Positions 1 to 52,805 of a DNA stretch of 52,805 nt are shown here, piece after piece (positions within the stretch are counted from its first letter, which is position 1; every line of letters starts with the position of its first letter). The stretch spans positions 52,525,196 through 52,578,000 of the forward strand of contig OZ360241.1 in assembly GCA_977017645.1 (NCBI GenBank), read 5' to 3'. The position numbers and the translations under genes are program-made. Below the pieces are notes generated by a model, which worked only from the letters and a program-made list of their open reading frames with translations, made no database searches and was not told the DNA's origin. This stretch comes from Torpedo marmorata (taxonomy: Eukaryota).

Positions 1-5
1 CATGG

Positions 6-730
6 TTACAGGATATTGTTCATCAGTCTCACAGCTTGTGGAAAGAAATTATTTCCCAGCCTGGCAGTCCTGATTTTGATGCTTCTGTGCCTTATTTTTG
101 ATGGTAGTGTGTTGAAGATACTGTGCGCTGGATGGAATGGGTTTTCTATAATTCCTTGAGCCCTCTTTAGACAGCGCTCCTGGTAAATGTCATATATGGA
201 GGAAAGGGAGACCCCACTGATCCTCTCAGCTGTTTTAATAATCCTCTGTGTATAGACTTCCATTCTAATGCTTTGTAGCTACCATACCACACAATGATGC
301 AGCCAGACAGGACACTCTCAATTGTGCTCCTGTAAAAAGGTTGTCAAGATGGGGGCTGGTAGCCTTGCCCTCTTCAAACTCCTTCGGAAGTGTAGGCACT
401 GCTGCACCTTCCTGACTAATGAAGAGGTGTTGTGATAGTTTGTCCCTTATATGCACGCCAAGGAACTTTGTGCTCTCCACTCTTTCCACAACAGAACTGT
501 TGGTGTAGTGGAGAATGGTTGACCTTCATCCTCCTAAAGTCCACAATTATCTCCTTTGTCTTGTCCACGTTGACACTCAGGTCATTGTTCTCACACCATT
601 TTGCTGGCCTATCAACCTCCTCTCTGTAATGCGACTCATCATTGTTGCTGCTGAGGACAACTACTGTTGTATCATCCACAAACTTTATGATTCTGTTGGG
701 GCTGAATCTGGCAGTGCAATCGTGATCTGA
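6..730 (-). mobile_element. Rex1/Babar-type non-LTR retrotransposon, degenerate 3' ORF fragment
   Basis: Frameshifted minus-strand ORFs 416-679, 265-489 and 6-263 give DDTTVV..NVDKTKEIIVDFRR..VESTKFLGVHI..HPAHSIFNTLPS..FFPQAVRL, the RT C-terminus and downstream domain typical of this clade. Confidence 0.85.
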
Positions 731-925
731 GGGGAAAGTATTTTACACAGAGAGTGGTTGATATCCGCAAAGTGCTGCCGTAAGAGGTGGTGGAGGCCCT
801 TGAAGAGACAAAGCATTGCAGGTTGCAGAATTAATGCAGGCAAATGGGATTATAGGAGATGGGCAAAGGGGGCAGAATGAACGTGAGAGGAAGGGCCCAT
901 TTCTGTGCTGCACAACTCTATGTCT
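731..925 (+). mobile_element. Old CR1 LINE 3' end fragment
   Basis: ttttacacagagagtggt...gaagggcccatttctgtgctg resembles the better-preserved CR1 3' ends at 15505-15905 and 50290-50925. Confidence 0.6.
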
Positions 926-1749
926 TTACGATTAGCATGGGAACGTGCTGTGCATCGATGAATTTTTGTGTTTCCTGCATGAGAAAATAATTTCAACAGC
1001 TAAAAAGTGCTTTGGACTGATGTGTATGACACTATATTCCTTTCTCCTAATTCCGTTATTTAATTATTTTATTGATCAAGTACCATTGCACACCTTCAGT
1101 GTGGAGTAGGCTGTCGGCATGAAGCCCAGTCCAAGAGAGAGAAGGTTTGGAGATAGGAAATCAGAACTGGAAACATTGCCTGAGCTGGGGTCGATGCTAG
1201 ACCTCTATCATAGACCAATAGAAGGACTGGTGGGCAATTGATCAGGCCTTGGTGAAGTGTGGTGGCCAGTTGATCAGCTGAAAGGTACAGGTATAAAGTT
1301 GAACACGTAACTTCTTTCCATTCTGAGCTCTGGCCGTTTGGTGGGTCCCACGAGGCTTGGATAGCAGATGTGGGCCTAGTGGGGCCTGACTGCTTTGGTG
1401 AGGCAAAGGTGGTCTGGCCATGGTCTGTGGAATATGTTTTCACCTGAGTATCATCCCTTTAGAGGGGTTGATTAAACGTGACCTACCTGAGACCTGCATA
1501 AAGTGCTCTGTAAATGCACTGCAGCAGGGAAAGCAGGTGCCATTAAAGTCTGGTTGGTTCAGAGTGCCCAAGTATGAGGACACCAAGGAGCAAAACAACC
1601 CAATTTCACCGATAACTCCCTATGTGCAAGGAACAACGTCATTTACTGTGTATCTGCAAAGAAATTAGATTGACATAAGATCAGTTCACGATCAGAAGTG
1701 CTCCGTTGATGTTTTGCAACAGTACAGTTGAAGTCAGTAGTGCAGTTCG

Positions 1750-1900
1750 TACAGCAACTCCAGTGACCCAGGTCAGTCCCAACTTCCGGTGCTATGTGTG
1801 CGGACACCGCACATTCTCCCTGCGATCGCATGGGGTTTCCCTCAGTGTTGAATTTCCTTCCACACCCCAAAGACATGCTGGTAGGTAAAATGACTACTCA
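1750..1900 (+). mobile_element. Degenerate V-domain SINE
   Basis: cacattctccctgcgatcgcatggggtttccctcagtg...ttccttccacaccccaaagacatgc is a diverged version of the SINE central domain seen in the young copies. Confidence 0.55.
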
Positions 1901-2912
1901 TGTGTATATGAGTGGTAGAATCTGGAGGGAGGAGAGTGGGAAAACTAAGTTGCAAGGAAATTTGGTCGGGGAAAGTTACATTGAGAACTATAATGGACTT
2001 AATGAGCTGAAATGACTTCCTTTTAAGTCGAAAGGAAATCTGATGAAAGCAAAAAAAATGATTCTAATCATGTTCTACTCCAAATGTGACTGATTTTCAT
2101 TGTACTGTACTACGTACAGCTGCTATATCTAAAATGGAGTGCACAGATAGAGTAGGGACTTGGATATCCATTGCCTATGTCCTTTTGACGTTCGTGGTGA
2201 TGTCTTCAGAATCACTGCTGCATTTGTGACCCATCAGATTATGAAGCTACATGGCCAATCACACAGTGCCTGAATATTGTGACCACCTCGGCAGAGGAAA
2301 TCCTGGCACATGAGGTGCAAACGAGAGACCTGGGCATGGAGTTCGGGCAGGGCAGAGGGAGTATAATTGTACCCTTTTTTGCAAGAGATTTTTCTTAGCT
2401 CTACCTGAAATTATCTAAACCTGATTACTCAGACGAAACATCTCTCATCCCAGTGAAAATTAAGATGAAAGAAAAGTACCGATCAGATTGATTGAGCAAT
2501 TGCTCCAACCTAGATAAAGAACATCATCAATAGAGTTATTACTTATCCAGACATTAAAGAGACAAATAGTTTGATTATCAGGAAATTAATTTACAAAGAT
2601 ATGCAACAACCTGGTATAAAATACTCATTGCTTGTAATAATGCTATTTAAATGTTTTATTGATATATTCCTGTGATATGCAATAAAATAGCAGCTGTCAT
2701 AATTTTATGTTTTTTCGTTAACTGCAACATAATAACTAGGTGGCCCCAATATTTTAACGTAACTTTGATATGGTGATGGTACATCAATCAAAATACAAAG
2801 CAAAACAAGTAACATTAAGAGTGATGATAAGCTGTACTGACTATAAATTTTATTGAATTTACAGCTTAAAAACAGACTGTTCAGCCCGATTTAGTCCCTT
2901 AACAAAAACAGA

Positions 2913-3156
2913 TTTTTTTTTAGATATACAGCACGTTAACAGGCCCTTCAGGCCTACGAGCACGTGCCGCCCAAATACCCCAATTAACTTCCAACCCGGT
3001 ACGTTTTGAAGGGTGGGAGGAAACCAGAGCACCCAGAGGAAACCCACGCAGACACGAGGAGAACGTACAAACTCCTTACAGACACCGCCGGATTTGAACC
3101 CCGGTCGCTGACGCTGTAATAGCATTGCGCTAACTGCTATGCTAGCCGTGCCGCCC
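2913..3156 (-). mobile_element. tRNA-derived V-SINE (HE1-like)
   Basis: Reverse complement of the copy at 11965-12232: tRNA-like head with B box GGTTCAAATCC, central domain and CR1-like tail. Confidence 0.9.
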
Positions 3157-3229
3157 TAATTATCCACATTAATTTGTGACTATTTTATATTCCGGGCCCT
3201 AAACATCACATTTGAGTGCAGCAAGAGTT

Positions 3230-3360
3230 AAACAAGAAAGTCTGCAGATGCTGGGGTCGAGTGCAGTACATAAACATGCTGGAGAGACTCAGCAGGTTAC
3301 TCAGCATCCTGAGGAAGGAAAGGGAAACCAACATTTCAGGCCTGCGCAACCTTCATCAGG
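3230..3360 (-). mobile_element. Penelope pLTR-like fragment with minimal hammerhead motif
   Basis: Minus strand reads CTGATGA-aggttgcgcaggcct-GAAA-tg-TT, followed by the cctgctgagtctctccagca block shared with the 6609-6759 repeat. Confidence 0.7.
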
Positions 3361-3486
3361 CAGCAGTTTAGCAGTTGTGACTTCACAAAAGGAGAGGAAG
3401 CTCAGCCATAGTTCTTGGTTCTTCCAGGTCATCCAATCAACCTGCTCTTAAAAATGTGCTCAAGCCAATTTGCTCCATTTCAAGTA

Positions 3487-3746
3487 CAGTAAAAGTCCTA
3501 AAATTTGGACTGCCCAGGGATTTAGTCAGTCCGGATTTTCGGATTTTCCAGTTTCTCGGGAAGTATATCTGTGGCGCTTACGCAATGCATGCACGCTCGC
3601 AATGCATGCACACACGCACGTAAAAGCCGCGAGTTTTCGAGAAGTCCAGATTCTTGGGTGGTCCGGATTTCAGGCGAGAGTTTTCGAGAAATCCGGATTC
3701 TCGGGTGGTCTGGATTTCTGGCATCCGTATTTTCATACTTTTACTG
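3487..3746. mobile_element. Tc1/mariner-pogo type MITE
   Basis: TA|CAGTAAAAGT...ACTTTTACTG|TA terminal inverted repeats with TA duplication; internal repeated TCCGGATTT motifs. Confidence 0.8.
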
Positions 3747-5429
3747 TAGATTGTCGCTGATCAGCCTCCAGTGTCTAGTGAGGAACCAATCAGAGATTGT
3801 AGAAATGTATCCTGAGGAGAGTTAATGCTTCAAAGAGCACAGGAAAGATTCTGAGGGGTGGGTAAAGTAATTCAAAAAACATTAATGGACAGCACATTGG
3901 ACAGACATCCCAGGACACTTGTGGTCAAGCTTGTAGTTAAATGCAGGTAGAATCTGAATTCCAGAAGTCTGCTCTCAGAGGAAGAATAGTTTGTGCCATA
4001 GCTGAATGTTAACATTGTGAAAGCTTGGCTATCATGAAATTGACCTCTGAGGGTATTAACACACAAAGTCTCACCTAAATTCTAATTAAATTCACAGCCC
4101 CGCTGTTTTGTTGAAGGCATTAATCTGGTTTTTTTAAAGATTTCATGTCACGGATATGGTCATTGGCCGACCTAATCCAGCTCACTCTTTATGTAAATTT
4201 CCTGGTGCCCCAGCAAAGCTGGGAGTCAAATGAATTTGAACTGCTGCAGAGAGATCACTGCCAACTCTTTTGAAAGGGTAATGATCTTTGACATTTTGGT
4301 TGTTCATTCTGGTCAAAGGCGAAAAGAAAACGGGCTTCACGGGCATTTTGTGCTGGGAACACAGAGAGTTCCTGCCAGTGGCCACAATACAAGGCAGGTG
4401 GTGATCTCCTCACTATACTGCTCACATTGAACCTCCTCTGAGGGCCATATGCCTTTAAGACATTCAACCTCATTCAGTAAGACAAACCTGAATTCCCATC
4501 CTGCTGCATTGTGCTGCTGTATCCTAGAGTCTGAAAGAGCGGACCTCTTATCTGTGGACAAAGAGTGTGTCTATCAGACCTGTTCTTACAGACATCCCAA
4601 GTGACTACAAAGAAACAAGGAGGACAAAAACTAAATTCATCTTGTCTCACTGGATGAGCGCATCCATGCCATGCTTTGTTCATTTTCCTTTTTTTTTCCC
4701 TGTTGAGGTCCAGTGCACACGGTTTAGCCAGAGATTGACATCTGGACCAACTCCTTTTAGAATTCTGAAATACTTTAACCCTTTTCAGCCATACACGACG
4801 ACACTGTGGTACTGTGAATGCTGCACGTCAAGTTTCATCTCAGTGGTTCCAAGGTCATTATTACACCACCTTTAGCTAAAGTAAACTCATGTCAATTTAA
4901 AACTGTTACATAAATATCCAATGTTTCCCTTCTGTTCTGCCTTCAGCTACCAAGGCCATCCACATTGTGTCTCGAAGGAAGTATGGTGTCACATTCCCGT
5001 TTTTACCAGGAGCGTCGTTGGTTAAACATTAGAATTCCTTACATAAAAATCTGTACTGACTCCCTCAGACCACCCATGAAATCACCTGTTCAAATGGGTA
5101 AATTATTCTGCCTGTGGCTTCTAGCAGCTCCAAAGCATTCAGTTGCTCCCAGATATGTAACTCCCACCTACTTGCAGATCCACTGTAATTCTGGGATGCA
5201 TGTGATGGGAATAGTCACAACGTCAGCCAGCCCTGCAGAGGATGAAAAATCCCCATTCTTTTGAATGGGTTTTCCTCACCTGGAGATTAGAAAGATAAAG
5301 GTATATTCTTTTCTGCTTTTCTCCTTTCAAATTTTTTAACCATTTCTTAAATGTTTAATGCTTTTAATGAATCATTTTATTCTTAATTTTTTTAAACATC
5401 ATTTTTAGTGTTTTAGTTGTTTGAACATA

Positions 5430-5880
5430 AGAAACATAAGAAGTGGGTCTATTGACCCCTCAAACCTGCTCTGATATTCACTAAGATCATGGCTGATCTT
5501 GTTTTGGCCTCAGCACCTCCTTCCCACTCTCTCCATATCCCCTGTGTCTCTTATAGTTCAAAGCTCTGTCAATCTCTACCTTGAATGTGTAAAAAAAGAC
5601 TTCACCTTCACAGCTCTCTGGGGTAGAGAATCCCAAAGAAATTCCTCCTCATCTCCATCCTAAATGAGCAACTGAGTATTTCTAAGATCCAACCCCCTAC
5701 TTCTGGACACCTCCACTGGGGAGACATCCAGTCAGCTTTCACCCCGTCAGTTCCCCTCAGAAATCTTACATTTCAATAAGATCATCTCTCATTCTTCTGT
5801 ACAACAATGGGCATAGATCCAACCTGCTTAGCCTCCCTTTATACATCCCAGGAATCAACATAATGAAACTTATATATAGA
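5430..5880 (-). mobile_element. CR1 LINE 3' fragment
   Basis: Minus ORF 5766-5954 ends RLSRLDLCPLLYRRMRDDLIEM (CR1 ORF2 C-terminal motif); tail repeats aacataagaaacataag lie at the left end. Confidence 0.8.
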
Positions 5881-5924
5881 GAGACCAAGACTTTACAGAG
5901 TACTACAGGGACAGTCTCACCAGC

Positions 5925-6040
5925 GCTGGAGAACCTCAGCAGGTCACACAGCATCTATAGGAAGCAAAGGAATATAACCTCCAAAGGGCTCGGGACCGTA
6001 ATGTTGGTTGTAACTTTGCTTCCTATAGACGCACTGTGAA
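5925..6040. mobile_element. Palindromic Penelope pLTR-derived hairpin element, degenerate
   Basis: ctataggaagcaaag...ctttgcttcctatag inverted arms surround a decayed hammerhead-like centre. Confidence 0.6.
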
Positions 6041-6218
6041 GTTGAATTAAAATTTCTTTACGTTCAGCCACCCCTTGCAATAATGGCCTGAAAAGTTGAC
6101 TCAAAACTTCCTAACACTCGATACGTCTTGCTATAAAAGCTAAAATTCCATTATCCTTTCATTCTGTCTGATTCATAGTTTTTAAATGCATTTGCTTATT
6201 AGAGACCTTTAAAAAAGG

Positions 6219-6672
6219 TCTCATACTTTGATGAAGGGCTCAAGCCCGAAACGTCGGTTATGTATTTCTACCTTTGCTACATTCTCATACTTTGATGAAG
6301 GGCTCAAGCCCGAAACGTCGGTTATGTATTTCTACCTTTGCTACATTCTCATACTTTGATGAAGGGCTCAAGCCCGAAACGTCGGTTATGTATTTCTACC
6401 TTTGCTACATTCTCATACTTTGATGAAGGGCTCAAGCCCGAAATGTCGGTTATGTATTTCTACCTTTGCTACATATTCTCATACTTTGATGAAGGGCTCA
6501 AGCCCGAAACGTCGGTTATGTATTTCTACCTTTGCTACATATTCTCATACTTTGATGAAGGGCTCAAGCCCGAAACGTCGGTTATGTATTTCTACCTTTG
6601 CTACATATTCTCATACTTTGATGAAGGGCTCAAGCCCGAAACGTCGGTTATGTATTTCTACCTTTGCTACAT
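6219..6672 (+). ncRNA. Tandem array of seven minimal type-I hammerhead ribozyme motifs (U3 variant, palindromic ACGU helix III)
   Basis: Each unit reads catact-TTGATGA-a-GGGCT ca AGCCC-GAAA-CG-TC-ggttatg. Helix II is a perfect 5-bp hairpin, and helix I catact/ggttatg pairs with one bulge. Activity is not demonstrated. Confidence 0.75.
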
Positions 6673-7026
6673 AAAAGACACTGTTTGACCTGCTGAGTTT
6701 CTCCAGCATTTGTGTTTTTTACTTCAACCACGGTGTCTACAGATTTTCGTGTTTTACTTCTCAATACTACAACAACTCTGTGAAAACTCTTTGAGGAATG
6801 CCTACCCTGAAGAAGTTCGCCTTTGCTCTCCGAAGGGAGTTCTGTGGGATTCTCTCTCACTGCTCCCCATCAAATTCTCATACTTTGATGAAGGGCTCAA
6901 GCCCGAAACGTCAGTTATATATTTCTACCTTTGCTACATAAAAGACACTGTTTGACCTGCTGAGTTTCTCCAGCATTTGTGTTTTTTACTTCAACCACGG
7001 TGTCTACAGATTTTCGTGTTTTACTT
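6222..7026 (+). mobile_element. Non-autonomous Penelope-derived / retrozyme-like element with eight hammerhead motifs
   Basis: Flanked by the 14-bp direct repeat tttaaaaaaggtct (6208-6221, 7027-7040). Contains 3x64-nt and 3x66-nt tandem units and two 151-nt direct repeats (6609-6759, 6876-7026) separated by 116 nt. Confidence 0.85.
6876..6920 (+). ncRNA. Eighth minimal hammerhead motif
   Basis: Same core as the array. The 3' strand of helix I is agttata, converting the innermost U-G pair to U-A. Confidence 0.7.
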
Positions 7027-7355
7027 TTTAAAAAAGGTCTTCCCAGCTTTGACAAGAGCTGAGACTGTACACCCAGCCTCATCCTTTCAGGCCATTCTGT
7101 GGGCAGAGTCTCAGAGATATGCCACTGAGGTCTCTCTGCCCCTCACCAGCAACCTCCTGGGTGCAAGGGGCAGTTTGCTGCCTCTGGCAGAGGTACGTAC
7201 AGCAGGGGAACCTGGCAGGGAAGCACAAGTCCCAAGTAGCAGGCCTGATCCAGCTTGATTTTTTTGACCCATTCCTGTCTGTGACCTTTTGTCATTCTTG
7301 TGATAATTATCTGCAAATAGGATTTTGTAGTACAGTAAAAGGATTATGTGAAGGC

Positions 7356-7630
7356 AATACACAAAAGTGCTGGAGAACCTCAGCACGTCACGCACCGTCT
7401 ATAAGAAGCAAAGGGATATAACCTCTAAAGGGCTTGGGCCCAAAACGTGGGTTATATCCCTTTGTTTCCTTATTGGTACTGCGTGACCTGCTGAGGTTAA
7501 AAACACACAGAATTGCTGGAGAAACTCAGCCAGTCTTGCAGCGCCCATAGGAGGTAAAAGATATATGCTGAGGTTGTCCAGCACTTTTGTGCTTTGCAGC
7601 ACAATCACTGCATCTGCAGACTTTCCTGTT
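7356..7630. mobile_element. Palindromic pLTR-derived hairpin element with a nested fragment of a related element (~7498-7565)
   Basis: Inverted arms caaagggatataacc/ggttatatccctttg and cacaaaagtgctgga/tccagcacttttgtg surround a decayed hammerhead centre gggcttgggcccaaaacgt. Confidence 0.7.
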
Positions 7631-7973
7631 TATCTGAAGGCAAGTTCAGATTTGAACTGGTAGGATTGGATCCCGCTTGCAAAATGTAATCAGCAATCCC
7701 CTCCACATCATAGAATGCAAGAACATTAATCCTTGCTTTTTAGTCGCTGTGACCTTGAGATGAATTTAAGGGTAATGAGGCGATCAATGTGGGTTTGACA
7801 AAAGTCTGTATCTTGGACGAATATGGCAGAGTGGACCTCCAGCTAAGTTCTTTGGAATCAAGCATCAATATATTCAAATGATGGTTATGGATCTTTGTTA
7901 ATCATTTAAAAGTCATGTTTCTGTGTACTTGATGTAATTTTCAAATGTTAATTGTATGGACTAATATGGTGCT

Positions 7974-8031
<58 letters not shown>

Positions 8032-8032
8032 T
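7974..8032. repeat. (TG)n(TA)n microsatellite
   Basis: Directly visible dinucleotide runs. Confidence 0.95.
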
Positions 8033-9164
8033 AGCATAGAAAACATCAAAAAACATTTCATTTATGGTACCTAGAGTACCTGAACTGAAAAGGCATGGAA
8101 AATCATTAGTTTCAGGAATCCTAAATATACATAAAAATGACATTTGGATGTATTTAGCCTATGGATATTTAGACTGAAAATCTCCTGCTGCATAGAATGT
8201 TGGCTGTAAGGTATTGACTGCTGTGTAAAACAGACAAAAGTGGCCATGGTCACTGTTCAGTCTCTCATTGGCAACAAGTTAAGACACAAAATCACCCTGA
8301 AATTCCTTCGATTGGTCCGAGCAGGGAAGTCACCAGGGTTCTTGTTCTTTGTTGCTCACCAGTGATCTCACGGGTACTTGTTTATAGTTGGTCAGGTAAA
8401 GGTCAGAGTGTGATGACCCACACACCTGGTCAGTTCTTCTTGTCTTTACATGTTTACGATGGACAAAGGATGGAGGTCGTGGGACGCGAGCAACTCTTAC
8501 AGCAGGACAATGATGGAGAGGATAAAATTGAAGGGAAAAAAAATGGAAGAATGACTTTTATTTGAAGCTATTCCAGAATTAAAGAGAGGAATTATGAAAT
8601 GGGTAATTCAGAATGTTAAATATTTAATAAATATAACCAATTACAGCAAGGTTTCCAATCTTTACTTGCTCATATTTCACTGGTTCTATTATTAAAGCTA
8701 TTATTTTGAAAAGAGATGTTCTGGTGAATGTCTCATCAAATTGCATTAAATATTAAACAATATAGATAAGGTAAACTGAGATTATTGTATCAAAGTAAGA
8801 CAAGAAAATAGAACATAACTGGAAATTGGAATAATGTAAGTTCAGAATAAATGTTAGGAGAATCTTTCTTACTCATTGGTGGAGAAACGTTACGGAAGTA
8901 TTTCTTGTGTAAAAACATGAAAAACAATAATGCAGAGAAATTCCAATGCATCCATGTTCCCTGGTGCGGTGGGCTAATGACTTCTGGAGCCAGTGGTCAG
9001 TGGAGAGGTTGGCTGATAGTGGGAAGGATTGGGGGCAGGAGGGGTGGAGGGAGTAAAGCAGTGGTGGGGGTAAAGTGGTAGTGGCCTATGAAGCACAAAA
9101 TTGAATGGTAGGTATTGCAGTCAGAAGCAGTGCTAGGTGATCTATTTCGAATAGTACTGAGAGA

Positions 9165-9680
9165 TCTATAATGAATAGAGTTTTAAGGTATATAATGAAT
9201 AATGCTGTTGAGCCTGTAATGAATGGTGCTGTGGATTCTATAATGAATGATACTGTGAGGTCTATAATGAATTATACTTGGGTCAATAATGGATGGTTTT
9301 ATGGGATCCATAATGAATGGTGCAATGGGGTCTATAATGAATAATGCTTCGGCTCGAATAATGAATAGGGCTGTGGGGTCTCGTGTCATGGGGTCTGTAA
9401 TGAATGCTATAGTGTGGTCTCTAATGAATGGTGCAGTGTGGTCTCTAATGTATGGTGCAGTGAAGTCTCTAATGAATGGTGCAGTGTGGTCTCTAATGTA
9501 TGGTGCAGTGGACATTCTATTGAAAGGTGCAGTGTGGTTTTCTAATGTATGGTGCAATGGAGTCTAACAATTGGTGCTGAGGGGTGAATGATGAATGATG
9601 CAGTGGGATCTATGATGAATGTTGTAGTGGGGTCTCTAATAATTAGCGCTATAGGTTCTATAATGAATGGTGCCATGGGA
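9165..9680. repeat. ~24-bp minisatellite, left part
   Basis: Degenerate tandem units close to tctataatgaatggtgctgtgggg. Confidence 0.9.
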
Positions 9681-9737
9681 ACTTACAATTGTCTCTTACA
9701 ATTGATGTTATAGGATGCAAAATGAATGGTATGGTAG

Positions 9738-10664
9738 GATGCGTGCTTAGCCTACTGCTCTACTCGTTATACACCCATGACTGTGTGGCCAGGCACAAAT
9801 CCAATGCCATCTACAAGTTTGCCGATGACACCACAGTTATCGGCAGAATCACAATCGGCAATGAAGAAACGTACAGGAGGGAGATAGATCAGCTCGTTGA
9901 ATGGTGTAACGACAACAACCTTGCGCTCAACGTCAGCTAAACCAAGGAGCTGATTGTGGACTTCAGGAGGAAGTCAGGGGAACACGACCCAGTCCTCATC
10001 GAGGGCTCAGTAGTGGAGAGGGTCAAGAACTTCAAATTCCTGGGTGTCAACATCTCCAAGGATCTGTCCTGGAGCCTCCACGTTGATGCAATCACAAAGA
10101 AGGCTTGTCAGCGGCTATACTTTGTGAGGTGTCTGAGGAGATTCGGTATGTCAACGAAGACTCTCGTGAACTTCTACAGGTGTACCGTGGAGAGCATTCT
10201 GGCTGGTTGCATCACTGCCTGGTATGGAGGCGCCAACTCTCAGGACAAGAATAAACTCCAGAGGGTTGTGAACTCGGCCTGTGACATCACAGGCACCAGA
10301 CTTCACTCTATCGAGGACATCTACATGAGACGGTGTCTTAAAAAAGCAGCTTCTATCCTCAAGTACCCCCACCACCCAGGCCATGCCCTCTTCACTCTGC
10401 TACCATCAGGAAAAAGGTACAGGAGCCTAAAGATGAGCACTCAACGGCACAAGGACAGCTTCTTCCCCGCTGCCATCAGATTCCTGAATAATCAATGAAC
10501 CAAAGACACTGCCTTACTTTTCGTACACTATTATTTATATATATTTTTTATAGTAATGTCGTAAGATGGTTATAATATGAATGTTTGCACTATGATGCTG
10601 CCGCAAAACACCGAATTTCATGACTTGTTCATGACAATAAATTCTGATTCTGATTCTGATTCTG
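9738..10664 (+). mobile_element. Rex1/Babar-type LINE, 5'-truncated, with (ATTCTG)n tail
   Basis: GCVLSLLLYSLYTHDCVA..YKFADDTT, continuing through one in-frame stop into ORF 9956-10498 (..HPGHALFTLLPSGKRYRS..SFFPAAIR). Followed by a 3' UTR, AATAAA and a microsatellite tail. Confidence 0.92.
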
Positions 10665-10915
10665 AATAGTGCTATAGGGTGTATAATGAATGATATGCAC
10701 TCAGTAAGAATGGTGCTATATGGACTATAATGCATGATGCTGTGGAGTCTTATGTAATAGTGCAATGGGATCCATAACGAATGATGTAGTAGGTCTCTAA
10801 TAAAGAGCGCTGTATAATGAATAATGTGTACTTTATGATGCTTTGGGTCTATAATGAATGTTGCTATGTGGTTTACAATGAATGGTGCTCTGGTTTATAA
10901 CGAATAGTGCTGTGA
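10665..10915. repeat. ~24-bp minisatellite, right part
   Basis: The same tataatgaat..tgctgtg units resume after the LINE tail. Confidence 0.85.
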
Positions 10916-11183
10916 TATTCCTAGTGGACAACATGTATGGTGGCCTTTCCCTCTTTTGCCTCAATAATGCTGCAATTTCTCAGCAATCTAAATTTGAAGC
11001 AATGGTCTGAAAGGTAAGTTGAACATGCAAATATCTGATCAGAGTGAAACTGCAGCCATCTGAACCACAGAGACAAGTTTTAGTCCCCTGTGAAATTGTG
11101 GAGAATAATGTTTAAAGGCTGGTAGTGTGCAATCTGACACAGTTCCAAGCACTAATAACAATCTCTCATTGTGTTTTTTACAG

Positions 11184-11249
11184 CATCACCTCACCCTAAC
11201 ATTGTTGGGAAGCCCTGCTTAAAGTTAAAAGTATATGTCAGACCAACAA
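11184..11249 (+). CDS. efna2: Ephrin-A2-like, internal 66-nt coding exon (end of receptor-binding domain)
   Basis: Acceptor gtgttttttacag and donor gtaagt; phase 1-1. Translates (x)SPHPNIVGKPCLKLKVYVRPT(N), the ephrin-A CLKLKV.VRP motif, closest to EFNA2 as I recall it. Confidence 0.93.
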
Positions 11250-11964
11250 GTAAGTCACGTGTGCTTGAATGTTTCCTGATATCTTCAATTGGCGTCATTC
11301 TTTTAAGGCATGCATGGTAATCATTATTAAATTAATGAGTTGAGAAAGTCGTGTAAGACTGAAATAGATATTGTGTTGTAAATCCTTCTTCCCTCACTGT
11401 TCTACTGTCATTTTCTTTCACTTTAATTCATCATCGCTGATTTGCCTTGATTTTAAAGCCAGATTAAACAACTTGGTAAGAACATTTTTATTGGACTTTA
11501 TAGCAGCAATAACATGGCTCCCCAGTTGGAATGAATTTGGGCTTAATGGAAGATTCAGGTCCAAATGATTAGGTTGACTGCTTTTATTGGGTTTTTTGGA
11601 TGAGAAATGGAGTTTTACATTAAGCTATTACACTAGTTTGCAAAGGGACTGTTTGAAGAAGGGCATGAATATTGTAGGTATGAGCATGATGCCAATGAGA
11701 AAATTGATCTGACTGAAACTGAGTCACTTTAACTGAACTAATCAAAATGTTTCAAATTTTTTGTTGGGCCTTTTTTTAATATCAGCTCTGCCAGAAAAAT
11801 CTGGTCAGGATATCTATGATTTAGAAAGTCTAATGAAACACATGCAAGCCACCAAGAGCAGGATTCGGGGAATATGTACAGTAAATATTGACAATAAATC
11901 ATTGATACAGGGATGTGTGCAGTACTTCATATATGCTGTGGTTTTGCATCCATAACCTCACTTA

Positions 11965-12232
11965 GGGCAGCACGGTTGGCGTAGCGGTTAGCGCAATGCC
12001 TTTACAGCGCCAGCGATCGGGACCGGGGTTCGAATCCCGCGCTGTCTGTAAGGAGTTTGTACGTTCTCCCCGTGTCTGCGTGGGTTTTCCCCGGGGGCTC
12101 TGGTTTCCTCCCACCGTTCGAAACGTACCAGGGGTGTAGGTTAATGGGGTGTAAATTGGGCAGCACGGACTCGTGGGCCGAAATGGCCTGTTACCATGCT
12201 GTATGTCTAAATTTAAATTTAAAATAAATTTA
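11965..12232 (+). mobile_element. tRNA-derived V-SINE (HE1-like), full length
   Basis: A-box-like tggcgtagcgg and B box GGTTCGAATCC; central gagtttgtacgttctccccgtgtctgcgtgggttt domain; tail ggcctgttaccatgctgtatgtc(taaatt)n. Confidence 0.92.
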
Positions 12233-14194
12233 ACATGTATATTACTTTGGATGATTGTTGGGGGGTCCTTATGCATATCCCTGAATTGATGACAATCTCA
12301 TTGGATATGGGAGTCCTCCTTTGAGCTATTCAGGTCTGTGGGGTTGGTTGCAGTGACTCAGTCGACCATTGTTAAAATCAGATTGAGCGGCTTGATGAGA
12401 CTAGATGCTGGATTTCAGGTGGAAACTTACAGTAGGTAATCACTTGACTTCATCAAGTGTGGGTTGGGCAGAGGAAGGAAACATAAAAATAAGGTAATCA
12501 ATTATTGGATACGGCATTAGGTTCAAAAAATACAAATGCCACAGGACATCTAGTGCTGTTTCAAGAGCAGGGATGTGGATGGGAGCTCAGTTCTACCCGC
12601 AGGCTATAAATAGAAAGGAGATAATAGTTTAGGACCCAGCACCAGGGTCAGATGAAGCTGCAGGAAAGGTTTTAGAGTAAAATCGAGTTATAAAGTGAGA
12701 CAGACAGTTTTCAGATTCTTGGGAAGGTATATAGTTTAAGCCCATGTTCTAAGCAAAATGATATTATTCAGATCTCTGCATGTTGCTTAAGGCTGAGTTT
12801 GATGGGGTTAGGATCTCAACATTAAACCAAAGCAAAATCACATTTCCCTGAAATCTTATTAATATAAAAAAGGTCCTTTGGACAATAATTATTTCCAAGA
12901 TTACACTGGAAATGTTTAATACTTTTCCCCTTAATGTCTTGAATTTTTTTTAAGGCTATAGTTTTCTTCAGTAAAGGGGGACTTGAAAACAGGATCCCTC
13001 TCTGCTCACTAACCCTATGCTTTGTAAATCACCCTCACACTGACACATAGCTACTGTTTCTATTTCTGTCGTAGACAGTTGTATGGAAGCAGTAGGGGTG
13101 AATGAAGGTGATTTCGATGTAAACAACAGTTCAGTTGAAGCTTCAGGTTAGTAATATCACAGTGCCTCATCTTTCTGTCACCTCTGTCTCCTTCCATTTT
13201 CCCTAATCCTTTCCTTGGCATGTCACACTCAGGGTTATTGCATATCTTAACAATTTCTGCACTTAAATTCAAATGGAATGTTAAATCTCAGGTACAAATC
13301 TTGAAGAAGAAACCGAAAGGGGATGATGGTGGAAGGGGTTGGATTAAAATGAGACATAATTATTCAGAATGTGTATCATTTTTATACCCTAAAATTAAAT
13401 CAACAAAGGAACTGTAATTCCTAGATCTCTCTGAAGACAACAAAATAAAGCAATAATCCTGGTTGTACATGCATCAATCTAACCGCCTGGATTAGATTTA
13501 TTATAATCTTTTTACTCTTCCTCTAACCAACCATTTCTAATAATGGAATACAACAAGGCTTGGCTACCAAGTATCTCTGTTGTATTCTGTGATTATTATG
13601 AGGCTTGGCTGTTAGTAGAGATTTAAGATGTCTCCTTTTCAAAACGTAATTATTCTATTTCAGAAATTATTTCTGATTTTTGATATATCAGCCAACATCA
13701 GAACCATCGATGTGACATTTGTCTTGTGCAACTAAATATTCCAATCCGACCAAGGAAATAAGCAACTATTTCCTTGAAATTATGTGGATATTGATGTTCA
13801 TTACCCTATTGGGTCTTTCTGAATGGAGGTGTTAAAATAAGTTCAAAAATATTAAACACTGCCACTGTAAAGCAAGTGTTCAGAGCTGAATTGTGTAAAT
13901 TCAAGGCCACATTCTATTGAACAGCAGGAGGACTCTCAAAGCCTCAAATGGGCTCAATAGGAGACTGTGAGGGCTTTCTACCTCATAATCAGTGTGTGTG
14001 CGAGAGTGTAATGATCCTCTAACTCTTGACAAGTTTGAATGGGAGAGTGTGAGGGTATTCTAACCATCAACAAGGTGGTTGGGGATAGCACAAAAATCCT
14101 CCTGAACCTCAATCTGGGTCAATGGATGAGTATGAGGTCCCTCTCACCTTGACCAGGCTGAATAACCAAGATCAAAAGGTTTGGCTTCCATATA

Positions 14195-14415
14195 CAATAA
14201 AACCCCTGGTATCCGGCACCAATGCGGATTGGTAGATGCCGGATAAGTGAATTGTCCAGTTGCTTGAGACGACGTGTTGCGTGATTGGCGAACTAATGGT
14301 GAAGCGCGCCAATTTTAATCTTCTGTATTTTATACCTATTTATTTACCGCTATTTTTTTTGCCGGTTGCTTGAGGCTGCTGGTTGCTTGAATTTCGGACA
14401 ACAGGGGTTTTACTA
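14195..14415. mobile_element. Pogo/Tigger-type MITE, copy 1
   Basis: TIR close to CAGTAAAACCCCTG with TA flanks; same family as 15128-15346 and 43586-43807. Confidence 0.85.
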
Positions 14416-15127
14416 TAAACTGGAAGCGATCATTGTGATTGAACAATTAAGGATATCAAGAGATATAGGGATCATGGAGGAATGTGGGTTAGGTAGTGGA
14501 TCATCCATGATTTTGTTGAATGACGGAGCAGGCTCGTAATGAGGCTGAGGTTCAACCAAGCTCAATAAACAAGTCTGAAGAACATCTAACCCTTAACAGT
14601 GTGGTTTGGGAAAGGATTTAGGCCATCCAACTTTCGAGCAGGCCTTTTTGTGGTGTGACTACTCTTTGATCTACAAAGCATGTCGAGCAGTAGGTTTATT
14701 TTTGTGTAGTATTGAAGGTAAGGTTGTTGCTTGTGTTAGATTTCCAGAAATTTGAAAGGTTATGGAATCTACTTAACCGTTAAATCACAAAGGATTATTA
14801 AGTTCCCACTCCAGACATAAGGAAAATCTGGATCATAGAAGAGCCAGACTTTACCTTCCATTGATTCGGCATCTTGGGGGCTCTTCACGGGTTTCCCCAA
14901 CATTGTCCAATTTACTGTGCAAGAAAGAGCTGCACCAACTTCTCCAAGCAAGAGTTGCTTCATAAGGGCAAGAGAAACAGGAGATGGACAGGAGCACAAA
15001 ACATCACGAGCCTGCTCCGTCATTCAACAAGATCATGGATGATCCTCTACCTAACCCACATTCCTCTATGATCCCTATATCTCTTGATATCCTTAATTGT
15101 TCAATCACAATGATCACTTCCAGTGTA

Positions 15128-15346
15128 CAGTAAAACCCCTGTTATCCGGAATTCAAGCAACTGGCAGCCTCAAGCAACCGGCAAAAAATTGCGAAAAATA
15201 AATAGGTAAAAAATACAGAAGATTAAAATTGGCGCGCTTCACTGTTAGTTCGCCAATCATGCAACACGCAGATTCAAGCAACCGGACAATTCACTTATCT
15301 GGCATCTATCAATCCCCATAGGTGCCAGATACCAGGGGTTTTACTG
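15128..15346. mobile_element. Pogo/Tigger-type MITE, copy 2 (inverted)
   Basis: TA|CAGTAAAACCCCTG...CAGGGGTTTTACTG|TA. Confidence 0.88.
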
Positions 15347-15504
15347 TATATGGAAGCCAAACCTTTTGATCTTAACAAGAAATAAATTGGAGTTCAGATT
15401 ATCAGAGTTCAGTATCATCAGAAAAATTTTCAGTATCTTTGTTCTGAGTTTATCCCTTGTGGAATGAAATTATCAGCCAGTAATTTACACAGATGAAAGT
15501 CTCC

Positions 15505-15905
15505 ATAGCAGAGTTAGGGCTTTTCTCTTTGGAGCAAAGAAGGATGAGAGGTGACTTAATAGAGGTTTACAAGATTCTGAGAGGCATAGATAAGGTGGGC
15601 AGCCAGCACCTTTTTCCCAGGGCAGGAGCAGCAAACATCAGAGGACATGTGTACAAAGTTTAGGGGAGACATCAGGGGTACGTTTTTTACACAGAGAGTT
15701 GTGGGTGCCTGGAATGCATTGCCAGGGGTGTGGTGGTGGAAGCTGGAACAAAAGGGCATTTAAGAGACTTTTAGTCAGGCACATGGATGAAAGAAAAATA
15801 GAGGATTATGAGGTAGGGAGGGTTTCGTTTTTTTTGGGGGGTAGGTATTTATAGGTTGGCACAACATTGTGGGCTGAAGGGCCTGTACTGTGCTGTAGTC
15901 TTCTA
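15505..15905 (+). mobile_element. CR1 LINE 3' fragment
   Basis: Translates LGLFSLEQRRMRGDLIEVYKILRGIDKV; ends gggctgaagggcctgtactgtgctgtagtc. Confidence 0.88.
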
Positions 15906-16363
15906 TGTAAAATCACCGAATCAGGCAATGTCAAAACGCAAATTTATTAGATGGTCTTTAATTCTCAGGTGTTGTTTTCCATTAGCACACTTTTATCGCT
16001 GGATTGGATGATTGGCCTCATGGTGTGGTGTTGTGGTGGACACTCAGGAGGAGATGGCTTAAGTTCCCGCTGGTATCACTGAACTCAGCTTTGAACTAGA
16101 CTTGTCCCAGGCACTGTCAAGTGTCAGCATCTTTTGAAAGAGCGGTGAGGTTTTTCCTCAATCACATTCAAGGACTAGGGGTATTGCCAGCAAGATAATT
16201 CATAATTTTCCGTGAGAAGGCGTTGGCGACCTGCCATTGTGATCCTTGAAGGCACTGTACCACAGGTCAGAATGACTGCTTAGGGTGGTGGACTGATGCT
16301 ATTCAAATCTAATGATAATTTTTGGATCCATATGGGAGTCCAGTGTAATGGAGTTGGGGCCAA

Positions 16364-16742
16364 TCAGGAAATTTCATCGACAAGTTAAGAGAAGATGGTG
16401 GTGTTCCTACCTGCATGGGACAGGAATCAGCCACAAGGGAGTAGACTCAATGGGCGCAATAACCTATTCCTGCCAGTATTTCTCCTGTTCTTACATTACC
16501 TCTGCAACATTTGCTGAAAAAGATTTCTCTATCCTCTAAGATGTTCCCTAAAATTTATTTTTTTTTGTTCTTTTTTTATCTGACCTGACACAACCAATGA
16601 ATACCAGAAATTTCAGTTTTTAAAATATATGTTTTCCGTAATTTTTGGTCTAATTCACGTTACAATAACTAACAGTCGGTTCCTGCTCTGTGCAGATAGG
16701 TACACCACCAGCTTCTCTCAACCTGTCGATGAAATTTCCTGA
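16364..16742. repeat. ~68-bp imperfect inverted repeat (16364-16431 / 16675-16742)
   Basis: tcaggaaatttcatcgacaagttaagagaagatggtggtgt versus acaccaccagcttctctcaacctgtcgatgaaatttcctga. Confidence 0.85.
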
Positions 16743-17399
16743 ATTTCAGCAACAAAAACTGAATCGGATCAAAGGTTGACAAATTTGAAATAAGTTGATA
16801 AACCACAATTTCTGTTGCCTTCCAGAGATGTGGCCTCCCATTGAGTCCTTGCGGTGAAATTAAAATGACCTCTAACCTTCACGAAACCACAGGAGCATCT
16901 AAGAAAATTGTTAAAATGAAACCGATTTCTGACTTATTTTAAACTCTAAACTTTGGGATAAAACCTTTTTTTTATCTTACTATAAATATTTTTAACATGT
17001 ACCATACTGTAATTGCTAAACCTCATGGAACCTAATCTCTCATTATACTTTGAAAAGTGCTCTAGGAATCTACCTTAATGATGCCTCATGAACAGAGGAA
17101 GCTGACACTAATTTGCTCACTAGTTAAATGCTTGCAGAGAGTTATCAATAACCAGTGACATTTTTAATAACATTTAACTTTTGCTGGATAATGAGATAAA
17201 GGTGAATGATTGAGTAGGTGCTTCAGTGGAAGAGGGGAAAAGAGAACTTATTAAAGCAGGAGCCAAAAGAATGTTTCTTTAATCAACTCATCCACCCTCC
17301 AGCTCCTCGCCAGTAATGGAGACAATGCCATTGACTCCACAGTCAAGACTGCAGTTTTGTTCAACTGCCGCTGTTTCCTGGCCGACTCAAGCGGACAAC

Positions 17400-17645
17400 T
17401 TTAATTGTTCCTCCACTGGCAGCTGTGCCTTCAGCAGTCACGGTCCTAAATTCTGGAATTCCCTCTGTAAATCTTTCCATTCTGTTTTACTCCTTTAAGA
17501 TTCTCCTTAAAGCTTATCCCCCTTGACCAAGCTTCTGCCCTCTACTTCTGTGGTGTGACATCAGTATTTGTTTAGTAACATGCCTGGAAAGAGCCTGGGC
17601 ACGTTTTACTATTTTAGAGGTGGTTTACGAATGAAGATTGTTTGC
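17400..17645 (+). mobile_element. Old L2 LINE 3' fragment
   Basis: GSCAFSSHGPKFWNSL followed by cctttaagattctccttaaag resembles the L2 ORF2 C-terminal G.RAFS..P.LWNSLP..FK..LK motif. Confidence 0.6.
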
Positions 17646-17850
17646 CTGGAAATTGGTTGGGGCAATACACCATTCAATCAGCACTGGCAGGCTAATGACC
17701 ATCTCACTTGCGGACCTGCTGCTACCCAACTTTCGTACCTGGGGCCTACTGAGGATTTGGAGAGGAGGGAAGACTGGTAATCTGTGGGCTGGTGGAGAAG
17801 TTGGGTTAACAATCAGCCTGTGCTGAATTAAGAAGATCTAGTTGTCTCAA

Positions 17851-18570
17851 GGGGGTGGCACGGTTAGCATAGTGGTTAGCACAGGGGCACCCAAACTTTT
17901 TAGACCATCGACCACTTCATGGAATCCTTGATCCCTCACGGACCCCAAGACATGGAATCCCCCCTGGCGGGGGAGGGGGGGGGTTGTGGTGGTGGCAGCA
18001 CTGGATGGGGGGGAGGGTGGTGGTGGCGCTGGACGGGTGGGGGGAGGGACAGTGGGGTGGCGGTGGCGTTGGAAACATACCTCCTTCACCGCTCTGTCAG
18101 TCCTTCGCTCTCTACTTATTAAAAGGCCGAAGCCAAATACAACATAGCGGCCACCAAGGCCAGCTCTCATGAGAGGTTGGGCACCCTTGCCATAGACGCT
18201 ATTTTCCATAGACACGCCCCTGCTTTCGACCACAAAAGTTCAATCGACCCCCCGCCCCACCGTTTATCGACCCCCTGGCATTTATTGACCCCTTGGATTG
18301 TCCCATCGACCCCCAGGGGTCGATATCAACCACTTTGGAGGCCCCTGGGTTAGCACAATGCTATTACAGCGCCAGCGACCCGGGTTCGAATCCAGTGCTC
18401 TCTGTAAGGAGTTTGTACATTCTCTCCTGTCTGAATGGGTTTACTCTGGGCGCTCCTGTTTCCTCCCACCGTTCAAAACGTACAGGGGTTGTAGGTTAAT
18501 TGGGGTATTTGAGCGGCATGGGCTCGTGGGCCAGAAGGGCCTGTTACTGTGCTGTATGTCTAAATTTAAA
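17851..18570 (+). mobile_element. V-SINE interrupted by a hAT MITE
   Basis: The SINE head 17851-17881 resumes at 18348 and runs to the gtctaaatttaaa tail. Confidence 0.88.
17882..18347. mobile_element. Non-autonomous hAT-type DNA transposon
   Basis: TIR CAGGGGcacccaaa / tttggaggCCCCTG; perfect 8-bp TSD ggttagca (17874-17881, 18348-18355). Confidence 0.88.
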
Positions 18571-19889
18571 TATAAGAGTACCCAACAATGATCACCACTG
18601 GGACGCCATTAATTTCCCCCACAGTTCTCCCATAGGAGTGCTGTACAGGGATTGATGTCCTAGCTAGAGATAGAACTGTATCAATATGCTTACCAGAAGC
18701 CAACCTTTTGTACTCACACCAACCTCACCAAGCTGGCTACCTAGGCCGAAAACTCTTCACCTCTCTGCAAAGTGGAATTTATCAACTCTGCTGAGGCAGC
18801 AGAGTAGTAACCTAGTAAGGGAAAATGACATTGCCATGAGAGGTGAGAGAGGGTCTGAATCTCAGCTCAAACCGGAGGTGGGCAGCAGTGAGTCCATGGA
18901 CCAATGCTCTCCAGTGCACTCAGAGGAACCAGGGCAGAAATTCATATGATGGAGGTACATCTCCCGTTGGACCTGATTGTCCAAGCAGAAGTCAGCTGAG
19001 CATTGTTAGATAGCTGATTGGTTAAGTAGTAAAGTCAGAATGTATGCAGGCAGATCCTCCAGGACGTTCCAGAGCAGATTTCTGAGTTTATGCGAATGAT
19101 CCTCTGGATGAATACAATTAAAAATCAGACTTTAATTTGAGAGAAGATGTTCAGAATGTTGGGTGTAAAGGATGGGAGGAAGGTGAAGTGAATCATAAAT
19201 ATTGGTACGTTTTGGTTGTGCCAAATGGCCTGTGTTTCCATGGTGTATCCTACATATTCCCTTGCAATATTGTAGTGGAAGTAAGCTTCCAACAAGTACT
19301 TACTCGCACTTCCAAAGACTAGTGGTCTCCAGAGGAGGAAGTGGAATTGGAAGAGTGCAAGTGTGCTGCTGGATATCCAGTGAGTGCTGGTTTCTACTCA
19401 CTTCAATCAAAGAAATGGGGTTGGTGCCACTGAATCAGGGGCCTGGTTCTGCAAGAAGCTGGTTAAGGAAAGGTTGCTAGCCAGCCAATCAGGAATCTTA
19501 ACCCTTCTTTCAAAATTCACCGAGTGGATAACTAACAGGGAACAGTTTATTCCCGGTGCTCATTCGCTCTGCTGGGTAAGAAGGTATCTTTATTCCATAA
19601 GCACACTGAAATTCTTTCTCAGGTCTCCACTGGGAATCAACTCCTTGCAGTGACCTTTCCACTGGTGAGCTTTTACTGGGAGACTTCGGAGACTTTGTGG
19701 GATAAAGAAACTGAATGAGACCATGAACAAGTATCAACCCTGACACTTCAAAGCATTCTATTTCCATTCGACAATGTAGTCATGGAATAACCTTTCCAAT
19801 TTTTTATTTTCTTACTAATTCACAATTCACTGTACATGAGAATGTGAGGTTAAGAGTTCTTCATAGTATGGAGGAGGCTTTTAAGTCTG

Positions 19890-20055
19890 AAGGGACAGGG
19901 AAGACTGCAGATGCTGGAATATGAAGGCAAACACCATCTGCTGCAGGAACTCAGTGAGTCGAGCAGCATCAGTGGAAGAAAAAGAATGGTTGACGTTCTC
20001 TTTCACCCACTGACGTTGTTTGACTCGCTGAGTTCCTCCAGCAAATTGTGTTTGG
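19890..20055. mobile_element. Palindromic pLTR-derived hairpin element (hammerhead core deleted)
   Basis: ggaactcagtgagtcgagcagcatcagtgg / ccactgacgttgtttgactcgctgagttcc inverted arms. Confidence 0.65.
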
Positions 20056-20070
20056 CCACGGAGTCTGTTG

Positions 20071-20351
20071 AATTTAAATTTAAATTTTAAATTTAAATTT
20101 AGACATACATACATGCAGCACGGTAACATGCCCCTCCGCCCCATGAGCCCGTTCTGCACAAATACCCCAATTAACCTACAACCCCCACACGTTTTTGAAA
20201 GGTGGGAGGAAACCAGAGGAAACCCACACAAACACGGGGAAAACGTAAAAACGTACAGACTCCTTACAGACAGTGCCGGATACGAACCCGGGTCACTGGC
20301 ACTGTAATAGCGTTGAGTTAACACTACCGGCTACGCCAACCGTGCCGCCCC
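20071..20351 (-). mobile_element. V-SINE
   Basis: Reverse complement of the 11965 copy, with an (aattta)n tail. Confidence 0.9.
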
Positions 20352-21394
20352 GGTTAACCTGCCAGCCCAATAGTTTTGCTCCCCTATCTATGCCCATGCT
20401 AGGATTCTGAATCAATGTCCACCTCAGTTTCAGGCCTATGACCTAATTACTGTAATTACCCAGAATATACCTAAGGCTATCTTAGATTTTGTTTCCTTCT
20501 CTGTTGCTTTCTGATTAATAAATAACTTTCACCATCTACTTTTGCTCATGACCTTATGTTGATCCCTTTCACTTTCGTACCAATGGAAATATTTTAAGCA
20601 CTCATATTTCTGAGTCATCTGTTAAATTGTCCTCTATTTAAATAGGAGCTGCAGTTTCTTTGAGCTCTCCTTACATTTAAATGGTGGCGATTGTCTTGAT
20701 GAATCCACTGTCATGCTTTGCCTTTTGTTTTTGGCCTCTAGGCTGGTAGGTAGCATGCCAGAGTGGTTTTCATCCAGGCACCCAGGCAATGAACATTGGC
20801 TGTTTGCTTGTGGAAGCACCACACAGGAACCATCCTGTGTCTCTGCTGGTGTGCTGCTTTTCTGCAGGTGCCTGTGGACAGGTTTGATGAGCGGAAGCCT
20901 TGACTGCCCTCGCATCTTGCATTGACTGATTGCTTCTTTTTAGGTTCCTGGCAAGGCAACCAAGCAACCCTTAGATGGGCAGAGTGGACGTGCAGGGGCT
21001 GAGTTGGTAAATGGCTCATTTAAAGCAGGTTAACACACATGTGGAGGTCCCAATGACTCAACTCTGCAAACTGTCTCACTGAGTTCCACCTCAGCAGCTC
21101 TGCTTCACATTGGGCAGAGATTCCTACCCATGTGTGGCCCTCCACACTCAGCCCAGTGTCTCCAAGATATAGCACTGTGTAACAGTGTTTATTGTGTCAG
21201 ATATGGCTAACCCCTTAACTCGCTAAGTTCCAGAAGTATGGCAAAACTGTGGTTAAATGACTGGACGAGCATTAAACGACCTGATTTAAGTGAACTGGAG
21301 ATGTGAGCTGAGGACTTAAAGCCTAAATAATTAAATAAATATGGGACAACAAGTTGGTGAGAATAAGCATGACTGTGAAACTGCTATCGTTAAG

Positions 21395-21758
21395 TGAAGT
21401 CAAGTCAAGTTTATTATCATCTGATTGCACAAGTACAACCAAACAAAACAGCGTTCTCCGGTCCTCAGTGCAAAACACACAGACACACAACCAGACATAA
21501 CACACAAACAGACAAACAATACATATGCAGGACAAGTATTCCATCTATAAAAATAAATAAATAAATAAATATTGTTTAGTTAATATTAGTGTCTCGGATG
21601 GTTAGTGTGAGCAGTTCTTTTGGTCGTTCAGCATTCTCACTGCCCATGGGAAGAAGCTGTTCCTCAGCCTGGTGGTGCTGGCTCTGATACTCCTGTAGCT
21701 CTTGCCCGACAGGAGCAACTGAAAGATGCTGTGTGCAGGGTGGAAGAGGTCCTCAATG
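21395..21758 (-). mobile_element. Rex1/Babar-type LINE 3' end
   Basis: Minus strand encodes the DLFHPAHSIFQLLLSGKSYRSIRASTTRLRNSFFPWAVR C-terminus, then a UTR and an (acttg)n tail. Confidence 0.8.
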
Positions 21759-23294
21759 ACCAGTACTTAATTCAGCTTCGGGAAGGTGGTGGAATCTTAT
21801 CTGCCCCTGTGAAGTGGCCACGCAAATTGTGTGGATTGTGGTTGGTTGTAGCTGCTAGTTACACCCACATGCTAGGAATAAAACAGAGAGGGGTGAAGCT
21901 GAACCTCTCTCTGCTACAGGCTCAGCAAGTGGAGGGAGCTCGGACGGGAACCTCTGGCCTGAATTTGTCCAGAGACTGTAATTTAATTCCCTCAAATGAC
22001 ATCAAGTGACCAGTGGGGAGACTATTAAGGGCTCCAATCATTTGCTATGCTGCATAACCTTGACCTGTGATAGACCTCTTGCTCCTTGGTGGACTTTGGA
22101 TTTCCATTCAGGCCTGGCCTGGTCGTAGAGTTATTTGCAATTCTGCCCTCCCAACAGGGAGTCACAGTTCAGGGAGCACAGGCCAAAGAATGAATGGTAT
22201 ATTAGTCTGGCCAACTCCCAGTTGATAGGAAGGACACTGGATACAATGGTTCAATGTCAGCTCAGTGAGCAAGCTGGGATTTTGCTCTGCTCCTTCCCTC
22301 AATAGAAAGACAAAAAATACAAAACCTCTAAATCCCGTGCCACCTGTCTTTCATTCAATGGGCCCTTGGCTAATTTGTGGCCTGTCCACTCCCTCCCCCA
22401 GACCCCCCACCCTCACCCTCTCCTTTGCCTTATATATGTTAACACTTTTGGTTTAACAGATCTTTTCCATCTCAGATCTAAATTTTTCTGGTCTGGTTTC
22501 AATTGCCACATACAGAAGAGAGCTCCAAGTTTTTCTCTCCATCTACATGTAGAAGTCTTTCATAATTTCACTCTTAAAATGTGTCTGGCTCTTATTGTTA
22601 GACCATAGTCCCAACCCTGGAATCCCAGCATGTAGAAATATTTTCTCTTTTTCTGCCCTATGAGTTTTCTTTAGTAGCTTGGAAACTTAAGATTATTTCT
22701 TAACCTTTTACATTCCAGGGAATACAACTTTAGCTCAAATACTTTCAGCATCTTAATTAATCCTTGGATGTTCTCATATCCTTCTGGTTATTTACCTTGT
22801 ACTTCCTGCAACCCACTTTATCCCTGCTCACAGTGCTCCAGGTGAGGTTAACCAGGGTTTTGTACATAACTGTACATTAATACCATTGATGAGAGAATTC
22901 CAATTTTCATTCAGCAAGTGAGTTGGATTTAGGTTCAATTATTTAGTTATTGTCATAGAGTAATAGAATCATTCAGGTAATTAATAGGGTTGTTAATCCT
23001 AAAATTTTGCATTCTCATCTTGTGAAAAAATACCTGACTGCTGCTTGGTAACGAGGTCTGAGAAACCAGGTGCAGACAAGTAGATTCACTTCATCCACGC
23101 CGAAAGTCTGTGGTCTGGAGATGAAGCCCTAAACAACAACAGGCTCTGGTTTGTGACAATAGCTTATCAAGAAGCTCTCCCTTGAAGTGACCTTGAAAGA
23201 TGTTTAAATTATTCTTCAAATATCTTCAGGGAGCCTAGCTAGCCAGGGGATGTTTGTGGAGCAAGTTTGCTACCTAATGCCAAGAGAGATGGCA

Positions 23295-23390
23295 ATACAT
23301 AAAAGTGTTGGAGAAACTCAGCAGTTCACGCAGCATCCATAGGAAGTAAATGGCGATCAACGTTTTGGGACTGAGCCCTTCGTCGGGAAT
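23295..23390 (-). mobile_element. Penelope pLTR-like fragment with mutated hammerhead core
   Basis: Minus strand ccgacgaagggctcagtcccaaaacgttg, followed by the ctgctgagtttctcca block. Confidence 0.6.
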
Positions 23391-23452
23391 GAGATTTAGG
23401 AGAAGTTGCTTTAATGAAGGCTTTCTTTTGTCGTGTCAGTAGGTTACATTCT

Positions 23453-24274
23453 ATTTTTAAAAATATTTTATTTAAATTTTTAAATCACAAGATACATAAG
23501 ATAAAATATAAAATTATCAAAATACATGTGATACATTTTCACCCCCCCTCCCTCCCTCCCCTCCCCAACCCCACTAATCTAATTAAAAAAAAGTAAAAAT
23601 AGAAAAAAAAGAAAGAAAAAGATAGAGTAAGGGGAATGCCATCTATAAACTAATTCTATTATGGAGGTCAAATATGCCAGTAGATCCGATATCCAGCGAT
23701 CATCAAATCCTTAAACCCACAGCTTTCATATATGGGCTCCAAATTTTTAAGAAAAAATGGTATTTATTATGTAAATTATAAGTAATTTTTTCAAGTGGTA
23801 TACACGAACGAAGTTCTGCATGCCATCTTTCTAATCCTAAATCTAAATCAGATTTCCAAGTAATAGCAAAGCATTTTCTTGAAACAGCTAAAGCAATTCG
23901 CAAAAATTCTACTTGATACATATTTGATTTCTTCTTAATACTAAATTTTTTAATATCTCCAAACAAAAATATCATAGGATCCATTGGAAATGTAATCTTA
24001 AATACTTTATCTAAAAAATTTTTAACTTTCAACCAAAAATCATAAACTTTTGGACAAAACCATGTACAATGTACAAAAGAACCTTCCTCTTTATTACATC
24101 TAAAACATAAACCTGATAATGTCGGATTAAATTTCTTTAATTTTTTAGGTGTTAAATATAATTGATGAAAAAAATTATATTGAACTAGTCTATATCTAAC
24201 GTTGATAATCTTCGTCATACTTAGTTTACATAATTCTTTCCAATGATTTTCGTCTATATTTACATTCAAATCTA
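23453..24274 (-). mobile_element. L1/Tx1-type LINE, 5'-truncated
   Basis: ORF 23703-24269 with a C-terminal zinc knuckle (CFRC..GSFVHCTWFCPKV..FW), G-rich 3' UTR and A-rich tail; 15-bp TSD agtaggttacattct (23438-23452, 24275-24289). Confidence 0.92.
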
Positions 24275-25022
24275 AGTAGGTTACATTCTTGAGCCTGAAG
24301 ATTGTGGGATAAAGTCACCCGTAAGTTCTAGGGTAATGTTTAAATGAGGGATTTATGTGCTGTCATTGCTTCTTTATCCCACTAAGTCAACAACAGCAGA
24401 TACCCATGTCATATTTAACAGCATAATCATTAAGCAATTGATACTCCATGTGAAATGTAGTCATGTAGTCATGGCCACCAGGAATTATAATTACTACATA
24501 ATAAACAGGTACTACTTTTATTTTTTTTAAGGAGTATTGTGCAGCCATTGTGGTTGGAAAGCTTCTTTTACTTCTTGTTGCCGTTCATCAATGCCGTGGA
24601 CCATTCACTTTATATAGAGATTGGTTTTAGTTACTCCGTGAATGATGATAAAAGAATTGGAATGACCCCGGGGTTGTAACATGGATGCTCCTGCTTAGCC
24701 CCTGGAAGTAGAGCTGAAAAACCGTGGCAGTGTGCAGACTGGTCTCAGGTACCAACATGAGATGAGAATGGCTCCGAACTATGCCCGTTGCATTGTTTGA
24801 AATAGGCAATTCGATCACTGTAGTGCAGCTGAATAAGATGGCTGAACCTTAAAAACAGGGTGATAACGTCAGTACTTCACACAAAGTGTAGTGGTAAGCG
24901 GGAACTTATTCTTGCCTTCATGGAAACATTTCAAAACGAAGGTAGATTTTTGCTTGTAAGTGGTCATAGAATCAGGGTAGATGTAGTAATTACCATACAG
25001 ATCAGCTTTGATCTGATTAGAT

Positions 25023-25179
25023 CAGTGGTTCTCAACCTTCTTTTTTCCACTCACATACCACCTTAAGTAATCCCTTACTAACCACAGAGCATCTATAGCA
25101 TTCTATGCTATAAGTGCTCTGTGGTTAGTAAGGGATTACTTAAGGTGGTATGTGAGTGGAAAAAAGATTGAAACCACTG
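25023..25179. mobile_element. Palindromic hAT/Charlie-type MITE
   Basis: CAGTGGTTctcaa...ttgaAACCACTG; near-perfect ~70-bp hairpin; 8-bp TSD gattagat (25015-25022, 25180-25187). Confidence 0.9.
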
Positions 25180-25737
25180 GATTAGATGGTAGAATAGGCC
25201 AGAAGGGGCCAATTGTTCTCTTGTTCCCATCTCATTCTGTGAGGACACAGGATGATGGTTATGGGAAAGTATCACTCTATCCACATTATTTCTATCGTAG
25301 GGGTACATCATTGGGGCACACTTGTGTGAAGTTAACATTGCACTTTTGCGTAACTGGGTCATGGTTGATATTAGCACTGGGGCCAAAAGTTGCATCAAAT
25401 GCATTATTGAAGCATCTAGGCACAGAACCCCATATAAATGAACTCCTGACTCTAAAAATTGTAGGTGGATGCTCCTCCACAGGCACCAGTTTTCTACTGC
25501 CGTTGAAGCAGATGACACCTTTGTAGCATAACTGCCAGGAACAACAGCCAGAGCTTTTCAAAGTGGTTTGTTGCATATGAAGGACTTTGTGATGTGATTA
25601 AAGCACCATATAAATGCAAAGCCTTTTCTTTAATTTGTTCCATTAAGCTGCTACATTTCGCACATTAAAATCAGAGGGAAGAATTAAAAAGGATGCATTG
25701 CTAAAAGTGATTACTTTTTATTTCCTCTCTTTTCTAG

Positions 25738-25853
25738 ATGATTCTATATACGAGTCACCTGAACCGTATCACAACAACGACGGGATCACAACCTTTAGGA
25801 TCTCTTGGCTCATCCTGGCAATGACCCTCATCCTGTTATTCCTTACATCATAG
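25738..25853 (+). CDS. efna2: Ephrin-A2-like, last coding exon with GPI-anchor signal
   Basis: Strong acceptor tttcctctcttttctag; phase matches the 11184-11249 exon. Translates (N)DSIYESPEPYHNNDGITTFRISWLILAMTLILLFLTS*; YESPEP matches the EFNA2-type YEAPEP motif, followed by small residues and a hydrophobic tail. Confidence 0.92.
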
Positions 25854-27329
25854 CACCCAGAGAAAAAGAAGACAAAAAAAAAATTATTTCTATCCGAGGG
25901 ACCACAATCAAAATGGAGACGGCAAGGGATTGACATGGGTCACACAGAAGAGACTCCATTTTCTGAGACACTTTGCAGTTGAGACAAATAATTTGAGGAA
26001 CAGACATGCTTCATTACTGCTTTGTGAGACTGGGAATTCTCATTTTCTTGTGAAGCACTGCCTTGGGCCCATTGGGGTTTGATATAAAATACGTAAATAT
26101 TGCAGGAAATATCTCCATGGAGGTCTCCAGACGCAACCTTTCTGAAGTGGAATCCATATTGGTGCGATCGTTCGTTCCACTGGTAGGTCAAGACTGATGA
26201 TGGAAGAAGCATCTGGGAGTGTTCAGTCCTTCAAAGTTCCTTTAAACTTAACTTCCTGACACCCTGTTCCACAAAGGCAGCCACAAGTCTATTTGCTCAT
26301 TCTCTTGCTTGTTTATTGTTAAATTTACTTTTTGTCTTGAAATTTCAAGAGGGGTTTGTCAGTCTAAGTGATAATTTGGGGGGAATAGTTCACATTAACT
26401 ATCAGAGAGGACAGGGTCAGGTCGTTGAGATGAATGCCACCAAATAGTGATCTGGAAAATATCTGCCTTGCATGGGAAAGATTGGACCACTCCCTCTGAG
26501 TCTCCAAGCCAATGTTGAAGGGGTTGCCTCTGGTAGAAGTGACATTAGGCGAGATCAAACATTGAAAATAACATTTCTCTGTCTCCTACCCAGTCAGGTC
26601 AGTTTTCATTTGGCGGATGAGAGGATTTTTTTCACAAAGCACATTGACCTGCTCATAAGGTTTCTAACTCTCGTTGGAAATATTCCTCAAAGAACCTCCT
26701 TCTGCCCATCCAACATCTGTTGACTGTCCTCAGGCCCCACACCTATTCAGGAAAGCAGCTTCTTACTCCATCTCCAATATTGTTGCAATTGAAAGACATC
26801 AATTATTTTTAACACCACTAGGATTATTTTCTCTCAGTAATGCTTATTATAGCATTGATGATCTCAGCCTTTTATTCCAGTAAACAGTGGGACAGGTCAG
26901 TGACCTCATCTCACAGAGAATCTTTTCAAAGCTAATTGAGCCAGAAAATTAATACAATGCCTCTAGGGCCTTGCAGAGTGATGGACTCCAAGGTTTACTT
27001 CAGTGAAAGTCATCTCTGAAACTTAAAACAAAACCATAGTCCAGATGTAAGATATTTATATGTGCATTTTAAAATTTGTACTCCATGTAACCTAACAATG
27101 CCTTTAGGCATAGATGGAAATCTCAGAAGATAGGATTTGAGACCTTTCAGGGTGAAAGATTGGTGGGTTTCTTTTGGTATTGTACAAGCTAAAGTCATTG
27201 AATATGGAAAACCTTCCCTAACAGCTCTGTTTTCCCATCCCCTTGGTATTTTAAAATACCATTAAAAGATTCAGTGAGCTAGCTCTGCAACTCCGATGCA
27301 ACAGACACAGATACATAGCAAATATGTTA

Positions 27330-27770
27330 TGGGACTGGTATCCATAGCTTTGGACTTTTGAACTGAAGACAGGAATTCAAATCCCAGGTGAGAAATTTAA
27401 ATACAAGTAATTAAGGAAATCTAAAATTAAAAATGTTGTACAAGTAATGATTTTAAGGAGCAAAATACCGTAGATGCTGGGAATCTGAAATTAGAATCTG
27501 GAAATACTCTGCAGGTCAGTCAGCATTTGTAAAGAGAGAAACAACATTAATTTTTGAAACTGTGAACTTTCATCAGTTCCGATGTATGGTAATTATTTGA
27601 TTCTTGTTTAAAAACTCATGGTTCACTCATGGAAGGTAATCTAGCAACCTTAACCATCTGTGTCTCCAGGGCCACCAACATAGGTAACTCCTCTTGAACT
27701 TCAGTGGCAATTACATATACACAATAAATGGCAACAATGTCCACATCCTGTGAATGATTTTTTTTAAATT
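27330..27770 (+). mobile_element. Old elasmobranch-type SINE interrupted by a pLTR-like fragment (~27460-27580)
   Basis: B-box-like aattcaaatccc and ggttcactc..ggaaggtaatct..aataaatg..cacatcctgtgaatga blocks. The inserted piece carries ctgatgaaag on the minus strand. Confidence 0.5.
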
Positions 27771-30313
27771 GCATGTGTGGCTTACACTCACATATCAATG
27801 TCCAATCTGTCAATGCTGGGAGTGATTCTTACGCTCAAAAGGTTTTAGAGGGTACAGGCAATTCATTCATAGATATCTCAATCTTGCTTCCCAATGTGGA
27901 TTTTCCTGTGGTGTGAAGGAATTCCAGTATTTACTGTTGTACATAAAATGAAGCATCTCTAATATTGGAAGAGGATACTGTCTGTGCAGAGAGGGCTGTA
28001 GGGCATGATGACAGAACATACGTTCTTTTTAATTTTGTTTGTATTAGGAAGTTGTTACTTTGAGCTTTTGATGTGTGACTGCTGGCCAAGGTTTAGTTTC
28101 TGGGGACACTCTGAGAGCTTTATTGTCTCCTATCTTTGGTATCTTTCTTCTCCCTTCTTGTTGATCAGTAAGAATCATTAGATTGTTTAGGTGTCAATTT
28201 CAAGTCAGTTTCAGCAGTGAGGAAACTTGTGTGGCCTCCCATCCTCAGGCCAAAGAGTGGAATTATCAAAACGTGCAAATAATAGATCATAGTGTAAGAA
28301 ATTTGGGAGAAAATCATTAGCAGAAGTTACCTCAGTGAAGATAGGACTGTCCTTTCTGGAACACACTAATAAGTAAGTGAACGATGAAAGGTGGTAATGT
28401 CCAAAACATGATTAATTCTAGATATTTTCACTGAATAAAGACTGTATTTTAATATTCCAATTGAGAGCTGGAAAAGTTGTCCTTAAATGTGTTCTCTTTT
28501 CGTCTCTGGTCAATGGATAAAGGTCTAAAGCTACTTTCAAACCCAACATTTGTTCCATCTTTTCACCAAGGTTGCTTGTTGACTGAAAGATTCAGGGTTA
28601 CTCTGCTTGGGGAAATAATTGATCCGCTCCACATTGGAGTTTCTGTTCAAACCATCAACGAGTGGAACAGAGGCCATCCACCTTAGTTAAACTTCATCTC
28701 TTGACACAATGCAGACGAGAGACGCATAAAATATGGTGGGTTTCAGCTGGGAGGTGGTATCAAAGGCACCAGCAAACCTTCTGCAGGCTCAGGCAGGAAG
28801 TGAGCATGATATTGGATGCAAATGTGGTGAGGATTACTTACAGACCATTGTCCTGTAGTCCAACTAAATCCTTTTTAATAACTGGCAGCAGACTCCTTGT
28901 TTAGGGAGTATACACACCGAATAATTATTCCGTTCCTACTGTTGATGCTGTGGTTCTCTGATGACTTGAGAGCAGAAACCTTGCTTATTTTCCTCAGTGG
29001 GATCTGACTAAGCCCACCCAGTGAAGATGAGAAGGTTCAAGTCCAGCTAAGTGTTTGCCCCAATACACTGATAAGCGCAGGTACAGGAGATCTGGATGAT
29101 GTCATTTGGGTGGTGTGACAAAAGAATCCCCATGCGATCATCCAGATCCTTCATTCAATATCTTGGGAACTTTTCATATCTGACTCCATCTTTTCCTCAG
29201 GTTATAAAAGCTTTGCTACCCTTCTTCAATAAACTAGGTCCTTCAGTTGAAGGTGGATCTGCTATCATATTTTAAAGGGTAGTTCAAAATCCACCTCACC
29301 TTGGCTCTTCTGCCACTGGCAGGGAATAGGGGTGTGGTTGGGTAATTGGGATATTAGAAGGAGTTTGGGTGTTAGTGACTGTACTGCTGAGAAATGCCCC
29401 GCGGAAGTCCTTAGTTCATCTAACATTCTTTTCAGAGATTATTTGGATCGTGGGCCAGAATTTAAAATTCTGTTTGTCAAATCTCTGATGTTTCTATATT
29501 CTCCCCATCTGAAATACTCTGTATAAAATGGTAAATGTTACATGGACTTTTATCATCTTGATCATGTTTGGAGACCCAGATAAGACCAAACCTCAAGACT
29601 TTGGAGTAGATGGGAGTACTCAATTCTAATGCCGTAAACAAGACCATTTATGGTTGGAACAAACACAATATTGATTTGTTTCTTCAGAACTTTAAACCAT
29701 TTTAAGAGAAAGATGAGCCTTGTGTTTGGGAAGTCATTGACCAAGAAACTATTTGACCAATACTTCTTGAATTTTAGATTTTCAATAAAGGGCCAAAAGA
29801 CAGTGAAGACCTAATATTTCCTAAGCTAATTAGTAACAGAGAAGGGACAATACTAATAGGCCATGTGGAAAAGTCATCTGGAAATGGATACTGTGTATCC
29901 CAGTGTACTGACAACTTCTGCAAATGCATAGTTGTCGAAGCAAGCTTCTCCTTTGTAAAGTACATAGTTGAAAAATGTAAATAATTTAACAGCGCTACAG
30001 TCTTTTTGTCTGAAATCAGACAAGACGGATAGATCTGTGAATCATATGTTGCCTGTTGCCCTGCTTTCCAGCCTTCTTTGATTCTCTTGTGCATTGGTGC
30101 TATGGTTTCAAGCCCAAATATCAAGGCTCTCCTATGAACACCCACCGGAGTTAACCAGTCAAAAAGTCAGATTTGGATCCGTGCACATTTGGATCCGTAA
30201 ACAAGGACGCTTTCAATCTCTAAATTTCTCTTTGATCAAGTACTGCTTATGTTGTACCGTATCATCATTCTACCAGCCCTCCATCCCACCTGCAGATGAA
30301 ACATTGCAGTGAC

Positions 30314-30480
30314 CACCTGCATCATTACAGATTCCTGTTATATAGGTGTGGGGTGGGCCAACTGAGAGAGCTTTCAATTGATCTCACCAAACCAATTATG
30401 GACTGAAGTTCATGACTTAAATATTTAGAAAACTGAAGTAATAGTCTTGCTTCAACCAACTAGGTTTTCAATTTTCCAGT
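30314..30480 (+). repeat. ~165-bp dispersed direct repeat, copy 1
   Basis: Highly similar to 34564-34732 (atcattacagattcctgttatataggtg...gtcttgcttcaaccaactag). Confidence 0.9.
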
Positions 30481-31079
30481 CAATTAAGAAATACTATGCA
30501 CCCTATTGCATATCTATCATTCTGCTAGAGAGCAAAATATGTCTTGGAAAATCACTGTTTTCAAATCCATTTTTAAGCAGCAAAGACAGTCAGCCCTCAA
30601 ATGGCAAACTTTGTAGGTTACAAGCATATTACATTATTGGGTGTTTATGTATATTCTGTAAATAACTATGATAACATTGTTACTAGGAGTTAACATTGAG
30701 TCTCTGTAAACATGGATCACTCTTGAGGTTTATAGGAATCATTTTACTGAATCTCCGTTATCTTCCTGAAGTTCATTCACTTTGGTTGCTAAATTTTTAT
30801 TTGGGGAGGGGAGAGTACTGTACAGTAACACAGTGCAGCAGGTTACCATTGTTTCTGGACCTCTCAGAATCTTTTCTGATATAAAATATTGAGCCGGTGA
30901 TGAAAAAGAGCTACAAAAATTGAAAAATATATTTCTAAATGCTTCCTTTAGCTAGCTTGCACAAATGTAGGCGAAGCTAGACATCTGTTATGAAGGGATG
31001 TGCTTGCAAATAATGTAACTGCGTCTCCCTTTCAGTGTCAGTTAGGTCAAACACTGTCCAGTGGAGTAGAATTTAATGA

Positions 31080-31310
31080 AATCACAAGATAAAGGAACAG
31101 AAGTAGGCCATTCGGCCCTTCGAGTCTGTTCCGCAACTCCACCCTGAGCTAAACTGTTCTCACATCTAATTCCAATTTCCGGCCTTTTGCCCATATCCCT
31201 TTATACCCTGACCAATCAGATACCTATCAATCTCCTCCTTAAAATCCCCCAAAGATCGGGCCTCCACAGCTGTATGTGGCAACGAATTCCACAAATCCAC
31301 GACCCTCTGT
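31080..31310 (-). mobile_element. CR1 LINE 3' end
   Basis: Minus strand cagagggtcgtggatttgtggaattcgttgcca...gaagggccgaatggcctacttctgttcct. Confidence 0.8.
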
Positions 31311-31745
31311 GAGCCAAGAATCTTTCATAAAAATCTAATTTAATTTTATTCATCACTGTGTGCTCTAAATGTGATGCTAATCCAACTATGTGCAGTTGAC
31401 TCAAGGGGGAACATGTATATGAACACTACCAATTTACACAGGAGGCTTCCGGAGTGCAGCTGTGGTTTCCGACTCATCCACTGCAGGACTGTAAACTAAT
31501 AAATTTAAATTGACGGATCAATGTTATTAAAACATTGGGAAGTCTGCCAGAAATATCCCATTGTCAATCTGCAGCTGCTTTAAGGCCATGCATTTTATGT
31601 GAATATGCAATTGGAAGATCATAAATAGCTTGAGATTGCACGATGGATATCTTTTTGTGAATGGGTTAGGTAATGCTTGCCTTAGACTGTTGCTGAATGC
31701 TTTAGGGAGCAGTTTTTTTTTTCCTTTTAAAGGGAGAGTACTTAG

Positions 31746-31875
31746 AGTATAAAAAATGGGCCCATTAAGTCAATGCCAGTTACATGAGTCTCATCCCACC
31801 CTTCGGAATCAGTATAAAAAATGGGCCCATTAAGTCAATGCCAGTTACATGAGTCTAATCCCACCCTTCGGAATC
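31746..31875. repeat. 65-bp tandem duplication (2 copies)
   Basis: 31746-31810 and 31811-31875 differ at one position. Confidence 0.95.
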
Positions 31876-31884
31876 AGAATTTAT

Positions 31885-32452
31885 AAATTAAATTTAAATT
31901 TAGACACAGCATGGTAACAGGCCCACGACCAATGCCACCCAATTACACCCAATTGACCTACACCCCCCAGTACTTTTTTTAAATTTTTTAAATATTTTAT
32001 TTAAAATTTTTAAATCACACAATACACAGTTTAAAATGCAAATTTCTCAAATTACATGTGATACATTTTCACCCCCCCCCTCCCTCCCTCCCCTCCCTAA
32101 CCCTCCCGAAAAGAAAGAAAGAAGAAGAAAAGGATAGAGTAAGGAGAATGTCAATCTAAAAAGAACAACTATAAACTGATTTTATTGTGGAGGATAGGTT
32201 CGCCAGCCAGATCCGATGTCCAGAGATCTTCAAATCCTTAAACCAACAATTTTTATATATGGGCTCCATACTTCCAAAAATAAATGATACCCCCAGTACT
32301 TTTTGAACGCTGGGAGGAAACCAGAGCACCCGGAGGAAACCCACGCAGACACGGGGAGAACGTGCAAACTCCTTACAGACAGTGCCGTATTCGATCCTGG
32401 GTCATTAGCGTTGTAACAGCATTGCACTAACTGCTATGCTAACCGTGCTGCC
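31885..32452 (-). mobile_element. V-SINE interrupted by an L1/Tx1 3' fragment (31979-32289)
   Basis: SINE halves lie on each side of an insert matching the 3' end of 23453-24274; TSD approximately cccccagtacttttt. Confidence 0.88.
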
Positions 32453-32645
32453 AATATTGTCATGAACGTATCACGAAATTCGTTGTTTTGCGGCAGCATT
32501 ACAGTGCAAATATTGCTATAAATTACATTTTAAAAATAAATAAATTAGTGCAAAAAATAAGAGAAAGTGAGGTAGGGTCTGTGGTTCGTTGTCCATTCAG
32601 AAATCTGATGGCGGAGGGGTAGAAGCTCTCCTTGTGTCATTGAAG
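32453..32645 (-). mobile_element. Rex1/Babar-type 3' end
   Basis: attgtcatgaac..cacgaaattcg..gttttgcggcagca is the reverse complement of the UTR at 10595-10640. Confidence 0.75.
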
Positions 32646-32887
32646 TCCTTTACCGCAGTAGTGTTGGGAATCATTTCCTTCAGTGTGATATGGATGAGAG
32701 AACAATAGTGATATGAATTTGTCCTAACGGACAACATTAAGTTGAGTGTTTATATTTTCTTTATGAAAAAAAATGAAGTTGATGCGTCGAATTACCGTTG
32801 TAAGCATAGATTACTGTTGAACTATCTAAAATTCATCTAATACGATCGGTAGGTCGAGGTGGGGGAAAATATCAATACTCTTCACTA

Positions 32888-33014
32888 GGCTCAAGCCCGA
32901 AACGTCGGTTATGTATTTCTACCTTTGCTACATAAAAGACACTGTTTGACCTGCTGAGTTCTCCAGCTTTTGTGTTTTTTACTACACGGTGTCTACAGAT
33001 TTTCGTGTTTACTT
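32888..33014 (+). mobile_element. 5'-truncated copy of the 151-nt hammerhead-bearing repeat
   Basis: Near-identical to 6627-6759, but starts inside helix II and so lacks TTGATGA. Confidence 0.88.
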
Positions 33015-34563
33015 CTGTTATGCTCACACGTGTTTACATACACAAAATGTGTGTTGTATTTCTCTTAAATGCAGTTCAATTGGCTTCAGCGGAAACAATT
33101 TCACAAGCACATTACGTGTATAAGTATACCTGTATCATGTGTTTGGCATATGCAGCTGAGGATCAAATTCTAGTTAATAGAGTTTAAGCCAATGATATAC
33201 CACCTAGCTTTATTTGGAAACACTGCCGTTTAACGGATACCTAATCAATTGCTGTTTCACTACAATATCCCTGGCTCTTGGGCAGAGACCAGATTGGGAC
33301 TTGATGTTGTTTATTTTCATTGCTGTCTAGCAGAAGGAGGGCAAGAAAATGTTATGACCAGGAAGATTTATCCCATGACTAACAAGTACTAACAGTTGCA
33401 AGAGTTTAGACTTAAAGGATGGATTATAGGCCTATAATATACACACATACACATATATTTAAAGGATGAAATGAAATATACTGTATATCTGATCGATTCT
33501 CCCTCTTGTACTTCACTGGTTCCCCTTAGATACATCTCTGACGGTACTTGTGTGGAATTAACTGGCTGCACCAGCATCGAGTCAAAATTACATGATTGAC
33601 ATGATTACGGAGCTACTTCCTGCCACTCATGAACAATATGATGTAGTGACCTTGACTCTTCAGTAAAATTCTAGTCGCCTTTTCTCAAAGATTGAGCATG
33701 TAACACCAGCTTCAGCCAACTCACTGGTGTTCGTTCAACAGAGAGATAGGGAGAATCATTAAACCACTGAGTCATCGGATCTAGCTTTCAAAAAAACTGT
33801 TGCAAGCTCAGACTCCAGTTTGACTGCTGGGACCTTTCACATTAGTCCCTGTGATTTGGCTATGATCACCCCAGTAATAACCTAGCTCTTTGAATGATGC
33901 CTCTGCAAAGGATTATGATCATTGGAAGATATAGATGGTAAAACTTAACTGTGTAACTGGCAGTTTCAGCACGATGAAGCAAATGTTAGATAAGCGAGCA
34001 AGTAATTGGATCAGTCAATCACACAGAAATTTGAATAATTTGTTTTCAATTGTTGCTCGTTAGTTCAACACTTATTCAACAGCCCATGTCAAAATGTGGC
34101 CTTACGAACTCCAAGTTCCTGGCAGTTTTGATGGTAATTCCACGGATGGAATCTCGTCTATTTTAGACAAGTAATTGAGAGAGTAGTCTTTATGTAAAAT
34201 ACAACCATTGGGCCAATAGTTCAACACCAGGGGACATTCCTCAGTGGCTTTTCTCTCATCATTTAAGTGCTGGAAATTTTTTTGCAACCCTAAATATGAT
34301 ACAGTCAGCGTGCCAGAAATATGCATAATGATACCAGTTTATGATCTTTATACTGTAAATAAATGAATTATTTTAAAACTTTTGTTGAATAGATAAATGC
34401 TATTGTGTTGGTGGTACATCAAATACACTGCCAAGCAAAACATCTCAATCCACCATTACATTACCAAACCAGTCCTTGTAGCCCCATTTTTTATGTTTGT
34501 GACTGCAAATTAGGTTGCGCCCACAATGTTGGGAACCAGCAGTGTGGGAGATAATTGAGTGAG

Positions 34564-34732
34564 CACCTTTATCATTACAGATTCCTGTTATATAGGTGCG
34601 GGGTGGGCTAACTGAGAGAGCCTTCAATTAATCTCACCAAACCAATATTGGACTGAAGTTCATGACTTAAATATTTAGCAAACTGAAGCAATAGTCTTGC
34701 TTCAACCAACTAGCTTTCCAAATTTCCACAGT
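34564..34732 (+). repeat. ~165-bp dispersed direct repeat, copy 2
   Basis: See 30314-30480. Confidence 0.9.
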
Positions 34733-35329
34733 AAATTATTATGGAGATTGCTTCTCCAACGAGTATTGTCGAACACTAATCATCCCCGAATCTATCCTGT
34801 TTTTTGTGTTTGCACTTCTTCCACCACCGGTATCAGTTTTCATTTGTTTTTGGGGAAGGAAATATGAGATCGATCAGGCTAGCTGCCACGTTTCCAGACT
34901 AGAATTACCACATAGTAGCTGTGATGAATAACACCACGTAACTCAATAATCCAAGGCCTTTGCCACACCTGAGAAATAGTTGCCATGGATGATGAAGAGC
35001 AGTGGTCACTTGTTGGATTGGTGTCAACAGGAAGCATGTCGTTTCCTGCAAGTAAGATCATTAAGAACAGTTCCCCCAGTAACGGTGGCAGTTCCTTGAC
35101 TTTAACACGATAACAATCAATCTTTGCCAGAGTTGTGCACGGTTTCTGGAGAGCAGTGGAAGATTCTCTGGGTATGGCTAAAGCCAAACTGACAACTCTA
35201 CTGTCAGCTTTATCGAGACAGTTCATCATACTGTTTCCTACATTATAATAGTTATAACAATTCCAGAGGACTTCAAAGGCTTTATATGCTCTCGCACAGA
35301 GTCACCCGGGTACTATTGATCTTCCAGAG

Positions 35330-35500
35330 ATCCTGAATCTTTGGAATTCTCTGGAGAACTGTGGAGGCTGAATGATTGAGTGTGTTCAAGGCAGAGATAA
35401 TTTTTTGGACTACAGCGAAGTCAAGGGTTATGGAGAACAGGCAGGAAAGTGGAGTTGAGACCACCATCAGATCAGCTATGATTGTATTGAATGGTGGAGA
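35330..35500 (+). mobile_element. CR1 3' fragment
   Basis: tgaatctttggaattctct..gtggaggctg..ttcaaggcagagata..tcaagggttatggagaacaggcaggaaagtgg. Confidence 0.65.
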
Positions 35501-37304
35501 CCTGATGTTGCGTGACCTGCACCATTACAGGTAGGTAAACCATATCTGTCAAAAGTGTAGAACAATTTCACCTTGACTAGAGAACTCTGGTTGCAAACTA
35601 TCACCATTTAGCCGCAAGATCGCAGCTCAAAAGGCAAAGAATGTGCAAGAACAAGCAGATTTCACTGGCTTATTGATTTTACAATTTTTTTATTATTATC
35701 TAAGTTGAAACTAACACTGGTAGTGTTCTGTCACAGTTATTTTAAAATGCCTGCTGCACTGCTGTTAATGAAACAATACAGATACTATAATGGCACATTG
35801 ATCTAAATGCAAAGAATAATAAAATCAGTTGGCCAGTGTACTAGCAGTTTTATTTTGAACTAATAGCAATAATGTATGATATAAAGCCAGGTGCTACTTT
35901 CAGTTTATCCCATTTAACTGGTGAGCAATATGAACTCTGAACACATAATGCTGTCATTTCTACACCTGAAATGTTACTGTGCACTTTCAAATCCACGCGA
36001 TTACACTGGATTCCAACTAATATCTAGCTACTCAAGTACTTTAAGCTGCTAATAAATGAATGTGGTGGTTTACTTTTGCCGTACGTTAACTTCAAACAGA
36101 TTTCATTCTAACCTGCTATTTGCACTTCTCCTTCTCTGCAGTCCTTCTCTTCGCAAAATTCCATTCTTTTGACGGTTATTACAAATCTACCAAGCTCACC
36201 TTTCTCCACTTTTAAATGTAGGCATTAGTACACAGAATTTTCAATGGCATGCACTTTACCATCTGAGTTTCTGCAGCTCAAATTTCCCGTGACTCTTCAG
36301 AAACCATTGTTCAAGACCTTCCTCATTTGCATGAAGGTTTTGGTCTTTGCTCTCGTTGACGGATGAACAGAAGGAGGCCATTTAGCTCCTGATGCTTGTT
36401 CCCCCTTCTAGAATATTATGGTTGCTCAGTGACACAAACTCATTTTCCTTTCTCCAATATCTTGCCTGGCTGTGCTTCCCTGTTTGTGATATTAATTTTG
36501 AGCCACTGTATATAAATGCAGGTCAATGTTTTGAAGTAATAGAACGGTATCATTCTTGGGGACGAATTGGAGTAGGAGAAGGCACTTGTGGAACCAGCAT
36601 ACCCTGATGGGCTGAATGGCCCAGTTCCATTACTTTTAAATAATCTGCATTATTGTAGGATTGAGCAAGAAGAGGCAAAAGATTCATTTCCATTGAGCAA
36701 AAGGAACATAACAGATTAACCCCATTCATTGGCTTGGGGGATACCACTAGAGGATTGTAAGGACAGATACACACAGGTGTCTATTCAAAAGGGGTGAAAC
36801 CTGCGCATTTTAACATCTTAGTGCTTTCTTAATTGTTTTTATGAACAATGTCACACATAAAATAATTTTTAGCCTGAACAGCTGCAAACACAAAAGAATA
36901 GGGGGAGGGAATGAGGGAGTGGTATTACGTAGAAAGAGGTGAAATAGAAAATTGTGTTAAAAAGGCTAATTATAAAAAGTAATGCAGGAGGGAGTGTGTT
37001 GGGGTTGAAGTCCAGGGGGAAAGTAAGATTTGACATCCAGTGTGAGACTCTGAAACATTTGTGATCATCAACAGTACCTTTTGAGAGATGACTAAAAGGC
37101 TTTAGGGGCCTGGTCCCCTACTCCTTCTCCCATTTTCTTATGTTCCAGATTGCGTGTCATGAGATCTCGATACTAAACTCTATACTGGTTGAATGGCCTC
37201 TTTCAACCATTTGAACAACCTAGTCCTTGGACACCCACATTGCGTTGACATGTTCAGGAATGGTGCTTTTTCCTTCAATGTACAGTTCCTTAGCCGCAAT
37301 TGTA

Positions 37305-37710
37305 AATTTAGGAGAATGAGGGGGGAATCTCATTGAAACTTTTCGAATGTTGAAAGGCATGGACAGAGGAGATGTAGAAAAGTTGTTTCCCATGGTGGGA
37401 GATCCAGGACAAGAGGGCACAACTTCAGAATTAAAGGGCGTCCACTTAGAGCAGAGATGCAAAGGAATTCCTTTAGCCGGAGGGTGGTGAATCTGTGGAA
37501 TTTATTGCCACAGGCGGTTGTGGAGGCCGTCATTGGATGTATCTAAGGCAGAGATTGATAGATTCTTGATTAGCCAGGGCATCAAAGATTATGGGGGAAA
37601 AGGCCTGGCATTGGGGCTGTGTGGGAAAATGGATCAGCTCATGATTGAATGGCAGGGCAGACTCGATTGGACTGAATCGTCTATTTCTGCTCCTATGTCT
37701 TATGGTCTTA
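37305..37710 (+). mobile_element. CR1 LINE 3' fragment
   Basis: RRMRGNLIETFRMLKGMDR..FSRRVVNLWNLLP; tail ctgctcctatgtcttatggtctt. Confidence 0.85.
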
Positions 37711-39776
37711 ATTAGACGGAGTGTTTGTACACTTGGTCTTACCAAGATTTTTTTAAAGCACCTCTGAACGGTGGGGCACTGCTTTAATTCCAACCCATCC
37801 AGGTGGATTGAGAGTATTCTTTCACTCAGGGCTGTCTTGTATTTTATCTATAAAGAGTTTGGACAGTTCTCAGTCTCATATACTGTTTATGATTGAATTC
37901 CTGAAGCTACTAATGCACTTCGCAATAAGCCTGATCCACAGAATGACATAAACCACTTCTGTTTCCACCTTTCACAGTACCTTGAGGTTATAGGAATGCA
38001 AGGTATGATAAGAAGCATGCTGAGCTAGGAAGGAGGAGAGAATTTTTTTTATTCCCGAGCCTCAGACAAGGAAATTCTAAATGACCTATGCTGCTTTGTT
38101 TGTGGAAGTGATCAATGCTGTTATTGAATTGTACAAAATTCCTCTAAATTGTACAAAAAGAAGAATAAAGTAGTGGTACAAAGTAGCTGCTTTCTTAATA
38201 TGATTGTTGATGTTGCTAGATTTTTCAGTCACATTTAGAATTTCTGCTAAACAACCCCCCCACCCCCCCCCCCCCACGCACCCCCCGCCCCAGGTACAAG
38301 GGGCTCACAGATTTCTTACAGTTGACCCACTGAAGGCGTCACAGGGCCAAGAGTGGCCCACTGATGAGTCACTTCAACCAAAGCCTTGCAGGCAGCTGAA
38401 TCCTCTTGATGGAGGTATGGTGACTTGTTTAATTTCCTCTCAAATGGGGACCCCAGACACATAGAGGAACCTCCAAGAAAGAAAATAAATCATATAAGAA
38501 CTATATGGTGACACAAAAAGTAGCAGGAAGGCCTCGAAATACACGGTGGAACAATAGTGTTCAAATACTTAGTGCATTAGCGAGAGAATTATGTTGCCTG
38601 GTATTTATTAGACCTACTTTGTGTAAACAGGCAAATAGGAGAAACAAATTTATACTGTGGTATTAATTGTTTCATTGCCAAAATCAAATGTGTTATTTTG
38701 ATGTCAAAACCAAGGTAGCAATTAAGATGCTTTTTTTATTTTGTTCATGTTGAGGGCTCAGTCTGAACATTGTAATCCTCAAAATACAGTTATGATGTGA
38801 TACAATAAATGCTGGAAATGAACACCAAGCTGAACAGTTGTCGACCAAGAAGCTTTAACTTATGAGATCAGCGCCACACCAACCTTTCTTCTTCCTTCAG
38901 ATTTCACGGAGTGTCACATTTATCATGGGTGTTGGTTTTAAAAGAATGGTAGCAAATCTGAACTTGTTTTACACTGGTCTTCAGTGACTTCAGTGGAAAG
39001 GAAAATTAGGTAGAATGTAACGTGGACTGATTGGCTCTTGCTTTTTGTTTACCCTAACACCTGAAGCAAATTTCACTTTCCGTGATTTTCTCTGTTAACT
39101 CAACCAGCAGCTTACGACACTTTATGGTGTCATCTCTCCTCTGTACATGGTTTTAGCATCTAAACAATGATGTGCATCACCATTGGTAGAATAGGAGGGG
39201 GAAAGTTCAAACATTTCATTACTTATCCACCAGTCTTGGATATTGGGGTATATTTAGAATGTAGGCATGGATAGGGATAAATGTGACATTAAACTAAATA
39301 TAGATTCATCACGTGGAGTTGTGTATGAAAACCTTGTGATCATTTAGATGTGAATATTATTTTCTGCTTCTTTGCTCACTTATCCTGGAGGAGCATTCAT
39401 TGCAAACTCCCAGATCTTCGACCAAAATAAATTCCAACTCTTGTTGAGACTATCTATGGTTTGCCCCATGGCCAGTCCAGTGACAGTGGTATGAATTTAA
39501 AAAGGAAATTACCTTCAATTGGAATTGACCTTATATAATTTAATGTCTCTAAAGTAAATATGAAAATGGTTTTCTATTAGAAAAATATGATCTTTACCGG
39601 TATATGATCTTATCAAAGTTTATATTCAGTGAGCTGTACTGTATTTCTTACTATATATGTCTAAACAGCGATGTCAAATACTCGCATTTGCATTCGGACT
39701 GTTGACTTCTGTACAATGGTTTCCTACAAGATGATCGATATTCTCTCTCTAAGGAAGAAAGTTTGACTGTATTCAT

Positions 39777-39812
39777 TGTAAATAATTGTTGATGTAATAA
39801 AATATCAATAAA
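39777..39812 (+). promoter_or_regulatory. Candidate distal polyadenylation signal cluster
   Basis: TGTAAATA at 39777-39784 and AATAAA at 39796-39801 and 39807-39812, preceded by several TGTA motifs in AT-rich unique sequence. Confidence 0.45.
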
Positions 39813-41329
39813 CTCTTTTATAGCTACAACTATCATGTCAATAATGTGACAGATAAAAATTGTACACTGCTTAAGATTGTTTTTAGTTCATCAGAACTGC
39901 TAGGAATGGTCGGGTGATTGAGATGTGAAATCGGATTTATCACACACAGAACAAACAGCAAACAGCAAAGGAGCTTGTTGCTTTATTGAGCAAACTGTAC
40001 AAGACTGTCGTGTATAAAATGACATTGTATGTAAATTCTAAAAAATGATGCCAGCAATTGATTAACACTCCCTCAATCAGTGCTTCATGGGTGTTTTAGT
40101 TTAGATAATGACATCCAGATATCCCATAACAGAATTCAGTATCTAAACGTTGAGATGCTCTCAGCATGATACGTAAGGCTGACAGAAGATTTGATGGCAA
40201 ACTAATGAAACATGAGCTCAAGAAATAAATTGGTTATTTTAAGCAACTGAAAATAGTGAGCACGTTAAGGTCAGTTGATTCACGCCTCAGCTGAAAATTA
40301 TGGACAGACACGTCATGTCCCCTCACTCAGCCCAAACCATCATGTAATCAGCCAGGACAGGCAAACCATCACTCCGGCCCAACTCTCCCTGCCCCTTTCC
40401 CCTGCTACCCAACCCCACCAACTGCCCCCCCCACCCCACTCCACTCTCCCCTTCCATTCAGAATCATCAGGGAATGATAAATAATGAACAATTTAAACTC
40501 AATGAGGTTGGTCAAATGAATTATTTATTCCACTTCAGTGCATAGATATGAACCCAGTCTAGGCTGGACAAATGGGAGCTTCCCTGTTGTATCACTATCA
40601 TGAGAATTAAGTGTTACATGGATCTAGATGATCCTCTTCCACGTGTGAGCAGGAACGAACATTCAAAACAACCCCTCATTCAGTGCCTGAGGTCCGATGG
40701 GACATACAGAGGAAAATCATAGTCTTTCAAGGTTGGAGTTAGGAACAAATGGAAAAGCGAGTAGTCCAATAGAATATGTGCCCTCAGCCTCAGTAACCTT
40801 GATCAACACCCACTCACTCTACATCACACCCACCAACTCCCCCCTTTCCTGCCCCAACAGCACCCCTCCCCCAATTTATTTTATTCAGTGTGTGAGTTAC
40901 TACTATTTAACATCAATAGAAACAAATTCACATCTGTTCATCTGGGGAAAAAAATCATTTTCAACTGAAAAGGATTCACTAAAATTACAAGACAAATGAA
41001 CAGTTGCAGATTTCTGTTTAGAATAGAACATCTTGGGATATAAAGTGCTTTACAATGGGTTTAAACATTTGGCCAGAGTTAAGGAATGGAGCAGATGTTT
41101 GGAGAGAAAGCACCACAGAAACATTCTATCCCATTTTAAAAGCATAGGAAAAGCAAGTCAATTTAAACTCGCAATGCCATCTGTTTATTCAAAAAAAGTC
41201 AATCTAGGTGGCCATTTCACTAATGAAATGGTATTGTGATAACTGCTACAAAATGTTCAACATCTGGTGTGATGGCTATGATGAATGTTCTGTTATAGTG
41301 AATGCAGAGCTGACAGAAACACTTGAAAA

Positions 41330-42510
41330 GCAAAAACCTGCAGATGTTGGAAATCTGAAATGAAAACAGAGAACACTGAATATATTCTGCAGGTCGGGCG
41401 CCATCTGTGGAGAGTTAAGGTTTCAGGTCAGGAAACATTAAAAAAAATCAAACATGTTTTAAGCAGCAGTAAAGAATGAGGTGTGGAGATAATAAACAGA
41501 GTGTCCAATGAGGTGGAGACAAAGCATGACTGATTGACACATTGGTGTCAGCTGAGAGAGAGTGCAGGAATATTTTAACCTCATCCTATCTGCCTGGAGG
41601 AGATGTAAATAAAAGAAGAAAGAAAATAAAAGGTAAGAGGCAAAACTATAGGACTCCTAGAGAATTTAAGATACAAAACACTGCAGTTATTAGAAATCAG
41701 AAATAAAGCAGAGAATTTTGGAACTGGTCAGGTAGTATTGGTGTAGAGGAAATGGCATAAACCTTTCACCAAAATGACTGTGCTGAGACAAGCTGGAAAG
41801 GCTAGTTATCTAAAGTTGCTAAATTCAGTGTAAAGTTCTGAGGGTTGTGATATAGCTGGTTGGAAGATGATATGCTGTTCCACAAGATTATGTTGAACTT
41901 TGTTGGAGCGATCAATGTCAGAGCCCAAAGACAGAAATGTCAGAGCTGAAGTGAGATGTGGAGTGAATGGAGGTATTTTGCAGAGTAGTCACCTTATCTG
42001 AGTCAGTTGTCTGCAATCTAGAGGAGATCATATCATGAGCACAGGATACATTAAATTAAGTACAAGGGCTTCCACCTGAATGGACTGCTTAGGTCCCTGA
42101 AAGGTGGGAAGGGAAGAAGTAAAGGGGCGAACGTTGAATCTTCTGCGCTTGCATGGGGATGTGACAATAAGAAGGTGATGGGAATGGTGGATGTGGAGGT
42201 GTTGAACCAGGGAATAACAGAGGAAAATGTCTCTCTGAAATACTAGAATTGAGGATGTGTCTGGTGGTGGCATCATGAAGGTGGCAGAAATCGTAGCTGT
42301 GAATCTTTGAAGCATCAGCATCTCTGCTCATTCATCATCACCCCGCTCTTGCATCATTCAATCTCTCCTGGCCTCACAGACAACCCCTTTGTTCTCTTCA
42401 CCTCCCCCTTCTCTCCAACTTAAAACTAGTTCTGACGAAAGGTCATCAACCTGAAATGTTAATTCTGTTTATTTTTCAACAGATACAGTCGGACTGGCAG
42501 AATATTTACT
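41330..42510 (-). mobile_element. Degenerate Penelope-like element: GIY-YIG region with 3' pLTR and inverted 5' pLTR
   Basis: Minus-strand peptides FCHLHDATTRHI, FQRD..L..SLV, PCKRRRFNVRPFTSSLPTFQGPKQSIQV and EQHIIFQPAISQPSELYTEFSNFR* match the PLE Zn-linker/GIY-YIG C-terminus. The + strand hammerhead CTGACGA..aggt/acct..GAAA-tg-TT at 42432-42460 lies in the inverted pLTR. Confidence 0.8.
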
Positions 42511-42579
42511 GATTGAGGTATTTGCTAAAAGTTGAGTGCTTTAATGAAAAAACTATTTATATTCAAGTTCGAAATTAAT

Positions 42580-42715
42580 AGATCTTTTAATGTTAAGGAG
42601 ATCAAAGGATATAGGGTTATAGTAGGAAAGTGGCAATGAGGTAAAAAAAAATTAGCCATGATATTATTAAATAGGGACTGAATGGCCTACTCTGCTTTTA
42701 CTTTTTATGTTCTTA
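42580..42715 (+). mobile_element. CR1 3' UTR fragment
   Basis: atcaaaggatataggg..ctgaatggcctactctgctt..ttatgttcttatg. Confidence 0.6.
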
Positions 42716-43059
42716 TGCTTGCCTACAAGCTTGGATCAGTGGAGATTGACAAATGGTGTAAGTACACAGCTTGGTCTTATTCCTTTGCACATTATATGCT
42801 CTTGATCATCACTTACGAAGGAGTGCACGGCACTGCTGAAGATACAATCCCTCAGATAAGACATCTACCTTATGGGCCTTCTCTGTGATCAGGAAGTGAG
42901 TTGTTGTGAGGAAGATAGAGAGAACAATGGGAGATGCTCTCTCTGAGAGACAGGATGCTTAGCAAGGTTGACAGCTTCGAAGCTAAGAGACTAGTCTCTC
43001 AGCCTGGTGCTTTTGAATTCTAGATAAAGGGTTGGCCACACTTCTTTGCTCATTGTTGC

Positions 43060-43328
43060 AAATTTAATTTATTTTTAAATTTAATTTAGAGATACAGCAC
43101 GGTAACAGGCCCAGCCACGAGTCCACACCGCTCAAATACTCTCATGTGACCAAAGAATCTACTAACCCCGGACGTTTTTTGGAGGGTGGGAGGAAACCGG
43201 AGCACCCAGAGGAAACCCACGTGGAAACGAGGAGAACGTACAAACTCCTTACAGACAGTGCCGGATTTAAACCCGGGTTGCTGGCGCTGTAATAGTGTTG
43301 TGCCGACCGTATCGCTAACCGTGCCGCT
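43060..43328 (-). mobile_element. V-SINE
   Basis: Reverse complement of the 11965 copy. Confidence 0.88.
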
Positions 43329-43585
43329 CTTCTTTAGCATTCCGCATTAAAAGCTGCTGGAAACACTCATCAGGTCCAGCAGAATCGGTGGAATCATCAG
43401 CCCGAAGTCTGGCTAATTCAGGTGCAGTCATCAACCAGTTATATTAGTTTTTTTTCTCTCTCCACAGATGCAACCTGACACACTAAGTGGTTACAACATT
43501 TTCTGTTTCATCTCAAATTTCCAGCATATATTTTTTCATTTAGAATGCTGCAACTTGGATGCTGCAGATGCTCAGTCAATTAATA

Positions 43586-43807
43586 CAGTAAAACCCCTGG
43601 TATCCGGCACCTATGGGGATTGGTAGATGCTGGATAAGTGAATTTTCTGGTTGCTTGAGATTGTGTGTTGCGTGGATTGGTGAACTAACTGCTTGGGGGC
43701 ACCAATTTTAAACTTCAGTATTTTTTACCTATTTATTTTCTGCTATTTTTTTCTCAGTTGCTTGAGGCTGCCGGTTGCTTGAATTCCTGATAATGGGGAT
43801 TTTACTG
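43586..43807. mobile_element. Pogo/Tigger-type MITE, copy 3
   Basis: TA|CAGTAAAACCCC...GGGATTTTACTG|TA; body matches 14195-14415 but the flanks are different. Confidence 0.88.
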
Positions 43808-44333
43808 TATATTCAAGGGTGAAATCGATGGAAGTTTGGACACTTAAGCAATCAAAAGATGTGAGGATTGAACATGGCTTGAGGCCACATATCTGCTGGA
43901 TGCAGAGCAGGCTTGAGAGCTTAAATGGCCTTGCTTTACTTCGATTTCTGATTCTTATATGTTAAAAAATATCTGTAGAATTATTCGGTGGAAGGCAAAC
44001 ATTCCTCCAGCAATTCTGATCAAAATTCTTCCATCAACGTCATTGAAATTGTTTAGCTTGTTAATTTTCGCTTTGGGGGAACCCAACTATATTTAGATTC
44101 TACTTCCACTTCAGTTTGTATAAGAATGATTTTTGATGTCTGGAGGGAGTGCAATATAAATGGCAAGTTCTTTGAAGAAATATAATTGTGGTCAATCTTC
44201 AAACAAAATTTATATTGCTCCATTCAGGATATTCCAAGTGGCTTTACATGCTTTTGAAATGTAATAAAGGAAACACAGTAACTAAATTGAGGACAGTACG
44301 TTCCTGTAAGCAGTAGCATGATAATTTCCAGAT

Positions 44334-44943
44334 AACTGGACAACAAAGAATTTGCTTCCTGAACACTTTTGGGTGTATTTTATGGATTTTGGGCTGCTGA
44401 TTACGAAAATCACCTTAAAACTTTCCTATCACGTACCATTTTTTAGATATAATCTATTTTTGTGATTTTCTGTCATATTTTTATGCTTCAAGCATACAAA
44501 ACTATGAAGTGCAACATGTCATTGAAAATTTATTTTCTGCATTCGCATTTGGACCTTCCCTGCTGATCTTGGTGCAGTCAGTGACGAACATGGTGAAAGG
44601 TTTCACCAGGATATTGCGACCATAGAAGAGCGGTATCAGGACAACTGGAATCCATCAATGCTGCCTGACTATTGTTGGACACTGACACGAGAAGCATCAG
44701 ATGCTGAGTACAAACGAAAAACAGCAGCAAAACATTTTTAGGTCAGTTGAACTAACGCAATGTGTCAGCATCATTATGCGATTAAACATACTAAATTCAA
44801 TAAAAGTTACTTTAATGTTTCTCAAACTTCCTACGTGATACAGCAAATCTGAAATTATCTTTGTGTTCAGCTTGAAGTTGTCTATCATAATCCCCAATAT
44901 ATTTTCAGGAAGCAAACCATTTTAAAAAATTTGTTGTCCAGTG
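44334..44943 (+). mobile_element. Internally deleted Chapaev3-like (CMC) DNA transposon with transposase C-terminus
   Basis: TIRs actggacaacaaa..ttgcttcctgaa / ttcaggaagcaa..tttgttgtccagtg. 44483-44741 translates, with one frameshift, CNMSLKIYFLHSHLD/FPADLGAVSDEHGERFHQDIATIEERYQDNWNPSMLPDYCWTL. The family name is from recalled motifs. Confidence 0.75.
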
Positions 44944-45389
44944 TTATTGACCTCAAAATTGGGACATTGGTCAGCTGCATTTCCCAAATGTCTCTTAATT
45001 TGCAGGTGTTTATATTAACCCCTGGTTTGCAAGAATATTAAGCTAACCAAATCTGATGGCGAGAGCTTCCTATTCTATTTGAACAGAGCTTTTTTAAAAT
45101 TTTCTGTCAAAGTGTGGGATGCAAAATTAATGGGGTTTACCTGCCTGCCATTCATTACATGGCGGCTCACTGCCCTAAGGTCTTAGCTTAACTCATGAAA
45201 TAGTGTGGCAATGGACAAGAAGAACTTTTCTCCTTAACTATCTTCTCGCTCCATCATTCATTGAAAACCAATTTTTCACATCTCAAGACTCTTTTTCAGA
45301 GCTGGCTGCAGTATGAGTATTCACAAAATTGGATTTGTCTCGTGTATTTGCAATTAAACGGTGATCAAGATAGACAACAGTGTTTAACT

Positions 45390-47490
45390 ATCAAAACAAA
45401 CCACAGTCAGCAGTCCTGCTGCTAGAATAAAATGTGAATTATATTGTACAATTCCAAAAGATAACGTCTGTTCAGGTCCGATCATCACTTTATGACCATT
45501 TATAGCGGCTTGTACCTTTTATTCTATGGGCTACAAACCATGTGCATCGACTCATAACCCAAGATAAAACACTTAATAGAGTGAAACACAAATGTCTGCA
45601 AATGCGGTGATTGTAGTAAAATGCTGGAGAAACTCAGCAGATCACCCAGCGTCCATCGGAGGTAAAGATACCTTGAAGAATGGGTCATGCCTGAAACGTT
45701 GGTTATACCTCCCACGGACGCTGCAAGACCTGCTGAGTTCCTCCAGCATTTTTGTGTGTTTTTATATAAACCACTTAATGTGGCAAAAACTTACATTTGC
45801 TTTTCATCAACTTCACATTATGCCAGTGTAATTGTTTCAGAACTTCAGCTAATATTTAAAGATTTCATTCTTCAGGGCACAAGTAATCAGAACACTCATA
45901 TTTATCCCTTGTAAAATTTTGTGTGTTGTGTCATGGAAGAACTTGGGGGATGTTTTAACAGAATCACAGAGTTTCGTGTAAGAAAAGAGTTCTTCCTGTG
46001 TACTGATGGCTAACTATTGTTTGCTATCCTGATTGACATCTAATTGCATTTACTCATGGGATAAATCCAATTTTGAAAATGCTTTTGCTCTCGCCCGCTT
46101 TTATGAAGTTGGCAGTGAATATTGCTCAGCTTCCACTGTTTGATTGAGTGTGACCTTATATTTGGAAAAAGACCTGACTGCTTATCTGATTTGAGAACCA
46201 TCACATCATTGCGGCCTAATTACAATAATCTGTCTCTGCCAAAACTTCATACTCCTGCACTGCATCCAATGCAAATTTTACTCAGGTTATTGTAAGGGAC
46301 AAACCAAGCAATGCAATAAATAGGTTTCACACCTGGCTTAACATGGATGTTCAAAATGGCATTTAATATCATTAGAACAATGGTCAAACCTCTTAACAGA
46401 GCAGTCCACACCAATGTCACTATCCATATTGATTTGCTTCCTTATTGATTAAAATGTGCCCAGAAATCTTGATCACCTGATTTCCATTTTGCCAACTTAC
46501 ATGTATAAACAAGCCAGTTTCTTCATCATTGCCTACTTAGAACACAAACACCATTTCTTCAGCCTCCTCATCAATGTCTACGCAATGAAGTTTAACATGA
46601 TATCTGACCTTGCTTTCAGTTTGGCATGTGTCCTGCATGGTGCAGTAAAATGACCCTACATCACTACGTGTAGCTGACAGTTGTTTCCTATTTGCCTCAC
46701 TGCTCTGGCTGATTGTCATTATGTCTTCCACAAGTAGATTGCCGAGACATAACGCTTTTCAGTCTGGTTCAGATTAGACACTGCAGTCTGCACAGCATGA
46801 ACTATTTAGGATGGAAGAAACTCTTCTGCATTTAACATTGCCAGCTCCATCGAAGTGTGAGTAAATTGGTCAGGGTATTGTATATCTCTGGTTAAGAATA
46901 TCGCTTTCTTCTCTTGAATTGCCTCATTGACCACTTCAGCATTTGTCTCGAAATTTAAAATACCATTGGTCTAAACATGCCCCGAACATTTAACATATGA
47001 AGTGAATGACTGTAGTCTAAATCCTTATTGAAAGCCCCTGGCTTTTCAAAATAAACAATGTTCCCATTTGTTCTTCTTTCAGCTCTCCTTGGTGCCAAAA
47101 GTGATGATGCCATATACAACTAAACATGATTTTCTTGCTTTTCAGAAACTTTTAGTTCACTGGCTGCATGATTCTACCTACCGAACCACCTACACTATTT
47201 TTTGAACTTGATTCCCTCAATACGTAAACTGTCAAAGCCTTGTAATCTGCTCCATATGTGTTGGACTGCGCTGCCTCACATGCTTCCTCTATGAAATGCT
47301 GGAAGTATGCAATCCATGTGGAACTGGCGGTTGCTGGTATCACATGAATAGCAGTGCTTTTACAGTGTTTTGGTTTCTTCCCATACTGAGGTTGTTCCAC
47401 TTACTGTTGCTATTGCAAAATAGGTGCATCTCCCGACTCACTCAACAAAAAGCATACAGTCTGTCCATAAATGGAAATCCAATATTTAAG
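45390..47490 (-). mobile_element. Highly degenerate Ty3/Gypsy gag-protease-RT relic
   Basis: Minus-strand fragments in the expected order: protease-like MDSDIGVDCSV, IHVKPGVKPIYC..VPY, YKVTLNQTVEAEQYSLP, FSKLDLS, KILQGI, EVLKQL..KSKCKF. Many stops and frameshifts. Confidence 0.75.
45580..45762 (+). mobile_element. Palindromic pLTR-derived element with hammerhead motif at the apex, inserted in the Gypsy relic
   Basis: Arms aaaatgctggagaaactcagcag / ctgctgagttcctccagcatttt; centre atacc-TTGAAGA-..-GAAA-CG-TT-ggttat (45668-45706). Confidence 0.75.
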
Positions 47491-47821
47491 TAATTGATCT
47501 ATATATGTCTATTACCTTGCAGCATAAATTGGAAACAGTAATGATTAAATGATGCACACTCTCAATGACTATAAAATGCACTCAAATCCCCAGCCCTCAT
47601 TCTTTGTCCTTAACCTTTCCCTCTCCAATTTGTCCCATTGACACGACACCCATCCTCTCACCCTCAAAGGCCCAACTTCTGCTGAAAATGAACATTCATA
47701 GCAGAGCAGAGAGGCTGATGTTGAGGTCCCTGAGAGGATCATTCCAACCAGCCTTGAGGATATTCTGCTGAATGCAGAACATGCTGAGGTTTCCTCTCCT
47801 CCCCCAACCGCTGCCCCCATT

Positions 47822-48805
47822 CTCCCTGCTCTACTCACTTTACACCTACGACTGTGTAGCTCGGTATGACAATAGCACCATCTACAAATTTGCCGACGTT
47901 GTATAAAGGAAGGGGATGAGTCAGCATACAGGATGGAGATTGAAAACCTGGCTGAATGGGGCACCAAAAACAACCTTGCACTCAATGTCACCAAAACTAA
48001 GGAGCTGATTGTTGACTTCAGGAAAGGAAAGCCAGAGGTATACAATCCAGTGATCATTGGGGGATCAGAGGTGGAGAGGGTGAGCAAATTTAGGTTGGGA
48101 GTCACTATCTCAGAGGATTATTCCTGGACCCAACACACCAATGGCATCGTGAAGAAAGCACGTCAGTGCCTCTACTTCCTCAGGAGTTTGCAGAGGTTTG
48201 GTATGACACCAGAAACCCTGGCAAATTTCTACAGATGTGTGGTGGAAAGTATGCTGACCGGCTGCATCATGGTTTGGTTTGGGAACACCAATACCCCTGA
48301 GCGTAAAGCCCTCCAAAAGGTAGTGGACATAGCCCAGGACATTACTGGCAAAACCCTCCCCACTATTGAGTACATCTACAGGGAACGCTGCCGTCGGAGG
48401 GCAGCAGCAATCATCAAAGACCCTCACCACCCAGCACACACTCTGTTCTCGCTGCTGCCATCGGGAAAGAGGTATAGGTGCCACAAGACTCGCACCACCA
48501 GGTTTAGGAACAGCTGCTACCCCTCTACCATCAGAATCCTCAACGACAAAGTCAAATTAGAGACTCATTTAAGGACTCTTTATTGATTTTTCTTTGCTCT
48601 CTCCGTTTAGCACAGTCAGTTTCATTTTCATTTTCAGTTTCATTCGTTACCTGTTAGCAGTTCTTTTGATTGTTTACATGTTTACGCTGTGTACAGTTTT
48701 TTTGCACTACCAATTAGTGGTAATTCTGCCACGCCCGCAGGAAAAAGAATCTCAGGGTTGCATGTGACGTCATGTATGTACTCTGACAATAAATCTGAAA
48801 TCTGA
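47822..48805 (+). mobile_element. Rex1/Babar-type LINE, 5'-truncated
   Basis: LLYSLYTYDCVA..YKFAD, then ORF 47933-48586 (NVTKTKELIVDFRK..HPAHTLFSLLPSGKRYR), a UTR and an (aaatctg)n tail. Confidence 0.92.
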
Positions 48806-49039
48806 ACGAGCTTCTTTTTTCCCCTTCCCAGTTCTGACAAAGTGTCTTTGACCTGATATAACTCTGCTTCTCTTCCCACAGATGAAGCTCGACCTGCTGC
48901 GTATGTCCAGCAATATTTCTATGATAAGAGTACATGTGCCTGAGGAAGTTGGTGTCAAAATAATGGCAGCCGGTTGGGTGCTGAAGAGACAAAAAATGAA
49001 CTAGCTGAGTTAATGGAGAACAAGGATTAACAATGCTAT

Positions 49040-49906
49040 TGATGAGCCCATCAATAACTTCAAAAGACTAGAAGTTGTACTTTTTTAAAAAAATATTTTA
49101 TTTAAAATTTTTAAATCACAAAATACATAAAATAAAATATGAAATTATCAAAATATTTGTGATACATTTTCACCCCCCCTCCCCTCCCCTCCCCAACCCT
49201 CCCAACCCCACTAATCTAATAAAAATAAAAATATAAAATAAAAATAGAAAAAGAAGAAGAAAAAAGAAAGAAAAAGATAGAGTAAGGAGAATGCCAATCT
49301 AAAAAAAAAACATACATCTATAAACTAATTCTATTATGGAGGTCAAGTATGCCAGTAGATCCGATATCCAGAGATCTTCAAATCCTTAAACCAACAACTT
49401 TCATATGGGCTCCAAATTTTTAAGAAAAAATGATATTTGTTACGTAAATTATAAGTAATTTTTTCAAGTGGTATACACGAACGAAGTTCTGCATGCCATC
49501 TTTCTAATCCTAAATCTAAATCAGATTTCCAAGTAATAGCAATACATTTCTTTGAAACAGCTAAAGCAATTCGCAACAATTCTATTTGATACATGTTTAA
49601 TTTCATCTTGATACTAAATTTTCTAATATCTCCGAACAAAAATATCATAGGAAATGTAATCTTAAATACTTTATCTAAAAATTTTTTAACTTTCAACCAG
49701 TAGAAGTTGTACTTGAACTGAAAGGCTTTTATTAGCAAAAGAATGGAGTCACATCCATGCTGGTGATCTGTCCCGGACTGGGGGAGGAGTGGTGGCACAA
49801 TCGCCTTTATTCAGGGGGTCTGTGGGAGGAGCCACCGGGACAGTCAGCAGAGGGGCATGCCCAGACATATCACCCAGCCACCGCCTACACAAAGTGGTTT
49901 ACCACA
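49040..49906 (-). mobile_element. Solo LTR (TG...CA) interrupted by an L1/Tx1 fragment
   Basis: Begins TGATG and ends ACCACA; 5-bp TSD gctat (49035-49039, 49907-49911); AATAAA on the minus strand near 49730. Confidence 0.75.
49083..49700 (-). mobile_element. L1/Tx1-type LINE 3' fragment
   Basis: Very similar to 23453-24035; 14-bp TSD tagaagttgtactt (49069-49082, 49701-49714). Confidence 0.92.
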
Positions 49907-50289
49907 GCTATACTTTAAAAAGAAAACTTTAAAGTTGCTGGACAAATATTTACAATTAAAATTATACATTGCTTCTGAGCTTCATAGGAGGTTAAGAAGA
50001 CAAATAAAACTGAAAAACTTGCAAAGTCCTTTTGAGAATGGGCGTGGATCGGAGGATGGCCCAATGTAATCTCCTTTTACAATAAGAGGTTTCATGCTAA
50101 CCTCAGTAATTATAGACCAATTTGGTTTGCATATGCAATTAGGAAAATATTGGAATCTTTAATTATAACCAAAACAAAGAAATAGCTGACTGAAGATAAA
50201 ATAATTAAAGGCAGCCCAAATGGATTGAAAAGGGAAGATTATGTTTGACATCCTTGATAAATCTGTGATGTATTCCCAAGTTCTTCCAC

Positions 50290-50925
50290 ATTTCTTTGTT
50301 TGTTCATAAATCAAAGTATTGAATATAGGAGCTGGGATGTTATGGTAAAATTGCATAAGACATTGGTGAGGCCAAATTTGGTGCATTGTGTGCAGTTTTG
50401 GTCACCTAACTACAGGAAAGATATCAATAAGATAGAAAGAGTGCAGAGAAGATTTACTAGGATGTTGCCCCGACTTCAGGAACTGAGCTACAGGGAAAGG
50501 TTAAACAGGTTAGGACATTATTCCCTGGAGCGTAGAAGAATGAGGGGAGATTTGATAGAGGTATTTAAAATTATGAAGGGGATAGACAGAGTAAATGTTG
50601 ATAGGCTTTTTCCACTGAGGGTAGGTGAGATACTAACCAGAGGACATGGGTTAAGAGTGAAAGGGGAAAAGTTTAGGGGGAACGTGAGGGGGAACTTCGT
50701 CACACAGAGAGTGGTGGGAGTGTGGAACGAGCTGCCAGCTGAGGTGGTGAATACGGGCTCAATTTTAACATTTAAGAAGAATTTTAACAGGTACATGGAT
50801 GTGAGAGGTATGGAGGGCTATGGACTGGGTGCAGGTCAGTGGGACTAGGCAAGAAAATGGTTCGGCACAGACTAGAAGGGCCAAGGGGCCTGTTTCTGTG
50901 CTGTAGTGTTCTATGGTTCTATGGT
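50290..50925 (+). mobile_element. CR1 LINE 3' fragment (young)
   Basis: ORF 50300-50848: LHKTLVRPNL..CVQFWSP..IERVQRRFTRM..RRMRGDLIEVFKI..QRVVGVWNELP; tail (ttctatgg)n. Confidence 0.93.
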
Positions 50926-51069
50926 TTACATGTGTACGTTGAGTACAGTTTTTTTTGCACTATCATTAAGTGGTAATTCTGCCTCAACCGCAGGCAAAAG
51001 AATCTGAGGGTTGTATGTGATGTCATGTAGGTACTCTGACAATAAATCTGAAATCTGAATCTGAATCTG
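50926..51069 (+). mobile_element. Rex1/Babar 3' UTR tail
   Basis: Matches 48673-48805, ending aataaatctg(aatctg)n. Confidence 0.8.
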
Positions 51070-51124
51070 ACCCCCTTCCTTCACTTCCCCATTCCAACTT
51101 TAGCTGAGACATAGAATAAATGAG

Positions 51125-51990
51125 TAGGGAGATGATGGTACAATGATAAAATCTTGGTTAGGCCACATATTGGAATACTGTGTATAATTTGGGTCACCAT
51201 ACTCTAGGAAGGATGTGATTACACTGGAGAGGGTGCAGAGGAGCCCTGGACATTGCCTGGGGTGGAGAATTTCAGTTATAATGAAAGGCTGAAAAGATTG
51301 GGGTTGTTTTCCTCGGAGCAGAGGAGACTTAATGGGGGACCTGATAGAGGAACATAAAATTATGAGTTGGATTGATATGGTAGATAGCAGAAGTATATAA
51401 AACTAGAGAGAATATGCTTAAGGTAAGGGATAAAAGGTTTAGTAGTAATTTGAGGAAGATTTTTTTTTCACCGGGAGAAAAAATGGAACCTGGAGCCAGG
51501 GCCGGCACTACCATTAGGCCAACTAGGCAGCCGCCTAGGGCGCAGATCTCAGAGGGTCGCTGTTGAAGAGAGATTCCAACAGCTCCGGCACCTCTGCATC
51601 ATGAATGACGTGGTTCTGACTAACACGCTATATGCACGCGGGTTAATCTGGGAAGGCGGAGGGAGGAAGTGGTACAGCGCAGGTCGAACGTCACATCAGG
51701 TATTGCACCCATCGATCAGTCTGGTCAGCACCCCACCCCCCCCTCCCCCCACGCTCACCCGGCCTAGGGCGCAAAATAGTCTGGCACCGGTTATGCCTGG
51801 AGCACACACCCCGAGTCAGTGGTTGAGGTATGCGCTCTCACAACATTTAAGAAGAATTTTTATGAGCACGAATTGCCAATACATGGAAGGCTATGGACAA
51901 AGTGGTAAATGGCATTAGCATAGAAAGATGCTGGATGGTGAGTACGGACCTGATGGGTTGAAGGGCCTGTATCTGCGCTGGAAGATTCTA
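51125..51990 (+). mobile_element. Older CR1 3' fragment interrupted by a hAT-type MITE
   Basis: LVRPH..EYCV.FGSP..LERVQR..RRLNGGP-like remnants; ends gggttgaagggcctgtatctgcgctg. Confidence 0.75.
51497..51795. mobile_element. Non-autonomous hAT-like element
   Basis: Perfect 8-bp TSD cctggagc (51489-51496, 51796-51803); imperfect termini CAGGGCCGG / CCGGTTATG; subterminal gcctagggcgca repeated near both ends. Confidence 0.7.
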
Positions 51991-52440
51991 CACACCTGAC
52001 CAGTAAGTATCAGTCTTGTCAGTGCCACCCATGCATGGATTAAAAAAATAGTTCGGGCTGCAGATCTAATTATATAAGATTTGTGAAGTGTGTCAATTGC
52101 CTGCTGAAAAATTTTACTACCTTAAAGAAGGACGGTTTCTATCAGCTTAAGGGACCGTGTTATGAAGTTATTCCTGGTAACATTGTTTGTTCCATGCTCT
52201 CAGTTCATTTCAAGATTGACTGCCACAATTAAAGCTGTATTCATCTGATTCCCCATTTCAACTCAATCATGGGATGGCAGTGAGACACAACTCTGGAGAA
52301 CATTCCGGAAGGACCTGGAATAAATTGCAGCATCCAATTGTCTTACAAGCTTCAGAGGATGTCAACTGCTCCAAGTGATTTCTGTTTTGGGGAAATAGAG
52401 GTAAAATCTTTGGACTGGGTTTGTTTGCTTGGACTACACA

Positions 52441-52690
52441 GGGCAGCACGGTTGGCGTAGCTGTTAGCGTAATGCCTTTACAGTGCCAGCAATCGGGACC
52501 GGGGTTCGAATCCCACGTTGTCTGTAAGGAGTTTGTACGTTCTCCCTGTGTCTGTGTGGGTTTTCCCCGGGGACTCTGGTTTCCTTCCACCATTCAAAAC
52601 GTAGCGGGGGTGTAGGTTAATTGGGCGTCACGGACTCGTGGGCCGAATCGGCCTGTTACCGTGCTGTATGTCTAAATAAATAAATAAAAT
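52441..52690 (+). mobile_element. V-SINE, full length
   Basis: Same family as 11965-12232, with a (taaa)n tail. Confidence 0.92.
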
Positions 52691-52772
52691 CTAAAAGTGG
52701 AAACCTAACCCTAACCCCAACCCTAATGCTAGAGGTAGTGGGATCGTTCCCGCATTCTCCATTTATATTTTG

Positions 52773-52805
52773 GACAGCGCGGTTAGCGTAGCGGTTAGCG
52801 CAATG
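52773..52805 (+). mobile_element. Start of another V-SINE, cut by the window end
   Basis: ggacagcgcggttagcgtagcggttagcgcaatg matches the SINE 5' end. Confidence 0.75.

What the first reader, a model, noticed from the sequence alone, without database searches (positions are those of the whole stretch)
6208..7040. Eight obligate-dimer minimal hammerhead ribozymes in tandem, sense-oriented in an ephrin-A2 intron
SEEN: units start at 6219, 6283, 6347 (64 nt), 6411, 6477, 6543 (66 nt), 6609 and 6876. Each reads catact-UUGAUGA-a-GGGCU(ca)AGCCC-GAAA-CG-UC-gguuaug; unit 4 has GAAAUGUC. The block is bounded by a 14-bp TSD and the units are nearly identical, so it is young. KNOWN: Penelope-like elements carry minimal type-I hammerheads with a very short palindromic helix III that cleave as dimers. 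INFERRED: helix III here is only A-CG-U and cannot close in a monomer, but ACGU is self-complementary. Amplifying exactly the ribozyme-sized unit puts dimer partners in cis every 64-66 nt. Predicted GUC cleavage falls after 6255, 6319, 6383, 6447, 6513, 6579, 6645 and 6912. This would cut efna2 pre-mRNA and release 64/66-nt monomers that could circularise, effectively a ribozyme minisatellite. Caveat: the core has U rather than C at position 3 (U3-G8 wobble), which may slow cleavage. The same U3 and bulged helix I recur in the diverged copy at 45668-45706, suggesting a family trait rather than decay.
Basis: partly seen in the sequence, partly recalled or inferred. Interest (0 to 1): 0.88.

Follow-up and report, generated by a model that had tools for sequence, protein, structure and literature searches.

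The report
Stuttered Penelope ribozyme array in intron
This is a recent insertion of a very common Penelope-type jumping gene into an ephrin-A gene intron, with its small ribozyme-like segment repeated eight times, likely as a copying stutter seen at many other insertions, and it is predicted to cut RNA weakly or not at all.

Summary
In detail: eight units, a 14-bp target duplication, and sense orientation in intron 2 of an ephrin-A gene, likely efna2. The insert is an internally deleted copy of a young Neptune-type Penelope-like element (RT plus GIY-YIG). Each unit is its pLTR minimal hammerhead, a known motif class. U3 is the family state: 46,245 exact copies against 63 with C3. Helix I covaries across subfamilies. 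The array itself is not special. Sixteen other loci examined carry 5'-side reiterations of the same pLTR, with units of 35 to about 115 nt; five of them lack the catalytic core. The 64/66-nt junction occurs 9 times genome-wide, 6 of them here, so it has not spread. An older C3 relative forms a minisatellite of at least 114 units. Best reading: repeated template jumps by the reverse transcriptase at integration, possibly followed by DNA-level duplication. The double-hammerhead fold lies 14-18 kcal/mol above competing folds. All 60 sampled copies end downstream of the cut site, and copy ends show no excess there. Efficient cutting of the ephrin pre-mRNA and release of circles is unlikely, but untested.

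The parts
6208..6221 (+). Left target-site duplication (14 bp); last 3 nt shared with the start of unit 1 (microhomology at the 5' junction)
6219..6410 (+). Units 1-3 (64 nt each): pLTR positions q-1/q1 to q63 (q1 = first base of unit), each with one minimal hammerhead (q4-q44; predicted cut after q37)
6411..6608 (+). Units 4-6 (66 nt each): pLTR positions q-1 to q65; unit 4 has a CpG transition in helix III
6609..6871 (+). Unit 7: hammerhead, 151-nt pLTR tail and the first 112 nt of the element's 5' region (q1-q263); one difference from natural full-length copy L033
6872..6874 (+). Three extra A residues at the internal-deletion junction, not in the parent element; likely non-templated
   Evidence: the non-templated reading is inference
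6875..7026 (+). Unit 8: 3' pLTR end, hammerhead plus tail ending at q151, the commoner of the family's two 3' end clusters
7027..7040 (+). Right target-site duplication
11184..11249 (+). Ephrin-A (likely efna2) exon 3, first exon downstream of the array
25738..25853 (+). Ephrin-A terminal coding exon
   Evidence: found with a short recalled motif
32888..33016 (+). Second young copy of the same family, 5'-truncated at q19 (core lost)
45619..45774 (+). Diverged relative: inverted 5' piece plus a U3 hammerhead-like pLTR

Best explanation
The block is a recent, internally deleted insertion of a high-copy Neptune-type Penelope-like retroelement, whose hammerhead-bearing end segment was likely reiterated by repeated template jumps of the element's reverse transcriptase during integration, and whose ribozymes are predicted to cleave weakly or not at all in the host intron. 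SHOWN: the parent is a 4.0-4.2 kb RT + GIY-YIG element; the insert reads, 3' to 5', q151 to q-1, then q263 to q-1, then q65 to q-1 three times, then q63 to q-1 (the last copy to q1) three times, then target DNA; all seven internal junctions leave the template at the same point; similar 5'-side stutters with other endpoints occur at other loci. INFERRED: the enzyme primed at the nicked T-rich target, started at the tail site q151, ran off a template end near q-1, re-annealed further 3' on the RNA and repeated this, then joined the target by 3-nt microhomology. The identical 3+3 blocks may include later slippage duplications. PREDICTED: in the array RNA, helix II strands swap between neighbours and the core strand pairs across the cleavage triplet, so the double-hammerhead fold is rare unless a protein chaperones it. 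The array has no evolved function for the host.
For: Parent element: full-length partial-tandem copies, RVT_1 above cut-off and a weak GIY-YIG match, C-X4-C-X2-C linker. Copy number: 46,245 exact 34-mers plus 17,184 with another base at N7. Junction parse: one donor point for all seven junctions here. In 16 other loci parsed, units run from 35 to about 115 nt; in 15 of 16 the 3'-most unit was seen to carry the normal tail; 5 of 16 abut an inverted 5' copy; several arrays mix different junctions with extra bases (L013, L179, L182); 5 of 16 lack the core (L109, L110, L180, L182, L183). A non-ribozyme segment is reiterated the same way in L028. Back-jump junctions with extra letters also occur in contigs of runs X1 and X2 (table 5c: 12 rows shown, 84 more not shown). 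Arrays were seen at 3 independent sites among 120 loci not chosen for a junction. Folding: active dimer 18.0-18.7 kcal/mol above the free ensemble, 13.6-14.7 even with helix II hairpins fixed, P about 1e-13. 60 of 60 sampled copies end at q111-158, beyond the cut site q37. Literature: low activity of dimers and trimers (PMC4209133); no cleavage without protein, and cleavage not needed for insertion (PMC11167929); 8 of 9 Xenopus retrozyme dimers inactive (bioRxiv 10.64898/2026.07.22.740005).
Against: The RT-jump step is inferred from junction anatomy only. Identical junctions repeated three times fit DNA-level duplication equally well, and L107 (13 units) and L277 (at least 114 units) show internal turnover typical of minisatellites. 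The 16 arrays were collected partly with junction-biased queries. Helix I covaries across U3 subfamilies, and a structure-compatible helix I variant has 3,323 copies, so the fold appears to have been kept in source elements, which argues for some activity. ViennaRNA omits tertiary core contacts, Mg2+ and proteins, and I had no known-active dimer to calibrate against. L013 has junctions at or within about 2 nt of the cut site. No cleavage or expression data were obtained.
Confidence: 0.7

Rival explanations
1. Ordinary minisatellite growth: the element inserted with two or three hammerhead copies, and replication slippage or unequal crossing-over later expanded the 64- and 66-nt units. Ribozyme activity is irrelevant.
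For: Homogeneous 3x64 and 3x66 blocks; unit 8 has two changes absent from units 1-7. L107 shows variants recurring between units, and L277 is a 4.4-kb array of at least 114 units. The bioRxiv preprint proposes local amplification from pLTRs.
Against: It needs seed junctions, and these sit on the 5' side of insertions with varied joints and extra bases, often against the inverted 5' copy. With about 0.4% divergence (3 changes in about 830 nt) there was little time. It is not exclusive of the best explanation.
Confidence: 0.3
2. One reading: neighbouring units fold as double hammerheads, cut the ephrin pre-mRNA and release 64/66-nt RNAs that circularise, that is, a nascent non-LTR retrozyme.
For: The nested double-hammerhead can be drawn with only standard pairs for 6 of 6 adjacent unit pairs tested. 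Helix I covariation: 5 pairs with changes on both sides, covariation score reached by 0 of 500 shuffles. N7 and N17 vary in the permitted way. A natural U3 with G8 core variant is mentioned in PMC7151607 (passage). The array meets the preprint's operational definition of a retrozyme.
Against: U3 with G8 replaces the C3-G8 core pair (importance stated in PMC3884650 passages). The fold gap is 14-18 kcal/mol. No tertiary loop I-loop II contact was identified. The junction has not spread (9 matches, 6 here). Of 30 inspected among 199 copies that diverge right after GUC, only about 1 is a true end. Slow intronic hammerhead cleavage left splicing intact in work cited in PMC2995048 (passages).
Confidence: 0.12
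3. Rolling-circle reverse transcription of a small circular RNA produced the multimer.
For: Proposed for PLEs and retrozymes in general.
Against: One circle gives one junction, but this insert has three junction types (64, 66, 267), none at the cut site, and no other locus has the 64-nt junction.
Confidence: 0.04
4. Assembly artefact inflating the copy number.
For: No run from the same individual was available: the best holder differs at 10 of 269 flank bases.
Against: Unit-specific variants, two unit lengths, a clean TSD, a 78.8-Mb contig, and many analogous arrays, including junctions in independent runs.
Confidence: 0.04

Closest known systems
Minimal type-I hammerheads (min-HHR) in pLTRs of metazoan Penelope-like elements (Cervera and De la Pena 2014, PMC4209133; parts 1-2 of 4 read)
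   Same: No helix III loop, palindromic 15.2-16.2, extra nucleotide between A9 and G10.1, G10.1-C11.1 pair, location in the pLTR, thousands of dispersed truncated copies.
   Different: The core is U3 with G8, not C3-G8 or the reported U3-A8. Helix II is short (4 bp). It is fixed in more than 60,000 copies over several subfamilies.
Neptune clade PLEs (definition from PMC8557442, passages)
   Same: RT followed by a C-terminal GIY-YIG, CX2-5CxxC linker, partial tandems, inverted 5' copies, 30-40 nt optional tail, pLTR hammerhead.
   Different: The window copy is non-autonomous (almost the whole ORF deleted) with a seven-fold 5' stutter. No RT tree was built.
Animal non-LTR retrozymes (PMC7229834, passages; Li et al. 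2026 bioRxiv, parts 1-3 of 5 read)
   Same: Tandem units each with a type-I hammerhead, derived from a pLTR. The size (51-972 bp families) and copy number (mostly 7 or fewer) fall in the reported range, and 42-44% of Xenopus copies are intronic.
   Different: Canonical retrozymes have 170-400 nt monomers, canonical active hammerheads, dispersed families and abundant circular RNAs. This unit is single-locus, minimal and U3, with no evidence of expression or mobility.
Poseidon element of Anolis (PAc; PMC11167929, parts 1-2 of 4 read)
   Same: Two 3' end clusters about 35 nt apart downstream of the hammerhead (q111-119 and q146-158 here), AT-rich target, copying through an uncut hammerhead.
   Different: Different clade and a C3-G8 core. 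No 5' reiteration was described in the parts read.

Membership tests
Penelope-like element (EN+) | [quoted passage not shown] | tested here: met
   RVT_1 30 bits (cut-off 29.6); GIY-YIG 17.6-19 bits, below its 22.6 cut-off, in 2 of 3 ORFs scanned; the third ORF is the N-terminal part
Penelope-like element (EN+) | Partial-tandem pLTRs, inverted 5' copies, optional 30-40 nt tail | tested here: met
   3' ends 20 of 60 at q105-122, 38 of 60 at q140-158, 2 between
Neptune clade | CX2-5CxxC zinc-finger-like linker between RT and EN | tested here: met
   C-X4-C-X2-C in the L033 ORF; criterion from PMC8557442, shared with Nematis
Neptune clade | RT phylogeny groups with Neptune | not tested
   No reference RT set in session
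Minimal type-I hammerhead | Core C3 U4 G5 A6 N7 G8 A9 and G12 A13 A14 A15, U16 H17, with a Watson-Crick 3-8 pair | tested here: not met
   U3 with G8 in all 8 units and in 46,245 vs 63 copies; all other core positions match
Minimal type-I hammerhead | Helices I and II conserved as structure | tested here: met
   Helix I: 5 of 6 pairs with changes on both sides, 79.8% of cells paired; slid controls 9-50% vs 87.5%. Helix II was largely fixed by my search pattern, so it is not an independent test. Related sequences can beat shuffles without structure.
Minimal type-I hammerhead | Palindromic helix III allowing dimer pairing | tested here: met
   4-nt palindrome in 7 of 8 units, wobble-compatible in unit 4
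Minimal type-I hammerhead | Self-cleavage as a dimer | not testable with these tools
   Folding disfavours it; needs an assay
Rfam hammerhead families | Match to a covariance model | tested here: not met
   No hammerhead hit at E<=5 in 5500-8000
Non-LTR retrozyme | Tandem repeat with two or more consecutive hammerhead-bearing units | tested here: met
   definition. Their descriptor may not accept U3.
Non-LTR retrozyme | Dispersed family of the same monomer (mobility) | tested here: not met
   Junction pattern has 9 matches genome-wide, 6 in this array and 3 with different joints
Non-LTR retrozyme | Expressed as self-processed linear and circular RNA | not testable with these tools
   Needs RNA from tissue that expresses the gene

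The most novel reading that the evidence does not exclude
Penelope reverse transcriptase reiteratively re-copies a short pLTR segment at the 5' junction, a telomerase-like stutter. It seeds hammerhead minisatellites at 1-3% of insertions, and this is how animal non-LTR retrozymes are born. The lineage's fixed U3·G8 wobble core is an attenuated, protein-gated ribozyme that lets tens of thousands of copies sit in introns, yet arrays such as this one are cut when the element's protein is present.
Probability: 0.2. Interest if true: 0.65.

Novelty: new variant of a known kind. Interest (0 to 1): 0.32.

Why it matters
The locus itself probably does not matter to the host. The family is the useful part. 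It is a young, very high-copy PLE with a non-canonical U3·G8 hammerhead core whose helix I still covaries. It produces short hammerhead arrays at independent insertions, in a series from two units to more than 100. That bears on two open questions stated in the papers read: what PLE hammerheads do (PMC8557442 and PMC11167929 leave it unclear), and how pLTR-derived tandem retrozymes arise (the 2026 preprint leaves mobilisation open). Natural U3 and C3 copies and natural arrays of different unit size are ready substrates for one assay.

Tried and rejected
Rfam scan: no hammerhead family hit. Fossil-cleavage test: 199 copies diverge right after GUC vs 57 at a control position 5 nt downstream. Inspection of 30 of each showed mostly substitutions at the CpG and small deletions, about 1 true end in each set (L129; L176), so no excess. 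I did not test 5' ends at the cut site. C3 depletion test: 63 of 46,308 (0.14%) vs a T>C background of 4 of 862 and 8 of 840 tail sites. This is lower but imprecise and context-dependent, and the neighbouring-T control turned out to be a subfamily (3,323), so it is inconclusive. Searches used a pattern one base too long, so they count only 7-nt-spacer variants (43 C3, 167 U3); they were used only to collect older C3 relatives. One search used a structure string off by one column; one search is the correct one. Folding of the C3 array L221 failed in the script and was not repeated. Sequencing runs: no RNA holder listed; only contigs of other organisms or individuals could be laid, on the left flank plus one unit. 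Papers not held: Lünse et al. 2017 on PLE hammerhead dimers and Przybilski and Hammann 2007 on 3-8 pair exchanges; they may already cover U3·G8. Searches 'hammerhead + U3-G8' (0 papers), 'hammerhead + C3U + wobble' (0), 'Penelope-like + template jump + tandem + hammerhead' (0) and 'Penelope + template switching + inverted + pLTR' (1, listing only) do not prove absence from print. The preprint's supplementary tables could not be seen and may list this family. Earlier-findings look-ups returned nothing.

Full report
Observation. The sequence is as described. Units start at 6219, 6283, 6347, 6411, 6477, 6543, 6609 and 6876, the GUC triplets end where stated, and a 14-bp duplication lies at 6208-6221 and 7027-7040. 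Only three substitutions separate the eight hammerhead units. An ephrin exon 2 lies about 31 kb upstream of the window on the plus strand. Exon 3 is at 11184-11249 and a terminal exon at 25738-25853, so the array is sense in intron 2. This exon 2 scores 189 bits against ephrin-A5 and 161 against A2. Another locus scores 178 and 123 and is the better A5, so efna2 is the likely name, by exclusion.

What it is. The segment belongs to a young, very abundant retroelement in a 6.2-Gb genome. The 34-nt hammerhead motif has 46,245 exact copies, and a pattern with another base at N7 adds 17,184. Full-length copies are 4.0-4.2 kb partial tandems. Their ORF has an RT domain, a C-X4-C-X2-C linker and a weak C-terminal GIY-YIG match, the anatomy given for Neptune-type Penelope-like elements (PMC8557442 passages). 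Taking the first base of a unit as q1, the predicted cut is after q37. All 60 sampled copies end further downstream: 20 at q111-119, 38 at q146-158 and 2 between. This matches the two-site tail explained by internal RT initiation (PMC11167929). The window insert is a deleted derivative: 3' to 5' it reads q151 to q-1, three extra A, q263 to q-1, three copies of q65 to q-1, three of q63 to q-1 (the last to q1), then target DNA joined by 3 shared bases. Contigs from runs X1 and X2 follow the left flank to 6209 and 6216. As I read the record coordinates, they then run on for about 340 and 230 letters unlike the insert. I infer an empty site in those organisms but could not see the letters.

The ribozyme. 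It is the minimal type-I hammerhead described for PLE pLTRs (PMC4209133), except that position 3 is U. U3 is the family state: C3 occurs in 63 copies, at or below the background T>C rate. Among the first 100 matches of other subfamilies, 97 are U3. Older relatives with C3 exist (and window 3330-3359 on the minus strand). In 28 distinct sequences from several subfamilies, helix I (2 bp, bulge, 4 bp) has changes on both sides in 5 of 6 pairs. The covariation score is reached by 0 of 500 shuffles, and slid controls pair 9-50% of cells against 87.5%. Relatedness inflates such tests, and helix II was largely fixed by my pattern. Still, the fold seems to have been kept in source elements after U3 arose. 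A natural U3 with G8 core has been mentioned before (PMC7151607 passage). Two key papers on PLE dimers and 3-8 exchanges were not held.

Is the array special? No. The 64/66-type junction pattern has 9 matches in the genome, 6 in this array and 3 with different joints, so the unit has not moved on its own. Sixteen other loci that I parsed carry reiterations on the 5' side of an insertion, with units of 35, 45, 46, 47/62, 49, 51, 52, 53/54, 60, 64 (another register), 68 nt and others. Five of the 16 lack the catalytic core, one stops at the cut site, five abut an inverted 5' copy, and several mix joints with extra bases. A non-ribozyme segment is repeated the same way in L028. These 16 came partly from junction-biased queries. 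Among 120 loci not chosen for a junction, 3 independent arrays were seen, and none among the first 100 listed exact matches. By extrapolation, hundreds exist genome-wide. L107 has 13 units, and an older C3 relative forms at least 114 units over 4.4 kb. Similar back-jump junctions appear in contigs of other organisms.

Mechanism. Shown: one donor point for all seven junctions here, varied acceptor points, extra bases at one junction, microhomology at the target, and the same pattern elsewhere. Inferred: RT primed at the T-rich nick, began at the tail site, repeatedly left the template near q-1, re-annealed downstream, and finally joined the target. The identical 3+3 blocks could include later slippage, which clearly operates on the larger arrays. 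A single rolling circle cannot give three junction types.

Activity. The double-hammerhead can be drawn between neighbours with standard pairs. In ViennaRNA it lies about 18 kcal/mol above the free ensemble, and about 14 above it even with helix II hairpins fixed. Helix II strands swap between units and the core strand pairs across the cleavage triplet. The model lacks tertiary, Mg2+ and protein effects and was not calibrated on a known active dimer. Copy ends show no excess at the cut site, though L013 has joints there. Published relatives with intact cores cleave weakly as dimers or trimers or only with the element's protein, and 8 of 9 tested Xenopus dimers did not cleave. Slow intronic hammerhead cleavage left splicing intact in work cited in PMC2995048. 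I put efficient cutting with circle release at about 12%.

Comparison and verdict. It works like a PLE pLTR stutter. It meets the operational definition of a non-LTR retrozyme (tandem hammerhead units) but fails the mobility criterion and the canonical-core criterion. PLE hammerheads, their dimer logic and pLTR-derived tandem arrays, including intronic ones, are in print. What appears less covered, within my limited searches, is a U3·G8 core fixed in more than 60,000 copies with covarying helix I, and the 5'-junction stutter as the seed of such arrays. Verdict: new variant of a known kind, interest 0.32.

Noticed in passing
L277:457-4818 approx (G000:C25 about 209,776,950-209,781,320, minus strand); also L221: Minisatellite of at least 114 units of 36-37 nt, most with a canonical C3 hammerhead core (89 with C at N7), from an older subfamily. 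It lies between an inverted 5' piece and a normal pLTR tail; helix I looks weak.
   Followed up: partly
L107 / L278 (G000:C41 about 16,678,700-16,679,400, minus strand): 13-unit, 45-nt array of the same young family, with three natural C3 units and variants recurring between units; a natural U3-versus-C3 comparison in one array.
   Followed up: partly
L013:1290-1540: Array of 48-49 nt units whose joints fall at or within about 2 nt of the predicted cut site; the only hint seen of templates ending there.
   Followed up: partly
L001-L007: Several short deleted copies join position q263-268 of the element's 5' region to the hammerhead start with different joints; a possible third RT entry hot spot, but the query selected for it.
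   Followed up: no
L066-type alignments, L237-L266 vs L211-L235: U3 subfamilies look as if they arose by insertion of a U after the ancestral C3, with the old C3 recruited into helix I. This is an impression, not tested.
   Followed up: no
genome-wide: 3,323 copies carry C at helix I position 2.1, turning a U·G wobble into C-G; a propagated structure-compatible subfamily.
   Followed up: no
window 3226-3359 (-) and 42432-42465 (+): Two older hammerhead-like pLTR relics with canonical C3 and different helix II sequences.
   Followed up: partly
window 5925-6060, 7356-7631, 45580-45774, about 19900-20053: Old palindromic relics (inverted 5' pLTR plus pLTR) of related families that look like MITEs.
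   Followed up: no
window 9149-9640 and 10846-10911: Degenerate 24-nt tandem repeats flanking a LINE RT fragment (9647-10495).
   Followed up: no
L033:4345-4926 and equivalents in other full-length copies: The parent ORF carries a variable-length internal tandem repeat and a proline-rich stretch between the N-terminal domain and RT; none of the 13 copies checked had an uninterrupted ORF.
   Followed up: no
L270 and L272: Two near-identical ephrin-B coding stretches on different contigs; the C48 one reads through exon boundaries and may be a retrocopy.
   Followed up: no
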